Part shown: positions 1 to 64,000 of the stretch, piece by piece
Layout: each line of letters opens with the position of its first letter
Position numbering within the stretch: the first letter of the stretch is position 1
Assembly: GCA_000182565.2 (NCBI GenBank)
Contig: KQ257473.1
Source of the DNA: Spizellomyces punctatus DAOM BR117
Taxonomy: Eukaryota
Length of the DNA stretch: 64,000 nucleotides
Reading direction: 5' to 3' (one strand)
Program-made: the position numbers and the translations under genes
Notes under the pieces: generated by a model
The model's input: the letters and a program-made list of their open reading frames with translations, nothing else
Told to the model about the DNA's origin: nothing
The model's database searches: none

Positions 1-2993
1 GCATTGTTAAGCATCCGGAGAGCAGTACCACTATAAAAAAAATCTAGTACCGTTCAATGTCCCATCAAAAGCCTCCACCGGAAAACTCCAATTAACTGGC
101 CAGCCGACATGCAGAATATCCGTCACGTCTTCCAAGAGTTTGTATGTCTCGTCTCCAACTCCCAAGCGGTCCTCTTCCAGGTTGGCTGCCACTCCATGTA
201 CTCTTCCCTCGGCTTCTGCTTGTTCAAGAATTGAGGCGTCCCCTAATCGTGATGCAAATGACTTGCTCTCCCGCTGTAAATCGTTGGAGCCACGGTGGAG
301 ACAGTAGATTTTGTCGACATTGGGAAGAGCGAGGAGCGAGGCGAGGAGTTCGGTGCCGAGGGCGCCGGTAGAGCCAGTTAGGAGAATGCGTCGGCGGTCT
401 GGCTGGGAAGTGTCTGCAGGCAATGGCGTAAGTGTAGAGATGCGGGAAATGTATTTTTTGAGGAGATCTTGAGCTTTTGTTAACTGTTTGGTAGAAGCTA
501 CATTGTCATCTCCAGTGGTACCACTGAGTGCACTGGCCAAACCGGAAACAGTCGAATGATCAAATATAATGTCCCGTTTGATGTCCTTTCCCAGTATCTT
601 GGCGAGACGATTGCTGAGCGTTGTGGCACCCAGCGAGTCCAATCCAATTTCAAAGAAGGACACATCATCCATGCTTGTGTCCATCGTCTTTTTCAAGATG
701 GCTGCAACTTCGTCCCTGATCGCTCGCCGTAGATCCGTTAGGGACGTCGGCTCGTTGCGCACACTGCTCAAGTAGGAAGCCAAGTCATGGATCGAGGAGT
801 AGCTAAAGACGATGTCGCGGGGTAGATCATTGTTCACAACTCGCGCCAGTTCGTTACGGAGTTGCGTGGCTCCCAGGGAATCGAGGCCCAATGCAAAGAG
901 AGAGGTACGTTGATCCTGCGGATCCGTTAATGTCGTTGCGTCCCGGCCCATGATCTTGGCCGCAGCTTGCACGATGAAATCTGTTAAATCTCCTTGAGCA
1001 CCCAATGCCTGTTTGGGTCCCTGCTCCGACAATCCCTTCTCGTATCGTTCATAAAGTTTTTGTTCTCGTTCTTTCAGCATGACAGCCGCCCGGCGACGTA
1101 TGACGTTCCCTTTTGATTCTGTTCTCGGGAAATCAGCATGTCCAAATGGTAACACTTCAACTAGTTCCTTGATTAGTCGTGAATGCTGCGGAGCCAATTC
1201 ATTGGCGTCTTCGACAGCTCGATAAACTTGGTCCATCACCTCTAAGGGGGAATACTTTAGTATTTCCTGTCTATCGAGAAGAATGAACGCGCAGGTTTGG
1301 AATCGGTCTTGTCCAAGGATGACGGCTTCGTGGATGAGAGGGTGAGTGCGGAGACTGAGCTCCATCGGGACCGGATTAGTCTTTTCACCGGTGATGTGAA
1401 CTAAGATGCATGTTGAGAAAGATATCTAAGCAGAAGCGGTGCAGCCGAAGTTACCGAGAATGTCGTCTCCGCGTCCCCGATACATCCAGAAGCCAGGCCG
1501 GACTTGTTTGAACAAATCATTAGTATCGTACCTGGAATAGCATACTAGCGTCAAAGCTTTGGATTTTGACAAATTCATTAGATACTCTTGACTAACCATT
1601 CCTCATCGGTGACGCCCTTTGCAAATCCTACCACGCTGGTCCTGACGAACATCCTATATATACCACGTTCTTTATTGACAACTTGCCACTTGATATGCTG
1701 CTCATCAATAATGGGACGCAGGACATTCCATTCCTTTGAGCCGGGTTCAGGCCCCAGTAGCACGCCTGTGAAAGTCAGCGATGGCATGACCTGTTACTAT
1801 TTCTACTTAGAACATACCAGCTTCGGTTGACCCATAGATACTCCTCAGTCCAATACCCCGTTCGACAACGCGGTCTCCGATCTCCTGCGGACAGGGTGCA
1901 CCTCCAACAAGGATGGAATCCAACGACGAGAGGATGCTCCATCGCTCCGGTGCTGTGGTGTCTAGATAACCTACGAAATCTTCGAGTAGTGACGGAGGCA
2001 AAACGATTTTCGTGGGGTTGGTTTTTTGCACTGCGTCGAGCAGCGCTGCGGGACTAAATGGGAAGGATGCGAGGATGATGGCCCCGGAGGCGCGTAGAGT
2101 GGAAAGCCCGACCCAGATGCCCAATGCACTAAAGATAATGCTATTCACTACGTGTCAAATATGCAAGTGCAACAGAAACATACTGGAACAAGGGAGCGGG
2201 GAGGAACGTTCGTTGTCGACGCGACGTATCGTCAAAACCTCGATCATTGGGATTCGCCATCATTGAGCGGTTAGTCCAGTACCGCAACTTTGGGAAGGCT
2301 GTCGATCCGGAACTGTGCATGGCAAGAGTCACACGGTCGGCAAGGTTATCCGTGGCTCCAACACTCTGTTTGATACCAAATCCAACACTGCCATCCTCTT
2401 TCATCCACTCGTTCTTTTCATCACGCAATAATTCTTCAAACTGGATAGCCTCTACCATTTTTAGCTCTGGTAGGTCCTTACGCAGCTGCTGAACAATATG
2501 AGATTGACCAGGCTCGTAGACCAAAGCGACCGCCTTGGAGCGCTGGATGAGATCCACCATGCCGGCTGTGGCATTCCGCGGCGAGAGAAGAAGCGGAACA
2601 TAATCGTTGGTCATCAAAGATAAGAGGTTGATAAAATAGGAGACATGGGAACTGGACAGGTACGCTACAACTGTAAGGCGTACAGTGTTCCAGATGAGCG
2701 GCTGCATATGAGAAACACACATAATGCATATATCCCTTACCTCGATCCGTTTCACGGGCCGGTCCGACAGCTCCCTGATACTTTTCCGCTCCATACCGTA
2801 CGGCATTGATGATTTGGTGTCCATCCAGTGAGCAGTGTCCGGTTCGGGTAGCATCCGGGTACAAGATGTACGGATCATCAGGATTTCTAATGATGGACAA
2901 CGGAAAAGTTGACATCCTGGGAATCAAGCCGAAAAGAAATGAATATTCACCTCTGAAAGATTTGTTCCAAGCTTCGTATAACTGAGCCGCCAT
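1..2993 (-). CDS. NRPS-like / carboxylic-acid-reductase-like protein, A-T-T-R architecture (multi-exon, 3' end beyond window start)
   Basis: Adenylation motifs MHSSGSTAFPK, VGGAP, YGSTEAG, DTNDLF, GRGDD, GEKTNPVPME across exons; two carrier motifs LGLDSLGAT and IGLDSLGAT; reductase Rossmann ILLTGSTGALG. ATG at 2993 (MAAQLYEAW) is inferred. Confidence 0.9.
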
Positions 2994-4120
2994 TAGATGT
3001 CTGGTCTCCTCCCAGCATGTTGTTTTACGTATGGAGGCAAACGGAGAGAATTCAAAACGAACAGACAAACAGAGACAAGCAGCTGCAATTTGAGTATCCT
3101 CAAACTAATGTGGACGATGACTTTGTAGCTCTGCGTTATATAAAACCCCGGCCAGTGGTGAGCTGCGAAAAACATCCATGTCATCAAATTCAGAACGTTC
3201 CATTTTCCGCCAACAAGCCCTCGTCACCCCGCAGATGCAGCCCCGTCGTTCTCGCGTATTGCCACTATTGACCATTACGACATGTCACCATCCATTTGAA
3301 CCCAGTACTCGTGTCCAGGAACAAGAACATGACAGCGGGTGGAATGGATATACTGATTCATACCACAGGTGTTGGGGTTTCAACTGACCTATTTGTCATG
3401 AATTCCCAGGCTATGACACAATGGGGGAAGACATGAGTTTCTCTTACCTCCATTCAGCGAAATGGTTTGCCAGTTTCACCAACACCGAATGGGATCATAT
3501 CCTCTAGGATTTTTGCTAGCGATGGTGTTCCAGAGAGCATTGTACAAGGTGACTGTTTTGACTTAAGTGCCTTGAAAGGGTGTACATCGGTATATCCCTT
3601 CCTCTTCTCTGTCGGATACGTCGTCCTGAACCGGAAACGTGAGGAAATGTCCAGGTAGCAAGTGTTAAAAATCAAAATCAAGGTCCATCTCGTGGTCATC
3701 CTGTAAAGTGTCGAAGGCTTGCATTCGACCGCAACACCCAGTCGCCGGCCTCCGTGGCGTTGACCTTGTCAAATCGCTCTATGCCGCGTTTCTTTACCTT
3801 TCTTTAAACACAAGCATACTGCCACTTACATGCAAAACTGCAATGCGCCTGCCACTGTGCATTTGTGCCTCCTTTTGTACCTTTTGAGACCACATACGCC
3901 TTGTGTATAGACGGTAGAAAGTTAGGAAAACGTCGTAGACAATGATCACGATCAATACTGAGGCTAAAAGTATAGCTATATGGTATTATCATCTCCTACA
4001 GAGTATTGCCACTTTTACCAATGGCTTTATGTATACATGTAAAGAAATTCATAACATATGCAGGCGCACTTGATAACCACGAAAGGGATGCAAGCAGCGC
4101 AACCTGATTACGGGGGGGAT

Positions 4121-4372
4121 CGGCATTTAGCGGGGATGATCCTAGGGGGATGATCTGCTCAGTTTTTTTTCTTTTGGGGTTTTTGGCTATGGTCCAAGGT
4201 ACTACTGCTCATCAGGTCGTGTTTGCTATGTCAAGGTACATGGTTTTCATGCAGATCATGGCATTTTTGACGTTATGTTGGAACAGCTCTGGCACATGAA
4301 ATATTTTGATAACGACATGGCATTTGCCAAGAATTCGGCATTTGCCGTGATCAGCTCAGTTTTTTTTTTTTC
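4121..4372. repeat. Two degenerate direct repeats CGGCATTT..TGATCWGCTCAG followed by T runs
   Basis: Copies at about 4121-4170 and 4336-4372 in a non-coding region; possible transposon relic. Confidence 0.4.
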
Positions 4373-5202
4373 GGTATAAGGATATCAGGTTGCTACACAG
4401 GGTGTCCTTACAGTGCAAACTTACTCGTTCCACCACGTTGTTTTGTCTGTTGGGTGGGTACACATGCACTACAAGTATGCGTCCTGCCAGTACGTGGCAG
4501 TCTAACGGGATTCCTACCTTCCGACCCAATTGACCGTAACCGTTCTTGTTGTTTGACACAATGATATGGAATAGTGATCTTGACATGTTTTGCATTAACA
4601 ATCTGGTTGTTACTGGTGGTTAATCACGATAACATTATTTCGCATGTCTATCTTGGCATGAAGGACCAGACGCACCATGTTTTCAAGGGCATGACATAGA
4701 TTTCTTGTACATCGATCACTCCCTCTTATCAAACCGCCACTGTTTTTTTAAGCGTAATGGATGCTCATGGGGCACGGGCAATGCACATCGGAGCATCTCT
4801 GCACATCTTGTTCCTGCTGTGTAGTGCAGTGCAGGTCACCTTGTTTTTGCGTAAATCCTTTGGTCGCCCTGGGGTACAAGATCAAGAGGAACTTGTCGTC
4901 GATGAAGAGTCCATATACACTGAAAAGAAAGCATAATATGCAAGGACCATAAGCATGGCTCACAAAGACTAGAATCCACACACACATACACTAGCACTGT
5001 GAATGTGATTTGCGGTGCGCTCATGAAAACGACCTATGACCACAGAAACAATATTTCACACTATTCACAAAAATAACAAACATAGTATTGTACATACAAA
5101 ATATCCATGTTATCAAAACATAAAGCAACACAATGTACAAAAAAAGATAATAAAAACCGTATATCCCACCACCATCGGGTCAAACCCATAACATTTTCAC
5201 AC

Positions 5203-6447
5203 TCACGCTGGCCGCTTGGATGGACACCCGCCAGCTTTAATATGCCTCCTCAAATTACTCAAAACACTAAACCGCCGTCCACACCCATTAGAACACACAA
5301 AAGGCTTTTCTCCTGTATGTGAATTCACATGGGTTTTCAGGCTGCTTGGACGTGAGAAGCGTTTGTTGCAGGTTGGACAAGTGTACCGGCGGAGGGGACG
5401 AGGTGGAGGTGTTGGGATTGGGGGAGTTGGAAGAGGGTTTTCTTGATCTGGCTGTCGTTGTTGTTGTGGTTGTGGAGTGAGATTGGAGTGCGGGCTATCA
5501 CTGGTGGGTGACTTTGGATCGTAAGGTGGTGGTGGGTCGGTTGTGTCCGTACAAGATGGAAGAATGCAGCGCACGCATGAGCATTTTGTCATTGTTCTTG
5601 TCGATGGTGAAGAGGATGAAGAGGAGGAAGGTGTAAGGGTATAGTACGGGTATCCTGATACGTGGCAGTAAAAGGGATACGGATGTCTTTGCCCGTTGAT
5701 CCCGTTTGCGGGGACGTTGTGGTGAGGTACACTTGAGTGGACGTGTTCGTTATGGGAAGGAGCAGGAGGAGGAGGCGGACCTTGGCCTGGTCCATGAGAA
5801 GATGGACCGTGAGATGGACCACGAGGTGACGCCTGTGGTGTCTGTCCGTGTCCATGAGAAAGGGGCGGTAGAGGAGGACCGTGGGCATGAGCAAGTCCGA
5901 TGGGAGTCATCGATGGTCCGTGAGGCGGTGCGTGAGGCAGACTGTGAGACATGTGAGGCGGACCATAAGATGGACCGATGGGGGGAGTAGGTAAAACGGC
6001 TTGTCGACATGCTTGCGCATCCCTATAACCCGCTCGACATTCGCCCATACACCTTTCTCGAACGCTGTTTGCACACGTCTCTCGACATGTTGAACAGGGA
6101 CACGACATGTACCTCGCATTCCGATCGCTCGGGAGAGCATGAGCCGTGGAGTAGGGCAAATACCGCACTCTTGCTATTGTTGTTGGTGTGGTCGGTGCCA
6201 TTGTTCCAGAATGCCACCCGTGATAGGCATCATTGTTGTAGGGCGGTCTCCATGCCCATGGCTGTTGTCCGTGATGTATGGGACGACATTTGCAGAGAGG
6301 ATCATGCTGATGATACCGTTCTTGTTGTTGTTGTTGAATCAAAGGCGAAAGAGACGGAGGCCATCGACTTGCCAGAGGAGGAGGAGGAGGAGGACGAGGA
6401 GGAGACAGAATGGGACTCTGTTTATACAAGGCCTCACTCAATGCCAC
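5203..6447 (-). CDS. C2H2 zinc-finger transcription factor (two C-terminal fingers, Pro/His/Gln-rich N-terminus)
   Basis: [48 protein letters not shown] with TGEKP linker. Confidence 0.9.
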
Positions 6448-8634
6448 GTCCTATCGAAATGTCGGGCGGATATTCAGATCAGCGCCCTCATAGGTGACAG
6501 CCAGATACTAAAACTTACGGAAAGGACACGCAGGGCAGAGACGCTGTTGAGATTCGAGTCGCCCAACGAAGGCTCCATGGGTGTTGGGAGGGGAAGACGA
6601 GGCGACATGATAAAAATAATAGCCCTATCCAAAAAAAACAAGGAGTTGTTCAAATGAAAACGAATCCAAAAACAAAAAGGAACGCTAGTTGGACCAACCT
6701 CTCATTTATCAAAAACACACACACACAAAACACACCCAAACCACTTGACAATGCAAAAGGGCTTTATGCAGAGCAAGAATACACAGCCAAAAGCCTAAAA
6801 AAAACGATATCGCCAGAGCCAAAAATGCAAGTCCAAAAGCAAAAGCCCTAAAGCACAAGAAGGAATGACCGAATCCGCAGATTCGGATGAAAACCAAAAA
6901 GTGTGAAATGAGGTCATATATCACGTGGAATTAACTATTATCTCATTTATCCATATTAGGAAATTCTCAATTTTGCAAAGCGATCGACGGATTTTGAACG
7001 ATTATTATTTATGGAGGAATGTCAACGGTTGATAATGCACACATATGCTCGGACTTTTTTCTCCATTTATTTTATGCGAAAGGTATATGTAATTTGTAGC
7101 GGTTTTCCCGACAATCGCTTCCTGCGATGACACCGGAAGGTACATGACAAGATCCCTTTGTTTGGGTCGATTCAATTCCGACATCAAAAGGGGGGATAGA
7201 CCGATTGAAAAATTCCGTATTTAGACCACATCGGAGGTTCGGGACTACTTTTATTTGCATGGCCGTTTTGGACAACTAAAAGTTACGGCCTGTGGTGCCC
7301 CCCATGGGATAATAGCCGCTTGCACCTGCCTGGTAAGTTTAACAACATTCAAAAGCGACCTTCGTCGATCAGTGTGCTCAAGGCGCGGAACTTGGGTTTA
7401 AGCTCCTGCCAGGTGTCGGGAAGGGTGCTTGCTCTGATGGCCATTTCCAGTTTTATTGATAATCGATATTTAGCAGATGGGCATACTCGCATCTTTTCTT
7501 TATCAGTACCCTCGGCAATCAGCTGCGAGTGATATTTCTTTTACAGACAAGACCTTACGACAAGTTACAATCTGCTGTATGCACATCGTGTGTGAGGGAT
7601 TTCGTTTTTACACAAGACAGTGAATAGTTGTCGGTGTGTTTACGACGATTTCAAATGTGCAAATTATGTTGTACTTGCAACTCTGAACGTCTCCTAACCC
7701 CAACGATACTCCAACGATACTAGTAGTATTGGAACCCATTGAATGCACTCACGCCGAATGCCCAACGTATCGCGGGTGGGTTCTGCATATTGTAAAATGT
7801 CGCTTAACCGAGGTCAGCAAGAGCCATTGAATAGAGCATTTTATACACGTATGTATTATTTTTATTACAGAGAAAAGCATGTCTGTACATCTCACTACGC
7901 CAAAACATCTGACAATCATTCACACTTCCGATTTCCTTTTGAATCTTCCGAACGCATAACCGAATTGGCCCATGCGTTTCTCACCTTTAGGAAATCTTCT
8001 CATTTGGATGTGGAAGCAGCTCGGGACGCAAGGACATGAGTTCAAAACGTCTATCACAACTGCCATTCGGAGAAGTAGTTTGGTGACTTTGAAAAATCCC
8101 AAGAAGAAGAAGTAGACGGTGTCGCTGGCAACATCCCTGGACGGTTGGACTCATGAGATATTTGGTTGTGTTGTGGGTTGTGCGTAGGTCGGATGGAAAG
8201 TATATGTGCAAGTGGGTGGGCAGACAAGTACCGGCGAAATATATATAACTAATGAACCCATGCATTGCAGTGCACTTGACAGAAGATCTGCAAATGCAGT
8301 ATATTATTCTATATGCTCAGCTTGTTCTCTGAATTATCTTGTACAGTATGTGCACATAAACCAGTCCCTATGTGATGACACTTGAGCGATGGGTTACGAA
8401 CTGTCCTAGGAATAGCATGCGACTATTTTCACCATAGAATCAAGTCTGTAGAACAGATGCACTACCTTGCAACTGTGATGGCCGACCGGGCTTTTTTGGT
8501 GTCACCAGAATGAGTGGATGTGGGCATATTATATATTCAATGTATGGTACGGACTGGCGTCCAAGATATATCATCTCTAACCCAAGAGAGCCACGAGCAT
8601 ATGCGCATCTTCATGCCCAACTACATATCACGAT

Positions 8635-9972
8635 CTAGATCTTGCCAAACATATTGCCATGATCCCAGATTTCTTTACATTTCCGAAGTCTATCCAAATT
8701 GGAACCCCAGAGAGCTTCTGCGCTCTTGTGATGCGACTGGTTGGTATATTCTCCCTGGGAATACCTCTTCAATCGTTCGGCACCCGCTTGGACCCATTGG
8801 ATGCATGGTTCTTTCTGACTGATTTCCGTCCACTCAATTCCGTAAATAAGCCACCAGTTGCTGTCGCGATGAGAAAAGGCGGTATCGCCAGATGGCACAT
8901 CTTGAATCGCACCATCAAATGGAAAGATGGCGACAAAACCGGTCGGTTGCGGTAGGGTGGATAGCATATCCAAGCAAGTGTCGATAATTTCGTCGTTGAT
9001 GTCCGCCAGGAACAGGTGCTTGTCGTGCATTCCGATATTTGGAGAGTGTATATCTCCCAGCATGGATTGAAGCTCGACATAGGTAGATTGGCGGACGCTG
9101 CTCATCAGTGGCGCGGAACCAGCGAGGTTCTTGAACGGCTCTATGGCTAGTGTTCCTTTGTCAACCGACGGGCCAACGTAGGATAGAATGACGGTTGCAG
9201 AAGGTCTCCGAATCTTATCGGCATCCGGAACGAACCCAAGAACAAGAGCGCCACTAACATGACGAGTTGCGCTTGTCATGGCCGCGACGTACGATTTGGT
9301 GAGAGATTTCGGTTCATTAAAACCGTAGAGGGCCATCCCAGAGAGTGTTGCTGGGACCGGATAGAGACGGAAACGAAACAGCGTGCATACCCCGAAATAT
9401 CCTCCTGCACCACGCATAGCAAAGAAAAGGTCTGGATGAACAGCTGCGGAAGTCGTAATCAGCTCTCCTTTCGAAGTGACAACGTCCATGGACACGATCC
9501 CATCTATTGAGAGTCCATATTGCCGAGACAAGTAACCCCATCCGCCGCCCAAAGTTAGGCCTCCAACACCAGTGTCAGGGTCAGTCCCAAACGGTGCATG
9601 CATGCCAAAGAGCGAGCATTCGCGATCAACTTGGCCAAGTTTCGCGCCTCCTTGCACGGCAACAGTTCTGTTCACAGCGTCAACAATGACGGCGTCCATA
9701 TGCCTTAGATCGATGGCCAAGTGATCATTTTTGTAGCATCGCATCGAGTGCCGACCGCCTGCAACTGTAACGGGTATTTGGTTTGACGAGGCCCACTTGA
9801 CACATTCAATGACATCCTTGTTATTCCGAACGTAAACGATGGCCAAGGGAAAAGCGTCAAGGTCATGATTAAAAGTGTCCTTTCTGGCCTTGTCGTATGC
9901 CCCGCCTTGTGAAGGCTCAACGATGGACGTGCCTGGCAGCAGGGATTTTAAATCCTCAAGTTTTGAAGCCAT
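8635..9972 (-). CDS. FAD-linked oxidoreductase, berberine-bridge-enzyme / vanillyl-alcohol-oxidase family, intronless
   Basis: PLAIVY, GGRHS (covalent-FAD His motif), TGVGGLTLGGGWG, DLFFAMRGAGG, C-terminal YTN..WGSNLDRLRKCKEIWD. Likely start MASKLE at 9972. Confidence 0.9.
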   Translation of the reverse strand: MASKLEDLKSLLPGTSIVEPSQGGAYDKARKDTFNHDLDAFPLAIVYVRNNKDVIECVKWASSNQIPVTVAGGRHSMRCYKNDHLAIDLRHMDAVIVDAVNRTVAVQGGAKLGQVDRECSLFGMHAPFGTDPDTGVGGLTLGGGWGYLSRQYGLSIDGIVSMDVVTSKGELITTSAAVHPDLFFAMRGAGGYFGVCTLFRFRLYPVPATLSGMALYGFNEPKSLTKSYVAAMTSATRHVSGALVLGFVPDADKIRRPSATVILSYVGPSVDKGTLAIEPFKNLAGSAPLMSSVRQSTYVELQSMLGDIHSPNIGMHDKHLFLADINDEIIDTCLDMLSTLPQPTGFVAIFPFDGAIQDVPSGDTAFSHRDSNWWLIYGIEWTEISQKEPCIQWVQAGAERLKRYSQGEYTNQSHHKSAEALWGSNLDRLRKCKEIWDHGNMFGKI

Positions 9973-11281
9973 TATTCTGCAACCAAAGTGAACGGGGGAA
10001 AGGTAGTTTTGACGAGACGGGCTTCTCTCAAATAATCGGTCAATTGACCTTGACTCATCTTCAATTCGCTGAGGAGGTTCATTGTACACACACACAGATA
10101 GCGTTGGAGCACGTTGGGAAGATCCAGGAATTTGGCCTACTACTTGGCACGCATTCCACGAGGCCCAGGCACTTTTCTAAACTCCTGACCCATTGTCTTG
10201 TTTACTCCATGTGTACTCCAACTAACGTTTGAGCCGGGGAAACGAACGCCAGCATTCAAAAGTATTGAAAAGCACAGTTTCTCAGCCAAACGAAGGGACC
10301 CTACCTCCGAACGATATCTTTATGCCCGAGAAGGCTGAATACTTGTCGGCGCCATTGAGTTACTTTCCACGTGGATATACTCGTTAAGTTCCAAAGTCAG
10401 CGTCGCAAAGCGTGTGTCATCCCAAAAGGCACCTTCAGTTTGTATCAAGTCATATGGATTTTGGCTTTGAGGCGAGAAATGTGACTCGGAAAGACCGTCC
10501 CTCATGATGCATTCCATTTCCACTGAAGGTAAAAGTGTAAAGCGGAAGATTTGTGTAGCTTATCGGACATTCCAATCCTCGTTGGGATATATGTGCACCA
10601 TATCAGTTTTCATGTACTCTTGCACAGCGTGTCAAGCTTGAGAGGCCTTCCGACGATAAATCAAAAGTTTATGTCTTGCTGACCATCATGCATATAATGC
10701 AATGCAATGTACCATGTCGTGCGTCCTAAACAGCCCGAGCCATTGTCGTGCTTTTTGTTGTCATAATGTAAACCCAACATTGGTAACAGCGCAGGGGATG
10801 ATAACCCAAGGTTTGTCGTTTGCCCTGACCCTAACGGCTGACCAAACCAATGTTTGTATTCGCATCACCAAGTGGGATAACCAGCACGACACACGATATC
10901 TTGAATATTCAACAAATTCCATGCAAGTAAACGCGCTTGGGCACTGGAGGAGCCCATTGATCGCTCCAGTTAACAATATGGGGGGGAACGATCCGTATTA
11001 TTTTAAAAAGGTTGTTCATCTCCACCATATCGTTAAAAGAAATAAAAAAAGAAAACGACAAATCGAAGAAAACGTTTTTGGATTTTCGCTCCAAGCGCCG
11101 AGTTCGACAAAAAAATCTCCTTTTGGGATTCTAAACCCTCACCACGTTTTTTTACGCTACCGGGCTCAACTTTCATCCACTCTTTTGGGGCTGCGCAAAC
11201 GGTTGTGTCGTAGCTGCTGTTGGGCGGTTTTCGCCGACGAGGAGGACAGTTTGACGTGTCTTTCACGACACCAAACCCTTC

Positions 11282-13921
11282 ATGGACACGCAGCTCCCAG
11301 GGGCCGTGCTGCAACCTCCGAATACATTGGTTCATCGACATGGACGTGAAGCGTCAGCCTATGACCTTGAATCCAGTATAGATCCCACGAGTGCGGCGAT
11401 CGACGGTCCAACACCTGTAGATATCGTTCATGCAAATGACAGTGGCAAATCGACACCCGAGCCGACCTCGGCACCAGCACAACTGGGTACACTGAAAACG
11501 ACGATCCCACCACCACCCATCGTTTTTCACACTGACGCCGTTATCATCCTCCTGCGCATCCTTCTCATCTTTTTTCTTGTTCCTGGCGTGTCCCTCTGGC
11601 TAACGTTTGCGCTCTGCGTTACAGTCAACGTCGGTTATACAACCTTTTCGCTGATCAATAGCAAGCCATCCAATGAAACTATTCTTTACCTCCTCGCTTT
11701 CGCATTTTATCTGCACGCTTTGCAACGAGTAGTCAGATCATTGTTGCGTACGGCTCTTCGAATGGGTGTGAGCATCTGGCGGTGCGGTTTTGGCGCTGGG
11801 GCAAAGGACATGTGGCCGGGACGGTGGGTGGATCACACGATTATGAAATGGAAGCCGTGGGTCCTCCATATGTTGTGTTTGCCCAGTGTGCCCGATGATT
11901 TGACGGGTGACCTTCCAGCTGGGACACCACAAGGAACGAACAAGGCGCTGACTCTGGGCGACCTCAGCATTGATAAACTCGACCCGCACAGTCCACACGC
12001 AAAGTTCTTTATACGTGTAGAATGGTTCAAACTGTTTCTCCTCTTTCTACTCTTCCTATTGGTGCTGGCTGGACCTCCTTTGGTACTCTCAGTCATTGAT
12101 TTTTGGACGGCGGTTGGATATCTGTGCGCATCGTACGCTTTTGCATCCCTTTTTGCCATTGCGGTTAGCAACCTCTGTGCCCGCCTGTACAGAATTGGAC
12201 GGTATCTGCGAGAGCTATTTCGAAACGAAATGGAACATGATCGTCTTCGTGCAATGTACGTGGCTTCCGCGGGATTTGACAGCAAAAGTAAGGGCGAGGG
12301 GAAGGACGTGGCGAAAGGCCAAGTGCTGAATATCATTGGCAATAGGCTCTTTTGGGGGTCCATCATTGTCTTCGTGTCATCCATCGTTCTCAACTCCATG
12401 CGTGTGTATAGTACCATAGCAGTGCTATGTGGAGTCTTTTTTCTTTTTGGATTGATTGTGAGATGTCGATGGTATCTACCTGGTTATTCCAATCTCACTT
12501 CGGTGCATCAGTATATTGAGAATGTGCTCCCTTACGATGGAAAATCGGCCGCGCCAGCTCTAGTACTCTTTGTTGCGCGCATGCTCTACGACTTTTGTGG
12601 AATAGGGTGTCTTGTAGCTCTGGATATCGGACGCATGAGTATCCAAAGCGACGTTCCTGAGAGGTGGAAGTACTTTGTTGATGTGAAACAGGTGTCGAAT
12701 AGTGTGTTAGCGTCGTATGCTCCAACGTTTTTTGCGATTTTTTTCTTTCGGGACGCTCTATTTCTTCTTCCCGAGAAGCTCATTTCGCATAAAGCCCGAG
12801 TGCCGCTCATGGTATTCGTCACGTTGGCGATGCTTGCCCTCGCTATATCGTTCCGAGCTTCGTACGCACTGTACACTTACAGTACGACACTTTTGATCGC
12901 AATTCTCTCCCTCGATTTGCGGGATGCCAGATTTTACTGGGACCGAGACGGCAAGACCTCCGGTTCTTCCGTCCGACTTCCAAACATTAGACGGGCACAT
13001 CGCACCTCTCTGGTGCTTCTATTTATGCTCTGCACAGCACTTGCGGTATCCGCCATTGTCGGAGTATGTCTCAACTCAAAAGTCCCACCACCTCGTGACA
13101 ATCGTCCTTCATTTCTGCTCCGGAACTCTAGCGTTCTTCCTCCATTTTGCGCCCCGGCATATCCTTACTCTTCCGCTCAACCACTGGATTTACATGCATT
13201 TGCCTCGTTAGCGGAAGCAGCCTACGAAGATTCGCCACTGGCAATGTTAGCTCCCACGCTTTCCCGCCTCAACATGAGCGCATCCCTGATCAGTGTTCCC
13301 GTCACTGGTGACGTTCATTTCGTTCATTTTAATCTTTCTTCAAGTGGAAACTCTTCACCTCTGCATATTATATCTATCCGCGGCACACATGGGCTCGACG
13401 ACGTCTTCCAAGATATATACCTATTCTCAAGCCCGGCACTTCTTCGATTCTCTTCGTACTTTGGCACATTTTTCTCATTGTGGCCCCAACAGACCCTTGC
13501 CCAAGTCGTGAGACTCCTCTACCGATACGCTGCCAATCCAGCCTTGACATACTTCTTTTCCGTTGAGGACTATGTAGCACGAGTAGCTGCAGAAAACTCT
13601 AATGTGTACGTTACGGGACATTCTCTTGGTGGCGGACTAGCGCTACTTACGGGAGCATCAGTAAATGTACCGGCAGTAGGATTTTCGGCACCTGGGCTAG
13701 CCAGCTCATATTTAGCATTCGGGGTGACAGATAAAGACACGTTGATGACTGGCAACGTTAATACCTGGTTAGATGGAGACCCCGTACCAACGCTGGACGG
13801 GCAAATGGGAAGTGTGGTGGTTTTGCCGTGCGGGACAGAGACATGGGGTGCTGGGTGTCATAGCTCAGTGCGAATCATTGAAAGAATCGCAAAGCTGTGT
13901 CGTATCGCGACTGCAACTTAG
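11282..13921 (+). CDS. Polytopic membrane protein with C-terminal class 3 lipase domain
   Basis: 879-aa ORF; many hydrophobic helices, then SIRGT, TGHSLGG (GxSxG), FSAPG, DPVP, CHS. Confidence 0.88.
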   Translation: MDTQLPGAVLQPPNTLVHRHGREASAYDLESSIDPTSAAIDGPTPVDIVHANDSGKSTPEPTSAPAQLGTLKTTIPPPPIVFHTDAVIILLRILLIFFLVPGVSLWLTFALCVTVNVGYTTFSLINSKPSNETILYLLAFAFYLHALQRVVRSLLRTALRMGVSIWRCGFGAGAKDMWPGRWVDHTIMKWKPWVLHMLCLPSVPDDLTGDLPAGTPQGTNKALTLGDLSIDKLDPHSPHAKFFIRVEWFKLFLLFLLFLLVLAGPPLVLSVIDFWTAVGYLCASYAFASLFAIAVSNLCARLYRIGRYLRELFRNEMEHDRLRAMYVASAGFDSKSKGEGKDVAKGQVLNIIGNRLFWGSIIVFVSSIVLNSMRVYSTIAVLCGVFFLFGLIVRCRWYLPGYSNLTSVHQYIENVLPYDGKSAAPALVLFVARMLYDFCGIGCLVALDIGRMSIQSDVPERWKYFVDVKQVSNSVLASYAPTFFAIFFFRDALFLLPEKLISHKARVPLMVFVTLAMLALAISFRASYALYTYSTTLLIAILSLDLRDARFYWDRDGKTSGSSVRLPNIRRAHRTSLVLLFMLCTALAVSAIVGVCLNSKVPPPRDNRPSFLLRNSSVLPPFCAPAYPYSSAQPLDLHAFASLAEAAYEDSPLAMLAPTLSRLNMSASLISVPVTGDVHFVHFNLSSSGNSSPLHIISIRGTHGLDDVFQDIYLFSSPALLRFSSYFGTFFSLWPQQTLAQVVRLLYRYAANPALTYFFSVEDYVARVAAENSNVYVTGHSLGGGLALLTGASVNVPAVGFSAPGLASSYLAFGVTDKDTLMTGNVNTWLDGDPVPTLDGQMGSVVVLPCGTETWGAGCHSSVRIIERIAKLCRIATAT

Positions 13922-14161
13922 GCACATATACTACCTGTTTCTTAGAGTTGGCGATTTCTGATACCCTCATTATTTTTTTAAATACTATGGCATTGCACTG
14001 CAAAATCAGTCTGTGCTCAAAGTTACCTTCAGATGCAGATGCCGACACATGTCACAGCAACGGCATAGTGCTGTCCCATATGAATTCGTCAGAAATCCAG
14101 TCATTTCATGACACTGATTGTATTTGGATATACTTCATTCGTTTGGATTACATAGACTTTT

Positions 14162-16619
14162 CTAATCACGTCTCTCTACACAATTATAAGGAAAAAATCC
14201 AGCAACGTTTTTTGTAGCATTGTAACCTTGGGCCCATCCATCTTTAAAAAGCTCCCTAAAAAGTGTCATGTAAATCACGGGCGAAGCAACAGAAACAACT
14301 AGCGCTTATTCAACTTACTTTACGTAAATTACATCTCCGGGAGATACTTCCATCTCATCCGTGTTCGCCTTGCTTCGGGGGGTGAACCGTAATTTACCCA
14401 TGTGAGGTAAACCTTGATTGTTTGAGTCCTCGACTTGAATTTCTGCCTTTTGGATAACGTCCATGGGAACAGCAGACTCGCCCATTTCTACACCCGTTTT
14501 TGTGATCGCCATAGTTGGTGCGGAATACTCTTGCATTGCAGGTATCGCAGGCTTTTCCGGCATTACGGGCACTGCGGGCACTGCGGGCATCGCGGGCATC
14601 GCGGGCATCGCGGGCATAGCGGGTACGATTGTTCTCAAAGGCATAACCACAGGATGTGACAATTCCCGTTCACCAAGAGTAGCATAAGGAGGTGGGCTAC
14701 TCTGTGTGTAGCCACGTTCCAGAAGAGGAGTAGACTGCGGAACAGGCGGCGATACCGGCCGCACCTCGGATGCACTGGAACTATCAAAGGAGGTGTGGCT
14801 TGGGTGCATGGACGGTATAGGGGAAGGAGAATTGGAAGCAACGGGATGCCCCTGGTATACGCTCGAGGAGCGAGGACTCATGCCACCATTGTCCCAACTT
14901 ATTGGCCGATAAACTGAGCTCCTCGTAGCAGAGTCAAAGGACATTGTATGTTGGGAAGTTTGATGACCCAACGGCACTTGTTGATATGCCGCAGGAATCA
15001 TGAGCTCCTCGTGAGGACTGGGGCTATGAAGCGTCGCCACTTCACTGGGATGAGCAGACGGAGGCCTCCCATCATTGGGTTTGTTCGTTTGGTTCGCTTG
15101 CAAAACGCAGTGCGTGACGTTGCCCGACTCTTTTGGATGTCGACGACGACGTTTCCCGTAAAAAATCAAGGCTGCAGCTGCCAGTACTACTGCGGCTCCA
15201 CCGCCCGCTGCTCCAGCAATAACGGCAGTGTTAGAGGTGCTCTTCTCCGCAGAGGTCACACCGGGGGGATTTTGTCGATCTTCGGTACTATTGGAAGGAG
15301 GAGGAGGATTTGTTCCCTTGGGAAGTGCTGCCAAAGCTGCAGTGTCATCGACCCATTTCCGATCCTGTACATTGAAAAAGTACATGTTTGGATCTTGCGC
15401 AGTGTCCGTAAGGTCCCGTCCCCCAACGATTGCTAAAATGTTTCCAACAGCAAGCATCGACGAATAGCCGCGAGCCGATGGCTGGGTGCTCGCAGGTACA
15501 GCAAAATAAGGAGAGATTTGTTCCCAGGAATGACTCGCAGGATCAAATCTCCACACGTCATTGGTCCCCGTCGTTGCCGAGTTTTTTCCACCAAACATGT
15601 AAATAGACCCTTGCACGTTTGCGCAGCGCGCGCCTTGCCGGGCTGAGGGATAAGCACCTTTTGCTTTCACCTCAGCAGTGATATCCTTCCACCCGGTAGT
15701 GACATCGTAAATCCATGTCTCGTCATTATATGCACCGGCGTATCCACCAAACATCACAAAGGACGTCAAACTGATGTCGGCCATGCACATGTGGGAGCGC
15801 CTTTGAGGGGTACCGATGGTTGAACTCTCAAGCGTCTTTGATACCAAGTTGATGACGTACAAGTCCTGGTAGGCGTTAAGCTCTAAATGGACGGCAACGG
15901 TTATTCCAAATGGTTCCAATATCAGCACACTCGAGGCCAGCTGGCGCTGGCCAATGACTAGTTCAAGTCTTACCAACGTTGGCAGCAGCTGGCGCTTGGC
16001 CTCCAAAAATGTACAGTTTGTCTCCCAGTAGGGCACTACCCATGTTCCAGCGGGGAGTTATTGACGGATAAGAGGTGCTGCTTTGATCCGACGGGTTGTC
16101 TGGATTAAACACTGTCAACACCATTGGCTGACTTTGGTAGTTTACATCCATCCCGCCTACAGATAATAAATGTATAGTCAGTTGTGATGGGTTATTTGGG
16201 ACAGCACCTCAAAGCTCTGATTTCTCACCGATACAAGCAACTCTGGATCGGTGTTGTACACAACTCGCCGACATGCTCGTAGGCATAAAGCCCGCTGTGT
16301 ATTTCGTAGAAACGTCGAATCGTGACTGTCCAAAGTTTACGGTTACTGTATTCCTAGCAAGATCCTCCACATATGCCTGTGTCGTTTCATCTGAATCAAC
16401 ATGGTCAGAAACGCTCAATGAATGTATCGTTTGCACACACTATAAACGACTCGGAAACATACTACGAGTCGACAATTTATTGCCACCCCACATATTCAAC
16501 GTATTCTGTCCAAGAGTAAAGATGCAGTTGGCCCGAGCGGGAGGAACATACAAGGCAGCAACTGGCGACAAGAGGACGCCAAGAGCAACGAGAAGCACGA
16601 TAGCGGGCATCATCATCAT
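14162..16619 (-). CDS. Type I membrane protein: signal peptide, kelch repeats, TM helix, C-terminal SH3
   Basis: MMMPAIVLLVALG signal; kelch motifs YIFGG, VMFGG, YMFGG, IVGG; TM AVIAGAAGGGAAVVLAAAALIFY; SH3 DEMEVSPGDVIYVK spliced to ELFKDGWAQGYN..GFFPYNCV, stop at 14162-14164. Confidence 0.85.
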
Positions 16620-17432
16620 GGTGCTTGCTCCGTTGGATAGATGGATTGGCCTTGATGGCAGATAATATCAAAAACAAAACTCGCTGTAAAAAAACACACA
16701 CAGCCTTTGGGAAGAAGAACACACCAACTGCCTTTTATCTTGCTTCTCGTCGTCGTTTTGCGTCGTTCGATTTTTGTTTTTTCGCTCCAAAGGAGGGTTT
16801 GGATATTTTACCCGGGAAATAAGAAAGTGGTGTCTTGTCTGCCTCAGCAAAACAAAAGATTTTGTCTCCCACCGTCTCCTGGGGAACAAAATTTTAACAA
16901 ATATGGAAGGTGGATCAGATAATCTTCTCAGGTTTTGACTTTTTGGCTTTTGGATACCAGATGATCGGACTATATGGAACAATTGTACCATGTTCCTGGT
17001 ATTTGGGGCTCTCCGAACAGCCTCCGCGTGTTGAAAAGAACTACGAAGAGGCTCATGGGCGGGTTGTCAGTTGGTTTTGCATATTGGCCTCAAGTACGCC
17101 TCTGCGTAGGATTGCGGGTTGATGGCGATTTTGGGAACGTTATTCAAAAGCACCAATGTGACTGTCTGTACCTTTTCGATTGACCATTCCACACGGTGTT
17201 CTGCTCGATTTACGCTGCACAGCTTTTCCATGCATGGTTGCTGGTGTGCGAGACATTTGTGCATTCTGCTCATTTGGTGAATAGTGTCTGGTATGTACTA
17301 ATTCTGATGAAAAGTGTCCTTGCCCCACCCAGCGACACCCAGCGACAATGAAAATTAAACAAGTGCTTCCTATAAAACATCTCAGGACGATTCCTATATG
17401 TACTTGCAAACAATGTGCTCTACGCAACATTT

Positions 17433-20105
17433 CTATATCTCTTTGGGAAATTTATCCGCAAAACTCCTGGATCTCTTCATATGCGCTCTTTCCAGTGTGC
17501 CCAAATCTGTCTCGCTACCTGTTCGATGAATCGGTGACGGGTTTTCGACAAGCCCCGGTAGATCCGTCATGGATTTCAGTGGCCTCAGGACAGCAGTAGC
17601 TGGAGGCGAAGGGTATCGGTCATCCGTTGACAGGGAGCTGGAGGACTTGTTGCGATGCGGAGAAGCAGGCAAGCTGGGAGGTGGACCAATAAGAGTTGAG
17701 TTGATTGATGACTTTGATGAGTTGGCATTCAAAGTCGCTAGACTGCTACGAGAGGAGCTAGGTGACGGACCGCTCTGACTGAAACTTCCTCGGCTGCTTC
17801 GTGCCGCAGATGCAATGCTCGAGCGCGAAGCGAAACTGGACCGGGAGGAGAGAATTGAAATCGTATCCGCTTCTTGAGCGGTTTTGCGCGTTGTTCCCCA
17901 CGTAAAATCGTCCAATCGCCCTATATACGAATAGTTTTGCTCATTTTAAAAGCCATCATTTTGCCAGACCACAAAAGAACACACTCACAGCAAGACCACA
18001 GCGGAATCACAATTGAAAAGATTGGAAAGCACAGCACAAAGGGTATGTACCAAAACAACTGCTCGAAATGCAACGTCGCAATGGTGATGATCAATCCAAC
18101 CGATAAAAGAACAAAGGACGTGACCATCGGGAAAAGGTATAATCCGGCTTCAACAACTGCGCAAAAGACCAAGTAAAGGAACTGGAGAGTCAACACTGGC
18201 GTAATGAGACAAACCCCGAGTTCGACCAACACGACAAAGCGCAGAGCCAGACCGCGAAGGCCTGACCGAGGATCATATGCAAAGACCTCAATGTGATTGT
18301 GGATAAGAGAGTTTGTCCATCGTCTTCGTTGGTTGAGGAGAATAGGAAGCGAAGTAGGGACGCTGGTTATACAAATCGCTTTTGGGATAAACTCGGTGTG
18401 CATGCGATGAAACTTGCGTAGAAGGAGTGTACTAAGGAACCGGTCTTCTCCGATCTTATATCTAAAAGAAAGCAAATCATCAACATCTTATGGTCCGGCG
18501 TTCGATGATCGTAGTGATCAACTTACAAGTTACATCTGTGCATTGTCAACTCAAATGGCTCGCCCGTGTATGGATTGCTTCCGTTATACATGGCAATGAT
18601 AAAATCGTCGCAGAGCCGGGGTTCCCACTGCCCTGTATCGGGATTCTTTTGCTTGATTCGGTACACTGCAAAGCAACCAGAGAGCACGAGAATTTCTCCC
18701 AAAAGGCTTTCAAATGACTTTAGGAACCGATGAGTAATGAAATACTCATATACTTGTGCCGCGGCCGTAATTGACTCCCATTTGTTTTCAACCGCCGTTT
18801 CGCCCGTCGTTCCCAGAATGGTTGGATCGCGCTCCATCACGTTAATTTGACGGGATAGCCCATCTGGCAAGACATATGTATCGGCGTCGGTGAGAAGAAA
18901 GTATTCAAAGTCAAGCGGGTCTAGACCGAGATCCTTAAAATGCTGGTCTAGTTCAATATCGAGGGCTGACCACTTGTCACGCCTGTTCTTCCAGAAATTG
19001 ACCGATCGAAGAAACTTCATGATGATGAGCTGAGAATCTCTCTTGCTCCGGTTCCCAAGCTTTGAAATATCCGTGTCGTTCAGGCCAACTTTTACTACCA
19101 CAATGTAAGGAACACTGCAGTGTTCCGTCTCATGCCATCCCGAGTATACTTGAGCAGCATTCATGCGAAGGTCTCCAACTCCAGTGGAAGGGTAAGTAAC
19201 CGGATCGCGCTCATCCCCTTCCCAGAATAACACATCGTGCAGCAAGATATCGGGTGTTGGCATTTTTTGGTTCTTGCCGACAATCAACCCGTCCATGACC
19301 AGAAACAACAGCTTTTTCTCATCCGGATACTCCAGGTCCGCCACAGAATCCACTGTTTTTTGCAAAACGTCTTTGGTCTCTGAATAGCAAGGGACATGGA
19401 GAATCACACCTTTTTGGAGACTGTCATTTGTCGGGTAGGATTTGAATTGTGTGTAAGCCGACGCAATGACAATGACGATGAGCACGATGCCGGAAAGACC
19501 AGAGAGGACCAGGATGATCCAAGAGTAGTAATAACAAAACGTGTCCTGCGGGTACAGAGAGCGTAGGAATTCAAGCTTTGCGCGGGTTTTTGGTGCAATC
19601 ACCATTTCTGGTGTGTAAATGGATGGGTCGGGGCACCAAAAGACGGGAATGTACAGGACAATGAACAGTCCGATGACGGTAATTAGGAGGAGAAGAACGC
19701 ATACTGCAAGCTTTTCACGCCTTTTTGAACCGAAACGGTTTGGTGAGTTGTGTAAAAATCGGCAAAAAAGACGAGGGGACTACCCACCATGCAATGCGTG
19801 CATCTTCTCGTGTAATGAGTCTCCGCAAAATAAAATCCGGGATGAAGAACGTCAGGATTCTTGTCATGATCATCCATGCTTTATACCACCTGCAAGACAA
19901 GGGCCACCATCAGTCCTTGTTTTTTGGAGGCAACACCTAATACGTATGGAGACCCGTACTTGTCACTACTCTCAGGCCACAATACCATGCGCCTTCTTCG
20001 TACAGGGGGCACTCCATCGTCTTGATCTCGCCTCCTTCTGCGGTCCCGTCTCGCGTCGCGGGCTAGCGGAGAAGGAACCTGGGGTTGGGTCGAAGGCACG
20101 TTCAT
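17433..20105 (-). CDS. Chitin synthase (GT2, division 2-like, no myosin motor seen)
   Basis: GNRSKRDSQ, TDADT, QVYEYFITH, VLSGCF, GEDRFLSTLL, QRRRW, DDFTWG. Inferred first exon MNVPST.. splices in frame to WYKAW..LTFFIPDF. Confidence 0.93.
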
Positions 20106-20970
20106 CCGTCCGCCCGCCAAGAGAGTTTAAAAGTTGTGAAACTGTTCGTCGTATAACGAAAGACGATAAAGAAAGCAATGGGCCTGTACAGGATTTTTGG
20201 ACAGTTGCCTCACGAGTGATTCATGATCCTTGGAAAAAAGAGAACTGATTCTGTCGATTTTCTTCTTTAGCAACCAAATGATGACGACAAAGTTGGGATT
20301 TGGGGACAACCCGATTATTGTGCAAATCCGAGGCCTGTTTTTTTTTTCTCCTTTTGTCTTTTGCAGACCTTTAGCCACGGACGGGGCGGCGTCACTATTT
20401 CCTTTTGTTCCTTTTGAACGTTGAAAACATTTGAAGAAAAAGAGCACCAACGAGTGAAACGAAATCCCATCGTAACGCGGAAGTCAAACCGATCGCGAAG
20501 AAACCTTCTTCAGCCCCAAAAACCAGTTTTTGGAACTGCCGCAAGTCAAAAAGTTTCATTTCGCGTGTTTTGTTTGTTTTACAGTGCGTGGAAATCCGTC
20601 CTCCAAACACGTTTTCGTTTTGGCCATGCCATGCGGGGAGAAGCGATAAAAGAAAACGCAAAAAGCTCTTTACTAAAAGCGTCCTTTTTCAAAAAGCAAC
20701 TTACTTGCTAAAACGCATGCGAGGCAAGCGACTTTCACACTTAAGTGTTCAAATAAATAAATAAAAAAAAACCCAAATAAAAACGCGCGACTAAACCACC
20801 CCATCAAATCAACTCGAAAATTGCAACTTTTCAAAACTCAAAGCGGATCGCCAACGGAAAGCCACCAGTTGGGAAGCGATGCTTTATAATCTAGTTTCTT
20901 TTTATTTTGCATTTTAGGCGGGGACCTGGCACGCTTGGTCGCATCGTTCTCTCCTGCATAACGGAAAACC

Positions 20971-22444
20971 ATGCGGACAAGCATCGTGCTTCTTGCCCTG
21001 ATCTGGTTCATGGTGGATGTGGACGGTGCTGTACTCAAAAGGCAGCAGACGGGAATAGAAAGGAATGCACCTTGCGGGAACGGAATTGGAACTTGCGCAG
21101 AAGGATTGTGTTGCTCGGAATGGGGGGTGAGTTACGGTGGTTTTTCTTTATTTTGATCATTCTAGAGATTTTTTTGGCTTGCCTGTCAGCTACTAAACGT
21201 TTTCGTTGATCACCTGTAGTGGTGTGGTTCTACAATCGATCATTGTTCCGGAAACTGTCAACCTTCTTTCGGTACGTGCTACGGCCAGAGTCCCACACCT
21301 ATCGCTCAAGCCAACGAAAACTGCGGACCGGGAAAAGCGACATGCGGTGGAGGGCTCTGCTGCAGTCAATACGGTAGCTGTGGTCCCTTCGATGCAGATC
21401 CAGTTCGTGCGTCCTATTGTGGAATTGGGTGCCAGGTCGGTTTTGGAGTATGCGATAGCGAGACTCCTCCTACGATTCGGAACCTGGATCAGTCCTGCGG
21501 GAATGGGATTGGAAGTTGTGGATTCGGGGCATGTTGCAGTGCAAACGGGGAATGCGGATACACGTCCGATCACTGTGCAGACGGATGCCAATCTGGATTT
21601 GGCAATTGCAATAATCCACCCGCCACGCCCATCTTTACCTGTTCCAAACCGAACGGCTTTCTTCTCACCTACGATGATGGCCCTGCAGTCCTCACTGACG
21701 GCCTATTGGATTACCTAAAATCCAAAAATGCAAAGGCAACCTTTTTCATGAACGGCAAAAACTACAAGCAATACTTTAGTAACGGCAATCTGAACACTCC
21801 CTTTGGTATTCTGGCTCTAGCATCCACTGTTCAGCGCGCTGCAAATGACGGCCATCAACTCTGTATGCATGGCTTCACGCACACAGATGCCATCACCGCC
21901 AGCGAGCGCAACTTTACCTACGAAATCACAGAAACAACTCGCGTCTTTGCACAAGCTCTAGGTCGAGTTCCTACCTGCTTTCGATTTCCATATGGCGATT
22001 TCGAAGACAAACATTTGAGAATTCTCGGAGGAATGGGAATTACGCCCATCTTGTGGGATGCGGATCCAAGAGATTGGGAAAATGGGGATCCACAGGGCGG
22101 ACTGACGGAATTGCAGAACACTGCGCCAAATCCAGGGAGTGTGTCCCATATCGTTTTGAACCATGATGTGGTGAATAATACGTGAGTAAACACTGTCTAA
22201 TCTCAATTACATGCATTTGTAGAGCAGTTTGTCACATACTTTCACATCGTTTTTCAGAGCCGACTTTCGTCCCACTCGTGCTGTACCTAAAAACCTCGCA
22301 GAACTGTCTGTTGAGTACCTCCAATCCAAAAACTTTCAGTTCCTAACAGCGGCAGACTGCGTCGGCGACGGTCAAACACCCTTGTATAGAAATCCCACCC
22401 CAAATGATTTGGTCTGTAGACCGGAGGGATGCTTTGAGAATTAA
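20971..22444 (+). CDS. Secreted chitin deacetylase (CE4/NodB) with three hevein-like CBM18 modules
   Basis: Signal peptide; three CG..C..CCS..G.CG modules; NodB motifs TYDDGP, HGFTH, FRFPYG, DW, LNHD; two GTGAGT introns. Confidence 0.92.
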
Positions 22445-22913
22445 TGTCGAATCGACTTGCGGAGATGCTTTTGAGCATCTGTTATGGTTGGGGCATGTAT
22501 AGGTCCCCTGGTTTTGGTCACGAGAAATGCGATGCGTCCATGGCGATGCGGCTGCAACCTCCAGCAAATGTGCTTGTAAATGATCACACAAGGAGCAAGC
22601 TGGCAGTAGATAGATAATACACACAAGATTTATTTGCAATGGGTTTGAACGCACCCAGATTTACAATAAAGATATACAGTTTGAGCATACTGCCATGCAA
22701 AAGTATTGTACCAGAAAAGCAAAGAGTGTTTTTTGCAAAATGATGCGCTTCTTACGAAGCACCCGCCCTGGGTCTTTAGGCTTCTTCAAAAGAACGCAGC
22801 CAATAAAGCGAGGTATCCGTGTCTGAAGATATTTAACCAGTGTAAATGTACGTTGGGTTAAAGTGTTCATCTTACCATTTGGTGCCTTCCACATGGGCAT
22901 GAGCGCCGCGTTG

Positions 22914-23577
22914 TCAGTGTGATGGCGATTCTGACGGTTCTGGCGGTTCTGAATATTGCTCAAGAGCTCTCAGCGGCTTTTCCATTGACTTTGGAGTAAT
23001 GTTGGCGAATGCTTTTAGCATCTCTTCGGCTACATAGGAGGTGCGACCAGATTAGTCTGCGAACAGGTATGACCCAAGAAGCATGTCTCTCTACTCACCT
23101 GGCGACCCAGGGAGTTGAACCAGAGTGTCAAACTTGCGCGGATGAGATTCGGAGCGGCGATCGATTTCAACATGAAAAACGTCAGCAGCTGTGCTGCTAC
23201 TGCCCTCTCCATTGGTGTTCCAGGTGTCAGATTTGACAAAGATTCCACGAGCGGCTAACGCGGCCAGGACCGCCACAGCGCTCTTGTCTATCGCTGCGAG
23301 CTTCTGGGACTCGCGGGTTGGACTGCTGGGGATCCATCTCAATATTCTTCGGTAGTATTCACGGCCGCTACTGGTCCATTCGAATTCTTTGGAAGCCAAG
23401 TCAACGGGTTAGAGTTAAATGTAGATACTATCATGAGACTGTACTGGCACCTTTAGTGGGCTCGTCGTGTTGGAGCGGGTCCGTCTCCGCGGATGGTTGC
23501 TGCGATGGAGCGTCATTGGAAGGCCCCGACGGTTTTGCTGCTTTTCGGACTGCTGATTTGGTTTTGGCTTTGGGCAT
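22914..23577 (-). CDS. Orphan protein, short copy in the tandem duplication (3 predicted exons)
   Basis: MPKAKTKSAVRKAAK.., then EFEWTSSGREYY.., then AEEMLKAFANITPKSM; GT-AG introns with branch-like sites. Confidence 0.5.
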
Positions 23578-24738
23578 GGTGTTTGATGCAGACTGATTTC
23601 GATCGCTAGTAAACAAAGTAGTTTTGCTCTGCAGCTTTATAAGAGTCCTCTCAAAGTCTATATTTGTTCCCATGACATTACATACTACAGTCGAGCCCCG
23701 TTTGGCTAGGTTACTGCAGTCGAGACCCTACGAATTAGGTTCTAAATACACTATGCTAAATGCACTATGCTCCATCTAGGTATCTAGAGTGGTGAAGAAT
23801 TCGAACACTCCGTTATGTGAGCGTCATTGTGTTCATATCACAGATTACTAGATAAAAGTACCATACTCCCAGTTCCTTCAAGATTTCCCACAACAAATTG
23901 GATGCAACATATCCACATGTGTGCAAGGAACGCAAACAGTGCAGCTTGGGTGAGGCTAATGACAGATTCCTCTTCTTGACAATAAAATGTTGGACTTTAT
24001 GAATGAAACAAGTTAGACCGTTCAAAATGAAACTATCGGGTGTTCGTGTAAATGTCAAGTCGGTTGGACGCTTTGAGCATCCCCGTTTTGTTGGTCACCA
24101 GAAATGCATGCATAAAAATAAAGATGCGCTCCCACCAAATGTGCTTGTAAATAATCACACAAGGAGGTCCTGGCAGTCCATGCGAGTTGCATGTCCACGT
24201 ACTTGAAATACTCTTAACAAGCAAATGGATAAATACATATGGGAACCCAAAGCATGAAGGATGGATGCACATGAGAAACACCAAAGACTCTGCTGTTTAT
24301 TCGGTGTGATGATGCCTGGGGGAAACCTCCTAAAACCCATTAACAAAGGATTCATACACAATGGCTTTGGCCCAATGCGTCAGCTGCGGTAACCTTTGCA
24401 AATGTTTGCAAGAGGAAGCAGTAGGGATATAATGTACAAGATGTATTTGCAATGGCGCAATCAATTTTACAAAAAGATATACAATTTCAATGCACTTATC
24501 GTCCTAAGAAAAGCGAAACGATAGCTTCGTATGAAGCGCCCGTCCTGGGTCTGAAGGCTTGTCCAAGAAAAATGCATCCAGTCAAGTGAGATCTCACCCT
24601 TGAAGAGTACAAAGCGGCACAGGGAACAACAAAAAGGCGAATATTCAGAGAGTGTAAATGTAGGTTGGTTTAAAGTGTGCATCATACCATTGTTGAATCT
24701 GTCAGCCATCTCGTTACGTTTGCGGAGCAGGGAATACC

Positions 24739-25954
24739 TTAATCCAATTCCTTCGGCGGAGGAAAGCGCTTCACACGCTCCAGCAATTTGGCAAGTGGTA
24801 TGGCGGTGAACGAGATATAGTTCCGCAGTTGATAGGTCTGCTGTGACACAGCCTGGTCAGCCAAGATGCGCCGTGCCGATGCTGTGCGCTCAGGGTCGGC
24901 AGTAAGCCGCTGCCAGAGGGCTACCCTCTCCTTTTCTTTCATTCTCTGGAAGGTGTTAACCGAGAAGCCGTTTTTGCCGTTTTTACATAGAAGGAGACCA
25001 GGGCCAACGATGACCGCCAAACGCGCGAGAAACTCGCCATACTGGACCAGTCGACTTAGAGGCGTTGTGTTTTTACCGACGGTCCATGCGGCGATTTCGA
25101 TTTTGTACATCTTTTGGAGGACATGTTGACTAAGATAGGTTAGGGTTAAAGTTTTAGGGCTTACACGGATTTGAAAGGTGCGTTACCTACCGCCAGATCC
25201 TGGTGTCCAGAAGCTTGCTATAACGGAATTTCGATACTAGCTTCTCATTAAACTTTCTCCTTTGGAGCCCAGCGGGCCACCCTTTTGCATTGTACGACTT
25301 GTAAAGTTTCCGGGACAGATTCTCGAAAATTGCGTACATGGCAACCGCCCGACGGTTTGGAAACTTTAGGACTGCTGGCGAGACAGGGTCAATATCTTGG
25401 TTTTGACGAATTGCGTTTGCTACGTTTTCGAATACATGCCATGGATGCATTGTCAGTAGAGTCACCTTTTACTTGCAAAAGCATGAGTTCCATACCTTGT
25501 TCCTTCGTTAGCGCTTTGGTGCGACAAAGGTTCCTTACGTTTTCGGGCAACTGCTTCTTATACTTTTGAAGAATGCTGCATGTTTCCTGAGCAGCAAATA
25601 ACATGTCGTTCATCGATACTGGAGTAATTTGGGTAATTTTTCCAAACATGGCATCGGCTACAAAGGATGTGTGACCAGATTAGTCTGCGAACTAGGTCTG
25701 AATCTTTAACATGCCTCTTCACTTACCCCCCCGACACCTTCGCTTTTGGCTGCGAAGCAGGAGCATCTTCGCTAGTTTTGTGCTGAGATAACTGTCTCTT
25801 GTCCCAAAGACTCTGGACTTTGGTATTGGAGGAAGGCGGTCTCCACAGACTGTTGCTGCGATGCAGCTCCAGTAGAAGAGCCTTGCACGTTCACTGTGCC
25901 CGGATGTCGTCGGGCGGCCGCTTTTGCTACTGTTTGGGCTAAGAAGTTTGGCAT
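24739..25954 (-). pseudogene. Orphan paralogue, long copy, probably disrupted
   Basis: MPNFLAQTVAKAAARR hits TAG at 25772 before the conserved intron; ADAMFGKITQITPVSM aligns with the copy 1 last exon; downstream segments are in different frames. Confidence 0.45.
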
Positions 25955-26613
25955 GATATCGATTGAAAAATGATTTCGATCACGAAATAAACAAAGTAGC
26001 TTTGCGTAGAGCTTTATATCGTGTCTCCTCAAAAAGTCTATTTTGTTACCGTGAACCTTCCTTACTACAATCGAGACCCCTGCGGTTTGGGGTTAAGTCT
26101 TGATTGCACTATGCACTAGAAATCTAGTGTGATGAAGAATTCGAACAGGAGCACTGCGTTATCTGATCATCCCAGGTATTCTGTTCATATCACAAACTAC
26201 TCTGTTGATAAAAGTTTTCATGGATACTCCAAGCTCCCTCAAGATGTCACAAAACAAGTGAATGCAACATATCCAAAAATTGAGCAATGCCAACAGCAGA
26301 ACGAGCTAATGACATGGATTCCTCTACTTAGTCTTTGTGTATTGTTCAATATTGGATCAACATCAACGCATGCCAACCGTGGGACACGTTAATGACACAG
26401 ATTCCTCTATTAGTGTCTTGAACCAGACAATACTATGTTGCACTTTATGAATGAAACAAACTGGACAGTATAAATGAAAACCATCGGGTGATGGGTAACT
26501 GCATTAAAGATCATCGAACATATGGACAATGCTCCCTCAACAAATGACACCAGTCCTACAAGTATAGTACACAGAAAAACAGAAAAACCAAAAAAAAACC
26601 GCACACAATCTCC

Positions 26614-28409
26614 TCACAGGTCCCTCTTTGCATACTCTGTCATACTCCTATACTCTGGCGGCGGAGGACTCCGCAACCCACCTCCATCAGCATTACTATC
26701 ACCTTGTTCACTCCCTCGTTCACTTATGGGCTCACTTGCGTGTTCAACAGCGGGTGACACGCTTGCCGAATAATGTTCTTGAGAACTCGTAGTTGGGGAA
26801 AGCGGGGGTGGAATGTAAATGGGGAGAGTACCGCGCGTTGGGTCGAGGATGTAGGCCCATGTTCCTCCTTCGTAGTTTTCTGGTTTGGGAGGTGTGGGTG
26901 AGCCCGGGGGTGTTGGAGGGACCTGCGGTTGTTGCTGTATGGGTTGCTGTTGAGAGAACGAGGGCTGTTGCTGTACTTGCTGCGGCAGCTGCAGCTGCTG
27001 CTGTTGTTGTTGTTGCTGTGGTTGCTGCTGCAGCTGCAGCTGTTGCTGTGGTTGTTGCTGGGCGGAATGGAATTGTTGTGGAATGGGTGCAAGGAAGGGA
27101 GCTTGAATAGGTGACGGACTATGTACTGGCTGCTGCAATGCTGCCGGCATCTGCCCCTCCGAACGTGCTGCATATCCCGTGCCAGGGTCTCCCTCCCACA
27201 TCCGCGCTCTCCACCAATCCCAGTCCATTTCGCGATCCCTCCGCCCCGCTGAGCCGTCAACCGTACTGGCCCCCTCCTCATCGATTGCAAACCGCTTTTC
27301 TTCCTTTTTCCGATTCCGTTTGGTAAATGCATATATGCCCGCGCAGAGTAGGAGCGCCAAAAGGACCGCGCCGAGAGTGATGAGGATGATTGCGTATGTG
27401 GGGAGACTAGTGGATGACGCGGGATCTGTCGTTGTCGCGTTTGCGACTGGGGAAGGAGGAGGAGCGGCGAGGACGGTCAAACGAGTCCCAGCAGCGCACT
27501 TTGAAAAAAAAAAAATCAATACGCAAAACACAAAAATACATACGCAAACAAGGAACGCACCTGAATATTCCCAACCGTAAAATGTCCAATCACCGTCCAT
27601 GTATCCGCCGCAAGCGGGATCGGTCCGACGCTAAAATCCTGTTCCGGGAATCCCACCTGCGCTTCCGTCGCTGTCGCGAGAACATATGGGATGCTCAGAT
27701 TATGGGCGTTGGGTTGGTAGTACCATGGTTCACAGGCGCTCTGAATGTTGCAAGTGGATTAGGTATTTGGGGCAGTTGGGACTGGATATAAGACGTACAT
27801 AATTTTGGCGGCAGAAATGGATGTTGAGATGTGTGATGCAGCTACAGCGGTTCTTTTATGAGTAAGATCTTGCTTGCCTTGTAAAAATATTGAGAAGCAC
27901 ATACCAATTATCTATGGGACAAGCGTACTCTATGAGCTTTTGCACTGAAATAGGATCACAGTAAAGCGGATACTTACCAGCAGTCATACTAGCTCTGTCC
28001 CCAGAACAAGCCGGTCGTCCGCCCGGAGCAACCCTCCTCAAACACAAATCCGTAAAGTTGGACGAATTGGGCATAGGCCTCACAATCCCATTATTCTCTG
28101 AATAAAATCTCGCATCAAAGCTCACGCGCATTCTCGCGACGACGGGTTTGGTCTCGACGGGTTGGGGATCTGATAGGTTGCTCAGGTGGATGGTGACGCC
28201 TGTGATGGGGAGAGTTGTTCCTGGGTTCGAGGGATTATCGTTTGTGTCTTTTTCAAGTGTGAGCGGTCTCATCAAATCCGTTTAGAGAAAGTGTGAGCTA
28301 ACTTACAGGTATAGCAATGTGTTCCTGGATCCCCACTCATCCAGTGATCGCTGCCCACACCACATACCAGCAGAAAAAGTAGCGCACATGAAAAGAATCG
28401 ACCAGCCAT
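26614..28409 (-). CDS. Type I membrane protein with Gln/Pro-rich cytoplasmic tail and PPEY motif
   Basis: Signal MAGRFFSCALLFLLVCGG; several introns; TM YAIILITLGAVLLALLLCAGIYAF followed by KRNRKK; polyQ; PPPPEY. Confidence 0.7.
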
Positions 28410-29136
28410 CCTGATTTCAGAATCTCAACAAACATGAAATGGAATATGGAAGCAAAACAGCTCCGGTCAGATTGAATATTTATTTACAAGCAGAAAAACA
28501 AGACATTTAGTGCCATTGGCGCATGCAATGGGTAACCCTGCTCTACTACTTTTTCTTTCCCCCCTTTTACTACGCACACCAATCCGCAGGACAACCCATC
28601 ACATGCATTGCTCTTTTCAGCAGCCAAGCCCTCCGTTTTAATCTTTTAATCCGCAGTGCAGACGACTGAAGATGAGTAACAAAACGAGAGGAACTTGGGC
28701 GTAATCCACGTGGGTTCAGGGTTGAGTGTAGGCTGAGTCTGTGCACACCTTCAGTTCAAGGGAGTGTGATTCCTTTTACCGCTCTGCAAGGATGAGTAGG
28801 CTTAAAGTTCATTGGCAACGATTGGCAACGATTCGTTCATCGACTCTTTTTCAGACCAAGGGCCAGAAATAACAAACCTTGAAAACCAAAAAGACTATCG
28901 CTAAATCGCCTGATTACGTCAGCTTTGATAAAGCCAGAAATGGCATATCTGGAAGACGAACGATGAGCAAACATAACGTAATGGTTGTCCAGGACGGGCC
29001 AAATGTTGATTAACCCTAATTAAGTAAACAGGAGTAAGATTGCATGGCACAGTCATACTATTAGATGTCCTAAGAGTTCATTATCCCTTTTATGGTAAGT
29101 CCGAATGGTGTGCAGTCCCGCGACGCGTTGACCGAA

Positions 29137-29144
29137 TATAAAAG
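29137..29144 (+). promoter_or_regulatory. TATA box of the nuclease gene
   Basis: TATAAAAG followed by a long CT-rich leader and ATG at 29338. Confidence 0.55.
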
Positions 29145-29337
29145 CAGGACGTGTTTCCGTTTCCCCCCCGCTCTTTCCCTCGCTTGTCTTCTCGTGTGGA
29201 TCGCTCTCTCGCTTCTTCTCGCTTCCTCTCGCTTCCTCTCGCTTTTTGATAAGTTCTCCGTTCTTCGCTTCGTTTCCGTTGCAGACTTCACCCGGGTGTT
29301 TTTTTTTTGTAGCCTTCTTTTTTTTGTTTTCACAGAT

Positions 29338-31811
29338 ATGAACAACATGAACAACAACAACAACAACAACGCTGGGTCCTCTAGCTCCTCCGACGCCAAC
29401 AACAAGAGGTAAGCTTGAGGGTTAAGCTTACTTTGGGGAGGGGTTCAAGTGGACGTTTATCGACCCCTCCGTGTGTGTTGGGACTGACGGCTATTCAAGA
29501 GAGCGGCGTTCATGTTGGTGCACATGTTCGTAAAATCTGGTCAGTGTGACGTTGTGCCTGGTCCGCACATCCTCTCGCACTGGACAGCCGTGACCTCGAC
29601 ACGGAGGGACTGCGTACCAGACCTGAGTAGGGATTGGCGTGTTCACTCACCTGTTGTAACACCCGCGCGGGTTAATCTGTATCACTAGGTCGTCTGGTCT
29701 CTGCGGTTTTGACCAAGCGGCAGGGTACATAGCGGCAGGCGGTCTTTTGATGCATCGATCCCAAAATGCATGGCGATGCTAGAGCTTGATTTTGGCCTTT
29801 CGGCTGCGTCTTGCTGACAAGGGCCTCAGGTGCCTGCGCGGATATTGGGCGTTCAAGTTGGGATGCGGGCGTTTATTGGCCATATTCGTAAAGCTCGGCA
29901 CTTCGTGTCGACCCGTATCTGTGAATGAAAAAACTGTGAGAATGTATCTACGCCAGTCCATGGGGACGTTTCCCGCTGAGGCGTCTTCGTGCGGCGGGGT
30001 AGCCAGCACCTCACGGCCCATATATCGACGCAGTGTCCATTAGAACTATGTATAAGGGGACGTGAGATTGAATCAATGCTAACTTCCTCCCCTTATCTAG
30101 GAACAAGACCGCCCACCAATATGTGCGGGAAAGGCTGCTCAAGAGCTATCTCGGTAACGAGGAAGGGGTATGAAGAAATGAGCTTTATATTTGATATCAC
30201 TGTTTAGCTTACACCAGTCTCTATACCTTATAGGTTCTGTTTGCGCGGTACTTCCGTCTGCAATCAATTGCGGATATGGAGAGCAAGCTACAGGACGCCC
30301 TTACTGTGTGCAGCCAGGACAAGAGCCTCGTGGTGAGGCAGAACGCGAAGAGCACACTTGGTCGGGTGGGGGTATGTAAGGCAACGCTGCGATGGCTTCT
30401 GTTCGCCCCCCCCCCCTTCTAACCTATACCTCTTTAGAATATTCTGGCTTCAAGGCCTGTTGCGGAAGCGCTGGCAAAAATTGCCAGAGCTCATGCTAAG
30501 CAGCAGACAACAAACGTCCCTCTTAGCAATAAGAGGGCCCATCCGGAGGAGGACGCTGCTGAGATGGGCAGCGCGTCCAACTCTATGTCTGCTGCGCAGG
30601 GCGGCGATCACGTGGGGGCAATGGAAGCCATTGTTAATGTCTTCCCTGCCCTTTATCGTGATCGCATTAGGGCACACATGAGCAACGGGGCTGCCCTAGG
30701 GCTTCTTTTGGCCAGCGGTATCATGGATTGTGCTTTCCGCAGTCTTTTGGTGCCAACGGTGCTCTCTAAAGAGCAGGTGCGCGAGTTCGTTAGTGACAGG
30801 AAAACTAGCAGCCCGCGTACCTCAGAAGAAGTCCTAGCATATGTTGAGAGCGTGCTCAACAAAGAGACGCCAGCGGAAGCTGAGAGAGTTGCCCAAGAGC
30901 CGGCATCCGAAGCTGTTCCTGTTCCAGGGACCCTTCTCAAGAAACAGCACGCCGGGTCTTCCAAGGCAAGAGATGCTCTTTATGATCTCTATCGCGCAAG
31001 AAGACCCTTGGTAAAATCTATCAAGGAGGCAATTAAGCAGGGACATGCATCTGAGCTGCGGTATGCTCAGAACTTGCTGCGTGAATTCCTCTTCTTTATC
31101 AACAGCGAGGTCAATCCTTTGCTTGAGATAAGGTCGGAAGGGTGGATTTCCAGCAATGTCCTTGTGCCGCTGATAGATAAGCTGTTTGCAAGGGAGGGCC
31201 GCTGGGAAGTGGTGAGAGGTGAAACCTGTTCATCCAGTAGCAGTGAGCGGATGCAGCGCGAGGGCAACCCTCTCGACGCCAAACCGTCTGGCCACAAACT
31301 GGACGGGGCGGTGCATGTGAGGAATTCCATGGATTTGGAAATCCTCATTTGGGAGACAAAACCTGTAACAGTTTGGCAGGACCGTAAAGCTGTTACAGGT
31401 GATAGGGTGAAGCTTATTCGGGGCATGAAAGATGCCTTGGATAAGGTCATTCGGCATCATGACTTTCATCTGCTCAAACTGGAAAAGATTGCCAAGGTAG
31501 AGGTGTATGGTATACAGACGTCCGCCTTTGAAGTTGTTGGTTTCGTTGCAAACCGCAGCCCAGAAGGCGCGACGATCATACTTCCTCTGCTGAAGTTTGA
31601 TTTTCCGACGATCTGGGATGAAAGATGTCGTTTGTTGAATGCGGTTGAGGAGATGTTGAGATTGAAAGCACGAATGGTTGAGCAGGTGAACTACTGGGCA
31701 TCTCTTCAACAGAGTGTGTCTCGTGCTCGCCGGCAATCCGATCGTGTCTTGGAGCCGTTACCGGCTTCAATTACTCAACATACTCCTGGCAAGCGGCAGC
31801 GCACCGCTTGA
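29338..31811 (+). CDS. Putative PD-(D/E)XK restriction-endonuclease-fold protein, 549 aa; exons 29338-29408, 30101-30167, 30234-30371, 30438-31811
   Basis: The four exons join in one open frame using donors GTAAGC, GTATGA, GTATGT and TAG acceptors. Motif GHKLDG (Asp 31302-31304) ..EILIWETK (31353-31361) ..DRVKLIRGMKDALD..VYGIQ fits PD-(D/E)XK. Confidence 0.75.
29409..30100 (+). ncRNA. 692-nt highly structured intron / candidate intronic ncRNA
   Basis: GTAAGC..GCTAAC(30078)..TAG; about 10x longer than the two 66-nt sister introns; at least ten nested helices readable by eye and an internally repeated motif. Confidence 0.6.
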
Positions 31812-31823
31812 AGGGGTGAATGA

Positions 31824-32077
31824 CGCGGGATCTTCCAGAATGATCGTACGGTTGGGATTGGCATTGCGCAATCTGGAAGTCCCGCGGAACCGCTCATTCA
31901 CCCTGCACCGCAAACAACAAACCAAGTCAGAGCGCATAGCTTGGGGTGACTAGATGTTGGTTCTTCCAGATAAGATCGTACTGTTGGGGTTGGTAATGCG
32001 CCATCTGGTAGTCCGCCATCTACTTCGCTTCCAGATAATGATCGTACGGTTGGGTTGGGAGTGCGCCATCTGGAAGT
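31824..32077 (+). repeat. Three copies of a conserved hairpin (31824-31886, 31951-32022, 32027-32077) in the nuclease 3' region
   Basis: Core CTTCCAGA..GATCGTAC-KGTTGGG(N)TTGG-NNN-TGCGCMATCTGGWAG; outer stems differ in sequence but keep pairing. Confidence 0.85.
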
Positions 32078-32257
32078 AGGGTCGAGAGCTGAGCGAAAGC
32101 GCACATCGCTTGATAGAGGCAGCGGGGTGCTTCTCTGATTCCTTGATGGGTTTATTCTCTTTGTTGTGCACAATACGCAGCAGGCCTTGAAGGACTTCCC
32201 TAAAGAGAGACTCAGGTCTCTCACCCTGGGAAGATACGGCGGAGTTCATGCCGCCGG

Positions 32258-32316
32258 GGGTAATGCAGCTATAGTGGTCCCAAGCCCACGACTCTTTTGA
32301 GGATGCAGAGGGACCC
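32258..32316 (+). ncRNA. Twister self-cleaving ribozyme (type P1)
   Basis: GGG-TAA-TGCA-GC-TATA-GTGG-TCCCAAGC-CCAC-GA-CTC-TTTT-GAG-GA-TGCA-GAGGGA-CCC: P1 GGG/CCC, UAA cleavage loop, P2 TGCA/TGCA, P4 GTGG/CCAC, loop UCCCAAGC, pseudoknots TCCC/GGGA and GC/GC, P5 CTC/GAG. Confidence 0.92.
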
Positions 32317-32353
32317 ATAGGAAAGATTTCCGTAAATAGAATGTACATGAAAT

Positions 32354-32359
32354 AATAAA
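32354..32359 (+). terminator. Candidate polyadenylation signal AATAAA
   Basis: AATAAA followed by a GT/T-rich tract, about 40 nt after the ribozyme. Confidence 0.45.
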
Positions 32360-32523
32360 TATATGTGTGTTTTCTTGTGTGTAAAGCACTCACTTGGACG
32401 ATGATGCCCGTGATTACATGTACAATGAGCGGACAGAAGCTTATCAGATTACGTGATTTTTACGCGTTGACTTTACACTTGCCAAAAACACACGCATAAC
32501 ACACATACGTTACTTTTCTGCTC

Positions 32524-33454
32524 ATGACTGCATACGGGATTGGAGGATGTCGTCTGAATGCACACGACGATGGAGATTCAGGTTGCTCGCTCTCTATTCC
32601 CTTCAAGACCTCGGTTCGCTCCGTCTCGCCTGCCTTGACGCGTTCCCCAGCCTCCTCTCCAACCTTGTCTGCAGCCACAACAATGAGTGGGATGACAAAC
32701 AAGAATGGCATGTCACGTAGCATGTCGAGTTTGAGAGTGGGGAGCCGCCAACGGACATGGACCGATGGACCCGTCAAAATTCCATCTCCCAGTCCATCTC
32801 TGCCCGACGATACATCTCTCACGCCCACAGCCCTCATCCAAACCCTCAAGTCCCTCTATTCCTCCTCCCCAACCAATCAATCCACAGCGCTCGTTCACTA
32901 CGACCCTCAAACAACATTCACAACGCCCCTCTTGCACATTTCTGGGACTAAAAATCTCGCGCAAGTATTTAGTCTCTTGCCGACGCTATGTACCTGTGTG
33001 GATTTGGACGTTCACGGTGTTTATGAGGGGGTTGTGAATGGTGTGCCTATTGTTCTCTTTCATGTACGTATTGTGTTTTTGGTATTTGCCATTTGCATCT
33101 CGCCCTTCCCCGGCGCACACGTTAGTCATCTCTACAACTGCATGCATTGATCCAATCTTCTTTCATTAGACAACCACAACGCTTCACCTCAAACCCGCCC
33201 TCTTACCTCCCCTCAGATTCCCATCGACTCATAAACTCGCATACACGACAAGCATCCAATCCCACACACACGATTTCTCAATCATTGATCTCATGACTGG
33301 GATTCCCATCCTTGGATCCGTGTATGAGTATGTACGGCCTATTGTGGGGTCAGTGGCATGTCGGGTTGTGAAGAGAGTGTTGGGGACAGGTGAGCGGACT
33401 GCGACTGTCTTCGATGTGCAGGTTGTGGAAAAAAAGTGGTGGAGGTTGTGGTAG
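32524..33454 (+). CDS. Hypothetical protein with possible NTF2/SnoaL-like domain (exons 32524-33063, 33170-33454)
   Basis: In-frame splice GTACGT..TTAG; LKSLY..HYDPQTTFTTPL..G..I pattern; stop 33452-33454. Confidence 0.6.
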
Positions 33455-34130
33455 AACCGTTTACAGTTTATTGCATGGATATCTCTATCACATACATGTT
33501 ATCGCATACATTACAAATGTACAGTTGAAAAATAAACTGTTTATCGCCCACTCCCATTTCGATATATCACAATGCTTCACAAACACAAAAAAAAACGTTC
33601 CTGCGGGCAACCGATAACAACAAACTTCCGGAATGGTCCGCTAATTTTGCACACAAAAATCATCCTCAATTGCGCCCACCGTTCTCCTTTACAAAACCTT
33701 TACAAAAACAACTCTACCGACCATCAGCACCGAACTGCAAGCAAACATTGCCAAAATAGAGTCATATGCAATACATTCCACATCATCGCTTTCCTACCCC
33801 AAACAAAACACACGCATAAAAACACCGATATCAAATATCCTATCGAGAACTGCGATACTTTTTGGGTTTACCCGCATCCGGGATCACGACACGTGTCTTT
33901 CGACGAGTGGCGTCTGAAAAGAACATTCCAAACTCAAAAACCTTAAAACTTAAAGCCACATGACCTCAAAGTAGGAATTCCTTACTTCCTTGCAGTTCCG
34001 ATCCTGCAGATAAACGTCATGAAAAAACCCGATTGCGGAATATCCTTATCTACTCTTAAAATGTATCAGCAAGGGATATATAAACACCTCATCCCCCAAC
34101 CCCCACCCCAACAAAAACCCACAAGGAATT

Positions 34131-37100
34131 ATGTTGAAAGATTTGCGACGCACAAACACATCGGAAACCTCTCTCATCCCTCACGCTCATCACACCCTTG
34201 CACCCTCCCAGTCCCTCTTATCTCTAGGCGTCACCTCTCAAGGCCTAACAACACCCCAAATCACCGCACGTCGACAAGAATGTGGTGCCAATATCTTGGT
34301 TGGCTCCGGGGGTGTCCGGGCTTGGAAGGTGTTGATCGGGCAAGTATGTAATGGGTTGACTGTGGTGTTGGTTGCTGCCATGGTAAGTGTACATTTCATC
34401 GCCAACTCGTCTTTCTTTGCCCTCGTACAAACATCCATCTAACATAAACAAAAAATCGCTAGTCCATCGCACTGGCCATCCAAGACTGGCTCGAAGCCGC
34501 CGTGATCCTCTTTGTTATCGTCTTCAACACAATCGTAGGCTTCCTCCAAGAATACCGTGCAGAAAAAACCATGGAAGCCCTCCAAAAAACCGCATCTCCC
34601 ACCTCCCGCGTTCTCCGCAACGGCCAAACCGAGACCATCGCGTCTGAAGATCTCGTACCAGGCGATATCCTCTTTCTGGAACAAGGGGACGCCGTTGGAG
34701 CCGATGCACGGTTGATCGAGGTCTATAATCTTCAAGTGGAGGAAGGGCTACTGACGGGTGAATCCCTCCCGGTATCCAAATCCGTTGATGCGGTTGAAAT
34801 GGATACTGCGTTGGGTGATCGACTGTGCATGGTGTATATGGGTACAAATGTCGTCAAAGGGAGAGCAAAAGCCGTGGTGGTCGCAACAGGCATGCAAACT
34901 CAAATCGGGTCCATCGCAAAATCCCTCTCGGAATCGAGCGAACCGACGAGCACGCCCCTCCAAAAACGACTCAATCACCTCGCGCTGGCCTTGTTTGTTT
35001 TTTCGATTATACTGGCTCTCATTGTATTCGCTGTGTACGGCTTTGTGTTTAGTCAAGAAGCGTCCATTTATGCGATCAGTGTCGCTATTGCCATGATCCC
35101 GGAGGGGTTGGTGGCGGTTGTGACGCTGACCATGGCGTTGGGGGTCAGGAGGATGGCAAAGCAAAAGGCAATTGTACGGAGGTTGGCGGCTTTGGAAGCC
35201 TTAGGGTCGACAACAGATATTTGTTCCGACAAGGTATTGAACGTGGACTTTTTGCTGCATAAAAACGGCATTGTTAACCAACCAATCTTACAAAATACAC
35301 AAACAGACAGGGACACTCACACAAGGCAAAATGGTCCTCACACAATTCTACGTCCCACATAAAGAAACTTACACCGTCACAGGGACCGGTCTGGACCCGA
35401 CAGGAACCATCCAAAGCGAGGACCACACATCAATCATCACCGAAACGCTCCCAGACTATCTGACCCGATTCGTCCAATGTGCAGCCTTATGCAACACGAG
35501 CGCGATTCACATGGACGAGGAAGGGATATGGAACGGTACCGGGGATCCCACAGAGGTAAGCGAACACCTTACAAAAGCTCTGCAACAATCACATAATCGC
35601 TTCTTGATGCTCACACACTCGTACTCCACAGATCGCACTCCAAGTCTTTGCTCACAAACTCTCCAGCGGAAAACCCGCCCTCCTCCGCACACCCGACGCA
35701 CCAACACACCCTTGGACTCTCATCGCCGAACATGCTTTTGACTCGACCTTGAAACGCATGTCCGTCGTCTACATGCACGAACCAACTAACACGGCATACG
35801 TATTCGCAAAAGGAGGGTTAGAATCACTCATACCCCTCTGCAAAAGCCTCTGGGATGAAACACCTTTGACCGAACACATACGTGCCGAAATCACAGGCAA
35901 GGTTAACGACATGGCTTCAAGAGGTTTACGCGTTCTATGCCTCGCCTATCGACGTCTAGGCTCCACACCATCCACCCGAGACGCAACGGAAAAAGATTTG
36001 ATGCTGTTGGGGTGGGCGGGTATCAATGATCCGCCGCGACCCGAGACGGCCTCAGCCGTTCAAGCATGCCACCGCGCGGGAATCACAGTACGAATGTTAA
36101 CTGGCGACCACCCCCGCACAGCTGCAGCTATCGCAGAACAGGTGGGGATCCTCGATATGAGTGGCAGTCACACCACCGTCTGTATGGACGCAGTGGAATC
36201 CAAACGTGCATGGACGGGCCCCGAATTCGATGCCTTGACAAGCGACCAGGTGGATGCATTACCGGAACTACCTCTCGTCGTCGCGCGGTGTACGCCAGAT
36301 ACCAAAGTCCGTATGATTGACGCCTTGGACCGACGGAAGAAGATTGCCGCCATGACGGGTGACGGCGTCAATGGTACGCTCCTTCGTTTTCATCAATTCT
36401 TTCTCTCTCCAATCTTCCAATTAACATACACCATGTTTAGATTCCCCATCCCTCAAAAAAGCACCAATAGGTATCGCAATGGGCACCGGAAGCGACGTAG
36501 CAAAACAAGCCTCCAGTATCGTCCTCACCGATGACAATTTCGCAACAATCGTATCAGCCATCGCACAAGGCCGGCGAATCTTTAGTAATATCCAGAAATT
36601 CGTCTTGCATCTCATGACGACCAATGTAGCCGAAATCGTTGCATTGATTATCGGATTGGCGTTTGTCGATGGGAGTGGAACGAGTGTTTACCCACTCAGT
36701 CCCCTCCAAATCCTCTTTGTCAACATGGTCACAAGGTAAGCTTTTCTTTCTTTTCGCTTCAACAGACCAACTCTAACACATGTTCTAGTTCACCTCCAGC
36801 CATGGCACTCGGCATTGAACCCCCACAACCCACCCAGATGTCCCACGCCTACACACCAACCCTCTTTTCACGCAACATGATATTCGATATAACATACTAC
36901 GGTCTCACAATGGGATCCCTTACTCTCGCCGTCTTTATCCTCCGGATTTTCGCATTCGGAAATGGGTTAGGCCACGGATGCAATTTATACCATGATGACG
37001 ATGATTCGATTGCAGGGTGTAGGGATGTCTACCGCGCGCGTGCAACAGCCTTTGTCACTCTCACTTGGACCATCCTTATCCATGCCTACGTATGCAGGCA

Positions 37101-37386
37101 CCGCACACAGAGCACATTCCACGGATGGAAAACCAACAAAGCCCTAGCGTACTGCTGTCTATTCGGTATGGTCATTGTCGTGCCCGCGCTGTATATCCCC
37201 GGCACGCAATACGTCTTTCGGCATGAAGGTATAGGATGGGAATGGGGGATGGTCGTTGTGGCTTGCTTGGTGTATATTGCGTCGGCGGAGGGGTACAAGT
37301 TTTTGTGGAGAGTTTGGATGAGGAGAAGGGGGCAGAATGAGATTGTGGAGGCACACGAAGAAATGAAGATGGTGGGTGATGCATGA
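34131..37386 (+). CDS. ENA1: P-type ATPase, type IID (ENA-like Na+/K+ efflux pump)
   Basis: LVPGD, LTGES, IPEGL, ICSDK|TGTLT (intron-split), GDPTE, KRMSV, DPPR, LTGDH, MTGDGVN|D; FLQEYRAEKTM and LEALG context resembles fungal ENA pumps. Confidence 0.85.
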
Positions 37387-38919
37387 TGGTTATTGTATCT
37401 AGGGAATGGCAAGACATTTTGTAAAAGGACGGTCATATAATATATTTTTCTTTATTTACCAATACTACCACTTGAAGACCAATCTGCCAAAGAATAAAAG
37501 ATGTTACAGGTAAAGGCAGCAAGTTGTGAAACCACGCACTCAACGGACTTGACAAAAGACCTGAAAATATACAAGATGCAGTTTCATACCAGGGCTCAGC
37601 TCGTCGTATGAATAGGTCAATAGACCACTCATAATGGGCATGTACACGTTCTAGTCTAAACTATCGCTAAAAACAAACTCTGAAATGATAAACAAATGCA
37701 GTAAAACCACCAATTCCCCATGCATCATCACAAATCACCCTTTTTTCAGAACTACCTTGAAGTTTTCCCGTCCTTTTTCCCCACAACGGTAGGCCGACAG
37801 TGGTATGACAAGCACCGCCAAAGAACGTTATAGTCAGAGGAAGGCAAAGAAACGGCAGAGTCAGAACAATGCACCACAGAAGAATTCGTAAAATATCCTA
37901 GAAGAAAAGTAATCGACACAGAGACAGAAGAAAGGAAAAGAAACGGCAGGGTCGACAATGCTTTGATAAACAGCTCTGTCGATCCAAAGCAAACTTGAGA
38001 TGTAGGCTCGGTCAGCGACATTGGCACAGAATCAGATATAGCTTGTGCGACCTGTTCCTGGGCTCGCCAAGCGGGACATTCGGTTTACGTAGAGGAAATT
38101 GCATCTTCCCCTCAGAAAACCCGCTATGATTCGATAGCAATCTCAACCATTTCACTAGAGTCAGGTTGTGACATGAGATTCTTTGAGGGAAATCAAGTAG
38201 AGTATTGGAATCTTTGGACCAATTTTCTCGCTCAGCCAAGACTTCCAGACAGCATAATTCGACAGAGAAATATTCCCAACCTGTTAATTAGAAGTAGCTA
38301 CTCCAGATGCAACCTTTGGTTTTAAATGATTTGTAAATCTTGTAAGTTTTTAGAGGAACCATAATAACAAAATCAACCAAAAGCTCGCCCCAAGCCAAGG
38401 ATTCGCGCCACGGTGAGTGCGTCAGTAGTCGATCTCGGCAAGACTTCTCAAATATTTTGGAGGGGGCTACCAAAAAGCAGTGCAAAGCTGTTTCTACGGC
38501 TGCTCATTAGGTGGGTCTATTGCGTCCTCAGCTGTGGTGACAACCAAAAGCTCTTTCACCAACGAGCTGATGGGTGGAGAAGCTGCGATGGTCAGCTCTT
38601 TTGCCGCTGAAACATGGGCCGATTATTGAGGTTGAAGATACTTTCCAGATACTGGAAAGTTCTGAGACATCGGAAAACAATTGCTTATCATGTAGCGTCA
38701 GATGTGAACATCACGCTACCACTCCTGAGGATACATGGAGTGAGAAGGCAGAGGCTCTGCCCTCAAAATCCAGGGCAGTTAGCAACAGCATAGGTAAATC
38801 CAAAGTTAGAATTCCGTCCGCAAAAGCGTCTTTGACGGCAATCTATGGTGCAATACGTGTAGTCTTGAATGGAGAAAGTGACTCTCTTAAAGTCTTCGAC
38901 CAACACACAAAACAAATTT

Positions 38920-41900
38920 CTACCCCTTGACATCCACCTTCTCCTCCTTCTCCTTCTTCTTCCTCACTCCACCCCCCCTCCTCCAAAAAGTGCCCCCAAA
39001 AGCCTGCTCATACTCGCAAAAAAAACAGACCCATTCCCCAGGTTTATCCATTTGACGAATGGCGTTCGTGTAGCGCGCGCGACGGTACCGGTAGGGTATG
39101 AGCGGTTTCGAAAAGGTGGAGAGGATGGTTTCGTTCGTGTCCTTGTCGTCGGAGGAGGTTTCGGAGGGAAGAGATGGGGGTTTGTCGCGGGAATTGTCGG
39201 TCGTGCCCACAGTTGGAGCAGAGGGTGTACCAGATGTCGTGGTTTGCGGCTGCTGCTGCTGCTGCTGTTGTGGTTGTTGCTGCTGCTGTTGAGCAGCGTT
39301 ACCGCCCCCTTTCTTTTTCTTTTTCTTTTTAGCTTTGGTTGCGGGTGGCGCGCCCGTGGGAACCACTTTGGTATGCGCTGCTTCGATCGCCAACACCTTT
39401 TCCAACTCTGTGTCGTCCAGTAGATCAGGTAGATCTGTAATCTCTTGTATATCTGAATAATCAATGTCGGCTTCTTCTTTCTCAAGCTCGTCGCTGGGTG
39501 TGTTGGCTGGGGTGGGAGGTTGTGCGGGTGCAGGCGTAGGTTTGGGACCCACTGAAGTGGGGGAGCCTCCCTCCGCCTGCGTTGCAGCCGTGGCATTCGC
39601 TTCAGAAATATCACTTGGAGACGGCTTGGTTGAAGACGCTGATGTTCCCCCGGTTCCCGTTTGCCCAAATTCAAATTTCATCTCTGTGGGGGAAACAACA
39701 ATTTTGGGTCTCGGAGGAAGGTCGCCGTCATCCACTCCAGGAATCGAAAACTTGACTCGCCCATTCACCCCACCCGTCTCTATTCCAACGCCTAAACCAT
39801 TACTGGCTGCCACAGATCTAAACCCTCCATCAAAGCCACTTCGTCCAAAACCATTTGAAACCGTTGCAGCACTAACCACCTCATTCTCGCCATTTCCATT
39901 CCCCATCAACGAAGCCGGTAATGCTCGTTTCTTGTTCTTTACTCCTTCACTAGTTCTGTTGGTGCTGTTTCGAAGACTTTCATCCTCTGAACTGCTATCA
40001 CCCATGAGCCCCTGCTGGCCGACCAGTCCCGTCCAAGTCAAAGTCGGCGCCGGGACAGACTGAGAAGTAATCGTCGACGTTCGGCCCGGTGAGGATCCGG
40101 ACGGGTATGCTGGAGGTCGAAGCTTTTTCTTTGGCAAAGGTTTGATCGGCTTATGGAATACCCCGGGGATCCCCGGGTACAGCGACCCGCTGGCCGACCC
40201 TGGGCTGAGCGGAGAGTTTGCCAAATCAAAGGCAGAAGGCATACTGCCGCGGGGTGGAGTCACAGGAGCAGGGGGGAAAAAGGGATTAGAGTTTGTGGGG
40301 GACGCGTTTGAAATACTCGAGGCTGGCACAACTCCTCCTTGTCCAGGAAGCGAGTAGCCTGGGTTAGGCGGTAACGCTGTTGGGATGGCCATACCCGCCG
40401 CAGGCGGCGTTGATACAGTGGGAAAAGATTTCATAGCAGTGGGACCTGAAAGTTTCCAATGTCAGCATGTCCATCCTCGGAAGACAAACAGATAAGCATT
40501 CATTCCTACCAAACGCTGCGGAAAAGAATGGCATAGTTGCGCCAGAGGTGAAGGCTTGGGCTGAAAGCTCGTCGGAGTCACCTTTCGGTTGCATGGAACC
40601 ATCCATTACCAATGTTGAAAAGAATGGCATCGCTCCGGTAGGAAACGTCTGACCAGACAGTTCCTGGCCCTCAGCTCCCGACTCTAGTTCCCCGCTCGTC
40701 GACGCAACTTGATAGAAATTGCCAGTCCAAGCCGTGCTAGGAATGCTATTGGAGAAAAACGCAGACGATGCATGCTTCCTAATATCCACGTTGGAAGTAT
40801 CGTCCGTTCCACTTGGCCCCATTCGACCTGTCAACTGTTCCTTCGTCTCTGCTCCGGTAAACTGCTTTTGCTGATTCATATTTCCAAAAGGCGGAATGAG
40901 CGAACTTGTTTGCACCATCGGCGTCGGACTCCACCATGCACACCCCGAACATGAATGCTGAACTACACGGCCTTGGGCATCCGTCACTTCATGGAAATGT
41001 GGAGGCTGTGATTGCAGAAGACCGTTCGCGGCTGGATACATAGCAAAGCCGGGCTTGGGCATCGCTTGCGCACTTTCGCTAGTGGCTGGCCCTGCTGTTG
41101 ATGCAAAATTACAATTGATTTGCATGGACAGGCTAGAGTCCGTTCCTTTCGCACCACTAGCGCCTGGCTCTGGCATAACAGAAGAACTGTCAGTCACCAT
41201 TCCCCCAGTCCCTTTCTGTATTGGACCCGCAGGTGATCCTGGTTCCGCTATTCATTTGAATTGTTGGTGAAAACTATGCAGCGCGTAATACGTCTACCTT
41301 TTGTGACTTACCAGCGCCTGGCACAGCGTCGACTGGTGGTGCCTGAAGCTGTCCCTCAAAAGACATCCTCGCTACCAGATTCGGTATTGGTCCAATCGGA
41401 GTCGGTTCCTCTATCTTGTCCACAATCGCCTTTCCCACAACAGAAGATGCGACGGTAGGAACGTGTGTCCAGTGAACAAGGGACGGCTTATGCTTTGCGT
41501 CTCCGTGTAGGGGAAGATCCGTGCTAAATGAGCCCGCTCGCTTCGTCCGCTGGTGGGATGGTAAACTGAATAATCCTAGTCCGTGTGGAGAACCGGGACT
41601 ACTTCGGGCTAGTGATCCCTCGCTGACGGGTGAAAAAAGTGACTTTCCTGCGTTCTTTCAAAGAGTAAAGTGATGAGATTTGAGCAATAATTGACACATC
41701 TATTCAGCCATGTAGCACCGCTTCCTCACCGTAAAACTAGCGTTATGCTCTACAGGGGCTATATCAAGGCTGATAAGCGGAGTGGAAGATGTACCAGGTG
41801 ACAACGGCTTCGTGTACGAAGGCTGCGTGTTATTCCGGCTTCTAGATCGACGACGTTTCGGAGGCGATAACCAAGGTTGCTCTGATTTAATACTCGAGTA

Positions 41901-41990
41901 ATCCTCTGCGATCTCGCTGTCGTAGTTGCTGTGCTGCGCCTCGCTGATGGTCTCTGTCTCTAATGGCTCTTTGTTCTGGGCTTGTCCCAT
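38920..41990 (-). CDS. Large low-complexity protein with C-terminal WVCFFCEYE motif (multi-exon)
   Basis: ORFs 41700-41990, 40364-41200 and 38920-40434 linked by GT-AG introns; Ser/Pro-rich, KKKKKKK, polyQ, CxxC. Start is inferred. Confidence 0.6.
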
Positions 41991-42908
41991 CGTTGAACTC
42001 CCCTACAGGGAAGATCTAGGTTCCCCGTGTGGCCCTGCACCCTCGAAACAGGATCCGATACACGACGTCGCCCGCGATGTGTTCAATCCGAGCATACGCC
42101 CAAGGCCACCGCAAAAGACGGATGCTGCGCAGTAGAAGATAGACCAGTTTAGAAGAAAAGGATTGCTTCAAGATAATCCGTGCCGCGACAGCAATAGTGC
42201 CTTTCGCCGTCTGCAACCTAACAACTGATACAAAACACAGCAGGATTGGGCCGCGGGCATGCCGTACACAACTTCGGCCAAATTGCAACTCTTTTTACCG
42301 CCCAAACATTACAGTTTACTCACCGTCAAAAGTTCCAATGTTGATACACAAGTATCCTATCCCGGACCGAGACCAAAACTTTTGCAAATCTGAAAACAGC
42401 GTGTAACGAGACGCATGGTAAGAACAAGGACGCACAATTTCGAGATCCGTGCCGCGAATCAAAACAAGGTCCCAGAGCGGATTTCTATATGCTCCTGGCT
42501 ATCCCCACCAATATGATTCCAACTCTTTTCTTCCACCGGCCATATCTCACCTTGGGTAAACTGTTAGAATGCCAGTCTCGTACACTCTTACGCAGCAAAC
42601 TCCAAGGTCCCAAAAAATGCACAGAGTATCTCTTCTTGTAAAAAAAAAAAGGAAATGCGTGCAGCACCACTCTTGACTATCAGCACGTTCTCAAACGTCC
42701 AAGAAGACGCAAGGGAGTATTGGGAGTTAAATCTACAAGAAAATCGACAGCGTTGGTGGGGGGGAAGAAACACTTTTCCAGAGCTCTGCGGGCCAAAACC
42801 TTCGCCAGCCTGTCGTATATTATGGTCTTGTGGCACAGTCATGTATGATTAGGAACTTGTCAACTCTCCGCCCCCCCAACACGGCCAGATGCTTTCTCGA
42901 CAGCTGCA

Positions 42909-43237
42909 ATGTCAACGTCCCCGGGGATTCTGGACACGTTAAGTCAACGACTAGCTGCAGTTCAACACGTAACACACTCTACGAAAGAGGAATCGGAATG
43001 GACGGAAGGCTCAGAGTCAGATGATGACGCGGGTGAAACTGAGTTGGACTCGACCAAGTTGGTCATCCTCATGGTCCCTGTCTTGATCCCTATGCTTGCG
43101 AAAATGCTGGGACGATATGGTATGCATACGGTGAAATCATACACATATCGTAGAGCTTCCTCTTTAAGCTCGTTGCTGATGGATACTTTTGTACAGTAAC
43201 CATCAACTTGATGCGAAGATTTTTCCGCTCCTCGTGA
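42909..43237 (+). CDS. Small acidic single-TM protein, Mim2-like
   Basis: Acidic stretch then VILMVPVLIPMLAKMLGRY spliced to VTINLMRRFFRSS; the LP..K.LGR pattern recalls mitochondrial import protein Mim2. Confidence 0.5.
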
Positions 43238-43602
43238 TGGAACGATAGGAGGAAACGACTAAAACGCTGGCCAACGTTGATGGAGCTAAATGACAGTCGA
43301 TAACAAGGCATTCGCAATGTGCTGTCACTATGATTGTGGCACCCATGTGTGCTGTCAGTGCTTTTTATGGACTGTTCGGCAATAGTCATTGGTCATATCC
43401 TTGTTAATGGGGGATCCGCCAGGTTTACTAAGGGTAGGCAAGGCTTCAGGGCAGATCACACATCAGAAACCTAAGGATAGCCCTAATACAAATGCGGAGG
43501 GTACGAATATTTGGAATGTAAATTTAGACAGTGTCCATGAATATATGTAAATGACACCTATCCTTGATCATGATTTGAAAGTATAGTCTAGCTAATCATG
43601 AT

Positions 43603-46600
43603 TTAAAAGTATAAACTAGCTGCAAATACGATATCTCGCTTAATGCTCTCCCTAGCCTCTTCCATTTTTTTGTACAAACTAGCGTCACCAATGAGGCGAG
43701 CTGTCCCCTGCACTTCACGACAAGTTTCCTCCAACCGTACAATGGTGCGGACGATGGAACCTGGAAGGAGAAGCAGGGCGTCAACAAACACAATCATTTG
43801 TGGAAACAATCTTGTCAACATATACCTTCCAGTACGTCTGTCAAGTCTGTGATATGTTTGAAAGGTAATCCACGTGCCCATTCATAGACGACCTCCACCA
43901 ATCCAAATTTCAGACCCGCCATCACATCTTCCAAGCGCACATCTAGTCCGCAATTACGTTGCACTTCTGCGACTCGGGTGCCAATTTCAATGATGGTTTT
44001 GACTCCCTATTGTGGTACATGTGGATTAGCCTTCTCATTGACGACAGTGGAAGAACAGGTTTGCACCGCACCGTTTCCAATCTGGGAGTCAAAACTGGCT
44101 CACTCTGGGTCTTCTCCTGGAAGACAAAGCAACTCAATAGCGCAACAATCTCAGCAGGTTCGTATTCGGCAAGCACGTTGTCCAGGATCAACTCTGTCAA
44201 AATGAGTTCGTCTGCGGTGTTTATCTAGTGGTGGTATTATAACATTAGTACTCATCATGTTATTCTCAAGACACAACGTTCACAAACCTCGCAGGCCACG
44301 CGTCCTTTGATCGTCACTGTCCCGTTCTCGTCCACAAACCGCAAAACCTTGAGAACATCTACTCGTTGATGATAATCCGGAAGTAACTCAAGATTCTGGT
44401 CGGAAATCGAGTGCGCGAGTTCTGCAACTTGCTGTTGTAACAGCCGTTCGTTGTAAACTTGTGCGTACTATAGAGTGAAATGATAAACAGAATTAAATTC
44501 CAAGCTCCTGCGGGTGTTTCTCATTTAGCACGTACGTGTTCAATTAAATCAGGACATCGGACACACTGGAAGGAGTCCAGCTGTCTCATCAGAGACTCCT
44601 TCTCTCGATATCGTTCTTGAAAGTCGAGGTCCCGCATCTTGCTCCAGTCGTGCTCCGGGATCTCCACTTTAGAGAATGTATTGAGTAACCTGACCTTTGC
44701 GCAATGGAACTTTTGCAGACCAACTTACCACCCTCGTTCATCTCTTCAGCCAACCGGAGAAGCTGCTGCCCAGATCTGGACATTTCATCCCGGTCCCGTC
44801 TTTTCAAGATGATGTCCGCGTCCACCTTAATGACAGAGTTACTCGACATGAACATCTGACAAGTGACCTGAACATGTGTCTCACCTTTATCTGCAACTTT
44901 GTAATGACGGCAATATCTGTATAGGGAACGGTGGTAACCACCTGGTCGATTCTTCCGATTGGGGGAACAGATACACGCGTCACTGGCAATGGCGCCATAT
45001 CTAGACCGATGAAGATACATTGGAATATTAATCTGAGTTGATCTTTTTCGGTCAAAACGACGTCGATACCTTTAAAAGTAGAAACTGGATGCTCCTCCCG
45101 CGCCATGGTCAAAATCAGAACTGCATAGCTCCTATCTGAGTCCGCGCCACGAGTGCCCATCGTCGGCAACGATCTTCCTCCCTCAAGAGCTGCTCCTGTA
45201 CCAAGAATCACAGCGACAGAATTCCTGTAAAACTGAGTAAAGAATAAGACTTTTGAGTATTATGAATTACGTCATAGCACGACACTTACACTGCTGTTGA
45301 CGACAACAACTCGGCCAACGGCTAGCGCCTTTGCGCCAACTGGAGTTTTAATGATCCTCTCACGGAGCTCGTGCTGAAGCAGCACTATCCGACTTGACAG
45401 ATCGTAGTATTGGTAAATGTCAGGTCCGCAAATCGCGCAGGCGAGTCTGTCAAGCGTCGAAAGCGCTTGGGTCGTCTACAAAGTGCTTTTGTAAATGCTG
45501 CAATCATAAACAATGCGCAACGCGTCCAGAAGCCAACCTCAGCATGCAGTTTCTGTTGTTCCGGTAGCAGCTTTTGAGCAACATTTTCAGAGAAACTGCG
45601 CTTAATCATTTCCTCCACTTTGAGCGCTTCCACACGGAGGAGGTTCAAGATCATGTTATAAGTTAAGCGGAATTGTGACTCCAACTTCGTGGGAGGACCA
45701 AGGAGCATCTTTTGGAGTGTGGTAGTCTAGATTGCACAAAACAAATATTACATATTGCTGTAAAGTCTCTCCTTCGATCCATACTTACGTCAGGGACTTC
45801 ATCGTTACAGGCCACAATCACGACTCCGGTATCATCCAGTCCACGTCGCCCAGCTCTGCCAGACATTTGGGTATACTCACCTACCGCAAAATTCTTGATA
45901 AGCAACGCGATGAACCAAACTGGTAGCAAACTACACCGATCCTACCAGGTAACAGGTCACGGAACGACCGGCCGTCGTGTTTTCTTATCGAAGAGAAGAC
46001 AACGCAACGGGCTGGAGCATTGACGCCCATCGCAAAGGTTTCTGTAGCAAACAGGCATTTCACCAGTCCACGAGTGAAGAGAATCTCCACCATCTACACA
46101 AACAAGATGTAATTGATATACACTGGAACTCCTGGCGGCACTTGGCATAAAAAGGACATACCTCCTTCACAATGGGTAACAAGCCGCCATGGTGTACCGC
46201 AATCCCGCGACTCAGCAGGTCTCGCATTCGCAAAATCTGCGGCAACTCTTTATCGGTTCCTGATGAGGTCAGATGAAATTATGAGTGAATGTGCCTTAGT
46301 TCAACTAGCGTTGTTCACCCGCGTACCTTTCAGCCTCGACACGCATTTCTCAATAAAAACATGCACCTCACTCTTCTCTGCAGCACCGCTCGTAAAGTCG
46401 ACATTGACAAGTCCATTGGCATATTCTTCGCATCTCTTCTTGGAGAACGTGAAGATAATCACGGGAAGAAGTTGCTTTTTTTTGAGGAGTCCAAGCATGT
46501 GGACGTACATGTTGCGATCCTAATACCGAGTGACATTAGTTTCGGACCACGTCAAGGATGCAGTTTCGTTTGGTACCTACCGTCTGTCCCGAAGCCCTAG

Positions 46601-49600
46601 CATTTGGTCCTCCTCCACGTCCACCTCCTGCGCTTACAAAATTTGCTCCGCTTCCCCCTCCGCCTCTGTGAGCTCCCCGAGCACCTCCTCGAGCACCTCC
46701 TCGGCCACCACGGGGTGCAGCACCACCAGGAGCCACTCTAGGTACTTCCTTCTTTCGTCCCGTTAAAGCATCCTGAGCCGTCTTCCACCTGTAAAGGATG
46801 CCACGTACGTCATACATCATATTCTACGAGTACGCTGCCGAAATATAGGCCTACGACACTTACCCGTTGACGTAGAACTTCTTTTGAGCATCAACAATCT
46901 TATGTAAATCTTTATCTGAGGGCGGTACGTATAAGAAATGTTCAAGTGGAACAGGCCGCTTCGCCGTGGATATCACATAAATATCCTTCTTCTTTGTTCG
47001 CCTGCCAGGAAGAGAAAGAGTCAAGAGCTGTATGGAACCATTAGGTCGTATAGTTGTGATCCTACCCAACCCAGTCTGCAAATTCTCTGGTATTTGGTAC
47101 AGTTGCCGACAATAGAATGAGATTGACGTGGGCGGGTAACATGATGATGACCTCTTCCCACACGACACCCCGCTAAAAGAATATTATAAGCCCACAATTT
47201 GCTTGAGCAGAGAATCTCGCGAACTCGCTTACCTCAATATCATTCACATAGTGGACCTCATCAAAAATGACAAATTCCACATCCCTAATCAGATCGGCCC
47301 CCCGATACAACATACTTCTCAGAATCTCTGTTGTCATGACAAGGCAACTAGCTTCAGGTTTGATTTGCACATCGCCCGTAAGGATTCCCACGTCCTCGAA
47401 CGTGGTGCGGAAGTCGCGAAACTTTTGATTACTCAAGGCTTTGATGGGCGATGTGTAAATTGCACTATTGAAATCCGGTTGTTACAAAGTGTCCGAACAT
47501 AATGCAAACGGCAAAGCAATGTAGCGTCTAAAGGACGTACCGAGTCATATGCTTTTGAGCCAACGCAATCGCATACTCAGCCACCACCGTTTTTCCAGCG
47601 GAAGTATGTGCAGCAACGAACACTGAATCACCATTTTCAAGATGGTACACTGCTTGCTTCTGGAAAACGTCGAGTTCAAATGGAAACTGAAGGCAGATGA
47701 TTAATGAGATTAGCGAACCGAAAGATGAAAATATCGGAACTCTGGGTTACCTCATGCGCAAGTTCCGGCACAAGGTCGTAAAAGTCTGGAAAGTCGTTAT
47801 TGATATCCACAACATGCGCCCATTCTTTGTGTGCAATGGCCTTGGGTCTCGGTGGAGGAAGGGGTAGACCTTCCGGCTGAGCAAAGTAAGCAAGATGTCC
47901 CCTAATCAACCGTCTAAATTCAACATGATGTGTGTACCTTATCTGGAAGGAGTTCGTCTACCTCGTTTCCCTCCTCGGTGGAGGGTGAGATCTTCTCCTC
48001 CTGTTGAGATGTCGCTTCCTGTCAATCCAGCCGGCACACGGTGTCGTGGTAAGAAAATTAGAGGTTACTTCTTGATCATTATGGTGGATGACGCACCGGC
48101 TCGGTAGGCATATTCACTCCTTCTTCCTTAAGAAATTCGAATGCCAAATCGTCTCCACCAGTCAGAATCTCTTGAATGTTGAGCATCGTCTTTCTGGGCG
48201 CTGCGATCATTGGAGCTTGGTCTGGCCATAGCAGTGATTGGTCAACATAAGACTGACCGAGACTGGAAACCTGGCTAAAGAGTACCATTTAATATCAGGC
48301 CACGATCGAATCCAGGCGGTACCATGAGGAGGTCATCTAGAAAGAGAGGGTGATCATGGTTACGAGAATGATACAGTCATTTACCATTCCGAGCAGCTCA
48401 CCTTCGTCAAACTTTAATAATTCCTCCAACTGCTTTTCCAGCTCTTCCAGGGGCTCATCTTCGACCAGTGTCACTGCTTCCAGCCCACCTGCAGAAAGTT
48501 GCTCTGAGAACACACACCAGGTTCAAAAGACCAAAATCAGCGGACCTGGGGCAAAGGGCAAATTTGTGGGATGTCCTCTCACGAAGTCCGAGATTCCCGC
48601 CGGTTCGCGGTGAACTGAAGTGGAGTTCTTTGCTGTAAGTGCATGGTCAGGAAGAATGACCTGCACGCAAAGAAGAAACGAAAACCAAATCAGAATGTAT
48701 TCCATAACCCATTCTAAACAACATGTATATTTTGATAAATATCTCTCACAAATCGGTCAATCAGTGCAACTAATTTAGATCATAATAGCAATGCGCCATC
48801 TGACACGCATGGATCGCATATGTGACCCACTTTTTCCACGCATCTAGCCGGCCGAACTATACCTATCTAACGGCAATCAAGAACAAGGGAATCTTACCTC
48901 TTCCCAGTTCCAGAAGTCCAATTCCCCTGTAACAACATCGCGTTTGATCTTCAAGTCCGTCCGCCGCTTTGAAGGCTCAACATGAAGTAGGCTCAACCAA
49001 TCTGGTTCCCGATCCACGAAACTGAACGAGAGTTAATTGGGAGTCAAGTGCGGGTGTCTATATCTCTAGAGCCTCCCACATGGGTTACCCACGGCTGAGT
49101 TCATCCACGGGGAAAGGCTCACCCTTTGTCGGGCGTGAGAAGAAATCGAAAGATATTCTCCACAGCGCCATGCATGACAAGGGAGCATTAGGTCCACGGG
49201 CATTATGCATACCGTTGAGCTCTATCTAACATGTCATCGTCTAGAGTTGGTTTTGGCATAAGATACTTTTGCGCAAGGTCGCTTTTAATATCATCAACCG
49301 TCTCCGCATCGAAAGGGCCGAGACCCAGTGGAAGCTATAAATTAAGCAGTGACAAATGAATTGTTTGCGGCTATCAACCAACAACGCTTGCATCATACAG
49401 TCGTCCTCTCGTGTGGCACACCCAACTGCCTGTGCCTTTCCTCATCCGGTACAATGGCAACATCCCCTGAGCGTCCAAGCTCAAGAAAATCAAACGGTAT
49501 TCGGTTTTCTACGGCAGGTGCTACAATTCGGTCATAAGTCTATGCAATGTAGAGCACATGTCAAGTTCCAAGCAAATCATACCAGACCCTGGAGGTTGCT

Positions 49601-49655
49601 TTTCCAGTTCTGCTAAAAGGTCCAAAAAGTTTTGTTCACCAGCAGCTTGTGCCAT
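43603..49655 (-). CDS. SKI2: Ski2 DExH RNA helicase (cytoplasmic exosome cofactor), many introns
   Basis: [41 protein letters not shown]-rich insert, C-terminal [13 protein letters not shown]; long Ski2-type N-terminus. Confidence 0.93.
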
Positions 49656-50121
49656 GGCTGTAAACCAAACAAACAAAAACGATACGGCAATGAACAAGTC
49701 CAAAGTGGTAATGCCAATTGGCAAGCTGGCAGGCAGATCGCTGGATAACGTGATCTCACATGACCCATATATCTCATAATGAAATGAACGCGTCTGCCTC
49801 CTCCCGATCAGATTTAATAATCAATAACCAGTTTCCTCCTTCTTTTTCCCACGCACTTGCCGACTAGATGAACATGCACTACAAATACATAGGAAAATAG
49901 ATATACCATCAGATATGCTTTGTATCGCTAATAACATGATACTTCAGGCTGACTCTGATACCATTACCATATCGTAAACAAGATCTGGTCCAATCTCAAT
50001 GTAGATGGAAGCGTTTTGCCTTGATAGATAGACACTTGTTTGCAGTTGATAAATGTTCATTTGCAGGTCTTTACGCCGTCTGTCAGCTGACTCATTAATG
50101 TTCCCATAGCGACCAACCCTT

Positions 50122-50127
50122 TATAAA
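50122..50127 (+). promoter_or_regulatory. TATA box of the putative snoRNA host transcript
   Basis: TATAAA about 25 nt before the first repeat unit, divergent from SKI2. Confidence 0.5.
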
Positions 50128-50261
50128 GACGTTTTTTTTCTTCCAGAGCGGTTTCCCACGCTTGTTTTTCCTTCCTTCTCCTCACGATCATCTTCAAGGC
50201 GAGTCATCGGTTGGACGGCATTTGCATACGGTACGTTGCTACAGCCAGAGATGCATGATGA

Positions 50262-50333
50262 AAGGTCACAAAGGATGAAGTACGATCTCTGATATCATGA
50301 TTATATCGAAGCTTTGTGCTCTGATGTGACCTT
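50262..50333 (+). ncRNA. Box C/D RNA copy 1
   Basis: Stem AAGGTCACA/TGTGACCTT; C AGGATGA 50272; guide AGTACGATCT; D' CTGA 50289; C' ATGATTA 50297; D CTGA 50321. Confidence 0.75.
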
Positions 50334-50566
50334 CATAGCATGACCTATTTTTACTTTATGCGTCAACTGATTGCTAACGAAGCTTTTGTCTTTTCTTCTT
50401 CTCATATCTGCCGCGCACCTTTACGGGCTTGCCTCTTTCTTCCAAGGCCCAGTTTCCAACGCTTGTTTTTCCTTTCTTCTCCCCCACCATCATCTTCAAG
50501 GCGAGTCGTCGGTTGGACGGCATTTGCATACGGTACGTTGCTACAACCAGCGATGCATGATGCATG

Positions 50567-50638
50567 GAAGGTCATAAAGGATGAGGCAACGCCCCACCTG
50601 ATAACATGATGATATCCGCATGCTCTGATGTGACCTTC
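50567..50638 (+). ncRNA. Box C/D RNA copy 2
   Basis: Stem GAAGGTCATA/TGTGACCTTC; C 50578; guide GGCAACGCCCCAC; D' 50598; C' ATGATGA 50606; guide TATCCGCATGCT; D 50625. Confidence 0.78.
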
Positions 50639-50865
50639 GTAGCATGAGCTTTACTTTACTCTTTCATGCGTCAACTGATTCGCTAACGATGCTTTTCTCC
50701 TTTCTTGACCCATATATCTGCCCCGCACCGCTATGGCTTTGCCCCTTTCTTTCCAAAGGGCAGTTTCCCACGCTAGCTTCCCCGCCTCCCCCCACCACTC
50801 TCGACGCGGAACATGGGTTCAACATTTGAACCATCCGGTACGTTGCTACACACCAGAGATGCATG

Positions 50866-50960
50866 GAAGGTCACAAAGGATGAGGTACCATCACCCTGAT
50901 ATAATGATTATATCGTCATTCACCACGTCGGCGACGACGTGGTGCTCTGATGTGACCTTC
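50866..50960 (+). ncRNA. Box C/D RNA copy 3
   Basis: Stem GAAGGTCACA/TGTGACCTTC; C 50877; guide GGTACCATCACC; D' 50896; C' 50904; internal 10-bp hairpin with GCGA loop; D 50947. Confidence 0.75.
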
Positions 50961-51190
50961 GTAGCATGGGCTCTTTCTTTACTCTTCATGCGTCAATTGA
51001 TTCCTAACGATGCTTTTGTCCTTTCTTCTTCTCATATCTGCCACACACCGGACGGGCTCGCCCTTGTCTTCCAAGGCTCAGTTTCCCACGCTTGCTTCCC
51101 CGCCTCCCCACCATCATTTTCAAGGCGAGTCGTCGGTTGGACGACACTTCCATAGGGTACGTTGCTACAACCAGAGATGCATGATGCATG

Positions 51191-51276
51191 GAAGGTCACA
51201 AAGGATGAAGTACGATCTCTGATATCATGATTATATCGTTATTCGCCACACCCCCGTGGTTTCTGATGTGGCCCTC
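51191..51276 (+). ncRNA. Box C/D RNA copy 4
   Basis: Stem GAAGGTCACA/TGTGGCCCTC; C 51202; guide AGTACGATCT (same as copy 1); D' 51219; C' 51227; D 51263. Confidence 0.7.
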
Positions 51277-51970
51277 GTAGCATGAGCTTTTCATTCCTTA
51301 TGCATCAACTGATTGCTAACGATGCTTTTTTCCTTTTTCACATATCTGCTGCACACCTGTATAAGCACCTTTGCCGATGTTGGATGTAACACACCAAGTC
51401 GCTAGTCGCGCGATGGAAACCGCCATGCACACGTTAACGTTCGTTGGCGCTGGCTTCGAGCATCCTATTAATGAGTTATCCGCGGACATTGGTAACAATA
51501 TTCCTCACTTGCACAAGGCCGTGTTGCGTGCGTTATTATATAGGATAGGTTTCACTCTATTAAATATTCCTATTGTCCGTAGTTGGTTGTGTTGACAATC
51601 AAATATATATTACTTTTACACATTGTTTACACCAAGAATAACATCTCTTGCGATGGTCACTCCATTGAATATCAGAAGATACCAAACTGAAACTTGGCTT
51701 AATGCGGCAGTAAGTTTTTATGGGTATTGATGCCTGCAGTTTTCAAAGAGTTGCACTGTCAAAAACTGTAGTTGTTGATAATTATCGTGAATGCATGCAG
51801 GTTTTGCTTTTCCATCGTCTTTCTTGCATGGAGAAACCATTTATACTTGCATCTTCAGCACCTTACAAGGCTCACTTTCCAGCACTTGCATCCCCCCACA
51901 TCGCCCTCGAGACGTTGGACAACATTTCAACCATCCATCCGATACGTTGCCAAAACTAGAGATGCATGGT

Positions 51971-52038
51971 GAAAAGTCACAAAGGATGAGGTATATGATT
52001 ATATCCCCGTCGCAGACATGGTGTTCTGATGTGAATTC
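51971..52038 (+). ncRNA. Box C/D RNA copy 5, degenerate
   Basis: C 51983, C' 51995 and D 52026 retained; D' box and most of the first guide deleted; donor mutated to ATACGT. Confidence 0.5.
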
Positions 52039-52186
52039 GTGGCATGAGCTCCTTTTACTTTATGCGTCAACTGATTGCTAACGAGGCTTTTTTCCTTATT
52101 CACATATCTGCCGCACACCTGTATTGGCCCCTTTGCTGACGTTGGATGGATCACACCAATTCGCGAGTTGCCAACGGAGACCATCA

Positions 52187-52646
52187 TGGACACGCCAACG
52201 TTCGCTGGAGCTAACAAGAAAACCGGCAATGATTTCAAGGCAGCATCAACCGTTAATGAAAAAAATTTGACGAAGAGGCAAATGCCGGCTACGGAGGTTG
52301 TCGGGAATACTAAAAGGAAGAAGCCTAAGAAGAAGACCATTCTTTAATTTGGGCTCTACCTCAGCATACTCTTTCCCACCTCCCTCCACGGCCTTACCCA
52401 AAGCTTGCTGCGTGCGGCCCAGGACACGCTCACCACCAGTGGCGCGCCAAACCTCTTAGGGGGTTACCGAAACCGTCACCCACTCGACCTACCCGACCAC
52501 AACACAGATTGGCAGCCGATCGCATGTACCCAGGGATCCTGAGGTCACGAGGATGTCGAGAATCCAAAGAAGCCGCCTAAAAAGAAGAGGAAGAAAAACA
52601 ATGGCACTTCAACTGAAGATGCTTCACAAACGGCGGGGCCATCCGG
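52187..52646 (+). pseudogene. Disrupted Lys-rich ORF downstream of the box C/D array
   Basis: MDTPTFAG..KRKKPKKK then stop at 52347; later segment ENPKKPPKKKRKKN ending at a GTATGG donor-like site. Confidence 0.4.
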
Positions 52647-53369
52647 TATGGGATATCCTTGGATAGGTTTACCTAACGGGTGAACACTATCCTATTTATT
52701 GGTTTAAGCCGATAATCTAAAGTTATTCATTACAGAGCATGATAAGATGTGTGATTTATTCGACCTTTTTCAACTTTCTCAATTATATCGTTAGGAAAGA
52801 CAATAATATTATTGTAAAACTTTTTAGCCTGTTGGTATTAATGCAGTAAATCCTTGGTTTTTATAGGCTAGTTGTGTATTGTTAGCTTCAGGTTTTGTTA
52901 CTGTACTCTTGGGTGCTTTCTTCTTATTTCTTCAATATAATGAATATTATTACGGTGAATTTACCATTGCTGATAGTGTATTTGGTTCGGTGTTCTACTG
53001 AGAGTACCGCGAAAATCTCAAAAAAAAAAAAAAAAAAAAGAGCCAGAGGAAGGCGAAAGATCGGCAGGCTTGATCATTATTTGACTCCGACCTCATTTGG
53101 TTTCGTGTATGGTGTTAATGGGTTACTGGTGGACATTTGTAACAATATTCCCCACCTGCACAAGGCCATGTTAGTCGGTTTTTATGTAGGATAGGCATCA
53201 CTCTGTACAATGTTCCTACAGTCCGTAGTTGGTTGTGTTGACACTCAAACTTTTTGACATTAACACTGTTCCACCACCGAGAATGAGATCTCTTTAGATC
53301 GTCACTTCATTGAATCAAAAGGTCTCAAACGTGGAGCATGCACCAAACTGAGAATGACACCTTGGCTAA

Positions 53370-54870
53370 TTAGGAGAACATGTTCACTTGTATTGAAGCC
53401 TGCACGTTACATGTATCGTGAATGTATACAGGTTTTGCATTTCCATCATCGTCCTTGCAAGGAAAACCCAACTGCAATGCATCTCCCAGCACCTGAGGAT
53501 CACTACTCGTATTAACGTATTCCCGGACCAGCTCAGCACTTTCATATGCAACCCACTTCATATGCTCTGCCATATGCATGTATATATACAAACCCTTTGT
53601 CCATTTGTCCGGTGAATACATCGATACAGGTGTTAAGTTTGCCAACCATCTCCCCACCTTCAGACTCGAATTGTCTTCTCTGGCAAATTCCTCGGGCATT
53701 TGGCGCCTATTGTGGACCCTGGAGTTCTGATCTATCAAAACCGCAGCGACTTCTTGCACTCGAGCTTCCAGAGAATGGGCATCCAAGAGAGGTTCAAGCT
53801 ACTGTCACGCGAGGCTCACACCATAATTGCTACGACATACACGCACCAAGCCCCCACACCATGTCCCTCTGCACATGCAGAGCAGGCAGGAAGCTCCTGC
53901 AAGACTGGCTTGGATTTCTAGTCTGACTGGGGACACCGAGTCAATGTGCAAACTGTCAACACATTTTTGAGCTGCACTGCAGCCTGTCCATGGTGAGGTA
54001 CAGGACAAATCAGTTGGGCAGCCAGCTCCAATACTAGCCCCTGTGGCCACAGCTGCAACTGTAGCTAGTTCTTGGTGAGTGTAGCTCCCATAAGGAGTAC
54101 CTCTGTGGCTGTAGCTGCCCTGCAGCCTGTTGATGGTGCATGCAGGACAAGGCAGCTGCAGCTTCCCAGTTTGCCAGCTCCAATAGTAGATCTGAGGCTA
54201 CAGATGCAACTGTAGCTAGTTCTTGGTTGAGTGCCATCCTTATGTAATGGATTTCTGGATTATCCAATTGAACCAATCTCATAGCTAACCAATGATTGGT
54301 TTATCAGATTGGTTCATTCCAATGTGATTGTAGTGGCCACTTATCTCAGGAAGCTTTGAGTCCTCAGCTTGTCATTTCCTTTGGCCATTTGCAAGCATTC
54401 TTCATCTCACCAGCAGGCATTTCACACTCCATACATTGCCCTGAAGGTTGACTCGGTGTGTTTCCAAGAAAACAAACCTTGTAAGCCAATACACGCGTGT
54501 AGATCACTTTCTCACATCATTTGAGAATGGTTCTCCTAACATGCCCAGCAAACCTGCCGCAGATTTCTCTACATCGCTTTGTGAAGCCATACCACTCTTT
54601 GGCGGAGAGTCTTGACTTGTCTCTCTGCTCTGAAGGAAGAGAGACATCGTATGGATGACCTGCCAATTGCGAGGAATTCCATAGCAGATTGAATCCTATA
54701 GTGAATCCCCAAGTGGATGCCATTGGCCATCCCATAGTTCCAGCAGGTAAGCATTGCAAACAGCTTCATTAGAACGAATGAAACGGCATGTGTCAAGAAA
54801 TGGGGAAAGATGTCTCCATTTCGCAGATATTGGAGGATTCGGTGCATGAATACACCATCAAATATGTCCA
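53370..54870 (-). pseudogene. Fragmented ORF with a KCTD-type BTB/POZ-like remnant
   Basis: DGVFMHRILQYLRNG resembles the F..IL.YLR.G BTB motif; broken frames, interrupted by a CpG-free tract. Confidence 0.4.
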
Positions 54871-54982
54871 GACTACTAGTTGAACTGTGGACTGATGTTT
54901 ATCTCTACTAGGAAAACCGCGTTCCATACGCTATTTCCTCAACCCTTTTTCGTTGGCGTAGATTTGCAGTCTGTTTGGGCAT

Positions 54983-57900
54983 ATGGAAATTGACCGTCGA
55001 TTGCCTCGTGGCAATGTTTTCAACCCGGATAGCGAAGACCAGGTACAGGGCGCGTGGCTACGGGAGAACCGCGATGTTGTTGGCACAACAGTCATTGCTC
55101 CTCGTCGATCTAGCAGAGCAAAGCGGTCAGCATCTCAAATGCGAAGAAGCTCTGATGGTAGTGGTGAAGCCGCAGTGGAAGAATCGGATTCTCCAACTTT
55201 AAAGCGAATTAAACGGTTACAAGGTTTGCTGAGAGATGCGAGAAGCTCCAGCCCTTCAACTACCACAAGTAGCGACGATCAGTTGTCCCCTTCTGGCCCT
55301 CTCGCACCACAATATACCGATACGACATTGATGCGTATTGCTTGTGGACCTTGCGACAACAAAGAGTGGGAATCACTAAGCGATGCAGGTCGACCTCACG
55401 CGCAATCTTGTCAAAACCACGAACCCCCAAAGATGCGCAAAACAGATGCTGGCGCCACGACCTATCAACCATCTCCGACACCCGATCGACAAGGAAAACG
55501 TAAGAAGCGGGTGCAAGTAATGATCGATCTATGGGTGCCATATCGGACGGTCGCGAAAACAGAGAATACCCGGAGACAGGGTAAGAAGAGCGCACACGTC
55601 GATGATAATCCTGAACGGCGAGTCACCAGAGCGTCTGCGCGGCGGCGGAGCACGGGCGCGGGAAGCGCTACTACTGACGAGGATGCTGCTCTGGAAGCAT
55701 CTTCCGAACCAACGCCAAAAGATGCGCTTCGAAATTTGGCTCCTGCTGTGTACGGAGCATTTGCTTACGCCCAGACGAAGAAATGGGGCATATGGGATAA
55801 GATGTGGAGACAAAGGGAACAACAGCAGCGGTCCATGGGGAAGCACATCGTGACAGAATCGAAGGCAGCTCGTACCAAGCCTGTCGAAAGAGAATATTTT
55901 TTTGCTGCAAGTGCGTGCCTGCTTGGGTTGCAACGTTTAGCACTTATGCTGAAAAGTTAGGGTTGCCTGATTAGAGCGCGCATATTATCACACAAATCTT
56001 GGCCTTTTGGATTCTCCTGGGGCACTCCTAGCGGAAAGCAAAACAGGCAAGGGGTTAAACACGGATGAGATGAAAAACATTCTCGATACGCAAGGCTTCG
56101 TGTACGAAGTCAAGGGCCAAAAGATTGCCCCCAAGGGACCTAAACGAGGGCTGAGCCGCATTCTTGAGTCAAGGGAATGTGGCAGTCTTGCTCCTGGTAG
56201 CTCAGGGATAGTGACGGTAAGTCTAAGAACATGATGTATCCACTTGATTGGGAAAGCCCTTTGCTGATTGTACTTACAATCTTAGCTGATGGCAGCGCGT
56301 AGCATCCATCGTTTCCGCCAAGTTGCATCTCATCAGCTTGGTAGTGGGCATACGTCCGCGTTGCAATTCGCAAGAGTTCCCTTCGACATTGATGGCGAGC
56401 GGATTGAGCATCGCTTAATGCTCGCATCGTCACATTTGTCAGATCAGTCCACACAGTACAATAAGCCAGGAACAGTAATCATGTGGGATGTGGAATGCGC
56501 AGGATGGGAAGACTCGAATCCCGGTAAGATTCCGTTCATTTATTTATAGTGTGCTACATGAGCTTATAACGACCTAATTTTTATTGTAGAGTTGCTCCGG
56601 GCTGTCGGTGAAGCCGATGAAGCCGATGTAATTAGATCGCACACTTGGACAAGTCCAGATGGTCAAGGTAAGTTCATTTTTTCATTCTATCGTTCGCTGG
56701 TCCTTATACCTGATATGAATTTCATTCACATTCACATAGTCCTATCCTCAAATGTTATGGACTTGACCTTTGCGACCGACGGTGCGTTTCTCTTCACTGC
56801 AGCTGCCCAAGATCCCGTTGTCAAAGCGTGGCAGTCGCAGGACGGCACGCTATTTCAGGAGATGAAAATGAAGGCAAAGGGTAGATGGGGAGATCGTAAG
56901 TTTCGGTCTCGTAGCGTATAAGATTAAATGTCACGTTCACCGTCTCCTCTTTTAGGCTCACCACGGTATCGCAACATGGGCATGCAAAAACTTACAGTGA
57001 AGCCATCCTCGTCGGATTGCGTAGTGGCGGGCGCGGGATATGATGGATCAATTAGGGTCTTTAGCATGTGGGCCAAACCTGCGGGGGCTGACGTGACATG
57101 GGGATATCATGACATGAGCCCAGATCTCGAGGAGGTCGAGAAGTACGTGGAACCTCGGCTGCCAAGTGTGTACTTAGAACTCATGAATTTTGTTTTCTTA
57201 TGTCAGGTCTGGCGACGTTTTTCGTGTCGCTACTGATGTGGCATTTGGGCATGACGCTTCCAAGAAATATCTTATCGGAGGATTTGAAAGATTTCGAGGA
57301 GGTCGAGGATCAGGCCAGGTTTGTCGCGTGTCTCGCACGTGCGAAGAGTTTCGAGTCTCACTTACTTACTCTCGGCGCGCGTCTAGGTCAAAGTCTATGA
57401 CTACGAAGTCGGTTCTCTGATCGGCAGATTTGACATTGGCGAGAATGCGGTAGCAACGCTGCGTGTTTCGCCGTTGGGTAAGAAACCAGTCCAGCCCATG
57501 TTGGACCGATATTTTGTCTAATAGAGAACGTCGTATATTTGCAGGTAGCTCGCTGCTAGTAGGGACAACAGGCAACGCGCCATTACCAGGGGAAGAAGAA
57601 GCCGATTTTCAAGATCAGGGAGACGGGAAACTACGTCTCTTTGATCTGCGTAACGTGGGTCAGTCATCTGGGGGACTGAGCTCAGTTCTCACTTTCAACA
57701 CGGATCAAACTGATCACAACGTTGTTGGATTCAGGTATGTTGGTTGCTCATGTTGCACCTCCAAGGAGTTTAGCAAGAGACACTCACTTTGCTACTGGTG
57801 TATCGTTGATCAGTCCGTGCGAACATTACGTTTTCTCCTGTAGCGATCCCGATGGGACAAACCGCAAGCCCCATACTGTAGTCTTTGACCGACGACATCC

Positions 57901-58455
57901 CAAAAAGCCCCTGTTGTATAGCCCTTTGCGATTGGAACATCATGGTATGCTTATCCTCTTTACGGTCCGGTTTAGCCAACGTTAATCAGAAAATGCTAGC
58001 TCCTCCGCGCGGCAACTCTGGTGATGGCGTCACCTGTGCTTACTGGACAAAAGGTGGATTACTCCTGACGGGGGGCCAAGACGAGATGGTACTCAAAATC
58101 GATGGTAATCCTGGCCCATTCCTGTATTAACCATCTAATGCAAACTATATAGGTACGCGTGTGGGATGTGCGTCGAGGAGACCCACTTGTACGTGTTTTG
58201 GATGGACACGCTGGCCCGGTAACAGCCATGGCAATGTCGCCAGGTAAGAATGCTTGGAAGATAAGTCTGTGAAGAAAGAAAACGAGCAGACATTTATACC
58301 CCGTGACAAATTCTACAGACGAAGACTGGTTAGCTGTCGGAACAACCACTGGAAAGGTTCACCTATGGACAATGCAGGATCAGGAACATTGTGTGAAAAT
58401 GTGGGATGACGCTGTTGGGAGGGGAAGACGGTTGGGGGAGATTCAGGTGGCGTGA
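54983..58455 (+). CDS. WD40-repeat protein with disordered N-terminus (possible DCAF, Raf1/DIM-9-like)
   Basis: VIMWD, VKAW, DGSIRVF, DGKLRLFDLR, VVFDRR, LLTGGQDEM|VRVWDVR, GHAGPVTAM, GKVHLW; stop 58453-58455. Confidence 0.8.
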
Positions 58456-59412
58456 AGAATTCGCCCGCATTTTTTAATTAGCGATCTGGAAAGTTTTTGG
58501 CCATGCAGGGTTTCGATATATGGCGGACTTGCATGAAGAGTAGTTGATCGATTTGAACAAAAATGGCTGCTTTGTTTTGTTGCATGCCTTGGAAAGATGC
58601 ATTGGCAAATATATGAACAATAGTGTGGTAACCTGTTTCAACGATCTTTTTATGAATTTTGCTTCATATCACATATCACGTATTCCGCTTGTTCATTGCG
58701 GTGAACAAGAGAAAAAAGGCAGACAGATCCCCTTTGTGTATCTGATGTGATAGAACATACGCCAAACCAGCACAGGAAATGCCAAGTACGGCCCAGCAAA
58801 TCCATTTTTTGAAGCCAGGATGTTTGAGCGAATACCATAGCGTGATATCAACGTAAGTACCGTAAGGTTAGTAGTGCGCAATCTTCGTACCAATAGGACT
58901 TCTAGGTAGGCAACCGCAATGGAACTCCACGGATTGCTGCCGCATATTCAACAATTCTAGGTGCAATAATCTTTGCGTTGTGACGAACGCGTCCAATACG
59001 CGCTTGGTAATCAGATACATACCGCGTTTCGCGTTTCTCGCGCGGTCTTCCATATTCTTCGTGTTCTTTGTGTTTTCGCGCTCGCGCCTTTGAAAACTCT
59101 ACACGTGCGTGACAACAGTTCTACACGTTCCCGACGCTCAAGCATAAAAAGGGGACTGCTCACCCTTCTCCCCGCACCCGAGCCGACCGCATATTTTGCA
59201 AATCGAGAAACAGCGACTCCATTCATTGTGGACAAACATTGTGAGTATTTTTGTTGCAGCACGGATTGTATTTATCATCTTTTACAGGAAATGCGCAACC
59301 CACGAACGCCAACCAATCTATTTACACGAGTTGAAACTCTCTCCTCCACCTGCAAATAACGCTACTATTCTCTCTTTCCACGCACAAAGTGTTCGTTTTC
59401 CTCTTTCAAATG

Positions 59413-59788
59413 TCATTCCTCCTCCGTGTCTTCTTGGTCGCCATCTTTGTCGTCGCTCACGATATCCTCGTTATCCTCTTTACCGACCTCTTTACGAAGC
59501 GTTCTCCAATGACTGCCGAGTAGCTTGTGGTCCACACCTCTGAGCTTGTTAAAGATCTCCGCGATTTTGAGCCAGTTTGTGCCATGCTCTGCGACGAGGG
59601 ATTTGATGAGATCGTCCTCGTCCTTTGTCCAAGAGCGATTTGGTGCCCTCTGTGTTCAACAAGAGTTTTTGAGAGAAGGTCAAAAGGAACAAGGCAAGTG
59701 TCGACATGGTTGTTACCTTTTTCTTTTGGGGGCCATTTTCTTCGGCTGCACCGCTGTTTGTGGGCGGGTTGATTTTGCGTTTTGCCAT
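59413..59788 (-). CDS. 102-aa single Myb/SANT-domain protein (exons 59788-59717 and 59649-59413)
   Basis: Spliced product MAKRK..PQKKK|RAPNRSWTKDEDDLIKSLVAEHGTNWLKIAEIF..SHWRTLR plus acidic tail; three regularly spaced Trp. Confidence 0.85.
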
Positions 59789-60486
59789 GGCAGGGACAAT
59801 GGTAAGTTAAAAACAATGTTTGGGACTTGATGAAAGCAATGCTTGACTTTGCAGATGAAGCGAACGATGGAAAGGGTAAGCTATAGATAGCTGGGCAATG
59901 CACAAATGTGAAATCAAGCTTATTGAGCCAAGTCACGTTCTGACAACTGCTGCCCAAAAAGACTGCCCGCCCCGGTCGGGAAGCTACACACTAGTCAACT
60001 GAGTCACATTTGGCAAAAGAAGCTTTTACCACTCTTTTGCACAGATGAATACATGTTAGGGACATGGTGTCTGGATGAGGCTACACATCTCGTGCGCTTC
60101 TGATGAGGATCGCATTGAAAAGATGGGAATGAAACCAAAACGCACGAGCATCGTTTTCCATACGTCTTTGCCCAATCCTCCTTCCTCAACATGCATCAGA
60201 CTGTTCAAGCTTCGGGCGATGATTACGCTAATCATTGCATAAGCATATTACCATATTTTGTCCGAAAGATAAACGAGGAAAACACGGCCCGAGTGTTGCC
60301 ATGGTAATAAACCAATATCGGATAAAATCGGATGTTATTATGTAAATAGAGCCAATGAATGGAATGAGTGGCGAGGGTCACGGAAAAAAAAACAGGTATT
60401 TGAAGCAGCCAACGTATTTCAAGCCTTTTCTTCCTTTCACCTTCCAAACTCTTCCCTCCTCCTTTCCCCATCAGAAACCAAACGCA

Positions 60487-61813
60487 ATGGCTGAGAAGAA
60501 GAACGACACCAAGTCCTTTGCCATCGATTTCCTCATGGGTGGTGTGTCCGCCGCTGTCTCCAAGACGGCTGCTGCCCCCATTGAGCGTGTCAAGCTTCTC
60601 ATCCAGGTGAGTATCGCAAACAGAGTTGGAAGTGGGTGGACTGTCCACCGGTATCTAGCACAACGCGTGGAATGGAATGAGCAAGTATCCACGTCGCCAA
60701 GCTGGCGTCGGCAAGATGAGAGAGCATCTGTCCATCTGTGTTACGCGTTGCTGCAGCCTACCCGTGCTGTCCTGTTGACGAAATTTGGCTTGAACATAAA
60801 TTCTGACCTTGTTTTCTTTTGGTCAACAGAACCAGGATGAGATGATCAAGCAGGGCCGCTTGTCTTCCCCCTACAAGGGTATCGGTGACTGCTTCTCCCG
60901 TGTCATCAAGGAGGAGGGTACTGGTTCATTGTGGCGTGGAAACTTGGCCAACGTTATCCGGTACTTCCCTACCCAGGCCTTGAACTTTGCGTTCAAGGAC
61001 TACTTCAAGAGGATGTTCGGTTTCAAGAAGGACAAGGACGGTTACTGGAAGTGGTAAGCAGTTGCGATATGACGTGTTATATTGTATGTATCGGATTAGT
61101 TCATTGACGTTGGGATGTACAGGTTCGCTGGTAACCTTGCCTCTGGTGGTATGGCCGGTGCCTCCTCCCTCTTCTTCGTGTACTCGCTCGACTACGCGCG
61201 TACCCGTTTGGCCAACGACAACAAGTCTGCCAAGAAGGGTGGTGAGCGTCAATTCAACGGTCTCATTGACGTCTACCGCAAGACCCTCGCCACCGACGGT
61301 GTTGCTGGTCTCTACCGTGGTTTCGTCATCTCCTGCGTTGGTATTGTCGTGTACCGTGGTCTCTACTTTGGTCTTTACGACTCTATCAAGCCTGTTGTAA
61401 GTTGAGAAGCCGCCCTTTTTATGTGAAGGCTGTTCGCTCTTTTGGTTTGCTTGTTGGAATTTTGGATACTGATATTTGCCGTTCTACTTTACCAGGTTCT
61501 CACTGGTAACCTCCAGAACAACTTCCTTGCTTCCTTCCTTCTTGGTTGGGGTATCACCATCGGTGCTGGTCTTGCATCGTACCCCATCGACACTGTCCGT
61601 CGTCGTATGATGATGACATCTGGTGCTGCCGTCAAGTACCGCAGCTCTGCTCACGCCTTTGCTGAGATTGTCAAGAACGAGGGTACCAAGTCCTTGTTCA
61701 AGGGTGCTGGTGCTAACATTCTTCGTGCCGTCGCTGGTGCTGGTGTGCTCTCTGGTTACGACCAGCTTCAGATCCTCTTGTTCGGAAAGAGCTACGGATC
61801 TGGCTCTGGTTAA
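60487..61813 (+). CDS. AAC: Mitochondrial ADP/ATP carrier (4 exons)
   Basis: [56 protein letters not shown] signature. Confidence 0.98.
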
Positions 61814-62625
61814 GCGGAGGAGCGGGAGAGAGTGAGATAGGATAATTTAGCATTGCGCTTGTTTAGGCCCCATTTAGAAATACACGTTTAACACATTATA
61901 TACCTAGTTGATATCTAACACGACAGATGGGCAGGCATCTCATACGACTTGGCCAAAGGCAAAAGTTGGGTATTTAAAAACAAGACGAGCATATTTCCCC
62001 AAGTGTTTTCTCCCAACATTTCGCTAGTGATTTGCATGAAGCCTCACTTTCCATATCTTGGTTTAAACTCCTTTGTGACGCATATGGTGATCTCCACAAG
62101 TCAAAAGTGCACATGCATCTCTCCATCTAAAACCACAATGATTACATGCTGCTAATGCCCAAAAGCTAAAATCACAGAATGCATCTCAAAAGTTGTTGAA
62201 ATGAAAGGCCGAAATTTAAGGTCGTGCACGTGACTTACCGCAGTGTGGCGCCATTCGTTCGCCCGCCTGTTTCAGCCTTGGGCTTTTGTCTCCACACACA
62301 CAAGCAGGTTTTGCATGATTGGCATGCCACATTGCGAATAGACACACACTAGGGCCACTTACTGCCTGACAAAGGCATTCTGGAAAGGGTCGCAGAGAGT
62401 TTAGTCAACGAACGGCGTGGGTTCACAATCCAAACGAGCAAAGGGTGGGTCCGTGTGCTTTTGAATTGTGATCACCCACGGGCTTTTCCATGTTTACGTT
62501 AGTTTTCCTCTGGAGCAGACGCAGAAAGTCTTGTTCAAAGCACCCATTTCAACGCTGACGGAATTCGTGTTGGCTTCTTGATTCCTCTGTCCCATTTTGT
62601 TGTCACCATTTAGAATCTCACTACA

Positions 62626-64000
62626 GTGGCGTACCCAAACGATTCCCGTCGACCTTGGCAACAACTGTCATCTTCTTCGCCTGTGCCACGCGACAGTACA
62701 GCCTCGGAAGCTTCTTCGAACTACGAAGACCAGCCATACGTCCCGGAGCAGTACCCAGCTCCATACACTCTTACTAATCCGCCGCATTCCCGCTATCCAA
62801 CGGACGCCACAATGATGATGGAGGAGATTGATCTGCATGATCGGCAAAGGGGCGGGGTACCGCAGGGTGCGACCTCGGTGACAATCTCGGATCCAGAGGC
62901 AAAACCTTCAAAGATGGCCTCGGATCCGATGGGTACCGGTGGGCCACCTGCTGATGATGAGGGAAATGGTAAGCTGCTGATGAATATGTGAGAGCGCTAT
63001 GGGATGAGGAAGATGGTGGATACTCAATGGATTTGAAATCAACGTGTCTGATTCGGTATCCCTCTCCTTTTTCCGTTTCAAGGTACATTGAGTAGAGCAG
63101 CAACAGCAATCGGCAACTTCATGTCAACACTAGAACGGGGCGGGGGACAAAAGGAGGAAGAGCGAATCATTTATCTTAACGATCCAATAAAGAACTCGCA
63201 GAGCAAATACTTGCATAATAGCATCTCGACCGCAAAGTATAATCTCGTCACATTTTTACCCAAATTCTTGGCCGAACAATTCTCGAGATATGCAAATTTG
63301 TTCTTTTTGTTTACTGGCATTATCCAGGTGGGTACAATTCTGTTTCGCCTGATAATTGCGTCCAACAATAGCTGACTGGTCATTCCAAAGCAAATCGGCG
63401 ACCTTTCTCCAACTTCTAAATTCGGTACCCTCGTCCCTCTGGGCATCGTGCTTTTTGCATCAGGAGTCAAAGAAGTGGTAGAAGATACAAAGCGACATCG
63501 GCAGGATGCGGAAGTGAATGCACGATTTGTAAAGTGTTTAAAAGGATCCGAGTTTGTACCGAAGCGGTGGCGAGAGGTTCAGGTTGGGGATATTGTAAGG
63601 ATTGAGAATGGAGAGTTCTTTCCGGCGGATTTGATCCTGCTTAGTTCAAGTGAGCCGGACGCGTTGTGTTATATTGAGACTAGTAATTTGGATGGGTGAG
63701 CAATTTTGTCTTGGGCTCCTCTGGTCTTTGATGGAGAATCTGAACATTGCTGTTCTGTTTTCAGAGAAACGAACTTGAAGATTCGCCAGGGTCTGACAGA
63801 GACCGCCGATGTCCTTACCCCTGAGGCTGTTGCTCGACTACATGGTGAGTAGAAGCCTTCGCCCGCGTCGGCACTAGCCAACTACGTTGCCTTGGACTTA
63901 CATACTATCCACCTCACAGGATTGATAAAGTCAGAGCAACCAAACAACAGCCTTTACACGTACGAAGGACTCTTGCGATTGGGAAACAAGTCCATTCCGC
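62626..64000 (+). CDS. DRS2: P4-ATPase phospholipid flippase, 5' part (true start uncertain, continues beyond window)
   Basis: IYLND, NSISTAKYN, FLPKFLAEQF, ANLFFL, VGDIV, FPADLILLSSSEPDALCYIETSNLDG|ETNLK, EQPNNSLYTYEG. Confidence 0.9.

Follow-up and report, generated by a model that had tools for sequence, protein, structure and literature searches.

The plus-strand interval 50122–51660 of the window, the 64-kb stretch of Spizellomyces punctatus DAOM BR117 DNA (contig KQ257473.1) that was analysed as a whole, is, with a probability that we put at roughly 0.8, a Pol II snoRNA host gene without convincing coding capacity, in which one exon–intron–snoRNA unit has been tandemly duplicated to give four. 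Snorna host genes with tandem paralogues are known, and this locus would be a further example; its anatomy and inferred mechanism are those of ordinary intron-encoded box C/D snoRNAs.

Direct reading of the interval gives a TATA box, as the first-pass annotation of this DNA had noticed, followed by four tandem units of ~300 bp, with a start-to-start spacing of 301–325 bp. Each of units 1–4 consists of an ~80-nt exon and a 209–238-nt intron with the signals GTACGT ... CTAAC ... AG, and a single canonical box C/D RNA lies inside each intron (Table 1). The branch-point A is 46–72 nt from the first AG in all four intact units; the snoRNA ends 44–49 nt before the branch-point A and begins 29–35 nt from the donor. 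Each predicted intron holds one snoRNA between donor, branch point and acceptor at a processing-competent distance, and the earlier assignment to intron-type box C/D snoRNA genes is borne out. Tandem Repeats Finder made no call on the ~300-bp array.

The exons had been described as looking non-coding, and they carry no convincing ORF. Spliced as predicted, the RNA has no ATG ORF longer than 72 aa (216 bp), none of nine local ORFs reached the Pfam cut-off, the 60-aa inner ORF of the terminal exon was without a Pfam match, and when the ORFs that follow units 4 and 5 are compared, similarity is gone ~90 nt into the exon. By ORF length, Pfam search and comparison of paralogous ORFs, the host has no conserved ORF. 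The window also encodes a chitin synthase ORF, a 513-aa ORF with no Pfam family and one weak chytrid match only, and an FAD-binding ORF whose relatives are only ~33–36% identical, the few named ones being bacterial; no tRNA genes were found in it. One window ORF matches a protein named for S. punctatus DAOM BR117 at 100% identity, which outweighs an assignment to Ascomycota suggested for the chitin synthase ORF.

Table 1. Features of the snoRNA host gene and of the downstream relic, in window coordinates; exons and introns are predicted.
Feature	Position	Strand	Details
TATAAA	50122-50127	+	read directly; upstream of exon 1; putative promoter of host gene
Predicted exon 1	50150..50230 (5' end approximate)	+	ends at donor G/GTACGT at 50231; RNA depth ~0 in bin
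Predicted intron 1, 216 nt	50231..50446	+	GTACGT donor; CTAAC 50374-50378; first AG 50445-50446
snoRNA unit 1	50262..50333	+	stem 50262-50270 / 50325-50333; C 50272-50278; D' 50289-50292; C' 50297-50303; D 50321-50324
Unit 1 variable parts	D' guide 50279-50288 (guide A); spacer 50304-50320	+	direct reading
Predicted exon 2, 86 nt	50447..50532	+	RNA depth 0.74 in bin 50420-50513; last 19 nt counted in next bin, 50514-50607
Predicted intron 2, 226 nt	50533..50758	+	CTAAC at 50683; AG 50757-50758
snoRNA unit 2	50568..50637	+	stem 50568-50576 / 50629-50637; C 50578-50584; D' 50598-50601; C' ATGATGA 50606-50612; D 50625-50628
Unit 2 variable parts	D' guide 50585-50597 (guide B); D-side guide 50613-50624	+	direct reading
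Predicted exon 3, 79 nt	50759..50837	+	RNA depth 0 (bin 50702-50795) and 1.3 (bin 50796-50889, which covers part of exon 3 and reaches into snoRNA unit 3)
Predicted intron 3, 238 nt	50838..51075	+	CTAAC at 51004; AG 51074-51075
snoRNA unit 3	50867..50959	+	C 50877-50883; D' 50896-50899; C' 50904-50910; D 50947-50950
Unit 3 variable parts	D' guide 50884-50895 (guide C); 36-nt spacer 50911-50946	+	10-bp hairpin inside spacer
Predicted exon 4, 81 nt	51076..51156	+	RNA depth 0.6-1.8
Predicted intron 4, 209 nt	51157..51365	+	CTAAC at 51316; AG 51364-51365
snoRNA unit 4	51192..51275	+	C 51202-51208; D' 51219-51222; C' 51227-51233; D 51263-51266; 3' stem arm with 2 changes
Unit 4 variable parts	D' guide 51209-51218 (guide A, same as unit 1); spacer 51234-51262	+	
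Predicted terminal exon	51366..51660 (3' end approximate)	+	carries longest ATG ORF, 72 aa
Unit 5	51941..52082	+	C 51983-51989; C' 51995-52001; D 52026-52029; CTAAC 52078; stem degenerate

The C box AGGATGA, the D box CTGA and the CTAAC element are present in five of five units; in every copy a G replaces the U at the second position of RUGAUGA, a variant form of the C box. C' reads ATGATTA in four units and ATGATGA in one (unit 2), and D' is CTGA in units 1–4. The predicted snoRNAs are 70–93 nt long and are closed by a terminal stem of 9–10 bp, in which 38 of 40 cells are paired across units 1–4; the stem changes include two one-sided G·U and no compensatory changes. When the folds were compared with those of shuffled sequences, 0 of 200 shuffles were as good for units 1 and 3 (z = −3.63 and −5.36, the latter with the internal hairpin), and the result was weaker for units 2 and 4 (12 and 6 of 200 as good). 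The most variable parts are the D' guide and the C'–D spacer. The D' guide is AGTACGATCT in units 1 and 4 (guide A), GGCAACGCCCCAC in unit 2 (guide B) and GGTACCATCACC in unit 3 (guide C); the spacers of units 1 to 5 measure 17, 12, 36, 29 and 24 nt, the range of 12 to 36 nt originally given for a second guide.

With up to one mismatch allowed, a 15-mer of the scaffold is confined to these five sites, and a covariance model built from units 1–4 and run over the 64 kb with filters off found only the same five copies, scoring 86.7–96.8 bits for units 1–4 (94.9 for unit 1), 32.7 for unit 5 and at most 20 for the rest. Between units, stems and boxes are 90–97% identical and flanks 72–86%, as anticipated by the description of a near-invariant scaffold with variable guides; conservation of the scaffold is significantly above that of the flanks in four of the six pairs of units 1–4 (Fisher p = 1.6e-4 to 0.018).

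The five units of the first-pass annotation are better described as four intact units and one relic than as five equals, because unit 5 has lost the donor, the acceptor, the D' elements and most of the stem. Its donor reads GATACGT, with GT changed to AT, and the paralogous acceptor AG has become GG; it is without both D' box and D' guide; its fold retains 5 stem pairs only and is no better than shuffles (z = −0.01); and its sense RNA depth is 0, the reads there coming from the minus strand. The series of donor, stem, C, D', C' and D boxes and CTAAC ascribed to every unit thus stands for units 1–4, while donor, D' and stem are degraded in unit 5. Together with ~90 nt of the next exon, unit 5 would be a partial, older duplicate, 500 bp downstream, that is dead.

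RNA reads were taken from one run chosen by its species label, of which ~6% was sampled, and 176 reads were placed; a second run placed none. In units 2, 3 and 4 the reads accumulate over the snoRNA bodies: plus-strand depth on the snoRNA bins was ~10 for unit 2, ~7 for unit 3, ~5 for unit 4 and ~1.3 for unit 1, with 0–1.8 on the internal exons. On the terminal exon it was 5.6–6.8 at 51360–51547 and 2.85 at 51548–51641. Three reads carry a 17-nt non-templated A-tail after 50633, 5 nt downstream of the unit 2 D box. These tails establish the strand and place a snoRNA-like 3' end in this unit. Most unit 2 reads begin at 50585/50586, directly after the C box, and no full-length snoRNA 5' end is present among the reads. 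The 176 reads contain no splice joints, which is uninformative either way because they are at most 60 nt long and 3'-end-tag-like, and exon depth is low. At least three reads start at 51365, the last nucleotide of predicted intron 4.

For splicing, snoRNP assembly, methylation and targets, we infer a conventional course. The intron would be spliced out, the C/D core proteins would shield the box C/D RNA and exonucleases would trim its flanks; the 9–10-bp terminal stem would join the C and D boxes for assembly and then be partly trimmed. This would yield four RNAs with one scaffold and three different D' guides, to which unit 2 adds a 12-nt D-side guide. Each RNA would be expected to direct fibrillarin-dependent 2'-O-methylation of whichever nucleotide pairs with guide position 5, counted upstream from D' or D.

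The search for targets covered 106 metagenomic fungal contigs (ITS1F-scan loci) with 293 kb of rDNA, none known to be from S. punctatus, and no convincing target was found there for any guide. An ITS4-site scan of viral contigs gave no further rDNA. The negative is weak, since the set covers rDNA alone and is not known to include that of S. punctatus. Weak candidates were obtained for two guides. That of guide A is an LSU site, AG[G/A]TCGTAC[T/C], to which just 19 of the 106 loci extend; the pairing is of 10 bp with one G·U in 4 loci and of 9 bp in further loci, and places a C at +5. Guide C has two possible 18S sites. The first, GGTGGTGGTGC, pairs over 11 bp in 35 loci, with two G·U of which one is at +5; the second, TGATGGTACC, near nt 115–125 and with an A at +5, forms 10 Watson–Crick pairs starting at position 3 and was seen in 3 loci. 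When the guides were shuffled and tried on three complete rDNAs, they equalled guide A in 45–69 of 300 trials and guide C in 10, 10 and 159 of 300; guide B and all C'–D spacers were at chance level on the fungal rDNA set. We placed the N. crassa sites Am1845, Am1859, Um1866 and Gm1907 on the guide A site by spacing. Am1859 and Um1866 probably fall in the part of the LSU that pairs with guide A; the C at the +5 position of this duplex is absent from the N. crassa site list (comparison with CD28/CD22).

No match in the whole window reached an Rfam gathering threshold, and a search relaxed to E ≤ 10 brought up nothing beyond weak matches to generic C/D models, the best being that of unit 2 to the archaeal snoPyro_CD. 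In the full texts of papers, the guide strings and their complements recovered only unrelated primers and siRNAs, and inside the window the guide complements match the guides alone. Chytrid snoRNAs are barely described; the papers found to name both Spizellomyces punctatus and snoRNA are, by title and abstract start, on other subjects than its snoRNAs.

It is possible, if somewhat unlikely, that these same genes carry orphan guides that are evolving new specificities, the scaffold being selected and the guides replaced, with non-rRNA or lineage-specific targets or a guide-independent role, like SNORD115/116. In its favour, unit 2 leads in read number and in the quality of its boxes, yet neither of its guides forms a gap-free helix longer than 9–10 bp in the 293 kb of fungal rDNA; of the ten aligned positions in its D' guide, only three agree with the guide of units 1 and 4, against flanks that are 83–86% identical (Fisher p = 1.5e-4 and 4.4e-4). 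The C'–D spacer is indel-rich, with that of unit 3 locked in its hairpin, and an Rfam family match is absent. However, free-gap alignment of the unit 2 and unit 1 guides gives 6 of 10 matches (p = 0.037), the guide of unit 3 differs from guide A at the flank rate (p = 0.4–0.5), and guide A pairs with a conserved LSU site; moreover, the rDNA searched was that of other fungi, so missing targets count little. The guide-versus-flank test thus appears to bear out the proposed diversification of guides for unit 2 only, with a strength that depends on the alignment (p = 1.5e-4 to 0.037), and not for unit 3.

We consider it improbable that the units are redundant duplicates in neutral decay, with one copy or none working and the others on course to end like unit 5. 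That copy is plainly dead, one of the two changes in the 3' stem arm of unit 4 breaks a pair, few reads fall on unit 1 and the guide of unit 3 has diverged at the rate of its flanks, all as decay would have it. Against this, the scaffold is significantly above the flanks in pairs that involve each of units 1–4, donor, branch point, acceptor and all four boxes are kept in all four units, RNA comes from units 2, 3 and 4, and the guides of units 1 and 4 are identical (10/10) despite a 17% difference in their flanks.

That the array was recently amplified, as first suggested, is doubtful, because the flanks differ by 14–28%. The units resemble one another in a mosaic fashion, which suggests that the array has undergone unequal crossing-over or gene conversion. 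RIP was ruled out as the source of unit differences: transitions make up only ~54–68% of flank substitutions, which is not RIP-like. In the DNA reads, three half-frequency variants lie in units 1–2, each matching what the paralogous units carry, and read depth is raised over units 1–2. A more ambitious interpretation, which we think rather unlikely and offer tentatively, is that of a lineage-specific C/D family of an early-diverging fungus gaining new guide specificities by tandem duplication, gene conversion and guide replacement, with unit 2, the best-expressed member and one with two guides of 12–13 nt, acting beyond the conserved rRNA core. S. punctatus is amenable to genetic manipulation.

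The first-pass annotation had also invoked prokaryotic TIGR arrays. These are described as lying in a prokaryotic or viral genome next to a Nop-domain Tas gene, with compact dual-repeat or stem-loop units that give ~36-nt tigRNAs (PMC12045711). The likeness is formal, tandem units with dual variable segments flanked by box C/D-like motifs (PMC12045711), helped a little by unit 2, which an archaeal C/D model matches weakly (27.6 bits, cut-off 45), and a TIGR-like programmable guide array or other prokaryotic-type system can be dismissed, since the locus is in a chytrid genome, its ~300-bp units bear spliceosomal signals, its RNAs of 70–93 nt lie inside introns and its boxes are canonical eukaryotic ones of RUGAUGA/CUGA type, as against 36-nt tigRNAs with short CCA/UG motifs, none of the defining features given for TIGR-Tas being found here (PMC12045711). 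Membership of a TIGR array is thereby refuted and the analogy fails as kinship; the accompanying remark that no Nop-domain gene is visible agrees with our scan, in which 0 of 25 ORFs, not an exhaustive six-frame set, had a Nop domain. Unit 2 does resemble archaeal box C/D sRNAs (snoPyro_CD) in its compact, symmetric order of C, 13-nt guide, D', 4 nt, C', 12-nt guide and D; it differs from them in its location inside a eukaryotic intron, in the length of its terminal stem and in a score below the cut-off of that model.

Closer relatives in design are found among fungi, and the host gene would resemble both UHG/GAS5-type hosts and the cluster hosts of Neurospora crassa. In that fungus 45 of 55 C/D snoRNAs are described as intronic, one per intron (PMC2780460). 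As in its UHG-like hosts, clusters I–VI, each intron here has one C/D snoRNA and canonical fungal splice signals, at comparable snoRNA-to-splice-site distances, and the host ORFs are short (159–267 bp in clusters I–V, five of the six; 216 bp here) (PMC2780460). Unlike the Neurospora clusters, which combine different snoRNA families, the four introns here, in a chytrid, hold paralogues of one family in duplicated exon–intron units; snoRNA paralogues are rare in Neurospora, which its authors credit to RIP (PMC2780460).

A survey of the fungal snoRNAome reports that a single species often has several paralogues of one family and that antisense elements move or change among related snoRNAs (PMC5824354). 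Our array is like such families with persistent paralogues and target switches, compared by description only; the word 'tandem' is absent from the main text of that survey (PMC5824354). With four tandem copies, three guides and one scaffold, the array would be a compact natural example of how guide specificities originate by duplication, recombination and guide change, because a fungal species usually carries just one member of any snoRNA family (PMC5824354). If the guides have real, distinct targets, this would be target switching in progress; if they have none, the array would be a small fungal orphan-array model.

The SNORD115 and SNORD116 arrays of mammals are built of units that each comprise a non-coding exon and a snoRNA-bearing intron; they run to tens of copies and are expressed in the brain. 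Our array is like them in its tandem units that carry box C/D snoRNA genes, in a possible orphan status, and in a probable history of copies gained, lost and altered by non-allelic gene conversion (PMC12429941). The mammalian arrays are imprinted, and one SNORD115 antisense element is described as strongly conserved across copies, whereas here there are 4 + 1 copies and the D' guides differ between them (PMC12429941). If the reading of unit 2 as acting beyond the conserved rRNA core is true, it would be a fungal counterpart of these orphan mammalian snoRNA arrays.

The array is real and expressed: it groups intron-type box C/D snoRNA paralogues, with one dead copy adjoining them. Its layout was established by direct reading of positions 49800-52500 and scripted motif location. 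Units 1-4 lie head to tail with start-to-start distances of 301-325 bp. Each consists of an exon-like stretch of ~80 nt, which terminates at a G immediately before GTACGT, followed about 30 nt past GTACGT by the start of a box C/D RNA of 70-93 nt (snoRNA 1-4). CTAAC is found 44-49 nt 3' of the RNA, with the first AG 46-72 nt beyond the branch-point A; the predicted introns of units 1-4 measure 216, 226, 238 and 209 nt. Within the RNA, the 5' stem arm AAGGTCA[C/T]A leads to the C box AGGATGA and, after the 10-13-nt D' guide, to the D' box CTGA. Four bases separate the D' box from the C' box ATGAT[T/G]A, which is followed by the C'-D spacer of 12-36 nt, the D box CTGA and the 3' stem arm. The conserved TATC 3' of C' pairs in predicted folds with the GATA of D' plus linker, and is therefore probably structural rather than part of a guide. 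The spacer of unit 3 contains a hairpin, and that of unit 4 has a weaker 5-bp hairpin at the matching position; as modelled, both look like internal stems that shorten the spacer, and not like guides.

Features of the array and its surroundings
Feature	Coordinates	Strand	Remarks
FAD-binding oxidoreductase ORF	8635-10176	-	
Chitin synthase ORF	18523-19779	-	100% identical to SPPG_08656, Spizellomyces punctatus DAOM BR117
513-aa open frame	38920-40461	-	no Pfam family
Units 1-4	50122-51660 (from the TATA box)	+	
TATAAA	50122-50127	+	upstream of units 1-4
Spacer of unit 3	50911-50946		perfect 10-bp hairpin, GCGA loop
RNA antisense to unit 5	51548-52205	-	depth 0.9-7.9
Decayed unit 5	51941-52082		
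Covariance-model match in unit 5	51971-52042		32.7 bits
113-aa ORF	51999-52340	-	sole ORF of the antisense stretch; no Pfam family

A covariance model trained on units 1-4, and run with filters off over the full window, scored these units at 86.7-96.8 bits; apart from them and the fifth copy, no match in the window exceeded 20 bits. The first-pass annotation had described five C/D units, and its anatomy is accurate for four of them, but the fifth is a relic. Its donor position reads GATACGT, the intron-4 terminal AG is GG at the paralogous position, and a deletion has removed both D' guide and D' box. The stem is down to five pairs, the fold does not improve on shuffles (z = -0.01), and sense RNA depth is 0 in RNA run X17. 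Because the sequences downstream of units 4 and 5 are homologous for ~90 nt into the next exon, where homology ends, unit 5 is a partial segmental duplicate of a unit plus the start of the terminal exon. The antisense RNA across this region converges on the host transcript's 3' end.

Accumulation of array RNA was followed in run X17, matched by species label, of which about 6% was sampled and 176 reads were aligned. Nearly all of these (156) are first mates of at most 60 nt that start with ~9 unaligned letters of low agreement, which suggests a tagged library of the 3'-end type. On the + strand, depth was 9.4-10.3 on the two bins with snoRNA 2, 7.3 for snoRNA 3, 5.2 for snoRNA 4 and 1.3 for snoRNA 1, and 0-1.8 in bins made up mainly of internal exon. 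In three reads that begin at 50600, the genomic match stops at 50633 and gives way to 17 non-genomic A residues; array RNA is therefore of the + strand, and the tail places a 3' end 5 nt past the D box of unit 2. A C/D snoRNP would halt exonucleolytic trimming at this point. Adenylated snoRNA ends are familiar from work on the yeast exosome and TRAMP. Depth on the + strand, 5.6-6.8 over 51360-51547, falls to 2.85 by 51641, consistent with the host transcript ending here. No splice joints were listed for the X17 reads, a count of little weight since inserts measure 51 nt, exons 80 nt, and the library is biased towards 3' ends. Reads also pile up at two starts, 23 of them at 50585/50586, immediately 3' of the unit 2 C box, and at least three at 51365, the final base of predicted intron 4. 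The ~9 loose letters preceding these starts do not match upstream exon ends, and no X17 read shows a full-length snoRNA 5' end; library priming bias, truncated RNA or some other cause may account for the pile-ups. A 186-nt contig from the 2011 run X10, labelled organism B, is identical to window positions 51506-51691 and probably comes from the same species under another label.

We aligned the units with MAFFT and computed mean pairwise identity among units 1-4. The scaffold is conserved significantly above the flanks in four of the six pairs (p = 1.6e-4 to 0.018), which speaks for selection on all four copies as RNAs, at present or in the recent past.

Mean pairwise identity among units 1-4, by segment
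Segment	Identity	Identity with gaps as differences
5' stem arm and C box	97%	
Intron 5' flank	95%	82%
D box and 3' stem arm	92%	
D' box, linker and C' box	90%	
Intron 3' flank	79%	
Branch point to polypyrimidine tract	79%	
Exons	74%	
C'-D spacer	65%	34%
D' guide	60%	

Guide divergence beyond that of the flanks, the test set for the proposed diversifying cassette, appears in unit 2 only, a moderately robust result of sequence comparison. The unit 2 guide matches those of units 1 and 4 at 3 of 10 MAFFT columns (p = 1.5e-4 and 4.4e-4), or at 6 of 10 when gaps are placed freely so as to maximize matches (p = 0.037 and 0.068). The excess does not extend to unit 3, whose guide matches at 7 of 10 positions, the flank rate (p about 0.4-0.5), nor to units 1 and 4, whose guides are identical (10/10) with flanks that differ by 17%. 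Similarity between units is mosaic: units 1 and 2 have the most similar exons (75 matches against 5 mismatches), units 1 and 4 the most similar snoRNA 5' halves (98% over 51 nt), and a spacer insert is common to units 3 and 4. We infer that unequal crossing-over or gene conversion has acted within the array. With transitions at 54-68% of flank substitutions, the divergence is not RIP-like.

DNA reads of the ChIP run X18 carry another letter at 50344, 50391 and 50458 in 5 of 11, 5 of 14 and 8 of 12 otherwise clean reads, in each case the letter of paralogous units, and 50232-50513 has 2-3 times the depth of the bins next to it. There may be units beyond those assembled, or a gene-conversion polymorphism; ChIP enrichment could also be the source of the depth. 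At 51307, 51322 and 51324, X18 reads differ from the window in 5/5, 5/7 and 5/7 cases, linked on the same reads, which suggests a strain difference, misassembly of the unit 4 intron, or cross-mapping.

Candidate rRNA targets were sought in 106 fungal metagenome rDNA contigs retrieved via the ITS1F primer (293 kb, sense strand), with rRNA boundaries of three complete units set with Rfam; since none of the contigs is known to be from S. punctatus, the test is weak both ways. For guide A of units 1 and 4 (AGTACGATCT), the pairing partner is AG[G/A]TCGTAC[T/C], a conserved LSU site around position 1825-1870 in the complete units, reached by only 19 of the 106 loci; the candidate duplex has 10 bp with one G.U in four loci and is 9 bp long in others. 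Am1845, Am1859, Um1866 and Gm1907 are listed for Neurospora crassa LSU in Table 1 of PMC2780460, and placing them by spacing alone suggests that the duplex spans the stretch with Am1859 (CD28) and Um1866 (CD22, snR62/U34 family). The nucleotide at +5, a C, is not among the sites listed there. Guide C of unit 3 (GGTACCATCACC) has two candidate 18S sites, the universal stretch GGTGGTGGTGC (11 bp, including two G.U pairs of which one is at +5; 35 loci) and, from guide position 3, TGATGGTACC near the 18S 5' end (10 Watson-Crick pairs; 3 of the 41 loci reaching that end). Guide B of unit 2 and all C'-D spacers paired at chance level across the 106 contigs. On the three complete rDNAs, shuffles equalled guide A in 45-69 of 300 trials, guide C in 10, 10 and 159, and all other segments in 71-288, save for the spacer tails of units 3 and 5 on rDNA locus L110 (35 and 50).

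The predicted exons join into an RNA of ~620 nt whose longest ATG ORF is 72 aa. None of nine ORFs in and around the array reaches the Pfam cut-off, those after units 4 and 5 are unrelated past about 10 residues, and the host gene is probably non-coding. Elsewhere in the window, the next best matches of the chitin synthase ORF are at 81% (Phlyctochytrium arcticum). Its full identity to the S. punctatus protein assigns the window to a chytrid and not to a filamentous ascomycete, so that a database hint at Ascomycota was mistaken. Other ORFs are ordinary fungal ones (NRPS-like reductase, lipase, kelch protein, chitin deacetylase, P-type ATPase, C2H2 factor). Relatives of the FAD-binding ORF, self aside, show about 31-36% identity among the 120 matches listed, the few named being bacterial and most being unnamed metagenome or other records; judged by these matches, it may be laterally acquired or fast-evolving. 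The 513-aa frame has a single distant match, a Geranomyces protein (25% identity over 15% of the query).

Mechanistically the array is ordinary. Its resemblance to prokaryotic TIGR arrays, raised in the first-pass annotation, does not hold: TIGR systems are defined by a host that is prokaryotic or viral, compact repeats that yield 36-nt RNAs, and an adjacent Nop-domain Tas gene (as described in PMC12045711), and here the genome is that of a chytrid, the RNAs lie in predicted introns and are of 70-93 nt, and none of the 25 window ORFs scanned has a Nop domain. No Rfam family reaches threshold in the window; the best match below threshold, in which unit 2 scores 27.6 bits on a generic archaeal C/D model with a cut-off of 45, arises from the compact symmetric layout of this unit. 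What makes the array modestly interesting is that its tandem paralogues differ in their guides but share one conserved scaffold, that it fits no recognizable family, and that the best-expressed copy is so far without a convincing target. In a limited literature set, no earlier account of this kind of array was found, either for fungi or for S. punctatus. Fungal snoRNA families are reported to have one member per species as the norm, with several paralogues in some species and antisense elements that switch between related snoRNAs; the word 'tandem' is absent from the main text of that study (PMC5824354). The host with its short ORFs matches the UHG-like hosts of N. crassa clusters I-V, reported to have ORFs of only 159-267 bp, in a species where 45 of 55 C/D snoRNAs sit one per intron (PMC2780460). 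The closest architectural analogue is provided by the mammalian SNORD115/116 arrays, described as orphan, tandem, and moulded by copy change and gene conversion (PMC12429941).
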